A DNA stretch of 63,573 bases, the filler included, from Rhabdomonas costata (lineage: Eukaryota), in NCBI GenBank assembly GCA_019059605.1. It is 51 parts of 51 records of this genome, joined end to end, with 100 filler letters (N's around TTAATTAATTAA, not from the genome) between each part and the next. Parts side by side here need not be neighbours in the genome. Positions count along the whole stretch, not along the records: positions 17,486 to 18,634 come from JAHMHO010026211.1; 50 more parts are not named here. One strand, 5' to 3'. This document shows positions 1 to 63,573 of the stretch, one piece after another (positions within the stretch are counted from its first letter, which is position 1; each line of letters begins with the position of its first letter). The notes under the pieces are model-generated. The model worked only from the letters and a program-made list of their open reading frames with translations. It ran no database searches and had not been told where the DNA came from. Made by a program: the position numbers and the translations under genes.

Positions 1-499
1 TGGGTTTGTTGGGGAGCCAGGCGCGGGAGTGAGTGCCGACCTCCTCGCATATCAATATTAGTGGAGACGGCGGCCCTCACACTGGTTGCACACGGGATGC
101 TGTGGCTTGGCCCAAAAGGCCATCATTGTTTTTTTAACATTTGCCATTTGTGTTGTACAATAAAACGGTAAGCGGTGAAGTGATGCTTCGATTGGAAGGA
201 AACGTGTTCATGGGAGAGCTTTGGTGCTTCGGTGCAATGTTATCGTCTGATTGTGAAGAGGAGCTGGCGCTAGAGTGGGGACGCGCGGCAGATTACGCGA
301 TGTGTGTGTGCGTGCTCTTCTTTCTTGGGGGGGGCGCTGTGACAGTCTCTCTTAATATTATGTTCCCCTCTTGTTTGCGTGCGTGAAGTCAGAGAATTTT
401 TGTTTATTGGAATGAAGTATTCGAAGCAAACGGCTGACAGCCTTTGAACTGATGTCAAAAGCTTTTTTCTCTCACCTGGTATCGCTGAGACTTTTTCAG

Positions 500-1149
500 A
501 GAACAGCTATGCGATTCTGGATTAGCAACCGGAAGGGGGGGCATGCACAGGTTCTGGATGAGGAAGACCCTCCCTTTGCCGTGCTTCGAGTGAAGGCCAA
601 CTTCCACCGCCTGAAGGACGTGGTCAACGCAATCCAGCATGGACTGGAGTGCCTGGACCGCGTGTGCGAGTGGGAGAACCCGCCACTCACTGCCGTGGTG
701 ACCATCGCCTACCTGTGGGCTGTGTACTACCCCTCCGCGATTCTCCCGGTGCTTTGTGCGGGGCTGCTGCTGAAGGTCCTGGTGGCCGCCGGGGCAATGC
801 TCAGCGCCCCCCCTCAGGTGAGCACATCTCTGCCAACCAACGGCTTCCCACCCTCGCTCAAGCCCCCCTCCCCCAACGCCAGGCCCGAGAGCGCTTTTCT
901 GGGATACTGTTTGCCAGGTTAGGAGGACTTCGTGACCCATTTGTGCGCCATCGTTTTCCCGCGATTTTTTATGCACTCTTCGCTCCAGTGCGTTTCCGCC
1001 CCACACGTCCCCTTTATTTCGCAGCTCTCCTGCCAACCTGATTTGAGTGTTTACGGGGACAGCTCTTCGGCGGAGGGATCAGCGAACCCCACGGGGTCCT
1101 CGGTGGTTGACCCCGAGGCTGAGGAAGGCCCCGAAGGACACCAAACCCC
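500..1149 (+). CDS. MCTP / PRT_C-domain membrane protein, partial (exons 500-817, 1025-1149)
   Basis: FAVLRVKANFHRLKDVV...DRVCEWENPPLTAVVTIAYLWAVYYPSAILPV matches the MCTP PRT_C pattern (KANF.R...W.NP.T...YP..ILP); in-frame GTGAG...CAG intron 818-1024. Confidence 0.75.
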
Positions 1150-1249
1150 NNNNNNNNNNNNNNNNNNNNNNNNNNNNNNNNNNNNNNNNNNNNTTAATTA
1201 ATTAANNNNNNNNNNNNNNNNNNNNNNNNNNNNNNNNNNNNNNNNNNNN
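1150..1249. other. Artificial contig-joining spacer N44-TTAATTAATTAA-N44 (first of 50; they recur every ~1,248-1,250 nt, last at 62329-62428)
   Basis: Identical 100-nt block with a palindromic six-frame stop linker between contigs of almost identical length (size-sorted assembly fragments). Confidence 0.99.
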
Positions 1250-2498
1250 GGTGTTGCTGCCACATATAATCAAGATAGGTGCGTGAAGTTAACGTCCTCT
1301 GAAGAGATGGGGTGGCGAAAACCCTCTTTGCTTCATCTACTCAGTAGTTCGATGGAAAAACACGAGGAGACCATGACAAATAACCTGCACAGACCGTAAC
1401 TGGGAGAATCTGCAGGTGGCTGTTCATGCCTGTGCTCGAGCGAGGCAAGCGGGTGATGTGGCGTGAAAGCATCCTCAAAAAAATAAACAGAAATCATCAA
1501 AGCAAAGAGAACAGAACTGGAAGAATGACTTCCGAGTAAAAAACAACTCGGTGTTTTACACGTGGAGCCAATCCAAAAAGAGAAACAACGGATATGCTGG
1601 GAGAAAAACCAAGGACGCCCACGTGTGGGGGCCAGAGAGAGCCCAAAGATTGATTTCCGCTGGAATGCACACTGGGGGGGGGTACTCTGCAACCGCCTTC
1701 GCCGTGAGATACGTGAGGTCTCAGAGCACCGATACGAAACGCGGGGAGGGAAGAAGGGTGGTCAGTCAAAGGTGAGGGCCTGCACAAACCACACAAAATT
1801 CATTGAAAGGACACAAAAAAGAGAACCCTCTGGCAGGAGGAGGCCAGAAAGGAAAGTAGAAGGGACGTAAACGCGGAGGTAACCAGCCGAGCTGAGTGGG
1901 ATTGGGTACGTGAGGTCGGATGCAAATTGATGAGAGTGCGCGGAAAGGGGGCCATCTCTGTGAGAGATACGTTGGCTATGAAGTAAGATTGAGCCAGTGC
2001 TCGTCTAACGGTGATGGTAAAAGGTTATGGCCCACCGTGGCGAACAACCGTCATCGCCGTTAGACGTTAGACGAAAGAGCGAAGACGACATTGGAGCTGG
2101 TCCGGAGGTTGCCCAAGTCCAAGATGGCAGAATGAAGAGGGGGGGGGTGCATGGTCCACAAAAAATGTCAGCCATGTCCTGTGGGAACGAAGGGCGTGCG
2201 TTAACACAGGAGCGAGACCGATGAGACCGATCGGTATCTGAGAAACATTTGTTCGCACACCTCGACAAGGGAGAGAGCTCATAAAAAACACGAAACACGG
2301 CACTTCCACAGAGGACACACACAAAAACGGCACAGTTCAAGGACGAAGGTGGTCACTCGCACCAGCGCTCTCGTATGGTGATACGTGTAACACCCAACNN
2401 NNNNNNNNNNNNNNNNNNNNNNNNNNNNNNNNNNNNNNNNNNTTAATTAATTAANNNNNNNNNNNNNNNNNNNNNNNNNNNNNNNNNNNNNNNNNNNN

Positions 2499-3489
2499 GG
2501 TTTGTGTGTGGACCCGACATCATTGTGGCGGCGGCGATTTAGGGGAAATGCACGGGCTTCCACTGCTAGAGTGGAAGATTCAGCCGAGCATTCCAGAGGG
2601 CAGAAGGGCTCCCCTGGCTCATCTTGGACGGCCGACAGCTCAGCGGGCTGCTGAGCCAGTGGCGCACAGCTGCCATGAAAAGTCAGCAGTCCAGCATTGC
2701 AACCCAAACTGCTACTCACTCTTTGCTGCAAAATCTTGTTCTCCAAGTATCGTCGGCGGTCGTTCAACTTCTGCAGCCGAAAGAACAGGAGTCGCTGATT
2801 CTCGCGTTCTTGATTGGCCTGCAAAAGAGCAAAAAGAAGGGAGGGGGACACAGACACCAATACACAGCAGGAAACCAACATTCGTAAACAAATGTCGCAC
2901 AAATAACGGCTGGTGGTACAAGCACAAAACGGAGATTTGCGGCGTGCTGGATGCCAGGCTGAAAAAGTTTACCTTCTTGCGCAGCAGGAGCGAACGAAAA
3001 GCTAAACCAGAGCAGGAAAAGCACTGCCAACACAAAAAAATATTGCAGGGGATTCGCCATTAGACTGTCTTTTCTTTTAAAAAAAAGTGCAAGCAATCAA
3101 GAAGCGAGATGTGGGGGAAGAGGTCCGAGGGTCCGTTGGTCGAGAGAACTACTGTTGTAAAATGCATGAAGTTGCTTGAGGATAATGGGTGCAGGGGCGG
3201 GACACGAAACCTCAATGTCACTTTTTCTCTGCCCCTCGGCCCTGTCGAGGCTCTTCCGAAGGCTGAGCGCCCGCTGCAGGGCGTTCTTGCGCCTCTCCGT
3301 TAGTACGGCTTCCCTCCGCTTCTGCTTCTCTGCGCACCGAGCAGAATGCTCGGCAAGACGGCAGCTGAGCTGCTGTGCGGACTGTTCCCGCTGAGCTTCC
3401 TCCGCTCGTTGGTGCATCTCGGAGATCCTGGCCACAGTGCTGGTGAGCGAGACCCCCGCCGCCTTTCGGGAGTGAAGCTGACCTGCCAT
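2499..3489 (-). CDS. Hypothetical coiled-coil protein, three exon fragments
   Basis: E/Q/R-rich exons (ARISEMHQRAEEAQREQ...; ANQERENQRLLFFRLQKLNDRRRYLENK) flanked by GT donors and pyrimidine-AG acceptors. Confidence 0.45.
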
Positions 3490-3747
3490 TTTCAGGCCAC
3501 AGGAAACCTCAGTCGCCCCACCCATGTCCCTCCTTCGCATTGCAAGGGGCACCGGAAAATGACCACACAAAACAACACAATGCTATCAGAGGTGCAGACA
3601 GTCGTGCCATTTCCTCCATCCCACTCCTTCACATCCACCCAACACCCNNNNNNNNNNNNNNNNNNNNNNNNNNNNNNNNNNNNNNNNNNNNTTAATTAAT
3701 TAANNNNNNNNNNNNNNNNNNNNNNNNNNNNNNNNNNNNNNNNNNNN

Positions 3748-4116
3748 TTCCGGGTTCCCCTGATGCGGCAGGACCCGATGTACGGCAGGTACGCCAGGGT
3801 GGACCGCGTCCGGACACGGGGGGACGAAGAGAGTGAGGACGACTACCTCCACCACCCGGGGTACCGCTACCGCCGCCAGCTTGCCGAGCAGCAAGCCGCC
3901 GCGTCGGCGGGCTCGGAGGGCGCCGTGGCTCGGGAGACCTCTTCCGCGCCCCCGAATACGCTTCCTCCGAAGGCTTCCTCTCCGATGACCACCTCAGCGT
4001 CCTCTTCTCCCTCTCCCCCTTCTCCGCCTCCGCCTCCTCCCTCTCCCGCTGCCCTCGCATCGTCCAGCGCGCCTGACAGCGCCCCTGCGGGGGTGATGTA
4101 CACGATGAGGGCGTGA
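3748..4116 (+). CDS. Terminal exon of a hypothetical protein (S/P-rich tail)
   Basis: GC-rich coding-like ORF (MRQDPMYGRYARVDR...DDYLHHPGYRYRRQ) ending TGA, followed by UTR-like sequence. Confidence 0.45.
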   Translation, partial: FRVPLMRQDPMYGRYARVDRVRTRGDEESEDDYLHHPGYRYRRQLAEQQAAASAGSEGAVARETSSAPPNTLPPKASSPMTTSASSSPSPPSPPPPPPSPAALASSSAPDSAPAGVMYTMRA

Positions 4117-5688
4117 GGGAACTTTGAGGGAGGAGCAGAAGGGTGCTGCGACGTCCGGACAAAAGTGCCGGTGTGCTAGTGGACAAGAGAGGCCTCTTCC
4201 GCACTGTTGTAGGCGAAATCTTCCGCTGCTGCTTGCTCAGCATATGTGGAGAGGTTTTGTTTGTGCCTTGACAAGACCGGTGGGCCTATTTTAAGTGGGT
4301 CCTCCGCATCACCATCCGTTCCTACTCATCTCATGAGTTGCTGCACCCCTTGTGCCGCCTGCGGTTGTGCTTCTTGCCTCGTACGAGTGACCTAAAGTGC
4401 GCCGCCCCCTGCACAGCGATTATTTTCCTGCACATGGACACCTTTGCTTCTTTGCGGTGATCAGGTCTGCTCCCGTACGAGTTTGTCGTCATTCGTCTCT
4501 TCGGGCAAGTTAACTGCCGTCTCAAAGTATTATGTATTTGCGGGATGAATGAGGGATCAGAGGCAGAACGCTGCAATACACTAAAAAGATGCTTTTCTAG
4601 GCACCAGCTCAGCAGCTCACAACGCGCTGGATTCCTGGATCCTCACACACTTCACCGTGTGTCGTGTGTTGTCGCATTGGATTGTAATGCTTCTGCGTGA
4701 TACACTCAGACGTACGAGCACACGCTGTCCACAATTTCTAATTTAGCCAACGGAAGGTGATGTCCCATTATGATAACACTAAACTGATGCAATTCCGGAA
4801 GTTGAGGTAATGGCTTTATTGACTTTACCAATGGAACACCCTCCCAGAAGCACCTTGAGAAGTGATGTGTCCGCACTTAATGCAGCCCACCCAACCNNNN
4901 NNNNNNNNNNNNNNNNNNNNNNNNNNNNNNNNNNNNNNNNTTAATTAATTAANNNNNNNNNNNNNNNNNNNNNNNNNNNNNNNNNNNNNNNNNNNNCTTT
5001 GGTCCATTTTGTTGAGATGGGTGATGGGTAAATTTCATGGGGGTTTTGCGAAATCATCTCTTATTATTGGCCCATTTATCTGTGTGATTTCGGACTGGAC
5101 ACTTCGGTTTATAGGTATTACTGGTTTGTGAAGTGTCTTCATCAGCGATCATCAAAGTTGGAGGGAATTTTTACGGATATTCTGAGGTTCTGAATAGTAT
5201 CAGCCCGAGTGTTGGTGTACGCCAAAACTCTACTTATATGTACAGATTTTCGTCGATATTTTGCAGCCTACCCGTTACCTTGTGTCTACCACTCATTGTC
5301 ACGGACTGATATATAGTCCAGGTGGATTCAAGGGGATTTGGGAGAAAGGTTTCCCTGCCATTAGGTTTCCATGGCAGCTGGGTAAACTGCCCGGAGTACG
5401 TTTTGTCCAATTATATCTGGGTCTTAGGTCACGAGTTACGTTGGTCCCCTGTGAAGCCTTATTGCTGACCTTTTCGCTTCACTTTCGACAGTCCTTTGAC
5501 CGTAATGTGGCGACGAATCCAAAAACACAAGAAACCACGATTCCGATTCAGCCTCTCGTCTCCGTCAGTTCCCTCTTCCTGTCATGCTTCTTCGACCTGC
5601 ACGTCTACACGCGCTCTCAAAACCTTTCCGGCACTCTGTCATTGTGGCACGTTTCCGGCAGCGCGTAGAGAACACTCAATTTTGTTTT

Positions 5689-5980
5689 GGGCCTCTGGCT
5701 ATGAGACGAGTGTGCATTCCTGCCTTTCTTCCTGGCGAAACAGACGTTTGCGAAGCAAACATGTTTCGCCACTTTCACCTTGCCTCACCTTACAGATCAC
5801 ATTACAAACTGTCATTTGTGTTCCGGAACCCTCTCCCACCCAACCCCACAAAGACGTTTCTGCGGACTATATACTAGCCGCCACGGCACCACATTGTGCT
5901 GTACCATGACCCGGCCTCCGGGCCTCTGGTTATGAGACGAGTGTGCATTCCTTCTTTCCTTCCTTCCAGGAGAAAACTGT
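5689..5980. repeat. Diverged ~55-bp direct repeat, copies at 5689 and 5920
   Basis: GGGCCTCTGG(C/T)TATGAGACGAGTGTGCATTCCT occurs twice, 231 nt apart. Confidence 0.85.
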
Positions 5981-6349
5981 ACATTTCTGTACAGACCTCT
6001 ACCAAGGGCCAGCCAACCGATGAGGTCAGCCGAGGCAGACATACTGAATTCATTGTCCCCAAACTATCTGGATCGAACTTGAAGCTCACGCGAAGTGTTT
6101 GAACCTTGGTCTCGGATGCCGTCCGGCATTTAACAGCGGCTTCGANNNNNNNNNNNNNNNNNNNNNNNNNNNNNNNNNNNNNNNNNNNNTTAATTAATTA
6201 ANNNNNNNNNNNNNNNNNNNNNNNNNNNNNNNNNNNNNNNNNNNNTGTTTTGGGTACTCTAACTTGTGATGGGAATGATTGTGGTGGGGGGAAGGAAACG
6301 GAAGTTTCGGAAGGAAATCCGTATTTTGCTATGGGCCTGGCTTTCCCAG

Positions 6350-7211
6350 GATGGCATGGAGGAGGAAGAAGAGGAGGCGCCGGAGGGCGAGGGGGAGGCC
6401 GAGGCCCAAGCTGAGCCTGGTTAGTGTTCCGCGTACCCTGCTCCTCCACCACCCTCTTACTGCTGCGGCGGCAATGGAGGCCTCAGCGCCGGTTCGGCGG
6501 AATATGTAACACGTCATAGGCAAGCCCAGAGACCCAAGGACGTCGCGCACCGGTATGGATTGGCTTTTGCTTGCGTGTGCATACCTCGCCAACCTGCGGA
6601 GGTTTTGGAGGTTACAAAAGCACAGAAGACAAGAAGACAGCGGAAGATGAAAAGATTGGTAGACCGGCCTTGCGTCACCCAGCTCGCGGGTTACAGCAGC
6701 TGTCCACCACCTTCCGGTTCGTGTTGTTATTTGACCACCTGTGGATTTTTTCAGGTCTATCTGCGGAACCAGATGAGCCCGTTGACGGTGTGACTTGGTG
6801 CCTCGCGAAATACTACATTCACACAACTCAACTTGCACACCCACACGCTCACCCACACCTACAGTCGAGCATAAACCGAGATTGGGAGATGAGAGTCTTG
6901 CCACAATTGAGGAAGAACGCGGCTCCCCTTTCTCAAATTTCTCATTTTAGTAGGGTGCTTTCCCCTCTGATTCTGTTGTTGTGTTTTTTATCGACATTTC
7001 TCAGTCGGCCAGTCGCCCCAGGGAAGGACGGGGAAGGGGAGGGAGAGGGAGGGGATGTTTCCCACTTCACTCAGGCGACCCCAGCAAGGCGGACATTAAC
7101 CTTCGGCTCAGACTTGCCCTAGTCCCGTTGCCCCGTGCGGCGCCCACGGCAGCCTCTCCGGACGCCTCCCCAAAGGCGGCGGACAGCCCGGCGGCGGGGG
7201 AGAACCCCGAG
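6350..7211 (+). CDS. Hypothetical acidic/low-complexity protein, three small exons
   Basis: DGMEEEEEEAPEGEGEAEAQAEP | GLSAEPDEPVD | GDPSKADINLRLRLALVP... joined in frame by GT-AG introns. Confidence 0.45.
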
Positions 7212-7973
7212 GTGTGAATGCTAATCTGCTCTCCGCGCTGACCCGAATGTCTCCCTCTCTTTCTACCTTCTTCCACCCAAGCACATTCGAGAACACCTCT
7301 TGTCTGGCTCGTTCCCCAAAACCGAGCTTATAGGGCTTTCACATGTTCTGGATGATGGGGATCCGAGTATGGTTCGACCCCTGCACCCCCACAANNNNNN
7401 NNNNNNNNNNNNNNNNNNNNNNNNNNNNNNNNNNNNNNTTAATTAATTAANNNNNNNNNNNNNNNNNNNNNNNNNNNNNNNNNNNNNNNNNNNNTCCGCC
7501 CTTGATGGGGAGGCCGCTGTGGAGGCCCCTGCGATGGGAGGCTTCCCCAAACCCACGCTCTCACTGGTTGTGTCCGCCCTGGAGACCGCCGTCACAGGTC
7601 CGTTGTCCTTCCTGTTGGGCTGTTGGGAGGGGTCCTCAGATGGAATTTCTGCGGCGTTTCTTTTTTTGGGGGGGCGTACGTTCTCTTCTCCTCGTTAATG
7701 GCCTCGCTCATTGCGAAAAGATGGGGAATGATTCTCGAAGTGATAGTGAGGACTGCAATGCTTGAGACGTTGCCATGGAGGAGCTTGCAGGTGAGTCTGG
7801 ATATTCTGCGCAGGCACTTCAAAATTCAAAGAATAACTCGCGCCTGTTGGCACTTGAATCCCCCTCAAGAGGAACGCCCCCTCTCCCTTCCTTTTTGTTG
7901 AAACGTTTATTCCTCGAAATCCCCACCATTGTTCTCTGTCTGTCTCTGTATCTTTCTCTCTGTGCTTCATCAG

Positions 7974-8509
7974 GCCGGGTCTTGTCTGAGGATGACGCCG
8001 ACGAGGACATGCTGGAGGGCTACCTCAGCACTCCCCGGGCCCGGGCCTTTGAGGAGCTGGGAAAAGTGATCGCCCTGGAGCTGGTGGAGTGCCCCGGTCT
8101 GCCTGTGCGGCCCCTTCTGCGGGAGCTTGCCCGGAGGCTCGCCATGGTTCCGTGCCATGACCCGCTCCCTCCCCCTCCATTCCCCTTCATCACCATCTTT
8201 TTTGTCTTCTTTTTCTGCTGCTGCTGCTCCAGCCCCTGTCCTGAGCCATTTTACTCCGGCGTTTCAGACAGTCATCTGACACAACATCCAAGATGAGGTT
8301 TAGCCTCCAGTCTCGGTCAATCCGCTCCCACCTTTTTCCCGCTCTCTCAGTTTTTCTGGTGTTGCCTGAGTGTTTTGGTGGTGATTGTGTCTTATCGCCT
8401 TCAGAATACGATGCAGAGAGCACAGGACCAAGGCGGGTTCAAGCGGGCCGAGGTGCTGCTCCGAAGGAAGGAGAAGCAGGCTCAGATGGAGGCCCGAATC
8501 CTTGCCCAG
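7974..8509 (+). CDS. Hypothetical protein, exon fragments
   Basis: GRVLSEDDADEDMLEGYLSTPRARAFEELGK...RRLAM | NTMQRAQDQGGFKRAEVLLRRKEKQ with GT-AG borders and GC3-rich codons. Confidence 0.45.
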
Positions 8510-9027
8510 GTGTGGATGCCCCTCTCACATGTCCGTGCCTTTAAAAATGCCCAGTAGCAACCATCATTTTACGCATTCCTTCTTTCAGATCGTCTTGTGC
8601 CCCCCCCCGTTGCACAATCGCTTTAAAAACGGTAACACCAACANNNNNNNNNNNNNNNNNNNNNNNNNNNNNNNNNNNNNNNNNNNNTTAATTAATTAAN
8701 NNNNNNNNNNNNNNNNNNNNNNNNNNNNNNNNNNNNNNNNNNNGGGTTGGGTGTACCTAATGCCGCCTCTATCGCAGAAGAAGAAAGGCCTGCAGAGGCT
8801 GCCGAGGACGCAGCAGAGCCCGATGGCGAGCCCGACGGTGAAGTAAATGTAAAAGATAGGTCCGTTTGCGTGATGTGGGGATGGTGACTGGGTTGGGTTT
8901 CTTCTGCTTTTCCTGCAAGCAGGTTGCTTTTCTTGCGCAGAAGCGTTGTACACAGTCGTCATCGTTGTACTAAGCGCTGAGCTGCAAATCCTGAATTGGC
9001 TGGATCTTTTTTCCGTTGTTGTCTTAG

Positions 9028-9892
9028 CCGTCGCGCGGCAGCTCGCAAGAAGGCTATGATTGAAATTGACCCCGTGCGGGAGCGGGCTCTTGTGGAGCAC
9101 ATTGTGGGATTCATGGCGGATCCCGCGGTGAACCCGTGCCAAGGCAGTCTGCCGGTGGAACGCGTGCAGAACTTTGCTCAGACCACCCACCCGGAGCTGT
9201 ACGGCGCCGCCGTGGGACACGCCCATAACGGCTGGAAGCGCTTCCTAGCGGGAACCCTTCGGACTTTGTCTTGTTCACCGTGGAGCGTAGCAAGTGCCGG
9301 GTTTGTGGGGGGGGGGGCGGATCTGAGTTGTATGCCAGCAAACGGAGCTTTTGGGAACGAAACTTGTGCATGTCTTGTGCGGGGAGCACGGCGGATCTTT
9401 TTTTAGGCCTTTTTGACCCTCGGCTCTGTGCACATAGAAATTCATGTTCTCGTAGCAACCATCAAAATGTGTATGTATGTGAGTTGTGCATTAATTCTGT
9501 GACATCAGCTCCGAAAACCAAACCTCAAATTTGGTCCTATTTATGGGTAAAACGAAAGAGAATGCGCGCATTGGACACTTCGGGAATAAAAGCGTACATG
9601 CTCTTCTCGAGAAAGTGAACAGCTGTATAGTGGGGAGGGCTCACTCTGAATTTCGCTTGGTGCCTTGGCTCAGGTGAGGTTGCCGACTCACACCAACTGG
9701 CAGGACGCGGACAAAATGGAGCAGCAGCAGAGGAGCACCGCGGACACCCACGTCCTGGCTTGCCTAACCCACTTTCTTGCCGGCCGCCGCAAATGCGTCC
9801 TGGACGACTTCATCACGGCCTACCCTGAACTTCCGGAGAACCGCGGCTCCTCCGCGGATAGCTCTCCGGACCCGCCGCCACCCCCCCACACC
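9028..9892 (+). CDS. Hypothetical protein (exons ~9028-9300, 9674-9892)
   Basis: Coding-like exons IEIDPVRERALVEHIVGFMAD...GWKRFLA and VRLPTHTNWQDAD...LDDFITAYPELP; the exon 1 donor is ambiguous. Confidence 0.5.
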
Positions 9893-10259
9893 NNNNNNNN
9901 NNNNNNNNNNNNNNNNNNNNNNNNNNNNNNNNNNNNTTAATTAATTAANNNNNNNNNNNNNNNNNNNNNNNNNNNNNNNNNNNNNNNNNNNNGTGTGGGG
10001 GGGCGGTCGCGTTTTGCTTTGGTTCATGTTGCTCTTTGCCTCTTTCTTCCGCAGACACCATGAGCATGCCTCATTTCTGCGCTGGCTCCGCTGTAATTGT
10101 AAGATAGCAAGTGAGACAGAAGAGGAAGATTGTGAGGGTGGGGAGGGGTCCGTCTCCCCTCCCCTTCTCCTCCGCTGCCATCCCTTGTGTTTCGAAGTGA
10201 GAAAGAGAGAGTGAAGTGTGAGAGAGTGACGCGCACGAGTGGGTGGGTGGCGGTGGCTC

Positions 10260-10930
10260 ATGCTGGGGCTTGCGCGTGAGCTTGAAGCCACCCCGGCCAT
10301 GCTCCCGCCTATGCCGATGTCGAGCTCCAGTCTCTCCGCTGGAGACAGCTCCGACTCTGGCTCGGGATCCCCTCTGCTCAACCGAGAAGGTGGAGAATTG
10401 TCCCACACACATACACGTTTGGAAAAAGGCTGTATTCCTTCGGGAATGTGTGACCGTTGATATTCCCCACAGTGGTTCGGTGGACCCCAGGTTTGTGTTT
10501 GCCCACAGCCTGCCTGCACAGTCGCAGAAAGCTCTGTGTATGACTGGAACCTTCCATTCTTTGCAGTGAATTCGGCTCATGGCTGATGTCTCTCCTCTTT
10601 AAACAGTGTTCGCCCAGCAATTCTCTTTTTTTGTGATTTTTCTTCAGATCCCCCGCCCTACCAAGCCGTCAGCCCCAGGCAGATCCTGGCGTTTATCCTG
10701 TGCATCGCTGCCGCATTCGCTCTGGAGCAAGCCACTTTCGTGGCGTCCTACGCGAAGTCCCTTGAGCGAGAGGACGGTGCTTGTTTTCGCGCTTTCCAAT
10801 TCAATTCACATCGCATGGCCCCCTTCCCCTCTCTGCAGATAGTGAGGCATCCCCTGCGCATGTCTCCGATGCCCACGGAGAAGATTCACATCGGGGGTGG
10901 CCTACCATATTTTGTAGCTCGCTGAAAAAA
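10260..10930 (+). CDS. Hypothetical single-TM protein, N-terminal exons
   Basis: Exon 10648-10776 encodes hydrophobic RQILAFILCIAAAFAL; flanking phase-1 GT-AG introns keep the frame. Confidence 0.35.
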
Positions 10931-11327
10931 GTTTCAAAGGTTGCAGAAATGCACGGAAATGCGCGGAAATCCGTTCTCCCACCCCCGTTTGATTAAGATG
11001 AAATCAAGAGCGTGCGAACTTGAACAAAAATGCAAAGATATGAGTAGAAGTTGGTCACCTTACCGAAGACTGCGAAAACCTGCTAAGAGCTTTTGTCACC
11101 TCCACTCACGTGGTTTTGAGATGTTTGCTCTCCAACCAACANNNNNNNNNNNNNNNNNNNNNNNNNNNNNNNNNNNNNNNNNNNNTTAATTAATTAANNN
11201 NNNNNNNNNNNNNNNNNNNNNNNNNNNNNNNNNNNNNNNNNGGTTGGTGGGTCTGACAAAGTTTCCACGATACCGTGCCAATTCGGAGGCAATGAGTTCC
11301 TGGGCAGTTTTCCTCTCTCATTCTCAG

Positions 11328-12390
<1,063 letters not shown>

Positions 12391-14090
12391 NNNNNNNNNN
12401 NNNNNNNNNNNNNNNNNNNNNNNNNNNNNNNNNNTTAATTAATTAANNNNNNNNNNNNNNNNNNNNNNNNNNNNNNNNNNNNNNNNNNNNGTGGGTTACT
12501 GGTTACCAATGTGTGGGTCCGATACCATGCAAGGGATTGCCGTAGCGTTACCCTTCTACCATGGTCATCACCATCACCATTGGCCTCAAGCAGCAGGATG
12601 TCACGCATAGCATCATCACCTCAGCCCTTAACCCTGTAGTGGTACAGGAACTCTACGACAGAGTGTGTCCATGGGGTGGGTTCAGCGTACTTACGCTGAC
12701 AACTGGTGCTTGAGACGGTCATACTCTGCAGCATCGATCCTACCACCAACATCAACCTACGCTACTCTGATGTGTGTGTGTGTGTGTGTGTGTGTTACCT
12801 CGAAGGATAGCAGCATCACCACCATAGCGTAGGGTGAGTGTGTAGATCTAGCGCATAGACCACTACCACCATCGCCACTACTACTGTACGTGGGTTCATC
12901 AACTTGGTTATACCTATGCATATACGCATGGTTGTACCATAGAGTTGACTCCTGCACTCAGCCTCATGCGAGACAGTGATAGGACGCCAGACTCCCTGGG
13001 GCTCACAGGCATTGCCACTCATCATGGTTACCCAGCAAGCTCACCCCAGGCACCAACATCGAGCTCAGTCACATGGCGTGAGTGTACTAGGTGCAGATAT
13101 ACGCATGGTGACGCATACCCGTACTGTTCGACCGTTACCCATGCACGTCACCTCATGTGGGGCTGGTGTACGTCATAGCCTAGCATCCATCACTAGGTCT
13201 TTCTTCAGAGGGACCACCCCCTGGAACAGCGCTGTGCCACTCAAGGTAAGATACACACGTATATCCCAGGCGAACCTGACTCCATCTCACCCATCAGCGC
13301 GGTCACCTCAACTTCGCATGCGGAACCTCTTCTACGCATGGTACTGGGGCCTGAGCTGTGCTTCGATGTATTCGTGCAGACGAAGATGAGGAAAGTCCTT
13401 TCTACGACTACCGACCTTGTCCTGGATCCGCAGACCCTTACCTAGCTACCATCCATAACCTTTTCAGCTGTAAACCGCCCTCCGAAGAGAGAAGAAGGAA
13501 CCCGAACCCGAAGACCCAAACCCAACGCAAAGACGCGACTCCTGACACCCTCGACTCGGGAACACTAAGCACTCATGAAGCCGTAGAGACACGAACTCAG
13601 AACCCGAAAGCAGAAACCGAAACCCGAACCCCGAACCCAGNNNNNNNNNNNNNNNNNNNNNNNNNNNNNNNNNNNNNNNNNNNNTTAATTAATTAANNNN
13701 NNNNNNNNNNNNNNNNNNNNNNNNNNNNNNNNNNNNNNNNGTATCGAAAAGAAAAAAACGCAGCTGCGAGAAACAACAACTTGCATAGGTTGGTCGCCCC
13801 TCGGTGTTGCCTCGGTGTTCAAAAGTATTGGATGTCTACTACGAGTCGCGAAAACGCTGCGAAATTAAATGACAATTCCTGGCTGCATGTCCATAGCTAG
13901 TTCTGGAAGGTGGTGGCAATCCAACGCATAAATTACGAAGTGACTTTCACTTCGGAAGCACGTCACAAGGTTATGCCGTCTTGGGTTTTCCAGAAAGTAG
14001 GAGCCCATCTTTATCTTTCGGGATACCTCTGTCAACGCCATCATGTTCATGTCGTGACTAGTGTCTGACGCAATTCTTCCCTTTCTTTAG

Positions 14091-14847
14091 GAACTGCTCC
14101 ACTGCTCCAAACTTTTTCTGCGTCAGAAGTTCCGCACCGTGGTTCTGGTCTCCGGCACTACCAAAGAGGGCGCCCAAGAGGCCTTCCGATTCCGCCAGGT
14201 AACCACAATCACTGTGCCGGGCAAGGCCCAGGTGCTGCCGGTGTTCGAGCCCCTCTACCGGCTATCGCCCTCTGCTGCTGAGGCATCCACGGGGGAAGAT
14301 GTTGAGATCGCCCCCATTGCTATCATTACAAGGGCCAGTCCTCGGCAGTGCTACTCCGGTGGCTTGCTTCTTTTTTAGCCTGTTTTCTCCCTTGCGGCTG
14401 ATGTGATTCTCATCGGTTCGCATCCGCTTTGACTTACTCTCTGCTGAGTCACCTAGCAATTAGCTTGTTCAGTCATTGGAAGAGAACGGCCACACATACA
14501 CATACACACAATACCACCCTTCCGTCCCCGTTTCCCTCGCATACGTTGTAAAGTGAAAAATTGATAATCGTCCCTAGCGCCGTAAGGCTCGTTTAGTAAG
14601 GAGGGCATACTTTGGTACCTTAGTGGGCAACTCGTGGCCCCAGCAGCTGATCTGGTTGTGATTTTCGCGCCATGAGTGCCGATGATGGGCTTTTGCAAAT
14701 ACAAAGTTGTGGGTGCATTCCTTTCCTGCAGAGGGCTCACTTTACTTTGGCTCGCCACATGTGGCCGAGCTGGGTTCCGAGGTGTTGCATTCCTGGAGGT
14801 CGCTGCCAGTGCTTACCCTGGGCACCCTAGTGGAGCTGTACGAAAAG
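14091..14847 (+). CDS. Class III nucleotidyl cyclase-like protein, C-terminal part of a divergent catalytic domain (exons 14091-14358, 14732-14847)
   Basis: VLVSGTTKEGAQEAFRFRQVTTITVPGKAQVLPVFEPL resembles the cyclase end motif IL.SE.T....F.FR....I.VKGK...V.VYE. Confidence 0.65.
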
Positions 14848-15047
14848 GTGTTTACGTCTTGGGGGCTGGGGAAGAGGAACCCACCCCCCNNNNNNNNNNN
14901 NNNNNNNNNNNNNNNNNNNNNNNNNNNNNNNNNTTAATTAATTAANNNNNNNNNNNNNNNNNNNNNNNNNNNNNNNNNNNNNNNNNNNNGTGTGGGGGTG
15001 TTCCATGCCATTCCATTCCACATTCCATTTGGTGGTGGTGGTTTCAG

Positions 15048-16051
15048 ACTGCGGAGCAGTGCGTTGCCGAGGCCAGAGAGGCTTCCCAGGTCTCCACGGT
15101 AACTGTAGAGGAGCTGACGGGGAAGGCCATTGGTGTGCTACCCCGCCCAGGCCCTGCCTGCTCTATGTTTCGGTTTGGACGGTTTGGACGTCTTGCGGAG
15201 CTCGCTCTGCGCTTTAAAAGGATAGAGGTCGGGTTTCTTCCGGTGCTGTTCCCGCAGAGCTCCCATTCCCCTAACGTTGGTTTTTGCCTTTCATCCAGTG
15301 AACAGTGGATATCTGCTGTGCAGCGGCGCTTTGTGGTTTCTCCTCAGCAAAACTTCTGTCTATCGATTCTTCCGAGAAGCCCTTCGTATCCATCCGCATT
15401 CACCCGTCAGGCGAGTTTTACAACCAGAGCTCATTTTAAGCTTCCTCTCTCTCTCTCTTTCTCTGGGCTGTGATCCAGGGTGGAACCTGTGCTCCCTGTG
15501 CGGGCGGCTTTCTACCGTCGAGGTGCCCCACCCCTTGGCTCGCTCCGGAGAGGCCTGGCAGTGCAGGTGAAGGCTCGGCTTCTTTTCTTCTACCTCTCTT
15601 TATATCAGTGAGCTGCTGTCACCAAGTGAACGCGCTACAGTATCCCAACAAATGATGTCCATAGGAAAGGGGTCAGGATGACGCCCCCGCCGACCTTTAG
15701 AAAACCTGGCTTCCTCTCCTCGTTCAGCTGTTTCATTTGTTAGGATGAACACATGGAACCCTCTGTTGGCGCAGTGTCTGCCCCGCCAGCAGTGGGGAGC
15801 AGAATACAAGGAGTGGCTGACAGGTTGCCCCGACGCCGAAGTCCGCACCTGGGTGGTCGGGGGCAAAAAGGTTCAACCTCCTTTTTTCTTGCATACCTTT
15901 TATGTGTTTTTTCGCTCACCCCTCAGAGATAAAAACATGCCCTGAACCTTCAAAACATTTTTTCCTACGACCCCAATCCATGATCGGATTTTTCCTACAG
16001 CACAGGTTTGCCTGCGGGCAACTGGGCGCGAGAACACGTTTTCTGTGGTGA
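15048..16051 (+). CDS. CW-type zinc finger protein, C-terminal exons (15048-15132, 15479-15566, 15744-15870, last exon ending 16051)
   Basis: Spliced WNLCSLCGRL...EAWQCR|MNTWNPLLAQC fits zf-CW W..C..C...W.C.MN...P....C. Confidence 0.6.
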
Positions 16052-16238
16052 AGGGATTCGAAGAAGTGAGAAAAGAGATGGAAGCCCCAACTCCACTCCA
16101 GACACCCCGCAGTAGCATTCTTCGGTCACAACACACNNNNNNNNNNNNNNNNNNNNNNNNNNNNNNNNNNNNNNNNNNNNTTAATTAATTAANNNNNNNN
16201 NNNNNNNNNNNNNNNNNNNNNNNNNNNNNNNNNNNNTG

Positions 16239-16481
16239 TGGTGATGATGACGACGGCAGAGAATGCACCCATCCAACCCAATTTGGAAAATGACCATGCT
16301 AAACGCCAGTATTTAGCAGGAACCATAATCTGAAGGTATGTTCAATTACAATCATAACTCTCCTCTAGCTGCAACTTAACATACCTTCAGATTATGGTTC
16401 CTGCTAAATACTGGCGTTTAGCATGGTCATTTTCCAAATTGGGTTGGATGGGTGCATTCTCTGCCGTCGTCATCATCACCA
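16239..16481. repeat. Perfect 104-bp inverted repeat at contig start (arms 16239-16342 / 16378-16481); probable amplification fold-back
   Basis: Exact reverse complement with a 35-nt loop; the outer arm ends at the contig edge. Confidence 0.9.
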
Positions 16482-16513
16482 TCACCACAGTTACCGCCCT
16501 TTTGCGTGTGCAG

Positions 16514-17182
16514 ATCACCGTGATGTTTGTGCGGGTGCTGAACTTGGGGGAGCTGCTGCGGGCCAGCTTGACGGAAGCCATCATGGCGTACAATAAGTTC
16601 ATAGAGTCGGTATGTTGGGAGGGACGGTGTGCGAAGGGTGGACGGCGGGCGCCTCCGGTCACATCCTGTGTGTAAGGGTGCACAGATGCCACGTCACCGT
16701 TCCAACTCAAATTCACTGCTTTTACATTATTCTTTGCGTGCGTTGAGCTGTTAATACTGGTGCCATACAATTTGCTTCCGAGCTATATTTATACCCTTCA
16801 GCGGATACTGCGAAGGGGTGCATTGAGAGTGTTCCAGAGATACCCTAAGATAACAGGATATTTCGAAGCCAACTTAATGTAGTCACGATGTTCCATAGTT
16901 TCTGTTCGTGCGGTTTTCATCACCCAGTTCATCAAACAAAACCCCGCTTTCCGCCGATATCAAACGCTTTCTTTTCTTTCTGAAGCAGGAGGGAACCCCG
17001 TGAAACCATCCCTTGTTCCCACCTCCTGCATAGGTGTACTCCGCAGTGAACCACCACCGCGGCACTGCCAGCTTAGACGGGGAGACCATGCTGGTGCACT
17101 GGAACGCTGCCCGGCACTGCCCCTCTGCGCGAATGCAGGCACCGTGCTGTGGCTTTTAATTGTGGACGCATCGGGTGTGGAG
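16514..17182 (+). CDS. Degenerate class III cyclase-like domain (exons 16514-16609, 17034-~17182)
   Basis: ITVMFVRVLNLGELL...AYNKFIES|VYSAVNHHRGTASLDGETMLVHWNAARHC aligns to VTILFSDI..F...LN.YF.......HGG.IDKFIGDA.MA.WNAP. Confidence 0.65.
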
Positions 17183-17485
17183 GTAAGTACGAGTACAAGA
17201 GGCCCGGCATTGTGCAGCAACTTGCCTTGATTGTTCAGAGGTGCAAAAGATAAGAGTGTGCACAGCGAAAAGATTTACAAAGAAACCAAAGCATCTGCAA
17301 GCTAGGAAGTAAAGAAGATGAACAAGAATTAATACAGAGCAAACTTCTGTCTGATCCTTGGGATTAGTGGATTCGAACACCCACCNNNNNNNNNNNNNNN
17401 NNNNNNNNNNNNNNNNNNNNNNNNNNNNNTTAATTAATTAANNNNNNNNNNNNNNNNNNNNNNNNNNNNNNNNNNNNNNNNNNNN

Positions 17486-18634
17486 TGTTGGGTGTGTTGG
17501 GAGGCGGCCGGGCGGGTGGACGTCCTTGTGCGGAGCAAGGTCAAGTTGGGTCACCAGCTGAACCTGATGGGTTCGTGGGTGCTTTTCTGAAACAAAAGCT
17601 TTTCTTGATATCTGTGTGAAGTCCTTGTTCGAGCATCTGAGGGGGGAGGATTCCCTTATAAAGCAAGCAAAGCAGATGTCCGTGTCCATCACTTTTATAT
17701 TATACTGCTTTTATGCCATGGCCGGAAGTTGTGGGGAACCACCTCCCCATTTGTATGTGGGGTCGCTTATCGCATTGCCAAAGCTCAGATCGAGGTCGAG
17801 ATGGGAGCTTCCGGGAGCTTCCGGGTTTACCCGCCCGCCGGCCTACAGGTCGGCTGAATCAACAGTATACCATATACAGGGAACCCCGTATGGGCAGAGG
17901 CTGCCTTGGGGATACCGTATGGGCAAAGATCGGTGCATTATGCTGGACTCGCACGATGTGCAATGTTGGGACGCGTGTGTGGTGGTGGGGTCCCTCCGAG
18001 GCTGGATTCCCCGACGGGGCGGGGTCGATCGTCCGACCGTCCGCTAGCTTCGACCTGTCTGAGCCTGGAGCATGCAGCCGTTGAATACTCTCGCAGTCTT
18101 TGACCTGGGTCATCAAGTCGTCGTTAACTGCAAAACGGCACCACCAAGATTTTGCCCTCAGCCTGCACTCACTCACTCTGGGCGCGTTACTACTTCCAGA
18201 AGTGCCTTGTGACCTTGCCGCCGTGTTCCGGTAAGCCCACCCCACCAGCCTTTTGTCTTTCTTTTTAACAGAGAGCAATACCTTTTTCCACAAGAACGTT
18301 CTCATGAACAACTTCGTTGTGGCCTACTACGAGTGGCTGCCGTTTACCACGGAGGCTTTACTGAGCGTGCCAGACACCATCTCTTCTTCTTTGTTAGCTT
18401 GGGCCCCGAACAATGCCATGGCAGTTAGTACGCTGGGACCATGGCTGTTCTCTGTAGACTTCAACAAAACGGTCTGCAATGACACGGTCCACTTTCCCGG
18501 AAGCAATTGCTCGGTTTTCGGCGAAGAGCTCTACCCCCTGGACAGCAACTACAAGCCGATATGGAATTCTCCCACCATACTCAACCTCCCCTACAACCAA
18601 CTGGAAGACATCTACTGGAAGACGGGCCCCCTGG
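17486..18634 (+). CDS. Hypothetical protein, possibly a receptor ectodomain (exons 17486-17570, 18162-18230, 18272-18634)
   Basis: In-frame splicing EAAGRVDVLVRSKVKLGHQLNLM|ACTHSLWARYYFQKCLVTLPPCS|ESNTFFHKNVLMNN...; Cys residues and N-x-S/T sequons (NKT, NDT, NCS). Confidence 0.55.
17783..18066 (+). other. Nonconventional-intron-like stem-loop element (284 nt) nested in GT-AG intron 17571-18161
   Basis: 5' GCTCAGA-tcg-AGGTCGAG pairs with 3' TTCGACCT-g-TCTGAGC-ct|G; CAG at +4..+6, CTG at -8..-6, 2-nt 3' overhang, Y|R 3' junction. Confidence 0.65.
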
Positions 18635-18910
18635 NNNNNNNNNNNNNNNNNNNNNNNNNNNNNNNNNNNNNNNNNNNNTTAATTAATTAANNNNNNNNNN
18701 NNNNNNNNNNNNNNNNNNNNNNNNNNNNNNNNNNGGGTTGGGGGTGTGCTGGGGCCTTTGTCCTTTCCAGTGGTTCTGAACCGGCATGAAGTTCGGATAA
18801 AGTTCCCAAGGTCGGCCAACAAATGTAAGCGAGGACGGAGGCAATGAGATTGTCTGTGCTTCGGAGACGAGTGGTACACGCGCATATGCGAGACAGCAGA
18901 GAAAGGATAC

Positions 18911-19878
18911 CGCAGCTCCGGATCTAAGTCCGCCGGGATCTCCGTGGGCCCCCCGCTGCTGCTGCTGAAGAATGCCAGGGCAGCCCACATGTTCTTAAAC
19001 ATGGGCCATGGGGGCTTCCCCGTGACCATCTGCAACCATCGGTGAAGTGAAAGCGTCGCGTTCGTGAGCATCTGAACATTGATGCGGGGTGTGAGTATCC
19101 CATGCAGCGTCCCTCCCAATGAGCAATAATTATGCCAACCAACGAAAGATGTGAGGTGAGAGAGAGTCGAAGAATTTTGGGGCCACCAGACCTCAGCCGC
19201 GGTGCAGCCTGTAGACCAGATGTCTGCCTTGTAGTCATACGAGCCGCTGTTGAGCACCTCAGGGGCCATGAAGCTGTGAAAGCCAAGAAAGGGCAAGGCT
19301 AAGTGAGGCTGCTGAAGGCACCACGTCCGCTCAGGATGTCAGAAGGGGTGATTTTCCAACACTGAGAAGGCTGACCACCACCAGCGCTTCTCTGCGGCAA
19401 TATGGTAAATATCTCTGTTCTCATCACAAGAGGTTGTTGGCATGATGAAATTTTGGGCGTAGTGGCATTATGGAGACCGCCGTATCAAGTGTATTTTGGG
19501 GACCCCACCCCTCTGTTTTCGGTGTAATTTACGGACCCAAGGTTTCCCAGACAGGACAATCTATGGGCAAGTTGGGGATCCCGCAGTTTTCGGTGTAATT
19601 TACGGACCCAGGCTTTCTTTGAGATTTTGTTGCATGCTATCGCGCGGAGAGAAGTGAGATATCCGGTGGCGAGGCAAAAGAAAGAGAAGGTAAAAGTACC
19701 CTCCAGAGTCTCATCCACTGTTGGTTTCCAATGTGCTCAAGTAAGAAAAAATCCTTCCATGATCCAGTGTGCACGTAAAGTTAGGCTGGAGCAATTCACA
19801 ACCGGTGAGTCGAGAACCTGCCCTACCCTCGATACATATTTACACACACTGGACGCGCACACCATGGGGTGCCCACCC
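18911..19878 (-). CDS. STE11/MEKK-family MAP3K, kinase subdomains VIII-X (exons 19878-19863, 19273-19192, 19029-18911)
   Basis: VGTPC|FMAPEVLNSGSYDYKADIWSTGCTAAE|MVTGKPPWPMFKNMWAAL...PTEIPADLDPELR; GT-AG introns in frame. Confidence 0.88.
19516..19611. repeat. Intronic ~24-bp direct repeat (TTTTCGGTGTAATTTACGGACCCA x2)
   Basis: Two identical copies ~70 nt apart. Confidence 0.85.
19759..19854 (-). other. Nonconventional-intron-like stem-loop element (96 nt) nested in GT-AG intron 19862-19274 of the MAP3K gene
   Basis: Minus strand C|GTCCAGTGTGTGTAAA ... TTTACGTGCACACTGGATCAT|G: 9-bp + 5-bp terminal stem, CAG at +4..+6, CTG followed by N6 then purine. Confidence 0.5.
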
Positions 19879-19983
19879 CACACNNNNNNNNNNNNNNNNN
19901 NNNNNNNNNNNNNNNNNNNNNNNNNNNTTAATTAATTAANNNNNNNNNNNNNNNNNNNNNNNNNNNNNNNNNNNNNNNNNNNN

Positions 19984-20327
19984 GGGGGGTGGTGGTGCAC
20001 TGCCCAAGGGGTGGAAAACCACACTTCACCTTCAAGCTGGGCCACTTCGCGTTTGCCTTCTTGACGGGCTGCTGGATTTTCTTGGATGAGTTCAACCTGG
20101 GTATGGCTGTGGTGAAGTCAACAGCGTATATGATCTGCAAAACCTGCAAATGCCGGAACAAAGATAGCGGCGCCGACTACTTGTTGAAGACCAGTAATAT
20201 TCATTCTGGTGTTTGGGGATGAAGTGGGGTGTGGGTGTGGGCGTACGTGCTGTCTTACTAATGCTGGGTTTTCTTGAACTACAAGTTCAGCAGCATTTTT
20301 TGAAAGATTGAACATCTGTGCCATCAT
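19984..20327 (-). CDS. Hypothetical protein, N-terminal exons
   Basis: MMAQMFNLSKNAAELVVQENPALVRQH|VLQIIYAVDFTTAIPRLNSSKKIQQPVKKANAKWPSLKVKCGFPPLG; GT-AG intron; family not recognised. Confidence 0.5.
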
Positions 20328-21297
20328 TTTAACGGGCTCTTCTCTGAGAGCTTATCAGCTTCCAGCACATGGAGCCGGTGGAAATCAGGCGTTAAGGCAC
20401 TTCCAGCTGCCCTTTCAAATCAGATCTGGATTGGATTGCCTGCATCCTGTGTCTGTTGCCAGCTTGTAAAAATGATTTTTGAATGGCGCTGCTGGCAAAC
20501 ATGCCGTGGCCATGGCCCTGGCCATCGCATCTTGCACCCGTTGTCTGTCGACTGCAGCCAATAAGGTGGTTGCATTGCATAATTGTGTCAGCAAAGTTCT
20601 GCAAGTTATGCTGCGTGCTTCTTATGCCTATTATGCCAGTGAATTAATTCTATACTCCGCCAACCCAGCATACTGTTAATACTAGCATCCCCACGTGTCA
20701 GCGACTGTCAAAAGATAATGCTGATCACGCGTTACCGGCCGTCGCAAGACAAATTCCCTTCGATCACTTCATCACCTCGGCGGCTTTATCGGGGGGCTGG
20801 AGACCCCCCCCCCGAGTGTAACGTGGACAGTCGTCTCTTCACTTTCCTGGAAGCGGGAAGGTCCGCAGAAAAAAGGGCACTACCCTTGCCTGTAGGTGTC
20901 CGCGCACGCCCCGTGCCATTGGGGGGTTGCTTCTGATGGACTGCAGAGGGAAGGGGGGACGAAGAATTGGGTGCCGCTGTATTCAGACCCGCTGAATGCA
21001 ACAGAACGGTTTTGGACCGTCAGCAAAAAAAAACTGATCTATTATCTGCAGCCGAACAGGAAGGTCTCTTAAGCAGACGTAGACACCGTCATCTTAGCTG
21101 ACGGGGGATGAGCGCACTGTAAAACAACAGCNNNNNNNNNNNNNNNNNNNNNNNNNNNNNNNNNNNNNNNNNNNNTTAATTAATTAANNNNNNNNNNNNN
21201 NNNNNNNNNNNNNNNNNNNNNNNNNNNNNNNCACTCTTCGGTTTTCCATTAGGTTAGCGTGGTCGTGGAGAAGAGAGGAGGGAGGGGGGGGGCGAAC

Positions 21298-22076
21298 CAT
21301 GTGGTCGTCCTGGCTGTGGTGGATCAGCACGGGCTTGGGCGGCAGGGCGGGGCTGAGGGGGTCGTAGTGATGCCCTGCCACAGGAGCGAGCCCCAGCACC
21401 CACGGCTGCTCTGCCAGCACAGAGGCCAGGAAGCCACCGTTGGAGAACCCTGGCACCCACTCACACCCATGCGCACACATCCCACATTCCGATAACGTAC
21501 GGGTAGTTCCGTTTTACTCGTCAACTTCAAGCGAACAAGGACACACTACTTTCATTTCGATCTCCCCCCCCCAAAAAAAAACGCGCACCTACCCGAAATG
21601 CCGGGAAAACGCCTTGCAGAGCATCGCACGCAGACCCAGACTGAACTGAAAATCGCTTTGGTGCGTAATTGTGCTACAACTGTGGCGAACGTTGGGGCGG
21701 CGAGAAACGGGAGAAGTAACCAACGAGGAGAAAAATGATGGCAGGGTTGGTAAATTGTGCCTGTACCCTCGAAGTCTAAAAAAACTAAGAGAGCAGAACC
21801 TCTAAAATAGTGCTGAAGGAATGTGGCCTGGGACTGTTTTTCATTTGGTACACTTGGGCAAATTTGCTATCATTGATAAGCGTTCCCTCTCCCATTTCCC
21901 GAATGCCCTCCGTCCCACCCACTCACAAATACAAGAGCCGCGCACCGGTGACGAACAATCTGAGCTGGGCGCCCCACCGGGCGCCCAGCTCCCCGACAAG
22001 CTGCGTAAGAAAGGCCACATCGGTTAGGTTGTGCTCCTTGGCGTCCCCGCAGCACTGTCGCCCATTCCAAGAGCTC
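21298..22076 (-). CDS. PHB-depolymerase/LpqC-like alpha/beta esterase (exons 22076-21946, 21449-21298)
   Basis: SWNGRQCCG...DVAFLTQLV...LFVT|GFSNGGFLA...APVAG...PVLIHHSQDD: nucleophile elbow GFSNGG with WN...CC and DV.F motifs of this family. Confidence 0.85.
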
Positions 22077-22546
22077 CTGGGGGCGAGGGTAAAACTCACC
22101 CATTTTTCTTTTCTCACAAAATGATCCTTCGTAACTCCTGATTTTCACATTAATAATCAAGAATCTAAAGGTTGCAAGAGCGCACTGCTACCCTACGGTT
22201 AGGGTAGGTTTCCTTAAGGTTCCACCAGTTTTCGCACTCATATTCGGCATGACGGCGGAGAAGCCGACCTCTCAACCGCACAAGTGGGGCGCCTCGGACT
22301 CTGCTGTGCTGAGGACGGAAACCTGATCCTGGAATCTTAGCAACCACCCACCCACCACTCCAGCTGCTTTCCCAACCACCNNNNNNNNNNNNNNNNNNNN
22401 NNNNNNNNNNNNNNNNNNNNNNNNTTAATTAATTAANNNNNNNNNNNNNNNNNNNNNNNNNNNNNNNNNNNNNNNNNNNNGTGTGTGGGTGACGGTGTGG
22501 ATGAACCCCCCCCCCTTGCCGCCGCCGTGGTTTTGCTGTTTTACAG

Positions 22547-22753
22547 GTACAGGAAGTGTACCACCGGCTGATAGGGCGAGCGCTGGAAATGGGTGGGACG
22601 TGCACGGGAGAGCACGGCATTGGATTGGGTAAGTCCAGCTTCCTTCCCATGGAGGCCGGAGACGAGGCTGTCGCGGTGATGCGCTCTATCAAGGCTGCGA
22701 TGGACCCTCTGGGGATCCTGAACCCAGGGAAGATCTTCCTCCCTAATTCCTGA
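22547..22753 (+). CDS. LDHD: FAD-linked D-lactate dehydrogenase (DLD1/LDHD-like), last exon
   Basis: RALEMGGTCTGEHGIGLGK...MRSIKAAMDPLGILNPGKIF-stop is the FAD-oxidase C-terminal signature. Confidence 0.88.
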   Translation, partial: VQEVYHRLIGRALEMGGTCTGEHGIGLGKSSFLPMEAGDEAVAVMRSIKAAMDPLGILNPGKIFLPNS

Positions 22754-24744
22754 TTGCAGTGGCTTCTCTGGCACCACCTGATGCGGACTTGGACCTTCCC
22801 CTTTGCCAGAAGTGAAGCTGCCTGAAGCCAACCAAGTGTATGTTTCATAGTGCGTTGTGCGAAGCGAAGCTAGTGCACCATTGTGCTGCGCAGCTTGCAT
22901 TTCAGAGTTTCACTGCGCAATTGATGCAGTTGCTGTCGCTCGAACTGGCTTATGTGTGTTGCTTGAGCTTTGTTTGACCAGTGGGCAGTTGCCACCCGGA
23001 ATGGGGCCGCTGTTTCCTCCCGTGTGCCACAGTGTGGTAGCTGCTGACAAAGTTCCTCCTCCCATTGTGATCGTCTGCCAGAGATCATTATCGCTGCTGT
23101 CCACCACCCCAACCCTCCCAGTCCAACTCTCCCAGATCTTCAATCAGATGTTCAGTGACTACGTCTCCACTGCCGAAATATGTTGCTGCAAACGCTTTGC
23201 TCAAGTTATTCTTGAAAGTTATCCTTAAAAGAAGCACACCAAAAACAAAGTGACACGTCCCGCGACTTTCTTGCAACGTAACTTTCACGCATGCCGTCTA
23301 AAATGTAGAAAGCTTGTGAGGGGAGAGGAGGGCAGGGAGTGCCCTGATCTTCTCTACCGTCTGTTGTGGATTGAATTCCGTGCTGTTGCCGCCGTCCACA
23401 AAAGCTGCTGTGTGTGTTTACCTTTTCTTCTTCCCTCCCTCTCTCCCTCTGTGTTTTGGGTTAATTATCGTCCCGTGAGGAGAGCTCTCTCTCTCTCTCT
23501 CGGACTTGCTCTCTCCGCCTTCCTCCCTCTGCTAATGAAACAGAGGGACATCCGGCAGTGCCTGTGGTCGCAGGTCAGCCTGCCGACCACCCCTTTCCTC
23601 TTCACCCCCAAACCAAACACACCCACCACNNNNNNNNNNNNNNNNNNNNNNNNNNNNNNNNNNNNNNNNNNNNTTAATTAATTAANNNNNNNNNNNNNNN
23701 NNNNNNNNNNNNNNNNNNNNNNNNNNNNNGGTTGCTCGTCATGAGATCGCGAGGGGAAATATGCATCTCTGGATAGAGGAAATCGTCGAAAAGTTTTTTT
23801 TGGGGGGGAGGGGGAGGTGAGTTTCTGGCACCCTATTCTAGTCTGGAACCTTGTTGGGGGTACGCGTTTTTCTGCGGGAAATAAAGGAGGAGAGGTAACT
23901 GTCCTCCCCACCCTCACGTACGGAGCACAGAGCACATCACGTATGTCCCTAGAGACTGCAAAAGAGATTCGGGGTATGCAGTTTAGGAAAAATTTTCGGG
24001 CCTGCACAGCTGTTTAGAGAGTGTGTTCAGCTGTTTACTTTCCACCAAACATAACTAATCCTGGAGTACCAGAAAGTACCAGTTATTTTTGAAAACAAGA
24101 TGGTTCGGTTTGCTTGACGTTCTATCTAAAAAGAGGATCACAGCCAGCGTTGCCATGGAGAGCCGGGGGTTGTGGTAAAGAAAATAATGATAAGAAACCC
24201 CGAGCAACTGTACGGGTAGGCGAATTAGGCATCTCCAAGGACAAAGCAAGCCAGCAGGACACACTTTGCGCCCTTTCCATGCACATTTAAGGTGTCTGCG
24301 CCCCAAATTTGGCATTCGCCTGTTCATCGTCAGCAGTCAGTTTATGCTCTGCATCGCATTAAATCCCTCCCTCCCTCCTACTTTCAATGCACACCATGAG
24401 CAGTTTTTGGATACAACATGTGCCAAAACCTCTGTGATCACCTGCCTTTTTACGTTACAATACTTTGAACCATTCACATTCCGTTTTCGCATATGCCCTC
24501 CATTTGCCTTAAACGGTATCCCTCCAGCGTCCCGCGCCCCCCCTTTCCCCCTGTAAAAAGACAATGTTGTTGCCAACATTGTCAAATCGGGGGGGGGGGG
24601 TGCGAGGCCATAAACTATTGCATCGGGGTCACATACTGCATGGAAAAGACACCTTTTTAGCAAAGACAACCCCAATAAAAGGCCAAAATGAGAAAAACCC
24701 GGTAAATATGAAAAATGATCACAGAGTTTTGTCACACGTTGCAC

Positions 24745-24872
24745 CTTGTAAACATTGTACCACTTCTGGATCCGCAGCTTCTCCGGCTTTGTCCCGGTTT
24801 GCGCGGCCACGAGCTTCTTCAGGTCCCCAATGGTGTCGTCCTCGTCGCACTTCACCCGAACCTTGCGGCCCA
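24745..24872 (-). CDS. UBL5: Ubiquitin-like protein Hub1/UBL5, internal exon
   Basis: [42 protein letters not shown], then GT donor; near-invariant Hub1 sequence. Confidence 0.96.
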
Positions 24873-24978
24873 ACCACANNNNNNNNNNNNNNNNNNNNNN
24901 NNNNNNNNNNNNNNNNNNNNNNTTAATTAATTAANNNNNNNNNNNNNNNNNNNNNNNNNNNNNNNNNNNNNNNNNNNN

Positions 24979-25084
24979 TTGCAGGGGGTTAGGAGGCGAT
25001 GCATGTGTCCCCTGGAATTCAAGTAGAAGGTTTGCAGGGGGTTAGGAGGCGATGCATGTGTCCCCTGGGATTCTAATACAAGGA
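24979..25084 (+). repeat. 53/54-bp minisatellite, 2 copies (family A)
   Basis: TTGCAGGGGGTTAGGAGGCGATGCATGTGTCCCCTGG... repeated with period 53. Confidence 0.9.
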
Positions 25085-25767
25085 AGTATCTCTGGGCTTC
25101 ATTGTCAGCAAAGGCGATGAACGGTTCCCAGGAGATTGCCGTAGAAAAGGGACTGAATTATTTTGGGTGCGGAGGCCCCTTTTGCCCATTTTTTTTTGGG
25201 GGGGGGTGCTTCTTCAATCAGCACAGTGAGAGGTTGACCTGCATTGTAGCATTGTATGTAATGTTCTGCTTCTGCTCGAATTTGCAGAGGGCCAGACCGC
25301 GTTGCTGCCCGCTCTGGACTTGCTCTCGCGCATTAGCCCCCGTGTTCCTATCGCCGAGCCAATGGCGCTGCTGTGGCAGGCCCGCTGGCACGCCAGCCAT
25401 GACCAGCCCGACAGAGCGTTAGCGATGTGGTCCGTTTGCAGCAAATACGCACACATACAGGCACACCTGATCGCCCGCGATAAACACGCTGCTAAACTGT
25501 TGTGCGCCAAGGGTGTTGTCTTCTTCAAATGAAGTGTTGTTTTGGTAGCAACCCTGCATGGAATGCGGAAAGCATTAGGGTTTCTGGCGGCAGCTGGGAG
25601 TTGGGGGAGGACTTGCTGGTTTCTTTGTAGTTCAATTGGGGAATTGAGATGATTTTGATTGCATACTTTTGGGTCTTTGGGTCTGAACAGTGAATTCGGC
25701 GTTGGCCCTTTTTTCGGTGTTTTTCTTTTAATGTCGCCATCTCCTTCTCCCTCTTTCCTCCTGCAAC

Positions 25768-26128
25768 ACACGGCTCCGTGTGCGCAGAATGTTTCTGCCG
25801 TCGTCAGCAGCGTGTGCGCCCGTCAGTCCAGAGCGGTCCCCAACAGTCATTGTCAGGCAGCAGCCAGCTTGCAATGCCCCCACACATACTCGTGCGCCCA
25901 CCCGTGTACTAACGAACGAACGAACGACTCTGCCCTCTTTTTGAGCACTCAGACACGGGCTCTCAGATTTTGTGCGCTGCCCCGGGTTGTCATAGCACCG
26001 TTCGCTCCAACGGCACCTCTCGCGAGCACCCGTGGCCAACAGCGCGTGCGCCAGTCAGTCCACAGTGCTCACCACCAACCAGTCAACCAGTCAACCAGGC
26101 AACAGCGCGCAATGCGCCCAAACCACAA
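25768..26128 (+). repeat. Dispersed repeat family B, two adjacent copies (diverged 25768-25889; 25953-26128)
   Basis: GCACCGTTCGCTCCAACGGCACCTCTCGCGAGCACCCGTGGCCAACAGCGCGTGCGCC...CAACCAGTCAACCAGTCAACCAGGCAACAG shared with 54559-54684, 48553-48598 and 39965-40000. Confidence 0.9.
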
Positions 26129-28824
26129 NNNNNNNNNNNNNNNNNNNNNNNNNNNNNNNNNNNNNNNNNNNNTTAATTAATTAANNNNNNNNNNNNNNNN
26201 NNNNNNNNNNNNNNNNNNNNNNNNNNNNTGTGGTGGGTGTGGTTGGCGGTGGTGTTCCAGATCTGTAGCACACACAAGCATACACACGCACACATACTTG
26301 TCGACAATCCCGTCCACATCTGCTGCGGGGTTCACTGCCTGCAGGCCGTGGTGAAGCGCAAAGGATTCGTTGAAAAGCCTCGCGGCTTCCGTGGGGACGG
26401 GTCCATCCTGAAACACCCCAACCAATGTCATCTTTAGGACCAGTAACCGCCCCTTGTCAAATGCCCATGCAAACTTTCACAGAAGTTGAGGAGGGATGAT
26501 GCGAGCAGGGGAGCAGGAATAACGACTGCTTCCCAAGAGGTCATCAGGCACCAGCCTACACAGCGAGGCAAAGAGCAGCAGTGGTTTGGTCAATTGCGCG
26601 CCCCCTCCCCTCCCCCTCCAAACAAGAATAGGATGGCTTCCCTTCCTGGGCCTCTCAAGATCTGCGAAGGTTTTGGGCCAAACCTTCTCCTCCATTCGGT
26701 GGTGAAGGGAAACGAGTACATCGTGCAGCGGCAGGCTCTGTGGCTGGCACGAGTTCAGAGCCATTTCCCGTGGAGGGACAACCCCAAAAAAAGAAAAAGA
26801 AAAAAGAAGGATAAAAGGGAATGAACAAAATGGGGAGGGGGTGACAAAGAGAGCAACGACAAAAAGGAAGGCAGTGATTTGCCGCTCTGTCACTCTATGG
26901 GCTGCAGGGAAAAAACGCGGAGCGAAAGCGTTGCAGGGTCAGGGCTTTGTCACACAAACGAAGTGACTGGGGGAAGCGTGGGTGAGAAAACTACGCTAGT
27001 CTTGTTTGGGAGACAACCTGGGCCTGCCCTTCAGTTTGATTTGTCGCCAGCCACCGAAAGGGTGAGTTGAAAGCTGAGCTTATTTAATCATCCCACCCTC
27101 TAAACAACGTGATTGGGATACTGATTGGGATACTATTACAACAATCGTCACGAAAAGACGAAAAAAAAATGAAGTGAAAAGAATCACCAAATAAAATGTG
27201 AGGTAAAATCCCAATCATCTTGCACATCTCGTATCCCTCTACCAAATACCATGTATAACACCATGTATAACGAATGATCCAACCATTTCAAAAAAAAAGC
27301 TTTAAGTTCCGCCGCGCTTCTGGCTCCAAGACATCTTGAAGAACGAATTCTGAAAGGCGTACGACGTCACAAAAACANNNNNNNNNNNNNNNNNNNNNNN
27401 NNNNNNNNNNNNNNNNNNNNNTTAATTAATTAANNNNNNNNNNNNNNNNNNNNNNNNNNNNNNNNNNNNNNNNNNNNGGACATTCATCCACTGCACCCAT
27501 AATCTTGTACTTTACCATCCATTTTCTAAGTTTTCCTTCGTCACTGGCAATTTCCAACACGTCGTAAAGCGACAACATCCAAAAAGTAAAGGAAAACAAA
27601 AAGTAAAAAAAAGTCTGGGTACACAGCCAAAGTTAAGCCATATATGCTTGTACACTTGTTACTGTATGCTTGCACACGGTTGCTTCTTATGTTGTTCGTG
27701 AAAGGTTCGATGGCCTTATCCCCAGATTTCAATTTACCTGTCTCATTCGTTATATGTCTGTTTCTGTATGACATGAAAACGTGGGGTGTTAGGGGGCCCA
27801 CTGGAAAATCTGTCACCACATATCTCTTTTCCTTTCCATTCAAAAACGCAGAAAATGGGAGTGGATGGGTTTGCATGTGTGCCAGGGAGGAGACGGTAAA
27901 CAAGCTGAACACCAGCATTCCCGCGGCCTGCACCACCGACCCTGCTGGACGGAAGGCCCCACCAAAGTTTCAGTACACCGACCTTCCAATGCCTCACTGG
28001 TATTTGCGTGCGTGCGCACACACGCACACATACACACACGTACACACACATAGCCAGACATTGGCACAGACATAGGTAGGAGAATATTTGGAGAGCGAGA
28101 AACGCGCGCGTTTCCTTTGTTTGGTGGCAATCTTTGTTTTGGCGCAGCCAAGGAGGCTCGAGCATTGCACTTCCCCAGGCCTGGGCCAAATTTTTGTTAA
28201 CTTTCTGATTTTCTCCCTTCCTTCGCAGGCGAATGCACCTCCACGGGCACTTCTGCAACCAAGTCTGCCCCACTCCCCGTTTTTGCGCCTTTGCATCCTG
28301 TGGGGTTGTGCAGTTTACAATGGCTCTGCGTAATAGTTAAACTTACGCCCTTGCAGGTAAACCTGGGGGACGCAAGTGTGCTCATGAAGTCGAGCGTGCC
28401 CCCGGGGTCGATCCGATTTGCTTTCTCATGTTCTTGGTGACCTCCTCGTTAAAATGAAAGACTAGAGGGCTGTTTGCTACTCAACATTTCGGTGGCAGCA
28501 GGTATAGTCGATGACATAGGTCCTATTCTATCCTGATTGTGTTCTAAAGCTTTACAGAAATCATGAAAAGTCCCAGGCGTACCTCAGGCCCGTTTGACCC
28601 CCCCCCACCTAAACACACCTAACACANNNNNNNNNNNNNNNNNNNNNNNNNNNNNNNNNNNNNNNNNNNNTTAATTAATTAANNNNNNNNNNNNNNNNNN
28701 NNNNNNNNNNNNNNNNNNNNNNNNNNCTGGCGGCATCTTGCAGATGACTGGCTGAGCATTCAACAGAGCAGGCTCGCACAGCATTTTTACCAATGCTTTG
28801 ACGTTTTCCTCTGCTGTTCTGCAG

Positions 28825-29680
28825 GTGACGGTGCATTCCGAGGACCTTCTCTCTGCGAACCGCCGCCGCACCAATGCCGCGGTGCTCACTTACATCGGAA
28901 CGGATCCCAGCTTGGAGCTGAACTCGGAGCAGAAGGTGACCCCCGTTGCCGTTCCCCAACTTGTGATTCGCACTGAAGACGACGAGCTTCGGGCGGCTCT
29001 GGGGCAGGAGCGGTACAACCGGCGAAAGGTATGAGGTGTGTGCGGGAGACAAGTGGGAGGAAAAAAGGAGATGGAGAATAAAGGTTGCCAGCTGAAGGAG
29101 TACTTGTGAGCGCTTGGGGTGGGGACACAATCTATGATCTGTCCGGAAGAGCCGGTCTAGTATTCACAACCGGAGGAACCCACCAACCCAAGACCCAGCT
29201 GACGGCCAATGGCTTGCGCAAGCCCCGCAGAAACGCGGCCCCACAGCGCCGGGTACACTTCTCGCCCGGGAGCACCCCGAGCGCGCCCGGTAGCACCGGA
29301 ACAAGCCGCGCCGGAATGCCACCGTAGAGGCTTCCCAACCGCAGCAGGTGTTAGCCACAACTGGAGCAAACTTCACGCCTTCTTTGGCGCAAGAGGCCGA
29401 GTACAGGGCTTTTTTTTGTGCGCACCTCCTCGTGCATGCCTTCTCCCTTGGAGAATCCTGAAATTCTAGGCTTTTCGTGGACATTGTTTGGAGCATCGAA
29501 GCGACTTTCCCCAAATTCCCGGCGATGCATTTATTTCTGCATTGTGCTTTCACAATTCCTCATCTCTCATTCAGATGAGGATAGCAAGGGAGGAAATGTT
29601 TGACGAGCTACCCCTCACCTCGGAGGACATTCCTCCGGTGACTCTGGTCCAGATCATGCTCCCCGGAGACTGCGTTATGG
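28825..29680 (+). CDS. Double-hotdog acyl-CoA thioesterase (ACOT7-like) (exons 28825-29028, 29575-29680)
   Basis: VTVHSEDLLSANRRRTNAAVLTYI...PVAVPQLVIRTEDDELR...GQERY..RK then start of second hotdog TLVQIMLPGDC. Confidence 0.8.
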
Positions 29681-31339
29681 GTAAGCTTGTTGCGGTGTGT
29701 TCTTCAGCAGAAAACAACGCTATTTGGTCTTTTTGAGCTCGAATGATTGTCCTAAAAAAATTGTGGATCTGTTCCTCTGACTCTTTCTTTCACAATCTCC
29801 TCACTACATTACCCAAGTCACTGTTTCATATCTCATCTCCCTCGCCATGTCCCCCCCCCTTTGTGCCACCCCAACNNNNNNNNNNNNNNNNNNNNNNNNN
29901 NNNNNNNNNNNNNNNNNNNTTAATTAATTAANNNNNNNNNNNNNNNNNNNNNNNNNNNNNNNNNNNNNNNNNNNNTGTGACTTGGCTGACCAACTCCAGG
30001 GGCGGGGGGCGGGCAGGTTGGGGGTCGCCCCCCTGGGGGACAAGCGCTTTCCCCAACAAGCACACAGGGCAATTAGAAATGGAGCGATGGGGTGCGAGAC
30101 CCCAGTAAAAAGCGGAAGGAAAGGAAAGCTTGAACAAAGGAGAAAGCAAGAGAATGCGCAAAAATGAACCAACGACTGACAGATGGAGCAGAAGCAGAAT
30201 TGTTTTTCTGTTCGTAAAGGCGGTTTTTCAATCTTCACTTTTCTTTCATAACAAGAATTTCAGCAAAATTTCCAGGACTCTGGAAATAGAGCCTCCACGA
30301 CGGAATGAATACGAGGAGCTCTGGTGGGGAACCATACCGCAGAGCCACCACAGATTGCGCAATCCAGCTGAAACCTTAAGCCACCGCACGAACCCCAAAT
30401 ATCGCCGTGGACACCGGGATTTCACCCACTTTTGGATGCATGGGTTTTGTGACAATGCGAACACTTTTTTTTATGATTTTAACCATATCCGTATATATAC
30501 CTATGCGAAGTCATCAAACCAACAAAGCGCCAGCGGAAAACCTCTCATTTTATGAAAAACAAGTGCGTCAGCCAGACAAAGCATTCAAAGAGACCCCCCC
30601 CCAAAAAAAAACGACGATCACGACGAAAAACCTTAGGATACCATAAAGCGAAAGTCACGATGAAGTGATGATGATGGTAGGACACCATGGCAGCAGCGAA
30701 AGACATTGTGTGCATTTTGAAAGAGATCACAAAAGTTGTGACGTTGAGCAACGGACCAGCAACTTGACGGTACCGGTCTCTTTAGCTGGAAAACAACTTT
30801 GTAAGAACAATTACATGGTATTTATTTTTCCCACATTCAAACACCACGATTAAAGAGTAAAAGTGTATTATCCGAAGAACATTACAACACAAGGCACTAG
30901 CGAAGAAAACAGCCCCGAAATCCAGAGAAACACGATAATCCGGCAGACGCAGTTGTAATACGTGCAGCTGCCAGTCGAGCACCCACCTCACAACAATAAC
31001 CGCAGTGATCAAGAAAGAAAAACAAGCACAGGCCCTCCATCTTGGTGAAAGATGTAGCAGCAGAGCCCAAAATTAACCCAGGAAAGCGCCGTACAATGCA
31101 CGGACGCTAGTCCTACCCCAAAAANNNNNNNNNNNNNNNNNNNNNNNNNNNNNNNNNNNNNNNNNNNNTTAATTAATTAANNNNNNNNNNNNNNNNNNNN
31201 NNNNNNNNNNNNNNNNNNNNNNNNAACCCACCCCACCCCCCTGCCGGTATTTCTCTGTGCAATTGAAATAGCAGTTGGGAAACTCCACAAAAGCAAACAC
31301 ATAAATACCACGGCCTGCTAGCTGTCAGAATCCCACAGC

Positions 31340-32198
31340 ACTGCTACATGTGCTGGATTAGATGGGCGGATGGGGGAAGTACCTGCGGAGTCCAGGCCCA
31401 CCCGCGGCTTGGTGGGACAGGGCATGTCATACCTCCCGGTGTTCAGGTGGGCCCGAGAGAAGCTCACCGTGGGGGCCCTGGGCTTGGTGTACATCGTGGG
31501 GGCGTCGCAGAAATCCACCGAGCGGTGGTCGCGGTGCCGCAGCTCAAAGCAGCTGATGCGCTTTCCTCGGGGAAGAACTCCGCATGATACTAGCAAAAAA
31601 TGATGAATGATGAGGATGGGATCACGCAATAGTTTGCAACAAGTCCAGGAAAGCAGCACTTATCAGCAGCGTTTCTTGAGAATGGACCACAATCGCCGAA
31701 AGTTAAGGAAGAGCTTTGTTCCCAATAAATCCGCAGGAATGCACTTCTGCGCTGATACGACGGTTGTGCCTGTGGTAATGGGAATAATTTCCAACACTGG
31801 GTGCAACTTTGTTGCATTGATTTACTTCCGCATACGCTCCCGCGTAACAGGAAAGGATAATGCAAACCTCTCTAAACCTTTTATTATAACTACAGCCTTT
31901 CCCTCCTCAGGGACAACGAGTTAATCAAGCCCGTTTGGTCTGCTACGCGCATTTGCGGGAGGAAAATAGAAAGGGGTATCGATGAGAGTGCGCTGCTTGA
32001 CCTGAACAAGCTCTCAATTCTCTTGTGTATGTAAGGCCCCAGACCTCCGGAACGAGTGATTCCGTCCTCAGGGGAATAGGCCCCGGGCCCCGGGGTGCCA
32101 CTGTTCGCCGCACGGGCGAGAAACTCTTGGGGATTCCGGGCCGAGGTGGACATCACTACCGCTGTACTTCCGCGGGGCCGGATGCAGTCCATGTGCTT
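31340..32198 (-). CDS. SHIPPO/ODF3-like PGPGxY-repeat flagellar protein, partial
   Basis: Exon 32198-32045 contains TPGPGAYSP; further exons carry PTMY...PRAPTVSFSR-type motifs. Confidence 0.6.
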
Positions 32199-32472
32199 CT
32201 GAGCGGCAGAGACGCAAAAGTCCAACGGGGACAGGCAGAGAGAGTGGGACGTGGGGGGGGGGCGTGACAATCACGCACACCCTTTGCACAAGAGACCATT
32301 TGTGCAAACGAGTGCAGACGACGTCGATTCAAGAAAGGGACGTGGTTATCCAAATCACACTCACCCCCAACANNNNNNNNNNNNNNNNNNNNNNNNNNNN
32401 NNNNNNNNNNNNNNNNTTAATTAATTAANNNNNNNNNNNNNNNNNNNNNNNNNNNNNNNNNNNNNNNNNNNN

Positions 32473-32986
32473 GGGGTTTGGGTCCACGACCACCCTTCTT
32501 TCCTCGTGGTACCGCTGCCAGGAAGTCCACGGTGGCCTCCACGGTGACGGGGGCCTGGGCGGGGAACTCTCGCGGCTGCGCCAAGGCACGCGCAGCCATC
32601 ATGAAAGGGGACGTGGGCACCTCCCCACTGGCCTCACTTCCGTCCGCCTTCGGGGGAGTGCTCGAGGTCACCACGCCAGGGAAGCCCAGCGGCCCTTCAA
32701 GGCTGGGCAGCAGTGCGGGGGACAGGCCGGGGTTGGGCACCACCGCAGGATGCTCCTCTGGGCTCTGCACCAGGGAGCTGGTGGTGGAGGGGGCCTGCTC
32801 CGAGGGCGTGGAGGCCATGGCGATGGGGCCCCAGATTTGGCCGTGGTCCCCTGTGAAGCATGAATAGAAGGCTCCGGGAGGAGGGGCTTCTGGGGTGGTC
32901 GCAGGGGACCCCAACGAGCTAGTGTACTCCACGTCGTTGTTGTGCAGGAGAATAGAAGGGAAGGCTCGAAACGCATTGGCAGCCAT
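32473..32986 (-). CDS. Hypothetical S/T/P-rich protein, first exon
   Basis: ATG at 32986 after a pyrimidine-rich leader, GC-rich ORF open to the contig end. Confidence 0.5.
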
Positions 32987-33721
32987 TGCAAAAAGGTTTG
33001 AATGAGCGTAATCAAAACAACCCAAAGAAAGAAAGAGACTTGTGGAGGGATAGGGAGACGGAAAGGGAAACGGGAGTGACAACGGCTGGCCGAAGAGGGG
33101 ATGATGGGTCCAAACGATCGTTGAGGTCGGTGGCAGGTGTTTCCGGTGTAGATTCCATTCAGGAATATCAGAATATCGAAAACTATATAAATGCAATTGT
33201 TTTCATCTTTCCACACGCGCGTGACATGCGTGCGCGAAGACAAAAAGCAGTGGGGGACTGCTTCAGCGAAACAAACCTGAACCTGTACTTCACTGCAAAC
33301 AGCAAAGAGCGTCATGCGCAGTCGGTTTCTGTTCCCCGGTAAACACACAAGAACTTTACAAAATAAGGTCACCGCTTACCCAACCAACTTACAACCTCCT
33401 GAGTCCTGTCTTGACTGAGGTGAACGGCATTGCTGTTCGAGGCACGCTTTACAGATTATGCCAAACCTCCTCTGAATTCAAATACTCGCATCATGGGTAC
33501 CATACCCACCCTGCACCAGCACTGGGGACGGGACGCGTCAGAAATCACGTCACCCGAAGCACACCAGTAAGCAGACAAAAAAGGCGGTCCCTAAGACACG
33601 AGCGAAAAAACAGGTTCACAGNNNNNNNNNNNNNNNNNNNNNNNNNNNNNNNNNNNNNNNNNNNNTTAATTAATTAANNNNNNNNNNNNNNNNNNNNNNN
33701 NNNNNNNNNNNNNNNNNNNNN

Positions 33722-34513
33722 GGTGTTGTGTCACCTCTGCCACCACGCTGGGGCTGTACATCCTGCTGGCCTGCCTGGCCGCGGGGATCTCCATCCTGGT
33801 GGGGCTTCTGGTGGGGTGGTCGATCGATGTCCCGTGGCGCTCGATGCTGCGAATGAAGGACCGGATGTACGTGCGGCTCACCGATGAGGTATGTACTCTC
33901 TTCATGAATCCAGGAAAGAGTACTGCAGGCTACGAGTCGGAATCAAAAGATTATAGTATCCGCTGGACAAGTTCTTGACATTTTGGTCTCTGTGTTAACT
34001 CAGAACAAGCGCTTCGCCATTGTCAGCCAGTTTGTTCCTGGGGAGTTCCTTGCGATGATGGGCCTGAGGAACCTCTTCGAGCTTCAGCTCAGCTCTTGCA
34101 TCCTCAAGGTGGGCAACACTGTACATGCGCACCTGAATTTGCCTATGTTGACGCAAAGCAATCAGGCTTTCCTCATGACCTAATCTCGAATGCCGGAGAA
34201 AGGGGCATATGGTTTGGACCACATTAGCAACATGAGCTCGACTCCTCCTTGCTTTAGGCGCGAGGGTTGACTTTCCCTTCGTCTTTGGTCGTTTCAGCGA
34301 GCCAGTACGCTGTGTGTTGAGATCCGCAACTTCACTCGGCTCTCGGAGCGGATGGCGCCGCAGCAGACCTTCCAGTTCCTCAGCCTATGGCTGCAGGAGT
34401 GCGGGCCCATCATCCGCCGCCACGGGGGCTTTGTGGAGAGGTTCCGCGGGAACGGGCTGACGGCGATCTTCCACGACCCCAACGACAGCCTGGACGCTGG
34501 GCTGGAGCTCCTG
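33722..34513 (+). CDS. Membrane-anchored class III cyclase-like protein (exons 33722-33888, 34004-34108, 34298-34513)
   Basis: TM helix, then FVPGEFLAMMG..., then TLCVEIRNFTRLSERMAPQQTFQFLSLWLQECGPIIRRHGGFVERFRGNGLTAIF; GT-AG introns in frame. Confidence 0.9.
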
Positions 34514-34711
34514 GTAATCCTTCGTGCGCGCGCTTATATACATTTGTGTGTGGCAGTTGATGAGGGCTCACTTATGCCGAGAATGAGGATTGTTTCGGCC
34601 GTCTAATAGCGGTGACCCGTGCAGATCCGTCCTAAGTACATTGGAGTGCAAGTCATGGAAGTGATGGATCTTTGGTAGCGTGCCGCTGGAGCAAAGGCTT
34701 TTTTGTGTGCC

Positions 34712-34866
34712 TTGTTGTTCCCTTTAACCAGGGGCTCCACACGATATTTCTTTTTGTGCAGTTTTTGTCCGAGCAGATCGTGAATAGATCGTGCTGTAAG
34801 TGATCAGTTGGTGCCGAAATTCGCATCAGAATATCGTGTGGAGCCCCTGGTTAAAGGGAACAACAA
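34712..34866. repeat. Perfect 37-bp inverted repeat at contig end (34712-34748 / 34830-34866); probable fold-back artefact
   Basis: Exact reverse complement ending at the contig edge. Confidence 0.88.
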
Positions 34867-34970
34867 CAACNNNNNNNNNNNNNNNNNNNNNNNNNNNNNN
34901 NNNNNNNNNNNNNNTTAATTAATTAANNNNNNNNNNNNNNNNNNNNNNNNNNNNNNNNNNNNNNNNNNNN

Positions 34971-35990
34971 GTGGCTTGTGCAGTGGCTGTGGGTGAGGAG
35001 CTAAGGGTGTCCGCGGACCTCGCCAGAGCGGAAGAGTGGTTGGGCCACCTGCAGGCACCGTTCCTTCCGGGATGTGACTGGAAGACAGAGCCAATGCGGC
35101 GCCATGGCGTGATACTCGGGTACTGTCACGTGCTGCGGGCAGCATTTGAGCGGGGCTGCTTGAATCGCACATTCGACCACGGGGAGAGGCTTCAAAGCTG
35201 GTACGATTTCTCTAACTATTGTTCTACCTATGGTACATGGTGCATTTATTGGTAGGTAGGCGGGCTTGGTGCACCTTAGACTGTTCACTTCCTTCCAGCT
35301 TTTTTCTTGCTTGCTTGCTTGCTTGCTTGCTTGCTGTTGGCAACACCCATCGATAGGGTTTTAGGAGCAGCTGGCATTAGGGTTTTCCCCTACATTTGCC
35401 GTCTTCAGAAGTGCGTTGGTGTGTCTTATGCCTGTGCCATCATTCAGGTTTGCCAGCCTTGATGGGTGTGATCCGCTGTTGTGCTCCGCCGTCTGCCATG
35501 GCGCTGGCCTTTTGGGCAGTTGCGGTGCTCTGAAGTTCCTCTTCGAAGGCCCAAGCTTCGAAGCCATAATGCGTCAGATTATTGACGCCTTTTTCGGGCT
35601 GGCCAAAAACCATCGCAACCGCAGGGTAGTGGATAGCGCCTTTCTTGCGCTAGCGTCTCTGAGTCATGGGATTGATGTCGGATGCCCACTTTTGAACGTT
35701 ATCATAGACAATCTTTTTTCTGCTGCCATAATCCGTCTGACGTCTGGGTGGAAACTGCCAGGTGGGGAGGATACCTTGTCTGTCATCGAGGCAGAAGAGG
35801 GGCAGTTCACCTTTGGTGAAGCCCTAGCTTCTTTGTGTCATGCAATAGCTAGCTCAAGCAGTGAGCTCAAGGTTGGAATCTTTGATGGGGTCATCTGCCG
35901 CTTGCTGGAAGACTGCGCTGTGCATAGAGTTCCAGCCGTGCGCCGAGCCTCTGCCGTTTGGGCGCTGTGCGTCGTGCAGCTTTGCGGGGG
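34971..35990 (+). CDS. ECM29: ECM29/ECPAS proteasome adaptor, HEAT-repeat fragment (exons ~34971-35200, 35448-~35990)
   Basis: RHGVILGY..., EEGQFTFGEALA and HRVPAVRRASAVWALCVVQLC match ECM29 motifs HG..LA.G, E.QFT.GEA and P.VR.A..IWLLSLV. Confidence 0.7.
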
Positions 35991-36926
35991 CACCGTTGCC
36001 CGCCCCTTCCCAGAACGCTCCACGGTGGACGTGGAAACCCATGCGTACTCAATGTTTCCGCTGGACTGGCCTGACTTTAAGGCACGAGAGTTCCAGGCAC
36101 AGTTTTATACCCCCCAACCNNNNNNNNNNNNNNNNNNNNNNNNNNNNNNNNNNNNNNNNNNNNTTAATTAATTAANNNNNNNNNNNNNNNNNNNNNNNNN
36201 NNNNNNNNNNNNNNNNNNNGTGGTGTTTTTAATGCTTTGGGAAGCGGACCACGGGAAGTTCTTCCCCTGCCGCACGGAGAACATTTCCGGCCGCCTGAAC
36301 ACCTTTACTCGGAAGCTATAGGCGAAAACGAGAAGGAGCAGTGTCCCTTGCCTCCAGTCCTCCAATTCAGAACAAACCCTCCTTGAGCCCCTTGCCAAAG
36401 CAGTAGCTCCTGAAGATGCAGAACCAGCCCTCCACTTTCACTTCCGGTGACCTCGCTGCTCTGAAGCAGAACCGGGGCTTCTACTCAGGAGTCCTCAACT
36501 AACGGTGGTGAAGGGATGGAGGTCCCTGGGCATTCGCACAGGCGGCCTAGAAAGGTCGTTTTCTTTAACTTAGAACTAAGAACACCTGTACGCTTGGGTA
36601 ACACCAAAGTCACGGCAGCGGCGCCTGAAAAAGCAGTCACGGTGTTCCCAGTGCGTGTGCACTGCCTCGCTGATTCCGTTCTTGTGAGTCCAAATGATGT
36701 ACTGCGCATGGGTACCCCTGCTTAACCAAAAGTTCCCTACCACTGCATCCGTCCCTCCATTCAAGTCGGTAAACTCCATCCCGAACTCAGAGTTGGTATG
36801 CTTCCGGCCAACGGGTGTAGAAACTCAACACGTTTTTCCATTCGCTCTGCCGTGGACAGTACTGAAGAGGATGCGCTCTGATTTTACGGTTCACGGTGCA
36901 CCAAAAAAAATGCGCCAAGGGATGAG

Positions 36927-36997
36927 CCGAAGCTGGCCCGAAGTGTTTTATATGTACAGTGGGCCTCCCAAAACGCTGTGAGGCCGGTCCTTTCAGC
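36927..36997 (+). repeat. Dispersed repeat family C (second copy at 39059-39130)
   Basis: CGAAGCTG...TTTT.T.T.TACAG(T/C)GGGCCTCCCAAA(A)CGCTGTG(A/T)GGC(C/T)GGTCCTT in two unrelated contigs. Confidence 0.8.
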
Positions 36998-37149
36998 TGA
37001 GGCCGGGTTTCATGTGGGTTTCGGCATATGTGCATTTATGCCCCCCCGCCCCCCAACCTGCTGGAACCCGCACATGCACGTCCAACAAACGAAAGCCCCT
37101 AGGATCTTGGGCTGCGGAGCGCGCAGCGCCCAAGACGTCCTGGAAAGAG

Positions 37150-37338
37150 TCCCTGTGGACACGTGCATCACCAACCCCCGGCAAAAGCTTTTATTGCAAT
37201 CCCAGGGGACCCCTGTATCGCCACCTAACCCCTGCAAAAGCTTCTATTGCCATCCCAGGGGACCCATGCATAGCCTCTTAACCCCCGGCAAAAGCTTCTA
37301 TTGTGATCCCAGGGGACCCGCGCATCACCTCCTAACCC
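37150..37338 (-). repeat. 53/54-bp minisatellite, ~3.5 copies (family A)
   Basis: AACCCCCGGCAAAAGCTTCTATTG..ATCCCAGGGGACCC... units start at 37173, 37227, 37280, 37334; reverse complement of the 24979 unit. Confidence 0.92.
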
Positions 37339-37467
37339 ATGCACTCTCCGGAAGGGGCCCACACATCNNNNNNNNNNNNNNNNNNNNNNNNNNNNNNNNN
37401 NNNNNNNNNNNTTAATTAATTAANNNNNNNNNNNNNNNNNNNNNNNNNNNNNNNNNNNNNNNNNNNN

Positions 37468-37681
37468 GTTGGGAGTGCTCATTGGAAATGCCTCGCTGTT
37501 GGTGCAGGGAATGCGGCTGTACGCTGGCGGGGTACTGGCGAAGGCTGAGGAGATGTTTGCAGTGGCCGCTGCGCTTTGCCCCGAGGATGGTCCCACGAAG
37601 CTTCTGCTGCAGATGTGCCGCAACAGTGGAAGGCTGCGGGGCGAGACTTGGGACGGAGTTATCCATTTTGAGCACAAGTGA
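37468..37681 (+). CDS. C-terminal TPR-like tail of a bacterial-type class III adenylate cyclase
   Basis: GMRLYAGG...AEEMF......PEDGPTKLLLQMCR....WDGVIHFEHK-stop matches the GL.LY....A...F.....P.DGP...Y..RC....WDGV...K tail. Confidence 0.8.
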
Positions 37682-39058
37682 GCGGGTGAGATTGACATGC
37701 GAATGGAAAGTGAGAGAATAAGAGTCATTGGTGGATAATTGTGTCATCCTTTGTCTGGGCGTGGTAACCCTGCCCATCAGAACCCAGAAGGGCCAGAGCA
37801 GGCGCCAGCGGAGAGATGGGAGAACTGACTACTCGAGTTGTGGTGACGTCTCCCCAATTCCGCTCTTTACGCCTCGATCCCTTGCGTTTTATTGTGCGTC
37901 ATACTTTCTCTTTGGGACGCCTTTTCAGATGAGACGTTGGAGGTGATGCCACACGGGACTGAAGTCCTATTCACCTCCACGCTCAATGGGGGCAGGGGGA
38001 GGGGGCCATGCATCCCTGAGAGCATGTGTTTTTCTGTTAATATGTGAATACGTGCAGACGGATTGGTATGTCCTGGCATAGATCTGTCAGCGACTGGGCG
38101 GTTTCCGTTGTTTTTTTTTTACAGGAGTTGCTTTGAACGGGTAGTGTGGCTGCACAGGGCGTGTGGTTGTACATGGTGCGGTGGTACGCCTTTCTCTTCC
38201 CCGTCAGTTGCACACGAGACGTACCCCACCACCTCATGCACCTTCTCCCCCATCCAACGCCACCACACGCCGCCACGCTGCGGTGCATATTTCACTGTTA
38301 TATGTGGTCCCACTCCCAGTGCTTCCCGTCAGCACTTTTATGTACTGGCAGTATATGTTTTGCCACCTCAGTGTGGGTGATCTCTGTGATCATTTTTCAC
38401 AACTCTGTCGCTGCAGCAGGAAACGCAACCTTCGAATTGCAGTCGTAATTGGAAATACTCCTTACATTTCTCTCACGCATGGGAGAGCGCCAAAGTCAGC
38501 GAGACATGATTTATTAAGCTCTCCAGAGAATGCCATGACAGAGGTAAATAGTAAGCCGCTTATTCCCAGACCCGCATGACTTTAATGAACCAAAACCACC
38601 CAACACACACAAACAANNNNNNNNNNNNNNNNNNNNNNNNNNNNNNNNNNNNNNNNNNNNTTAATTAATTAANNNNNNNNNNNNNNNNNNNNNNNNNNNN
38701 NNNNNNNNNNNNNNNNGGGGGTGGGGGTCAATACACGTGTAACATCTCAGACCTTTGTTTGTTGGGCTCCAGTGAACAAACGGGACCAATTTAGTTTAGG
38801 CCGCTCCCTCGCATCATAATCGCCGCAGTTCCTGATAACGGCTGTTGACTCATGTCAAGAACACCCATCCATATTACCACCGCTAGGGGTTACCCAAGTC
38901 ATCAATCCCTGTCGTCAATCCATGCAGAGCTCTTCTTCATTCTTTGTTTGGTGCACTCCGCCTCTGCGCTTGTATCTTGACATCTCTCGAATGGTTAGCA
39001 CTGCTGCCCCCCTGAAGTCTCGCTTTTAATTATAGTGAGTCCGAATTCATTCTAGAGG

Positions 39059-39130
39059 GCGAAGCTGAAGCGGGTCCGGGGTCTTTTGTGTCTACAGCGG
39101 GCCTCCCAAACGCTGTGTGGCTGGTCCTTG
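39059..39130 (+). repeat. Dispersed repeat family C copy
   Basis: Homologous to 36927-36997. Confidence 0.8.
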
Positions 39131-39964
39131 CACCGCGTTACCCATCCGTGCCCCTTGGCTTCGACTCTATACCCGCGCAAGGGGGCCCAGGCATATGGCT
39201 CTCGGCCGCCTGGTACTCACCATAATCACACAGTCGATGTTGGGCGGGATAACGCCCACGGCAGCTAGAGCTGTGTGTCGCATCTCAGAACTGGGTATGG
39301 AGCTAACTGGGGTTTCTTGAGAGATTCCCCCCACGTGCCCCAGAGTCCTTGATAGCACCCCCCATGAAAAGGTTGCGGGGAAGACCGGAGTCCGCTGCAG
39401 GGGTGGCCCGAGGCGGGGAGAGGCAGTGCAGCATGGCCGCCAGGGAATCCGCGGACTTGCGGCGGCGCAGCCAGTGCGAATGCGGGCTGGGATGCGCCTG
39501 AGCTATGTCACACATCTCGGGAACAAAAAATTTGGGGAAAGGGAGGGGAAAGGGGGGAAAACGAGAATGCGGTAGATCGAAAAGCGGCAAGAGCACAGCA
39601 GAGCTGCGGGGGAAACGTGAAGCGCCATGTCAAGAAACTGGAGAGGTGATCTTTTCCTTGTATCCTCCCAATGAAACGTTCTCATCGACTTGTTGAAGTC
39701 TTCCCTCATCATCCAACTTGGAGCCTCTTTCTCCTTGCTTGCCCCCCAGCATTGTTCCTACCTCCTTTTGATCTTCGCAACTATCCCCATCTATTCACCC
39801 GTCAGCTTTTGCAAACGCGAGTAATGTTGCATTGCATTACAGATAGACGCTGAACACTCTGGTGNNNNNNNNNNNNNNNNNNNNNNNNNNNNNNNNNNNN
39901 NNNNNNNNTTAATTAATTAANNNNNNNNNNNNNNNNNNNNNNNNNNNNNNNNNNNNNNNNNNNN

Positions 39965-40000
39965 CAGCCAGCGCGCGATGCGCCCAACACACGCACACAC
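39965..40000 (+). repeat. Repeat family B, 3' end with CA tail
   Basis: CAGCCAGCGCGCGATGCGCCCAACACACGCACACAC matches the end of 54559-54684. Confidence 0.75.
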
Positions 40001-40233
40001 ACTCCTCCTATGCAACTTGTCGGCTCCTGTATGTTCAGCTGAGCATTAGAGCCAAGATGAGCACTGAGTATATACCGCAGGTCAGAGACAGTGTAGCAGG
40101 CCGTCGAATGGTAGGAGGTGAGGCCCTTTATCCGAAGTGAATAAGGCCGCCGCTCCGACCCTCCAGGCAAGATGGAGCGAGGCTCAAGGGGGAGCGAGGA
40201 ATCATCACCGAACTCCTTTCTTTTACCTCTCAG

Positions 40234-41058
40234 GAAAGAGCTTCGTCGGTGCCAAGGTTGCCGAGACCATCACCAGGCTGAGGCAGAGCAGTGCGTCGTC
40301 GTCCACTCCATTCCCTCCTGTGGTGTGCATCGCTCAGTCGCTCAGCTCATCTGTGGCGAATTATTTCAACTTGCCCGCTGCCTTGCGACTTTTAGCTGAG
40401 GCACTTCCCTTCCAGCTTTCTAGTATCCTCGTTTGCTGTGCACACGAAGGCCTCGCTCATTCTTACTTCTTCTTCTTCCTTTCGAGAGCCCGATCCGCAC
40501 GTGCTCGTGCAGGTTAGACTGACCTTTTCAAACGTTTTTGCACAGTTCCGTACCATTTCGCTCCTTGTGGTTGTCAAAACTTTTACCGGCTGTTTTTTTA
40601 CAGGTGGTCGTGACATACAAGAACCATGCCCTGGATGAGTTTCTCATGCGGTGCTTGCCCTTCACCAGCAACGTGTGCACACCTCCTGCTTGGAAAGAAT
40701 TTCCAATCCGAATGTGTGGCGAGAATTGCGAGTTGGTTACCACAGCGGCGGGATTTTTCAGAGCGGCCCTCCATTACGCAAACTTTTCTTTTGTTTCTTA
40801 TCTGAGCTTCTTTCCCCCTCCTTTTTTTTACCTTTTATTTCTTCTCCGGTGTGAATGGTGTTTTATCATTTGCGACGTCCGCAATTTCTTTTCGGTGCGC
40901 CTTGTTGACTGTTCTTCTTTCATTTTGATCCGTCCTTGAGGTCTTGTTTGTGTGACCGTTGAGCACACGGATGCAGAACAATGTTTTTCGCCTGGCTCCT
41001 TTGCGACCCCCGTCACTGCAGGTGGTTCGCGTGGGTGGCAACTCGAAGTCCAAGGAGC
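40234..41058 (+). CDS. ZNFX1: ZNFX1-like (UPF1/NAM7-family SF1) helicase fragment (exons 40234-40290, 40604-40672, 41022-~41058, probably one more mini-exon)
   Basis: (G)KSFVGAKVAE, VVVTYKNHALDEFL and VVRVGGNSKS match ZNFX1 GKT.VG.KI, VVCYTNHALDQFL and IVRVGGRS. Confidence 0.8.
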
Positions 41059-41102
41059 CAGGCGAAAAACATTGTTCTGCATCCGTGTGCTCAACGGTCA
41101 CA
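40951..41102. repeat. Perfect 51-bp inverted repeat at contig end (40951-41001 / 41052-41102); fold-back artefact
   Basis: The second arm starts inside the helicase exon at AAGGAG microhomology and replaces its continuation. Confidence 0.92.
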
Positions 41103-42459
41103 AAAACAAAACNNNNNNNNNNNNNNNNNNNNNNNNNNNNNNNNNNNNNNNNNNNNTTAATTAATTAANNNNNNNNNNNNNNNNNNNNNNNNNNNNNNNN
41201 NNNNNNNNNNNNTGTGTTGGGTCACAAAAAAGGAAACGCCGTTCCCCCCCTTCAAAAGCAGCGGCGCAATTTTCCCCGCACACACGATGGTGTCAACGAC
41301 AACAATTATTAGCGTATATGTCAGGCTGATTCAGGATATAGTTGGCGGGTTTTCAACAGTAAAATGAGAATGCCTCGTTTTGGCTCAAACGAGGTGGCGA
41401 CAATCTCGTTAACTTAATCCCACCCCAACCGAACAGCCATCGATGACAATCGACAGCATCGGATGCAATTGCATGGAGCCCCTGTGTACCACCACTCAAA
41501 CCAGCCAAAAAGGTTGTGCATTAGAAAAGAGCCAGAGGTTATTCAGAACTAGTGGTTGAAAAATTTTAGTTCTTCTTTTGTGCAACAAGGTTGAATAAGC
41601 ATATCCAGCAATCCCACTTTAACTGAGCGTCCACGCTGCAGCTGCCAGAGCTGAGAAAAACCGGGCAAAGCTTACAAGGAAATTGGGGAGGTGCTCCGGC
41701 ATGCAAAGTTTTGCGTCTTCTTTTGCATGCGGAGAGAGAGAAGCTGCACAGGCACGTAGAAGGAGGGTTATCGCACAAAGACGAACAGGCAAAAAAAAGC
41801 GGAGGTGGGAGTGGGAGGAAGAAAACCACAGGTAAAGCCACAACAATGAGGAAGTACAGGCAAAATAAACAAAGTGGAACAACAGTCACAGAACACAATC
41901 GCAGCGGGAGCCGCACACCCCCAGATCCTCAGTGACCCAATGCACAGACCCTTTGCCACAAGAAGACCACGCACGCACACACAAGCGCAGCACAGGCGGT
42001 AGGCGGAAACTGTTCGCGCCCCCTGCCGCAGACGTTCTGGAAAGGGGTGGGAGGGGCAGCCGTGTCAACACGCTGGACTGGACACGATGCGCACAGCGTC
42101 CTTCACTGCAGCCAAAGGGGCAGGTCGGATTTCGCCGCGGGCTTCGCGCCACCTGAAGAACGATCGGCCAATAACATCCCGAAACATCGCTGACTGCGAA
42201 AAGAAAAGACAGCAAACAAAATCATTGTCTTTTCTCAGGGACATAAAATCTGGAAGCTGTGCCCGTTTAATAACACTGACGGGCATCTTTTAAACCTATT
42301 TGGCTGCATATTCAACGTTACCACAGCGCAGTGTCCGCAGTGTCTAAATACAAAAAAACNNNNNNNNNNNNNNNNNNNNNNNNNNNNNNNNNNNNNNNNN
42401 NNNTTAATTAATTAANNNNNNNNNNNNNNNNNNNNNNNNNNNNNNNNNNNNNNNNNNNN

Positions 42460-43157
42460 GGGGGTTTTTGGGCCGGCCACGGTGGGCGTGTTGCAGGGAA
42501 AGTGCCCCACATTTGACATCTGGGGGCGAACTCTCACCCTTGCTGCCCGCCTGGAGGTATGCAGGACTCCGTACTGAGCCATACATAGAATGCTGCATCT
42601 GGCCGAAAATGTTCCACTACGTTCCCCCCCTGCCCCCGCGCTAGGGGCGTGTTCCTTTTGTTTCCACACTGGAGATGCTTTGTCAGACAACGCGTTTTGA
42701 ATGCTGATGCTGTATCCCACGCTGGCCGGAAATCCGTACCTCCGCTCCACACTCCAAGGGTGCTTTGCGCCCCAGGTAGGTGTCGGTTGTTTGAGGAGCT
42801 CCTCCTCTCCTCGAGTTTGGTGTTCTAATGTGCATCTCTTTGATGCTGCGTTGCTACCGCCTCTGGTGACGAAGGTTTGCGATGCGGCCTGATTGCTATA
42901 GCTTTTTTGCGAGCAACGCTCTCTGCGCTTTGGTTGTTTGCATGGGCAGGCCACCAGCCGTCCAGGGCTGATCCAGGTCTCGGAAAACGTCTACCAGGCA
43001 GTGGTGGGGCTGCCCGAGTGCCCCTTCATATTTGACAAGCCCCGGCCAATGGCAATCCGTGACCTGGGCACCGTTACGGCATATTTTCTCAAGACCGCCG
43101 TGCAGAACCCCCCAAAGGCGCTCCTGATGTCTCTGAGTCTAGAGTCCAACATGGGAG
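42460..43157 (+). CDS. Class III cyclase domain, C-terminal half (exons 42460-42556, 42950-43157)
   Basis: FGPATVGVLQGKCPTFDIWGRTLTLAARLE|ATSRPGLIQVSENVY...FIFDKPRPMAIRDLGTVTAYFL. Confidence 0.88.
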
Positions 43158-43994
43158 GTACCAGGGGAACGGGCGCTTCGGCTTTCATTCGATGACGGTT
43201 TAGAATTTTGACACTGGCACTGACACTTGCAGCGTCTGCTGCACGTGATTCAAGTACGCTTATATGCGTTTGCTATCCGCCGGAGTGGCGTTTTTTACGC
43301 GGTTTCTTGATTTTGGTTTTGATGGTTATTTATCATTAATGCATATCAAAAATGTTCGAGACCAACCCGTGATCAGGTCATCTGAACCTGACGCGTGTCT
43401 ATGTGCCCTGCGCGAGAATGCGCATCCGCAAGGGTCTTTTTCCAGCACACCCTTTCCCATTCTCTACACTTCCCTTTACCCCCACCTCCAATTGAATTCA
43501 GAGTTCCACTTCGATCTGTCGGAGTCCTCTGGGAAGCCCACTGCACAGCCCTACCACGTACCGCCCTCGCCCTCGCCCTCGCCCTCGCCCTCGCCCTCCC
43601 CACCAACNNNNNNNNNNNNNNNNNNNNNNNNNNNNNNNNNNNNNNNNNNNNTTAATTAATTAANNNNNNNNNNNNNNNNNNNNNNNNNNNNNNNNNNNNN
43701 NNNNNNNAAAAGGGAAACTGAGAATGACAGCAATGCTGTGAAGCATGATCATGTTTTTCTGCTTTCTTTCCTTCCGTTAACTGCAAGTTCAGCTGAAAAT
43801 CAAATACCCCTTGTCCAAATTGGCAAAAAAAACCCAGTCCCCAATGAAAAGGTCAATAACTCTTTTCCAAGGAGGACTTCAACTAAAACTCGCATCACAC
43901 ACAGCTATGGGGAGAAAGTAACTTGCCTTCCTATTATCGGTGATCATTTCGGGCAGGTGAAGCGGAAGGGAGAAAAAGGCACAGAAAAGCAAAC

Positions 43995-44240
43995 CTGAGG
44001 GGAGAAAGGCGGCTGCAAAGGTGGAAGGGGTGTGTCTGCCGACTCGGAGCGGCAGATTGATGGTAACTCGTTCAGGTTTCGCCTGGAAGGCGGGAAGTCG
44101 AATTGGGAATTTGGAAACCATTCGACCCAAACAATGAGAAACGCTTCAGCAATGAAAACATTCCTGCGCTTTGATGCTGGCTTCGGAGAACTGCTCCGAT
44201 TGTCCTGCCGCGATTCGGTCGAACAAATGACCTTGAGAAC
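43995..44240 (-). CDS. Hypothetical S/P-rich protein segment, possibly split by an 81-nt GA-AG intron (44163-44083)
   Basis: AG acceptor before 44240 and GT donor after 43995; internal T-rich 81-nt block begins GAATGT and ends CTTCCAG. Confidence 0.35.
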
Positions 44241-45350
44241 CTGTGGAGAAGTGTGTAGATTGACACACCACAAAGTAAAAAAGAAGAGCGACTTGTTTCT
44301 TTTCTCGTTCTTCGCTCTTTCATTTTACTCATAGGGACCGCCATCACAACCTCAAGAGTGAAGCAAGTTGGCTTGGTTTGCTGATAGCAGCCCCTCTTTT
44401 TAAAGCGGTGATTTAAAAAATTTTCCATGAAATATTTAATGGCGATCACTATAACAATTCACAGAGTCCTAACGCCGAAGTTCAGCAACAAACAGACAAT
44501 GCACAAGGAGGAACGAAAAGATGTGAAGGTGAAACAAAACGATTTGGCAGCAATGCAAGGTAGCAGTGCAGAGGAGGGCACTGAGCGGGAGCTATAAAAA
44601 TTCAATGTTTTGTGTGTATGTGTGTGTGTGTGTGTATGTGGAAACTCGAAAACGATCACACTTTAGAAATATAAAGGAAATGTAGCAAAGACAGGTTGAA
44701 ATGGCACATCGGGTCTCACTAAACAGATGATTGCGCAAGGGGAGAGGTGGAAAGCTGCTCAACATTTTGTTGGAGCAGCTTTGCCTCCGCAAGAAGTCTT
44801 TTCCTCAACGCTCGTTGTTCGTCAGCCATGTTCCCGGAAGAGGTGAGGAAAAACANNNNNNNNNNNNNNNNNNNNNNNNNNNNNNNNNNNNNNNNNNNNT
44901 TAATTAATTAANNNNNNNNNNNNNNNNNNNNNNNNNNNNNNNNNNNNNNNNNNNNTTTTGTGGTTCTTGATCCAGAAAATGCTGTGATTCCTGGAAGGCA
45001 GTCTACGTCTGTCCAGCTGCGGTGTGAATGTTTTTGTGTTGCGACCTCTTGTTTGTTTTGAAATAGCTGCCTCAGCTCCGCTTCTTTTTTCTGTGTTTCC
45101 ATGTTTGTCACCATCTTGCGTTCGTGATACTTTTGCCGGTTTGTTATCTGACACCAATCACTCGGTAATCTTCGTTTGAGGTGGTTGCGTCATAATTTTG
45201 CATTTTGCCGGAACGACGAAGTCAACGCATTGTATTCGGGTGACGGATTTGCTTTTTTAAAGAATTGGTTTTCTCTTACTTCCTTTCGGTTTGGAATTTT
45301 GGGAGGGTATTTTGTGTCGAACTTCCTGAAGTTATGTTGTTCTGACTTCC

Positions 45351-45941
45351 ATGGCCTCCATCTCCTATGAGAGTCTCAAGCAGAAGCGGAAGGAACTTTA
45401 TCAGACTCTGGCACACAACCACCGCGTCGTGGTTGTCACTGGTGCAACTGGCACAGGTTGTGTTCTTGAACGATGACATGATTTAAGGGCTGCACTAGCA
45501 GCCACACTGTTTTTTTTTTGAAACCTTAAAATGCGGCAGGAATCAGGATGACATGGCAACGACACCGACGCGTAGAAATATGCCACCGGTGGCGGAAGAG
45601 AAAGTGAAGCAGAGGTAGAGATTGGGTTGGGTAGCAGTGGTACCTCCACCGTCGCATGGCTGCGAAACTGCGCGTTGTGGCCGGTATTAGAGGTGCGCAT
45701 CATCATCGCATCATCGCTTTTCGGGATTTTTGAGGTGTGTATGGGGGAGGGTGACGTGTTCTGCTCTGTTATTCTCTTATTTGCAAGGCAAGTCCAGCTG
45801 CGTGCCCCTGTGGCTGCTGGACTACTGCGACTCCACAAAGGAGGCCAGGGCGGCCAATCTGCGCGGTGAGTCTCCTGTGGCGTTGCCCAAGCCCCAAATG
45901 CACCGTGTGCTGTGCTGCCAGCCCAGAAGAGTCGCCACCAG
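45351..45941 (+). CDS. DEAH/RHA helicase, N-terminal exons (45351-45456, 45788-~45941)
   Basis: RVVVVTGATGT|GKSSCVPLWLLD (motif I) and VLCCQPRRVAT (motif Ia). Confidence 0.88.
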
Positions 45942-46374
45942 GCGTGGCTCAAATATGTCGTTTTTTGTTGAATTATTTTGGCTTATTTTCACCATAAATA
46001 TTCCGGTATCTGGGATTTATTATGCTTCATCCCCCCAACCTCTGTCCTCCGTCCTCCGCCCCGCCTCCGCGAGCACTCACACGCATGATCTCCACAACCA
46101 CACNNNNNNNNNNNNNNNNNNNNNNNNNNNNNNNNNNNNNNNNNNNNTTAATTAATTAANNNNNNNNNNNNNNNNNNNNNNNNNNNNNNNNNNNNNNNNN
46201 NNNGTGTGTGTTTTTGTTCGTTCTGTAGTTGCGATAACTGGCAGCATCCTTTCTATCCTCCGACTCACTGACTCTTCCTGCAGATGCTCTCTTTCACTCT
46301 CTCCATTCCTCACTCCCTTTCTCTTTCTCACCTCACCCGCCGCGGTTGTGTGGCCAAACGCCACCGATTCTCAG

Positions 46375-47353
46375 GGACCTGCGGGGACTCTGTTGTGTCG
46401 GTTGGAGAGACTTGCGACCCTCCCGGCCCGTGCTGCTCGGCGATTTGCCAGTTCAATCCCGCGGGCACGGTGTGCCGCGGTGCGAAGGGCCTATGCGACC
46501 TCAACGAGACCTGTTCGGGAACCTCCGCGGTTTGCCCCGCGGACCAGGAATGTTCCCTGACCCACCCCAAAGCTTGTGAGTTGTGGCCCTGTAATATCCA
46601 GGATGCGTCCTTCTGTTCGGTTTCGGTGTGTGTGTGTGTGTGTGTGTGTGCACAACCCCGAAACCACTGTTTCTTCTGAGCAGGTTGCTTTTTGCAAATT
46701 ACCTGTTAAGGTGGTTGGGTTTTTGTCTCCGCAAAAAGGCAGACTTGCTAAAGTGTGGTTCTGGTTGTCGCCACAGATTCGCAGCAACGGCTACACCTGC
46801 CGCGCTGCCACTACGGGGGGCTGCGACCTCGCTGAGGTTTGCGATGGCGTCCACACGGACTGTCCCGTGGACGCCTTCATGAGCAGCTCCGTGGTGTGCC
46901 GTGTCTCCTCGGGCCTCTGCGACATCCCCAAAAAATGCAGGTACGCCCTCTCTCTACTTACTCACTCACTTATATTCACTTATTCGCTTTCAATCATTCA
47001 TTTACCCCTAACCTTCACCCCGCCCCTTCGTCGGTTTCCTGCTGTTCTTTTTTCCCATCATCCAGGTGGTGGCAGTTTGCGTTCCCATTCGAGGGTGCAG
47101 TACCTTCCGGTGAAGGGGCCACGTGGCGCCGGGCTAACTGACCCCCAAAAGTCGATAGGATGTAGGTTTTCAGAAAGAAAATTTCGCTGTTGAAAATGGC
47201 CGGGATAGGGTGGATGTGTCCTCTTCCCCATACCAGGGCTGGGGCCATGTGTTTTCTTTTGTGTGGTGGTGGTGGGTTTTCGTTTTCAGTGGGGTGACGG
47301 GTGCCTGCCCCCCGGATGCCATACTTCCGACGGGCACGAGCTGCCACACCACC
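46375..47353 (+). CDS. Cys-rich tandem disintegrin-like repeat protein (exons 46375-46547, 46777-46940, 47290-47353)
   Basis: CGDSVVSVGETCD...CC...C then repeated CR....CD..E.C.G....CP.D units. Confidence 0.85.
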
Positions 47354-47664
47354 NNNNNNNNNNNNNNNNNNNNNNNNNNNNNNNNNNNNNNNNNNNNTTA
47401 ATTAATTAANNNNNNNNNNNNNNNNNNNNNNNNNNNNNNNNNNNNNNNNNNNNCCCGGCTCAGCCGCCCGCTCCGACCGCGCTGACTGGCCTGCATCCCC
47501 AAATTACCTTTCCCACTCATCACTCACCCAACAAAACCGTGCACCAACAATTCCTAGTGCAAGTATCGCGCTGCGTCGGGTGGCCCACCATACTATCTGT
47601 ATGTATTTTTTGTATTACCCCAATTTTCCGCCCAACCGCCTCTGTTTGCAAATTTGCTCCGTAG

Positions 47665-48182
47665 GGCTGCCCTTCCCACCGAAGAGGCGATTGTTGCGAT
47701 GAGCATCAACCTCTTTGATGTGCGATCCATCACTCCCTCGGTGGCAGACACCAAGGGCGGAACCCCGATCACCATTCAGGTCTGTGTGTTGTGGGGGAAG
47801 TCCCCTCTGAATAGGGGATGGGATGGGTTTGGGGCTGGAAGGTATGGCGGTGCCAGAAGGATATCCAGCAAGGCCGTCTGCGCATCACTTTTCACCGCTA
47901 AACCGAGGAGTGAGTATATATCCTGCTCTCTTCGGTGTTTTGGCTTTCCTTCACTATAGAACGTACTACTACGTACCACCAGGGTAGGTGGAGGTGGACA
48001 AGCGAGCGTGTTTACCTTCTCAAGAGTGTGCACTGGGGTGTGCATTCCAAATTACCCTGGTTTTGGTGGCTTCCCCCTTCCAAGTTTGCGTTGGCTGTGG
48101 GAGATTGAATTGGCTCCCCTCACAGGGCACGGGATTCGTGAACTCCAACGCTTCTTCGGACCTGTTGTGCAACTTCGACAAC
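47665..48182 (+). CDS. IPT/TIG-domain protein fragment (exons 47665-47779, 48126-48182)
   Basis: VRSITPSVADTKGGTPITIQ|GTGFVN...LLCNFD. Confidence 0.8.
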
Positions 48183-48552
48183 GTGTGTTTGCCCTTTTTC
48201 GTTTTGAGAGGGGTTGCGAACGGTTACCAGTGACTAAAGAAAAGATCTGATGAAATGTTCCATATCCTGGAAATGAGTTTGTGTGAGATGGTCGCGTAAA
48301 CTGAGCGAGTACAACAGCATCAGTGTAGAGGCAGACCAACCTGAGGTGACGCCAGAGCTGGTTGGCTCAGGTGGGAACGGGCCTGGGAGGAGGGCGGGCT
48401 TTAAGAACATTTATCTTGCTATGCCCACAATGGAAATCATATTAGTACCCTGTGGTGGCCCCCCCACCCCGCCGAAAAAATAAAACACACAACAAAGGCC
48501 CGCGAACCGTGAGCAGAAGGGACCATATCGGCATCGCTCTCTCCTAAGTTAT

Positions 48553-48598
48553 ACCTCTCGCGAGCACCCGTGGCCACCACCGCGCTATGCGCCCCAAC
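48553..48598 (+). repeat. Repeat family B, partial copy
   Basis: ACCTCTCGCGAGCACCCGTGGCCA is identical to the other copies. Confidence 0.85.
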
Positions 48599-50102
48599 CA
48601 CNNNNNNNNNNNNNNNNNNNNNNNNNNNNNNNNNNNNNNNNNNNNTTAATTAATTAANNNNNNNNNNNNNNNNNNNNNNNNNNNNNNNNNNNNNNNNNNN
48701 NGGGGTTGGGGAAGAAAACATCGCGGTGGACACTTCCCTTATTCAGTTTTTTCTGGTGAAGTCATAAGTTGGACCAATCTGATTAACACTGCATAGCAGT
48801 TTCTCCCGTGCAAACCCAAATTCTGGCCAAAATGTTGATGTGGCTGAGGTAAGATTTCTTGCTTTAAAACACCAATAACATCGATTCACGATGTTTCTCG
48901 TGGTAAAAAAAAATCTCCAAAGATGTCCGTATCCGTCATTTTGGATGCGTTAGATGCAACCCACAGCGCCAATAGGAGGTCAAAAGAGAACGCGGAGGGC
49001 ATCTTTGCGCGGACCGATCATCACGGGGCGTCGTGCGGTGTCCGGGGAGTCGAACCCAAACATCAAGGGGAGAGCGTGCGAGGAGTTCACCACTTTGAAG
49101 CAGTACAGCATCAGCGCCGTCGAAGCCGCAGAGCACACGCTCTGCTTCCTAATTCCAGCAAAGAGGTAAATGCGGAAGGGGGGGGGGGCACAAGTTTTTT
49201 TGCTGGCCCACGTTGACAGAGTACAACCCCTGAAAGGAGACTGCGGGGCATGGAGCTCCTCCAACGGCGAAGGTGTTCCAGTTAATATGGAAAGTGGCGC
49301 GGGGGTGAAGGAGGAAGGGCACCGCTGAAATTTAAGCAAAGCATTTTCGAAATTCGTTTCCGGACCCGTTGTAAAAACGTTTAGCACCGCCAAATGCTTA
49401 GTATTGTGAAACGGTCAGCACTGCAAGACGTCTTTTTGGCGCTTTTATTCTTTTTGGCGGATTTTATTGGAATTGCCGCTGCTGGGCATTTTAGTTGCCG
49501 AGGCCAGATCGGATGGCTTGAGACATTCCATGGGGTGGGCGATGCTACATTTGGCTTTCGAAACGTTCTGCAGTACAAAAAGACCGAACTGGTAACTTCT
49601 TTGGTGATGTTATTTTTAGGGACAGAAATTCGGTAAACTAAGTTTACAACCACTAAGTGCATATTTTAGCAAACGGTTTTTCTGCCCCTAGACACACATA
49701 ATTTAATATAAGTGGGGAAAGGAAATTATGACCGTTTAGCAGTGCTAACCGCTTAGCGCCCCAAAGAAACTTCAAGCCCAAGCGTTTTGCGCCCCTCCTT
49801 TCAGAGGTTTTGCCTACTATGACGCTGAAGGTTGCCCCTCCCCACCACANNNNNNNNNNNNNNNNNNNNNNNNNNNNNNNNNNNNNNNNNNNNTTAATTA
49901 ATTAANNNNNNNNNNNNNNNNNNNNNNNNNNNNNNNNNNNNNNNNNNNNGGGTGTGGGTGGTAACCGTTACCACTGGTAACAGTCTTCTTATTTTGAAAA
50001 GTTGCTAAAGGACCCCAGGTCACGTCCCCGCCCCAGGCGCCCGCTCCGGTCCGCCTCGGACTATTTCGATAGGTCGAACCCATGCTCAATCTTGATTTAA
50101 AA

Positions 50103-50103
<1 letters not shown>

Positions 50104-50147
<44 letters not shown>
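50104..50147. repeat. (CA)n microsatellite; other simple repeats at ~12770 (TG), ~35306 (TTGC), ~43563 (CCCTCG), ~46626 (TG), ~54138 (CA)
   Basis: Directly visible. Confidence 0.95.
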
Positions 50148-50148
<1 letters not shown>

Positions 50149-50248
50149 TTGATCCACTGTCTGGGGTATGGCAAAGAAGAGGCACGAAGGAAACCCACCC
50201 ATCCGCACGCACACTCTCACAGGTACACAGCAGAATATCAAAAGGCAC

Positions 50249-50797
50249 CAACTGGGATGGGCTCGTGGTATGTCACGCGATAGACCCGGCACTCCTTCCG
50301 CCCAGCTGCCGCCAGGACACGGGAGTCCGGACCCATTCCACTGTACACCATCCCTGCGCGACGTGAAACCCAACCCCCGATAAACGCGAACAAAGAGAAA
50401 GCATCAGACGAGCTCACTCGGATTGCATTTCACTCTCCAGTCAACACAGGTGCAACTTATTTTGCAGAGCCCGGGCATTCTGGTGTGCCAGTAGTGCGTT
50501 CACGACGAGAAGAAATCAGGGGGGGTCAAAGAAATCGGAATTTCAGTTTCCACAGGGAGCGTTGAGCGGCAGGGGCACACCGACGTGCTCGTCCAGGGGA
50601 CTGATCTTCTGTACGGAGCTAGGATCCATCAGCGGAGTGGCCATCTTCTTCTCCGTGGCCAGCACAACCCCATTGGTGGCCTTGATTGCCAAGCTAGTGC
50701 TGCCCTGGCCCACCGCGGCGATGGCGTGGTCGAGCTGCCCCAACTTCCCCGAAGGGCTGAACGTGGTCAGGCTGAAACTGTACCCGCTTTCCCCCAT
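50249..50797 (-). CDS. PSMA2: 20S proteasome subunit alpha-2 (exons 50797-50581, 50353-50249)
   Basis: [25 protein letters not shown]...[14 protein letters not shown]...[16 protein letters not shown]...YHEPIPV. Confidence 0.96.
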
Positions 50798-51283
50798 TTT
50801 GCTTTTGGGTGTGTCCCCTGCTTTCCTTCGTCGAGCTTGGGTGAGTCGCTTGTCTCTCCACCTCTGGCGTGCGTTCGCCTCAAAAGGAGGAAAAAACGCA
50901 GGAAACCGAAAGCCTATAAAAAATCCCTCGGAAAAGGAGCAGGGAAAGTAAACTGGTGAAATAACACAGAATCCAGGGTGACCACTTACGGAACATTCAG
51001 TCCACTCAAAATGCTTGCTGAGAACTCCCCCCCCCCCCCTGCTTTGCCCAAATTCAAGCAGAAGGTCGGCCCAACGGAAGTTGGGGGAGGGGGGGGGACN
51101 NNNNNNNNNNNNNNNNNNNNNNNNNNNNNNNNNNNNNNNNNNNTTAATTAATTAANNNNNNNNNNNNNNNNNNNNNNNNNNNNNNNNNNNNNNNNNNNNG
51201 TGTTGGGTGTGGTTGGTGTGTGGGGGGAACGGCAGGTTCAAAGACCCCGTATGGACGTGTGTTGGGTGGGGAGGGAAGGCTGC

Positions 51284-52347
51284 CTGAGGGATCGGGTTCC
51301 AGCACCATGCTGGCCATCTTCAGGGGGTCAAACAAAGCTTTGCGTGTGAAGGGGATGTACTCGCTGTCCCCGACAATGGAGCGAATCACCTGAGCGCACG
51401 CACTCGCACGGAGAACTGATCGCCAATTGACACTTTTGGGATATTGTGAACAGAAGGCAAGGCGGGGCTAGGGATGCACCCACACCCACACTCGTAGGTT
51501 CTTGAGATTTTTCTCAGAGGGCTCAGAAGGAAACGTTATTCCTACTGTCAAAGCTGTGATACAGTTGTAGTACTTAATTGGCGCTGTTTGCAGCACACCC
51601 CAGAGGACGAGTGGGCAAGCTGCCGTTTGACTTAGCGCCATCATTCCGTGGTGGTTAGAGTGCGCAAAGTGGTTTGGCTGAGGGAAAGGGGAAGGGGAAG
51701 CGACCACCCGGGCTCTCGCAGGGATGCAAGCATGCACTCCCGCGCCCGTGCCACAATACCCATACAAGCACATACCCTGGCTAAGAGGGCCGTGTTCCCG
51801 GGCCATAGAGCCCACCTGTGGCCCGGAGGGGCGCTGATGCGGCAGCTCGCAGCGCATGCCGCGGCGTCGGGGCAGGAGTAAGACAGACGCGCTGCGGAGA
51901 AAGGATACGTAAGAAGGGAGAAAGGCCCACAGCACGAACGCAAGTGAGCCAGCACCTTTCCCTTTGTCGCTCACGGATGCTATTCCACCGCGTTTCACTC
52001 GCTTGGCTGGTGCTCAACTCTCTCGTGCGGGTGTCATTTGTTGCCCTACAATCTCCGTTGCTACCCTAACCAATGCCATCATTCAAAGAATGCGCACACA
52101 AATGCACACAAAAAAGCACCACGTCATTCGCTAATAAAACGCACTGTCCAAACACATCACAACAGCACATGCCCAAGTCACTGAAGATGTCCCCTGCAAG
52201 GGCAGAGGGGACCGAGGCCCACCACCCCACTGCGCCCACCGTACCACTACTGTCCCACCGCGAGCGCAGCCCAGAGCACATCCGCAGCAAATGTTCCACA
52301 GTGATGTTACGGCGAGGGTTCCCAGGCTCCAGCGTCGACCGGCAGCC
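51284..52347 (-). CDS. Beta-lactamase/AmpC-like serine hydrolase family protein (exons 52347-52245, 51891-51776, 51389-51284)
   Basis: NPRRNITVEHLLRMCSGL, PPGHRW....NTALLAR|VIRSIVG, RKALFDPLKMASMVLEPDPSG match ITL.HLL.M.SGL, PPG..W.Y and LFDPLGM...E.D.SG. Confidence 0.8.
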
Positions 52348-54558
52348 NNNNNNNNNNNNNNNNNNNNNNNNNNNNNNNNNNNNNNNNNNNNTTAATTAAT
52401 TAANNNNNNNNNNNNNNNNNNNNNNNNNNNNNNNNNNNNNNNNNNNNATGTTCAAACAGCACTATGCCCGTCTTGTTCAGATCGCACATGCGCTTGCAGC
52501 GCATTTTAAAACTAAGATTTTTCCTTTGCCTGCGAGCTGCACGGGCTAACTCCAGCAGCTTGACCTGTTCGGAAACGGCCCGGTCAACCATGCCTAGCTC
52601 CAAGAGTTCATATACCTGGTACACCGAACAGGTCACCGGAGACCAGAACGACGTACTCGCGGAGGCGGCAAATTTCCCTCCCTTCCTAATCCACGTGAAA
52701 GAACTCCATGTGGATTGGGTTGTGAAAGCAGTAACGGCGTCCGCCCGCCCTGATGAACTCAAGTTGGGGCGGAAGGGCAGATGAGGAAAATTTGTTGCGA
52801 CAAAGGCTCTATGTCCGGTTTCCTTTCACCACCCATTCACCACCAAGGGGATATCCGCTACGCTCTGCCTTGCTTGCGGAATCCAAGGTGACGTGCAGGG
52901 GGAGCATGTACTATGTTGCGCCAAGCTCGGTCGACCACCGGGTGGACTTTGCCGTTCACCCCTCCAAAAAAGCCCGTTCCAAATTCGAAGGCGGACCACT
53001 ATGTTTTGGGTATACACCAAGCAATTGATCCCTTATTTTTCGGATTTATCGGCTGAGAAGTGAAATTATGTAACCCGAGGCTTGAGGAATCCATCACAAC
53101 TGCATTGTTTTGAAAAGCAAACCTTGAAGAGAATCTGCAGAATAAATCAAGCTTAGAACTGCACCAAGGAATATCCAGCGAAAGAATTGCAAGGTCATTG
53201 GGTGAGGCAAGAAACTCCAAATAATAGGAGGAGAACAAAGACACGGTAAATTACAGCGGGGGCTATTTGGGTAGGCAAAATGGACAGCCGTTAAGGCAAA
53301 AGCGTCACATAAGGCAGAACTGGCAAAACATTTCAAAGGTAATGGGACTATTAGAAAATATTTTATACGTCATTCCCAGTCAATTCAGGAGCAAAAAAGC
53401 AGTGCGCATTAAGACAGCAAATCCACCCCCCAATAAGTTCACATCGTGCAGAAAGTTGAGGGAGGACATGCAAAAAGATTGCATGAAAAACCCAGGCACA
53501 CACATTTTTTAGATATACAGTGGAGGCTTTGGCCCCCATTTTAACGTCCTCAATACAGTCGTGTTTTCACACCTTTGTTTTCACACACACCAACANNNNN
53601 NNNNNNNNNNNNNNNNNNNNNNNNNNNNNNNNNNNNNNNTTAATTAATTAANNNNNNNNNNNNNNNNNNNNNNNNNNNNNNNNNNNNNNNNNNNNGCTCT
53701 GCCGGTATCCTGTAAAGACAATCAATACGGGCATTCAGGTCTGAGAGTTTTTTCATTCATTTTTTCCCCTACACCATCCCCCTTCCTGTGAGGGCCGCTG
53801 TCACACCCGTTCAGCTGACCTGGGTTGTTGGACCCGCATCGACACATGTCTTATGGGTTATCATGAATAATGAAGAGAGAGATGTCATATGATTGATATT
53901 TGTGTGATATTTTCATGCATCATTGCTTTAGGCGCTGCCGTTTTTGGTGGACGAGGTTTTTTTTGGGGGGGGGGTGGCTTTGCAGCTGTTGTTCACCGAA
54001 ATTTGTTTGCAGTGCCACCTTGGAATCGGTATGGGCAATGGTTTGCAGGCTTGAATGACTGCAAGGCACCCCCGGTGCCCACCTGTGGCAGCCGCAGATT
54101 CACTTGCCCGGTCGGATACTATCACCATTACCATCACCACACACACACACACACACACACACACGCAGAAGTAAAAGCGGAAAGACCATCGAGCATTGCA
54201 AGAAATCCCTTATGCTAGGGCCAAAGTACTCTCAGACGCACCAGGGCAAGGAATCAGTGAGGCAACCTCGAGGTACCGGAGGCGCAGAGGAAGAATGTGC
54301 TGGCACGGCGACGCCTGTAGACACCGGTGCTGCCCGTCCACCCATCCGAAAGGAAAGCTCCAAGGGTTGTTCCCGCGAGAAAAGGCCCCAGCCCCCCCGG
54401 AAAGGAGTGTGGAGTCGCAGAGACCTGAGCAGCAATGAAACAATTCAGGTAGCCGCTGGAAAAGAGCAGCTGCGAGACAATGGCCCGGGACCCGTGGGGC
54501 TGAAGGGAGGTTACCAGATGTGGATCGTTCGGCGGTGAGCCGGTTCCGGTTCCCCACG

Positions 54559-54684
54559 GCACCGTTCGCGCTCCAGCGGCACCTCTCGCGAGCACCCGTG
54601 GCCAACAGCGCGTGCGCCCAACAACCAGTCAACCAGTCAACCAGGCAACAGCCAGCGCGCAACGCGCCCAACACACACACACAC
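54559..54684 (+). repeat. Repeat family B, most complete copy, ending in (CA)n
   Basis: ~125 nt near-identical to 25995-26124. Confidence 0.92.
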
Positions 54685-54947
54685 GCAGCCGAAAAGTCAT
54701 GAACTTGACAAGCGCAGGCAAACATTACCACGATAGCGTTCGGATGAAGAGAGCCAAAGGAGTACATTATAAACAACAAACGAATGGGAACACTGAACAG
54801 GTCAATGGTTCAGTATATTAACTCCGACCACTCCCCAAACACCNNNNNNNNNNNNNNNNNNNNNNNNNNNNNNNNNNNNNNNNNNNNTTAATTAATTAAN
54901 NNNNNNNNNNNNNNNNNNNNNNNNNNNNNNNNNNNNNNNNNNNTGGT

Positions 54948-55073
54948 GTGTCTTACGAGAGGTGTGATGGGTATTCTCGGAACAGATACTTTGGCGCTTC
55001 ATTGTTTCATACCCTCAAGGTGTTGGGTCGAGAGTCTGTTCCGAGAATACCCATCACACCTCTCGTAAGACAC
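54948..55073. repeat. Perfect 39-bp inverted repeat at contig start (54948-54986 / 55035-55073); probable fold-back artefact
   Basis: Exact reverse complement starting at the contig edge. Confidence 0.88.
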
Positions 55074-56023
55074 AGCAATTCCAATGCACTTCCACTGGTA
55101 CCAGTGTCCCACCAGACACTGTGCGGGCGCGCCTCTTCGCCCTTTCACGAGATATTCATGAGGACAACAGACAGTAATGTACAGGCTGTTGCCTATGCAG
55201 GTGCAAGGCAGATGCAAAAGGGCAAAGCCATCCTCACTGTGGGGGAGGCGGCTCCCCGCCACCTTCCACACTCGCAGTGCTTTGGGTCTCAGCCTCTCCG
55301 GCAGCTGTGGGCTGGTCCGCCGAGCCACGTGGAGGTGCAGATCCATCTGCTGCCCCCTCAGCCGAGGGCGGAGAGGAGGACCCACCCTGAACAAGACAGT
55401 CCTCAGGAAAACGCTGGGGGAATACGAATGGGCCGATTCTTAAATACAAAAATATGCACGTGCCCAGCGGTACAAAACGGACACCATAGTCTGCAAATCT
55501 TCGTCGGGTATCTCCGCCATTTCGCTCCGTTTTTAAGAATCACGTGTTTCCAACGGTGAGCTGGCGACTACACGAGACCTTCGAACACACATCGAGAAAG
55601 GAAAAGAAAGTTCACTCATGGGAGGGGGGGTCAACTTACTGTTTGCAACTGCGCTGCATTTCAGTTGTTTGGGTCAAAGTCTCGTCTCTTGATGGTGACC
55701 TTTTTTATATTCCTGTGAACTTTTGAAACAAAGGGGGGGGGGATGCCTGCACCGCAGAGCCCACAGATAGGATGGAGTACGGTTTCCCAAAGGCCGCCAC
55801 CCCAACAAGGTAATCGGGAAGTACAACGCCAATAAGCACATCTTTCCTGGCGCATATAAAATCTCTATATAATCTGCAGCACTGGCCAACTGGGGGCATG
55901 CACAGTTGGGAGGGGGTGCCCGTCAAACGGGTGTTAGACGGTCGTCTATGTTAGAGCTGTAACTTATGTCTAGGGACATCGCGTGAGCGTGTTCCCTTCG
56001 ATTGTGACGCTCGTGCGAAATTG

Positions 56024-56091
56024 CCCCTGAGATATCAATAGAGGCATTGCAGGGGGTTATGAAGGCGAGACACGTACCCCTAGGATTCCAA
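56024..56091 (+). repeat. Minisatellite family A, diverged ~1.3 copies
   Basis: CCCCTGAGATATCAATAGAGGCATTGCAGGGGGTTATGAAGGCGAGACACGTACCCCTAGGATTC resembles the 24979 unit. Confidence 0.7.
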
Positions 56092-58695
56092 NNNNNNNNN
56101 NNNNNNNNNNNNNNNNNNNNNNNNNNNNNNNNNNNTTAATTAATTAANNNNNNNNNNNNNNNNNNNNNNNNNNNNNNNNNNNNNNNNNNNNGGGTGGGGG
56201 GGGGGCTGACCTCGTAGTATCCCGAGAGATGCACAGAAATCTCCGCTCCCTCTGTGAAGAACTGCACCTGAGCAACACCGCAGAGGAAAGTTGGGGGAAA
56301 GGGTCATACGGGCTTGGGACAGCAAAGTCTAGCGCTCCCAAGTAGGAAGGAAGATTCGGTGATGATCAGTCACAACGAAAAAAAATTTGGAAAATTTTAA
56401 CTGCCCAGCCTTCGCCACGGCGCAGACAGTTCTCGCCTTTTATGCGCCTTTTATCATTGACAAAGCTCGATCTTAAAATGCCTATCACATAATAAAAAAA
56501 GATCCAATAATTCAATATTTTTCTCGCTTCTCCGTCGCCAGAACTCCTTTTACCCTTTCCAAGTCGAGGCTTATCCTCAAGTAATTTTGCTACCGTCCCA
56601 CTCATCCACTGTGTACTTGTATTTTGCTTCTCGTTTCATCAATTTTTTTTGAAAAGACAACAAGTCACGGCACTGCGGCACAGGCAGGAGTTCTTGAGGA
56701 GTCTGGGGGGCAGCACCAAAACAATTTACAAGAAAGAACATGAGACAGATCGCAGGAGGATAAACAAAAAACAGGTTGAAACAAGATCGATTTTTCATCA
56801 ATTTCGGGGTAAAAAACCACGGTCCCCGCCCCCCATAATCTTGCCCTTTTTAGCTGGAAAAGGCCGATTGGGGCACTTTTGGTGTTGTTGTGCAAAGCAT
56901 ATGCGTCCCCTCTTTCTGTTGTCAAGGTTGATTTACAATGGGGCATCAATGAACCATGGAGCTCCACGACTTGAAACTGCGTTCAGCTCCACCATTACTA
57001 CGCACCCACACAACCGAAACACGGCTAAAACGGAGGTCATACTATTGGTGTGTTCCCACCCAACAGAAGAGAGGAAACAAAGAAAATTCCAGTCTCTTGC
57101 AGGAACTCCCGCTTTCCAACTCCCAAAACTCTCTGTCACCGTCACCTCAGTCAGTCTCTCTCTATCCTAACTCTGACCTGAGACTGAAGATATCGAAAAA
57201 CAAGCAAACCAGGCGCCAACCCTTGATACCACCCGTTCCGGACACGCGTGGGGACGGCCAACAACAGCTTTTTCACCAAACTCTGCTCACACCTACCAGG
57301 CACCGTTTTCCTTCCGCCTCTCCGCTCCCACCCCCAACCNNNNNNNNNNNNNNNNNNNNNNNNNNNNNNNNNNNNNNNNNNNNTTAATTAATTAANNNNN
57401 NNNNNNNNNNNNNNNNNNNNNNNNNNNNNNNNNNNNNNNGTGTTGGGTGTGGTTGGGGGTTTCGGGACTTTCCGGCAGAGGAACCCCCAAAGGTGTAACC
57501 ATGACCGGGACAGCGCTAAGAGCATCACTGGCAGAAGCGCTCCACATCACTTCAGAATGGAAACGCAACGAATCTGGCAAAACGGAGGGTGGAATCCCCG
57601 GGGGAAAAAACCGTGAACAAGAAAGCGGCAACACAGAACTCTCCCCGAAAAAAAAAGAGGATGGAAAAAAAAGAGCAGAGCGAATGTTAGTGTGGACGAA
57701 ATGGGGAAGGGCGGGGAGAAAAGGAATGCGCGAGGAAGCAGAAGGTGGAGAAATCTGCCTGCAGAACAGCAACAGACGCAGAGACGATAACAAGAGAATG
57801 CTTTGGTTTAATCTGGCTTTCCAACTTTGGTTCTTTTTGAAGTCATTCAGAAATGAAAGGTACAAGAAAAAGCCTTCCTAAAAAAAGTTCGAGAATGTCA
57901 CCTTAATCCTGGCCACTAACATTCCCATTCTGCACAACCTGCCAGGACTGTCTTGCAAGCACCAAGGGATGTTGATGATTCACCACCCCCCCCCCCCCCC
58001 GCAACCTCAAGATATGCTCCAAGCAGAAGAGCACAAAACAGAACTTGAATGGCCAGACTCTCGGTTATCTCCCTTCATCCGCAAAACGTGTCCCGGCATG
58101 TGCTCCAAAAAAGGCTTCTTGTAGTCTCGAAAGATACCAGTGGTTCCATTTTAATCACTGGACACACTTTGGTTTTCCGACAACCTAGTGGGGAGGAGAC
58201 TTGCTCACCTCTTGCCTTCTCTCCTCGAAACTCGGGGCACGAGATCAATTGCAGTCTGCACCAGTAGCAGACTAGGGAAGCAATCAAGCCAGCAGTGCTT
58301 TAAACCCACACACCGAAAACGATGCGTGATGGCACACTCCCGGGGCGAATCCGGAGGGGAAAGAGAACGAGGCAGCTGGGCGGGAGGTGGGGGAGGAAAA
58401 GTGATCGTCAGCGCCGGACATGGGCTCTCACTGTGGGAGCTTTAGGGAAAACGCCGGGCGACAAGCACTCTTGTTTGGAGCCAATACAATTGCCACGGGA
58501 AGATGGGGTCGACCAACCCAGGAAAATGGAAGGAAGGATGGAAAGTTGATGGAGAGCAGGACCCACACAACCAACCACACCCAACACNNNNNNNNNNNNN
58601 NNNNNNNNNNNNNNNNNNNNNNNNNNNNNNNTTAATTAATTAANNNNNNNNNNNNNNNNNNNNNNNNNNNNNNNNNNNNNNNNNNNNGTTGGTTG

Positions 58696-58929
58696 GGGTT
58701 TCTAACGAAGCTGTGAACACCTATCGCAGTGGGTTTCCTGTCCGGCCTTTACTCTGTCAACGTTTGCGATTTCTCAGCTTCTCTCTTGTAACGCTAAGTT
58801 GGGTATGTCCTTTGATGCGGGTTTGTTGCAACGAAGGGATTTCAGGGGGCTCTCTTCCCGTGAAGCATGTCCGACCAAGTTCAGGCTTGGTGGGTTTCTA
58901 ACGAAGCTGTGAACACATATCGCAGTGGG
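58696..58929. repeat. 38-bp direct repeat (58696-58733, 58892-58929) in the intron upstream of the SEC24 exons
   Basis: GGGTTTCTAACGAAGCTGTGAACAC(C/A)TATCGCAGTGGG occurs twice, period 196. Confidence 0.9.
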
Positions 58930-58967
58930 GTACCAGGACGCCCATTCTTACTGTTTGACGTTGCCAG

Positions 58968-59832
58968 GCTTCCTGGGGACGACCGCACAATGACAGCCCT
59001 GCTGACGTTTGACTCCAACGTTCACTACTATTCTCTGAAGGTGCGCGCGGCAATCCACTCATCCCATCCACCGAAACACTTGTATTCGGGGGGAGGGGGG
59101 GACTTGAACGTTTAGCACTGCCAGTGGTGCTAAGCATTTAACGCCCCCTCCCTCACACACATAAAAACTTCAGTGGCCCGCACACTGCCTCCGCTCAGAC
59201 ACATCACAATATCCTGGTTCCTCAGACCTCCCCTGCTGGCCTCTGGCCGGTCTTTTGGTCCTGCGAAGAACATTGCGACCTTTGTCAATGTTTCTTTGAG
59301 TTCCTTCGTGTTTGCGTGCTCCAAGCCCGAGCACCCTATGGTGTGGTTTTGCGCTCCTCAGGGCAGTCTTCCCCAGGCCAAGATGATCGTTTGCCCCGAG
59401 CTGACCTTCACAGGGGGCAACCAGAAGGAGTCCGTCGACGACGTCCTCGTGCCGCTGCCGGACGACCTCTTCGTCAGCCTGCAGGACTCGCGCAGGGTGC
59501 TGGAGTCTCTGCTGGACAGGTGCAAGAGGGGTGAGGCGACGATGAATGATAGGGGGGGGGTCCTTTTTGCCTCCTACGCTCCACCCAGGCAAGATGGGCA
59601 CTTCGTTCGGTACGTTCACCGGTGCTTTGAACTTGGGTTCTGAGACAAACCACAAAGCCATCGTTTGAGTCGTGAAGCTGTATTGGAGTCGTGATGACGC
59701 CAGTTGGAGCTGCGTTTGGTGGTGGTCAGAGGGAACAGGACAAGGGCCCTGGTGGATGCGCAAGTCGGCGAATTGGCGGTTGGGTTTGGGTTCACAGATT
59801 ACCGACCCTGTGGCAGAGTACACCAACCCCCC
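58968..59832 (+). CDS. SEC24: COPII subunit Sec24, trunk-domain fragment (exons 58968-59040, 59362-59519, 59798-59832)
   Basis: LPGDDRTMTALLTFDSNVHYYSLK|GSLPQAKMIV...DDVLVPLPDDLFVSLQDSRRVLESLLDR|LP matches Sec24 LPG..RT.IG.ITFD..IHFY.L...L.QP.M..V.D..D.F.P.P..L.V.L.ES. Confidence 0.88.
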
Positions 59833-59932
59833 NNNNNNNNNNNNNNNNNNNNNNNNNNNNNNNNNNNNNNNNNNNNTTAATTAATTAANNNNNNNNNNNN
59901 NNNNNNNNNNNNNNNNNNNNNNNNNNNNNNNN

Positions 59933-60840
59933 GGGTTGTCCACCTCCATCCCCAGCACTGCCACGGCGGGCAGCAAGGTGAGGTAGGCAGGGCGCTGCGC
60001 AACTAGGAAGTGGCTGAGGTGCACGGCGAGGGGGAGTTTGCGGTAGCAGGTCAGCGCAAGGAACACCAGCAGTCGGAGAGGGAAGATCTAAATACACCGC
60101 AAAGGGAACGAAAAAGGAAAGGAAGACGGCATTTAGGAAGAGGGAAACCTCCACAAGGTACTGGAATGCCCTAAGGCTCTGGTGGAGACAAAACAGCAAG
60201 GAAAAAAGGAGGAAAGTAAGGACTGCAAATGAAATACGCGGTTCTAACTAGTCACACATTCCAAGAGGAAGGTGGTGTGGGAGGAAGGAAATAGCACTGT
60301 TCTTGGTGGTTGGGGCAGAACCACTCGCATAGGCATCATGAAATGAGCATCGCCCTGGAGGGTAAGAATGAAGAGGTGAACGAAGCACTGGGTCGGCATG
60401 CGAGTATGTCCCCTAACTTTGAGCGCACACCCATTGTGTGCTTGGAGTGCAACTACTTTCTGCGTTTTTTCTCTCCCTCCCACCCAGCTCCCTACCCTCG
60501 ATTGGGCATGGCCCAATGGGCCTCATCCCCCTTCTCTGTTCACTCTGCGCCTCACAGCTGCCTTGCAGGGTCCATCGCTTCCCTCGAAAGATGCATCCGA
60601 TGGTGCGCGGGGAAACACGCACAGACGCGAAGACGCACACGCACGCACGGAGGCACGCACCAGCAGCACCAGCACCAGCAGGCTGAGGCTGAGGCTTGGC
60701 GCCAGAGTGAGGTGCCGCGAGACTTCCGGACCCGGCCTGGCCGCAGAGAGGTGAGCAGTGCCGAACATCCCACAGGCCAGCCACGCCATCGCCGTGAACG
60801 TGGGGTGGCCCAGCACCGCGACCGGGAGGTCGAGCAGCAC
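59933..60840 (-). CDS. Hypothetical multi-pass membrane protein, two exons
   Basis: Hydrophobic GC3-rich exons VLLDLPVAVLGHPTFTAMAWL...LLVLVLL | IFPLRLLVFLALTCYRK with GT-AG borders. Confidence 0.5.
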
Positions 60841-61227
60841 CTTTTATTTGTTTCCATAAAACAACGCGCACGCTTGGCGATGAACGGCAATATAATTAAA
60901 AGTCAACGGGAGGGGCACGCGTGCAGCGTGCATGGAACCTTGGAGTCCCAAGTGAATGCGCGAAGAAGGCCACGAGGGATCGGTTCCCACCGCAGGAAGG
61001 CTACCACCTGCGCAACAAATATAGAAAAGCACCTTCCGAGCATCCTAGGGAAAGAATCTTAATGACGTAAAACAAACCCCNNNNNNNNNNNNNNNNNNNN
61101 NNNNNNNNNNNNNNNNNNNNNNNNTTAATTAATTAANNNNNNNNNNNNNNNNNNNNNNNNNNNNNNNNNNNNNNNNNNNNGGGGGTTTGTGCCTCTGCGC
61201 ATCTTTTCTTTGTTCTTGGGATATTCA

Positions 61228-62100
61228 GGTTCGTCCAGGACAGGTATTCCTCCTTCCAGGTACCCCCCCCTCACACCTCACCAATGAAGAGGGATGGCTT
61301 GGCGGGCAGTGACATTGATGGTTGGGCTTACGGAGTGTTTTAAATGATATGTACATATAACATTTCTTCACAGCAGCGAAAGACACGTTCATGATGGGTT
61401 GGTTGCTGGGGCCTTGTGGGGCAGTGCTCTGGGGAATTGGCGCGGCATCACACCTCCTGCGCACAAACACCTCCTGCCCCCAGGCTCGCTTTGTGTGCAT
61501 CCGCCCAAACCACGCCCATGTCCATTGGAATATTTGAACCATACATGAATGTTATATTGTCCGCGCCACCTTAAAACAGTGAGAGTTTTTGAGATGGAAT
61601 CGTTTATGTGACAAGCGGTATTTACAAAGCAGAAAGTCCGCTGTGGAACTTCAGTTGAAATGGTGCATTTGAACGGCTTGGTTGGTGGGAATAGGTATCT
61701 TCGCAAACGTCGCACTGAAAAGGCTGCATAGTGAAATGGTTTTCTCACATGGCACGCGACTTCATGTGTTGTTTCAGGAAATTTTCGGGCTTTTTCAGAC
61801 ATCAAAGCGACCTGTTGAGGGTCATCTCGACAATAAGAGTCTCGTCTTTGAGGTTCCGTGATCAGGTTTTGCCGAATTATCGGTTCATCTGTCACCCTCA
61901 CTTTTGACATATCTACATATCATTTGGTACACCGGGTAGTTTAAGGTCTCTCTCCATCTCTGTTTCATTTGCAGGTGGAGGCCGACGTGTTTATCCCGCA
62001 GCCCGGGGTGTTCCTGAACGAGTCCACCACCCGCAGCCTGAGCAAGGCGGAGTACATCAAGGCCTACACCGCCTTCAACACGGTCCTCTTTGACCTGCAG
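61228..62100 (+). CDS. Hypothetical protein, exon fragments (main exon 61975-62100)
   Basis: Strong GC3 bias in VEADVFIPQPGVFLNESTTRSLSKAEYIKAYTAFNTVLFDLQ; AG acceptor and probable GC donor. Confidence 0.5.
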
Positions 62101-62559
62101 GCATGGCCCCAACTTCTCATTCCCTTCCCATACAGATTGGAATTGCCACGCGATTTTTCGATTTGCCATAAGCCCGCTGCCCGATGACTTGTCGGTCCAC
62201 CTCTTGCATTGCTTCGCGCACAATCGAAGTCCGGTTGACGAGGACTCCAAAGAAATATGCAATGTGGCAAAGACGCGATCTTGACTCCTCTCTGCCTTCT
62301 CTGTTTCACTGGAAGTTGGTTGCAGAGANNNNNNNNNNNNNNNNNNNNNNNNNNNNNNNNNNNNNNNNNNNNTTAATTAATTAANNNNNNNNNNNNNNNN
62401 NNNNNNNNNNNNNNNNNNNNNNNNNNNNTTGTTGGTGTACTGCATATAGTTCTGAAACTGTCACGTCGTCAAAGAGTAAAACAAGCACCACCACCCCCTG
62501 CCAAAAAATGTCTCTCCCTGGGGGGATGAGGAGTGCGGTGGTTCGCGCTGGCCAGATGC

Positions 62560-63204
62560 CTTGATGAAGGTGATCGTTAGAACAAACAGCAGAGGAAGAA
62601 ATGAGATCGCGGCGCCGAACAGCCCCAGCACGATGTTCAGGATGACCACCAGCAGGAAGTACCAGTTGGCCAGGCGGTGAAACTGCTCAATGAGGTTGAG
62701 CTGTGGCAAGGTGAAAGACGGAAAGAGGGAAAGAGGGAAATGCCACAGCAGCCCAAAACCCCAATTTTTTTTTCGTGACCAACAAAAAGGTAAACCACAC
62801 AACCACAATTAGGAGTACGTATACACATCGGATTCCTAAGGCCCGGAATGAAAAAAAAGGACACGTTTGTTGTGACCACGGACATGAAAAAGAGGTTGTT
62901 TTTTTTTTTGCAAATAATTGCAATTGCTAGAAAAAAGAATCCTGCGCATTCCTATCTCGGGCCCAATAAACAAGCAGATATATTGTTGCCACGTACCGGG
63001 GGCAACCTTTGTCCGCGCACGAGAGTGGCAAAGTGGAAGGAAAAGGGTGAAGTGAGGAAAAGGAGACGAGAGGAGAAGGAGAGGGCAGGAAGGGTCACCG
63101 GAATAAAGTTCCAGTAGGTGTACTTAGTGGTGTGCACGGCATTGGTGCAGCTGAGGCGCACCCCATTGTCATCCGGGTCAACGGGAAGCCGCAGATATCT
63201 CGTG
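62560..63204 (-). CDS. P4-type ATPase (phospholipid flippase), N-terminal exons (63204-63099, 62700-62560)
   Basis: NAVHTTKYTYWNFIP|LNLIEQFHRLANWYFLLVVIL...PLLFVLTITFIK is the P4-ATPase N-terminal signature. Confidence 0.93.
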
Positions 63205-63573
63205 CTGAGGCGCGACGCGACGCAGAAGAGCAGGGATTGGGGGGAGGGCTCATCCACATTTGAAAGGCATCCAGGGCCATTCCTTCAACACCAACATTGT
63301 CGAAGGGAGAGCGACATTAAGCGATCAAACATGAAGATTTCTGGAAACTGTTGGAAAACTAAAACTGATCGCCAGTCAAAGTTTCTTTGTTCACTGATCA
63401 GAGAGAAAGGCGGTCGCAAATGAAATGGGCTCTCCGCAATTAAAACGGAGCACACGAATCACACAGAGGAGAAGTGAAAACAGGGGGAAATGCAAAGACA
63501 ATAATGGAATTGGGGCGTTCCCTGTACACTTGTGGGTTTTCTTTGTTTTTTTTTGGGGGGGGGGGGGGAGGTC

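What the first reader, a model, noticed from the sequence alone, without database searches (positions are those of the whole stretch)
17783..18066. Euglenid-type nonconventional intron nested inside a conventional GT-AG intron (candidate mixed twintron or mobile intron)
Seen: exons 17486-17570 and 18162-18230 join in frame across a GT(17571)...AG(18161) intron. Inside it lies a GC-rich 284-nt block whose ends pair: GCTCAGA (17783-89) with TCTGAGC (18058-64), and AGGTCGAG (17793-800) with TTCGACCT (18049-56). CAG sits at +4..+6 and CTG at -8..-6, two 3' nucleotides are left unpaired, and the 3' junction is T|G. Established: this is the end geometry of euglenid non-GT-AG nonconventional nuclear introns, which have been reported to be released as circles by a mechanism that is still unresolved. 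Inference: one such element sitting in an intron, with no coding pressure to excise it, suggests these introns insert as mobile units anywhere in a transcript and form two-mechanism twintrons. One deviation: the base before the element is A rather than the usual pyrimidine. I cannot confirm novelty against the literature.
Basis: partly seen in the sequence, partly recalled or inferred. Interest (0 to 1): 0.8.

Follow-up and report, generated by a model that had tools for sequence, protein, structure and literature searches.

The report
Stem-bounded block inside a euglenid intron
A 284-base GC-rich block whose ends pair like those of a euglenid "nonconventional" intron really does sit inside an ordinary GT-AG intron of a euglenid gene, but such stems are about as common as chance predicts here, and nothing shows that the block is cut out separately or is mobile.

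Summary
The sequence facts are right. The block 17783-18066 has the stated paired ends (7 bp, then 7 Watson-Crick pairs plus one G·U), CAG at +4..+6, CTG at -8..-6, and T|G at the 3' junction. It meets the published Euglena nonconventional-intron code, and it does so on both strands.

The organism is a euglenid. The closest relatives of the host gene are two Rhabdomonas costata proteins.

The block lies inside a conventional intron. However, 6 of 6 homologous proteins join exon A (ends 17570) directly to 18272. The host intron is therefore most likely 17571-18271 (701 nt).

Statistics are weak:
- With G·U pairs allowed, the window holds 55 code-satisfying two-helix stems against 51±7 in shuffles.
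- By energy, 19% of shuffled introns and 43% of shuffled contigs do as well.
- Only a Watson-Crick criterion fitted after the fact singles out the locus: 1 of 2000 shuffled introns, but 30% of shuffled windows.

I found no second copy, no target-site duplication and no RNA data. The block is far from the host splice signals, so this is not a strict twintron. A MITE-like origin for these introns is already in print.

Best reading: a passenger stem, fortuitous or a relic, removed with the host intron (0.55). A genuine nested nonconventional element remains possible (about 0.3).

The parts
17486..17570 (+). Exon A of a euglenid receptor-like gene, cut by the contig edge. It ends ...CTG ATG G.
   Evidence: tblastn: residues 8-30 of P0001 and P0006 match at 22 of 23 up to the M codon at 17567-69, and the match breaks at 17571.
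17571..18271 (+). Host conventional intron, 701 nt. It runs GT...AG and has a T-rich pyrimidine tract before 18271.
   Evidence: Joining 17570 to 18272 gives ...HQLNLM-ESNTFF..., as in 6 of 6 homologues. The terminal 10+10 nt pairing energy is 0.0 kcal/mol.
17783..18066 (+). The 284-nt GC-rich block with paired ends (the finding).
   Evidence: It is the only sense-strand hit in the intron under all four geometry criteria tried.
17783..17800 (+). 5' arm: GCTCAGA, then TCG, then AGGTCGAG. CAG is at 17786-88.
18049..18064 (+). 3' arm: TTCGACCT, then G, then TCTGAGC. CTG is at 18059-61, and 18065-66 are unpaired.
17803..17825 (+). Short tandem repeat inside the block: 10-nt unit GGGAGCTTCC, 2.3 copies.
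18162..18230 (+). It is unsupported by homology.
   Evidence: The in-frame join is shown. The 23 residues are absent from P0001, P0002, P0003, P0004, P0006 and P0127. It would need a 41-nt second intron; GT/AG introns of that size are reported in E. gracilis (PMC2920757 abstract).
18272..18634 (+). Exon B, which runs off the contig end.
   Evidence: 71-73% identity over 121-123 residues to R. costata P0001 and P0006.

Best explanation
The locus is an ordinary spliceosomal GT-AG intron: 17571-18271, or 17571-18161 plus 18231-18271 if the cassette exon is real. It lies in a euglenid-specific receptor-like gene. Inside it sits a compositionally distinct 284-nt block bracketed by a 7+8 bp inverted repeat. 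The repeat happens to meet the Euglena nonconventional-intron code.

I take the stem to be a passenger. It is either a fortuitous inverted repeat in GC-rich intron DNA or the relic of an old insertion. It leaves the pre-mRNA together with the host intron as part of the lariat, and no separate excision step is needed.

Shown: the sequence geometry, the nesting, the host gene model and the chance frequencies. Inferred: that it is not separately processed.
For: 1. The host intron is conventional, and the exon junction is fixed by 6 of 6 homologues.
2. The block is 212 nt from the 5' splice site and 205 nt from the 3' splice site. It interrupts no splice signal.
3. Code-satisfying stems are not enriched:
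   - 55 in the window against 51.2±7.0 in shuffles.
   - By energy, 18.8% of 500 shuffled copies of this intron and 43% of 765 shuffled contigs have one at least as good.
   - This same contig holds four candidates with equal or better predicted energy. Three of them start inside conserved exon A or span its 3' end (17506, 17510, 17552), so they cannot be introns.
4. The code is met on both strands.
5. There is no target-site duplication, no second copy or second TIR in the window, and no hit in metagenome contigs.
6. All 4 introns that I could delimit at both ends by protein similarity are GT-AG: the host intron, proteasome alpha-2 intron 1, a kinase and a flippase. For the last three the exon ends were placed by eye and from recalled family sequences. 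This agrees with R. costata, where 29 of 29 complete introns in six genes were conventional and only 7 putative nonconventional introns were found (PMC8219788).
7. In Euglena, nonconventional introns are removed after conventional ones (PMC11282704 and PMC8219788 passages). A nested element would therefore usually leave with the host intron first.
Against: - The Watson-Crick-only geometry (7 bp, a small loop, then 7 bp) occurs in only 1 of 2000 shuffles of this intron. The classical geometry (all three spacer bases paired, exact CAG) occurs in 0 of 2000.
- In the real window this locus is the only Watson-Crick 7+7 hit.
- Its 10+10-nt terminal pairing energy is -10.7 kcal/mol. That is matched by 0.44% of 5000 random position pairs and lies at the strong end of the range reported for E. 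gracilis nonconventional introns (PMC11170887 section 10).
- The arms coincide with both edges of a GC and CpG shift, as an insertion would.
- The published code was sufficient for splicing of fully synthetic introns in E. gracilis. Even a fortuitous stem might therefore be excised to some degree.
Confidence: 0.55

Rival explanations
1. The block is a genuine nonconventional-intron-type (MITE-like) element that inserted into a conventional intron. The nonconventional pathway can recognise it and release it as a circle, at least from transcripts or lariats that persist long enough. That would make it a nested, two-mechanism intron, though not an obligatory twintron.
For: - All sequence rules of the published code are met.
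- The terminal stem is kept in the MFE and centroid folds.
- Terminal pairing energy is -10.7 kcal/mol, against 0.0 for the host intron.
- The Watson-Crick geometry is rare in shuffles of this intron: 1 of 2000.
- The block is bounded by a GC/CpG shift.
- The organism is a euglenid.
- Natural and synthetic nonconventional introns are portable between sites in E. gracilis.
Against: - Window-wide, the geometry is at chance level. 30 of 100 shuffled windows give at least one Watson-Crick 7+7 hit.
- The code is also met on the minus strand.
- There is no target-site duplication, no other copy in 58 kb, and no copy in the metagenome scan.
- The genome looks poor in nonconventional introns.
- The block is GC-rich, whereas PMC3935182 describes MITEs as AT-rich.
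- There are no RNA data.
- It is unknown whether the code defined in E. agilis and E. gracilis holds in this species.
Confidence: 0.3
2. The stem is a selected structural element of the conventional intron. It loops out 284 nt and brings the 5' splice site and the branch/3' region closer, shortening the effective intron from 701 to about 417 nt.
For: The stem persists in the fold of the full intron. It sits roughly centrally, 212 and 205 nt from the two intron ends.
Against: - There is no conservation data.
- The intron as a whole is no more structured than shuffles: z = +0.97, and 16 of 20 shuffles fold at least as well.
- A 701-nt intron needs no such help in most eukaryotes (general knowledge, not tested here).
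Confidence: 0.08
3. The inverted repeat is an artefact of amplification or assembly, of the kind that produced long fold-back repeats at several contig ends in this window.
For: Three contigs carry 37-112-nt, 97-100% inverted repeats that lie within 0-4 nt of a contig end. If the assembly is the R. costata draft, its DNA was amplified before sequencing (PMC8219788).
Against: The arms here are short (7+8 bp), imperfect, 248 nt apart and in the interior of the contig. That is unlike the long, near-perfect repeats at contig ends.
Confidence: 0.03

Closest known systems
Euglenid nonconventional (NC) nuclear introns (Milanowski et al. 2014, PMC3935182; Nomura et al. 2025, PMC12501133; Gao et al. 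2024, PMC11170887)
   Same: - Non-GT/AG ends (GC...CT).
- CAG at +4..+6 and CTG at -8..-6.
- A 3-nt 5' spacer and a 5-nt 3' spacer, with a purine after the 3' end.
- A terminal stem that leaves two 3' bases unpaired.
- No pyrimidine tract.
- Strong 10+10-nt terminal pairing energy of -10.7 kcal/mol.
   Different: - It does not interrupt an exon. Both flanks are themselves intron, so it is not an intron of the mRNA.
- There is no evidence of excision.
- The upstream base is A and the third downstream base is A. Milanowski 2014 reports Y and C there.
- It lacks the wider E. gracilis consensus, CCAGG and CCTG.
- The code is also met on the opposite strand.
MITE-like elements and introner elements, proposed as sources of new introns (PMC11282704; PMC3935182)
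   Same: Short (under 1 kb), non-coding, with imperfect terminal inverted repeats of about 15 bp. It sits in a gene's intron, where PMC3935182 says MITEs are preferentially located.
   Different: - No target-site duplication.
- No further copy found, though only 58 kb could be searched.
- 61.6% GC rather than AT-rich.
Twintrons: Euglena plastid group II/III twintrons and fungal spliceosomal 'stwintrons' (seen only in search listings and abstract starts)
   Same: One intervening sequence nested in another.
   Different: In those cases the inner intron interrupts a sequence needed for splicing of the outer one and must be removed first. Here the inner block is more than 200 nt from either splice site, and its removal is not required.
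'Overlapping' intron pairs in E. gracilis (59 events; PMC11170887 section 11)
   Same: Two alternative excision units share genomic space in a euglenid gene.
   Different: Those pairs are defined from mRNAs and change the mature transcript. Here the inner unit would leave no trace in the mRNA.

Membership tests
Euglenid nonconventional intron | It is an intron of the mRNA: the flanking sequence is retained in the mature transcript and the element is absent from it. | tested here: not met
   Homologues join 17570 directly to 18272. Both flanks of the block (17571-17782 and 18067-18271) are therefore intronic. There is no transcript of this gene itself.
Euglenid nonconventional intron | 5'-N3-CDG ... 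CH'G-N5-6|R, with D and H' complementary (PMC12501133). | tested here: met
   GCT-CAG at 17783-88. CTG-AGCCT|G at 18059-67. It is also met on the minus strand, 18064 to 17780.
Euglenid nonconventional intron | [quoted passage not shown] | tested here: met
   A:U next to the motif, then a bulge, then 8 bp. The stem is present in MFE and centroid folds. The 10+U7+10 energy is -10.7 kcal/mol.
Euglenid nonconventional intron | Borders other than GT/GC-AG, and no 3' pyrimidine tract. | tested here: inconclusive
   The 3' border, CT, is not AG, and no pyrimidine run precedes 18066. The 5' dinucleotide is GC, which the conventional GT/C class also allows, so only the 3' end is clearly nonconventional.
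Euglenid nonconventional intron | Pyrimidine at the end of the upstream sequence and C at the third downstream position (Milanowski 2014). | tested here: not met
   17782 is A and 18069 is A. PMC12501133 found no requirement on the donor side.
Euglenid nonconventional intron | Excised after conventional introns and released as a full-length circle. | not testable with these tools
Euglenid nonconventional intron | The host is a euglenid (or diplonemid). | tested here: met
   The host gene's only close relatives are R. costata proteins, at 71-73% identity. For the proteasome alpha-2 exon, the best named hits are E. gracilis and Eutreptiella gymnastica at 89%.
MITE-like transposable element | Terminal inverted repeats. 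| tested here: met
   The 18-nt and 16-nt arms form 15 Watson-Crick pairs plus 1 G·U, with an asymmetric loop.
MITE-like transposable element | Target-site duplication flanking the inverted repeats. | tested here: not met
   The left flank ends ...GCCAAA and the right flank starts CTGGAG. The only shared base is a single G, which allows a 1-nt slide.
MITE-like transposable element | Multiple dispersed copies. | tested here: inconclusive
   There are 0 further copies in the 58 kb of the window (blastn; TIR pattern with up to 2 mismatches). A two-TIR pattern scan of metagenome contigs gave 0 hits. The rest of the genome is not available.
Twintron (strict sense) | The inner intron interrupts a splice signal of the outer intron, so it must be removed first. 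| tested here: not met
   The block begins 212 nt after the GT at 17571 and ends 205 nt before the AG at 18270-71, or 95 nt before the AG at 18160-61.
Conventional spliceosomal intron (the host) | GT...AG borders, a 3' pyrimidine tract, and an exon junction confirmed by the protein. | tested here: met
   G|GTTCGT ... CTTTTGTCTTTCTTTTTAACAG|AG. The junction reproduces LNLM-ESNTFF as in P0001 and P0006. Terminal pairing energy is 0.0.

The most novel reading that the evidence does not exclude
The block is a live nonconventional-type element that landed in a spliceosomal intron. The nonconventional machinery cuts it out of the pre-mRNA or the lariat as a 284-nt circle. This would show directly that these elements insert anywhere in transcribed DNA, without regard to coding sequence, and that the two euglenid splicing systems can act on nested substrates.
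Probability: 0.15. Interest if true: 0.5.

Novelty: new member of a known kind. Interest (0 to 1): 0.22.

Why it matters
A real instance would be a small but concrete piece of support for the published hypothesis that euglenid nonconventional introns come from MITE-like insertions. Such a copy would sit where nothing selects for its removal.

The idea itself is not new. One instance with chance-level statistics does not test it.

The more useful point from this work is methodological. The genetically defined code plus a two-helix stem occurs about 50 times in 58 kb of both real and shuffled sequence. Sequence signature alone therefore cannot identify such elements. Chromosome-level E. gracilis or E. 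agilis assemblies with RNA data are the right place to count them.

Tried and rejected
Tools that gave no data:
- Whole-genome search for copies: no genome is held for this window.

Searches that found nothing:
- Rfam found nothing in the window at gathering scores, and nothing in the contig at E ≤ 1. There is no sign of a snoRNA or other known RNA in the block.
- Pfam found nothing on the three long ORFs that cross the block, and nothing on exon B.
- The search for homologous proteins with 'longer' lengths on exon B: 97 candidates, none significant.
- A metagenome scan with a two-TIR pattern gave 0 hits.

Other results:
- A metagenome scan with the protein alignment gave 1 locus of 119 pattern matches. 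That locus, L001, is intron-less across the junction, so it gives no orthologous intron to compare.
- P0005 (1436 aa, repetitive, 27% identity over 35 residues) was dropped as not homologous.

Rejected ideas:
- That the window is E. gracilis: its proteasome alpha-2 is only 89% identical. The species stays unresolved. The R. costata draft fits in contig size, GC content and the gene family, but no R. costata proteasome alpha-2 entry appeared among the hits.
- That the apparent excess of strong stems in the energy scan signals many nonconventional elements. The counts are 80 against 44±8 at ≤ -25.3 kcal/mol, and 14 against 0.3 at ≤ -35. However, 13 of the 14 strongest lie in three fold-back repeats at contig ends.

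Full report
**What the window is.**
The 63,573-base window is not one locus. It is 51 unrelated contigs of 1145-1150 bp joined by 50 linkers of the form N44-TTAATTAATTAA-N44. The finding lies in the contig 17486-18634. No whole genome is held for it. Everything below therefore rests on the 58 kb of the window, on protein relatives and on papers.

**Check of the observation.**
All stated letters are at the stated places.
- GCTCAGA (17783-89) pairs with TCTGAGC (18058-64).
- AGGTCGAG (17793-800) pairs with TTCGACCT (18049-56), as 7 Watson-Crick pairs plus one G·U.
- CAG is at +4..+6 and CTG at -8..-6. Bases 18065-66 are unpaired, and the junction is T|G.
- GT (17571-72) and AG (18160-61) are present, and the two proposed exons do join in frame without a stop.

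The block is 61.6% GC with CpG observed/expected of 0.94. The intron parts on either side are 45.8% and 53.2% GC, with CpG ratios of 0.55 and 0.72. The terminal stem is part of the MFE and centroid structures of the block alone (z = -1.91; 10 of 200 shuffles fold as well). It is also part of both structures for the whole host intron.

**Organism.**
Exon B (18272-18634) has only 5 hits among 1.84 billion representative proteins. One of them, P0005, is a repetitive 1436-aa protein that I dropped as unrelated. A second search added P0006. The two closest, P0001 (71% identity) and P0006 (73%), are EukProt entries of Rhabdomonas costata.

A proteasome alpha-2 exon elsewhere in the window (50579-50797, minus strand) is 95% identical to an unnamed Logan protein. 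It is 89% identical to E. gracilis EG_transcript_22055 and to the Eutreptiella gymnastica protein. The organism is therefore a euglenid, and it is not E. gracilis.

The R. costata draft genome has 143,763 contigs, an N50 of 1194 bp and 51.6% GC, and was made from amplified DNA (PMC8219788, passages and section 7). It fits the contig size and the gene family. However, no R. costata proteasome entry appeared among the hits, so I leave the species open.

**Gene model.**
P0001 and P0006 read ...EAAGRVDVLVRSKV(S/N)LGHQLNLM-ESNTFF.... Residues 8-30 match the contig at 17501-17569 (22 of 23 identical), and the match breaks exactly at the GT of 17571. The next residues match from 18271-72 onward.

Joining 17570 to 18272 recreates the split GAG codon and gives LNLM-ESNTFF. 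The more distant relatives P0002, P0003 and P0004, and a metagenome locus (L001, translated as P0127), are also continuous across this point. So 6 of 6 homologues lack the 23 residues that 18162-18230 would add.

The simplest model is one conventional intron of 701 nt, 17571-18271. It reads G|GTTCGT ... CTTTTGTCTTTCTTTTTAACAG|AG.

The 69-nt piece is in frame and has AG| and |GTAAGC borders. The 41-nt second intron it implies is of a size reported for GT/AG introns in E. gracilis (PMC2920757, abstract only).

**Comparison with the published code.**
Nomura et al. [quoted passage not shown] Their findings that bear on this block:
- Natural and fully synthetic 50-bp introns obeying these rules are spliced when knocked into an E. 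gracilis exon.
- No particular base is needed before the intron.

The block meets every rule.

By the measure of Gao et al. 2024 (PMC11170887, sections 10 and 11 read), the terminal 10+10 nt joined by U7 fold at -10.7 kcal/mol. That is at the strong end of their nonconventional range. The host intron gives 0.0, as many conventional introns do. Only 0.44% of 5000 random position pairs in the window reach -10.7.

**Is it more than chance?**
I scanned both strands of all 51 contigs for pairs of sites that meet the code, and compared the counts with dinucleotide-preserving shuffles.

| Test | Real sequence | Shuffles |
|---|---|---|
| Two helices ≥7 bp, loop ≤3×3, G·U allowed (window) | 55 | 51.2±7.0 (60 shuffles) |
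| Same, 8+8 (window) | 12 | 8.1±2.5 (100 shuffles) |
| Energy ≤ -25.3 kcal/mol (window) | 80 | 44±8 (15 shuffles) |
| Energy ≤ -35 kcal/mol (window) | 14 | 0.3 |
| Watson-Crick only, 7+7 (window) | this locus only, on both strands | 30 of 100 windows have ≥1 hit |
| Exact CAG and all spacer bases paired (window) | this locus | 3 of 100 windows |
| Energy (this intron) | - | 18.8% of 500 as good |
| G·U allowed, 7+7 (this intron) | - | 22.6% of 2000 |
| G·U allowed, 8+8 (this intron) | - | 4.3% of 2000 |
| Watson-Crick only, 7+7 (this intron) | - | 0.05% of 2000 |
| Strictest criterion (this intron) | - | 0 of 2000 |

Notes on these tests:
- The energy measure folds the first 22 nt and the last 24 nt of each candidate.
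- Of the 12 real hits at 8+8, five lie in one fold-back repeat.
- 13 of the 14 strongest stems by energy lie in three fold-back repeats that abut contig ends.
- 43% of 765 shuffled contigs contain a stem at least as good as this one by energy.
- The strictest criterion was fitted to the candidate after the fact.

The same contig contains four candidates of equal or better energy. Three of them start inside conserved exon A or span its 3' end, so they cannot be introns.

The fair summary is as follows. The inverted repeat is real and somewhat unusual for this intron. But a reader who scans 58 kb on two strands should expect to meet something like it between 3% and 100% of the time, depending on the criterion. 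The code is met equally on the minus strand (18064 to 17780), so it gives no evidence of sense-strand function.

**Mobility.**
There is no target-site duplication. The flanks are ...GCCAAA and CTGGAG..., and only a single G is shared. No second copy of the block (blastn) or of its TIR (up to 2 mismatches) is present in the window. A two-TIR pattern found nothing in the metagenome collection. With 58 kb of a genome of at least 100 Mb, the absence within the window says little.

**Twintron?**
The block starts 212 nt after the 5' splice site and ends 205 nt before the 3' splice site. It interrupts no signal of the host intron, and its prior removal is not needed.

Nonconventional introns are reported to be removed after conventional ones and to appear as circles. 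I saw this only as statements in PMC11282704, PMC8219788 and PMC12621601. I did not see the J Mol Biol 2021 circle paper itself. The passages I retrieved from the PLoS Genetics 2018 paper (PMC6221363) showed the RT-PCR pattern that underlies the order of removal. If that order holds here, the block would normally leave with the lariat.

**How rich in nonconventional introns is this genome?**
All 4 introns that I could delimit at both ends by protein similarity are GT-AG. They are the host intron, proteasome alpha-2 intron 1, a kinase intron and a flippase intron. For the last three, the exon ends were placed by eye from my knowledge of the families, not by an alignment tool. This resembles R. 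costata, where 29 of 29 complete introns in six genes were conventional and 7 putative nonconventional introns were found. It does not resemble E. agilis, where 71.8% of introns are nonconventional. It lowers the prior for a nonconventional element.

**Verdict.**
Most likely (0.55) this is an ordinary spliceosomal intron carrying a passenger inverted repeat, either fortuitous or a relic of an insertion, which is removed with the intron. A genuine nested element of the nonconventional type that is sometimes excised on its own remains possible (0.3). A splicing-helper stem (0.08) and an artefact (0.03) are minor rivals.

**Novelty.**
The MITE-like origin of these introns is already in print (PMC3935182 abstract and passages; PMC4770533; PMC11282704; PMC12501133 Discussion; PMC12621601). 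My four full-text searches found no report of a nonconventional element nested in a conventional nuclear intron of a euglenid. 'Twintron' in that literature refers to plastid introns. Such nesting is an expected corollary of the insertion hypothesis rather than a surprise, and the evidence for this single case is weak.

Noticed in passing
window 1-63573: The window is a chain of 51 unrelated contigs of 1145-1150 bp joined by 50 N44-TTAATTAATTAA-N44 linkers. Any feature that appears to cross a linker is not real, and every 'gene' is cut at about 1.15 kb.
   Followed up: yes
window 16239-16481; 34712-34866; 40941-41112: There are long, near-perfect inverted repeats with arms of 112 nt (97%), 37 nt (100%) and 61 nt (97%). 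Each lies within 0-4 nt of a contig end. They look like fold-back artefacts of amplification or assembly. They account for 13 of the 14 strongest 'nonconventional-like' stems in the window.
   Followed up: partly
window 7189-6695, minus strand: This is the strongest code-satisfying stem that is not a contig-end fold-back. It has 17 consecutive pairs (G·U included), the CTG/CAG motif form, a predicted energy of -38.4 kcal/mol, and encloses 495 nt. I did not examine whether it lies in a gene.
   Followed up: no
window 17502-17517 and 17829-17844: A GC-rich stretch of conserved exon A is 88% complementary (14 of 16) to a stretch inside the 284-nt block (pair I2). It gives the best 'code-satisfying' energy in the contig, -31.4 kcal/mol, although it cannot be an intron. 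It is a useful example of a false positive.
   Followed up: partly
window 17486-18634 (host gene); P0001-P0004, P0006, L001:207-749: The host gene belongs to a small family. Only 4 relevant hits turned up among 1.84 billion representatives, plus one more R. costata paralogue and one metagenome contig. The two named close relatives are R. costata proteins; the others come from unnamed ENA or metagenome records. The family shows an N-terminal membrane helix, an invariant FN-x-[TS]-[VI]-CND-x-x-x-FPGS-x-C motif and, in P0002, a second membrane helix. No Pfam family matches.
   Followed up: partly
window 50100-50200 (minus-strand reading) and elsewhere: (TG)n/(CA)n microsatellites occur in several contigs, seen as runs of CVCVCV in translations. 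They inflate the number of chance stems in shuffled controls.
   Followed up: no
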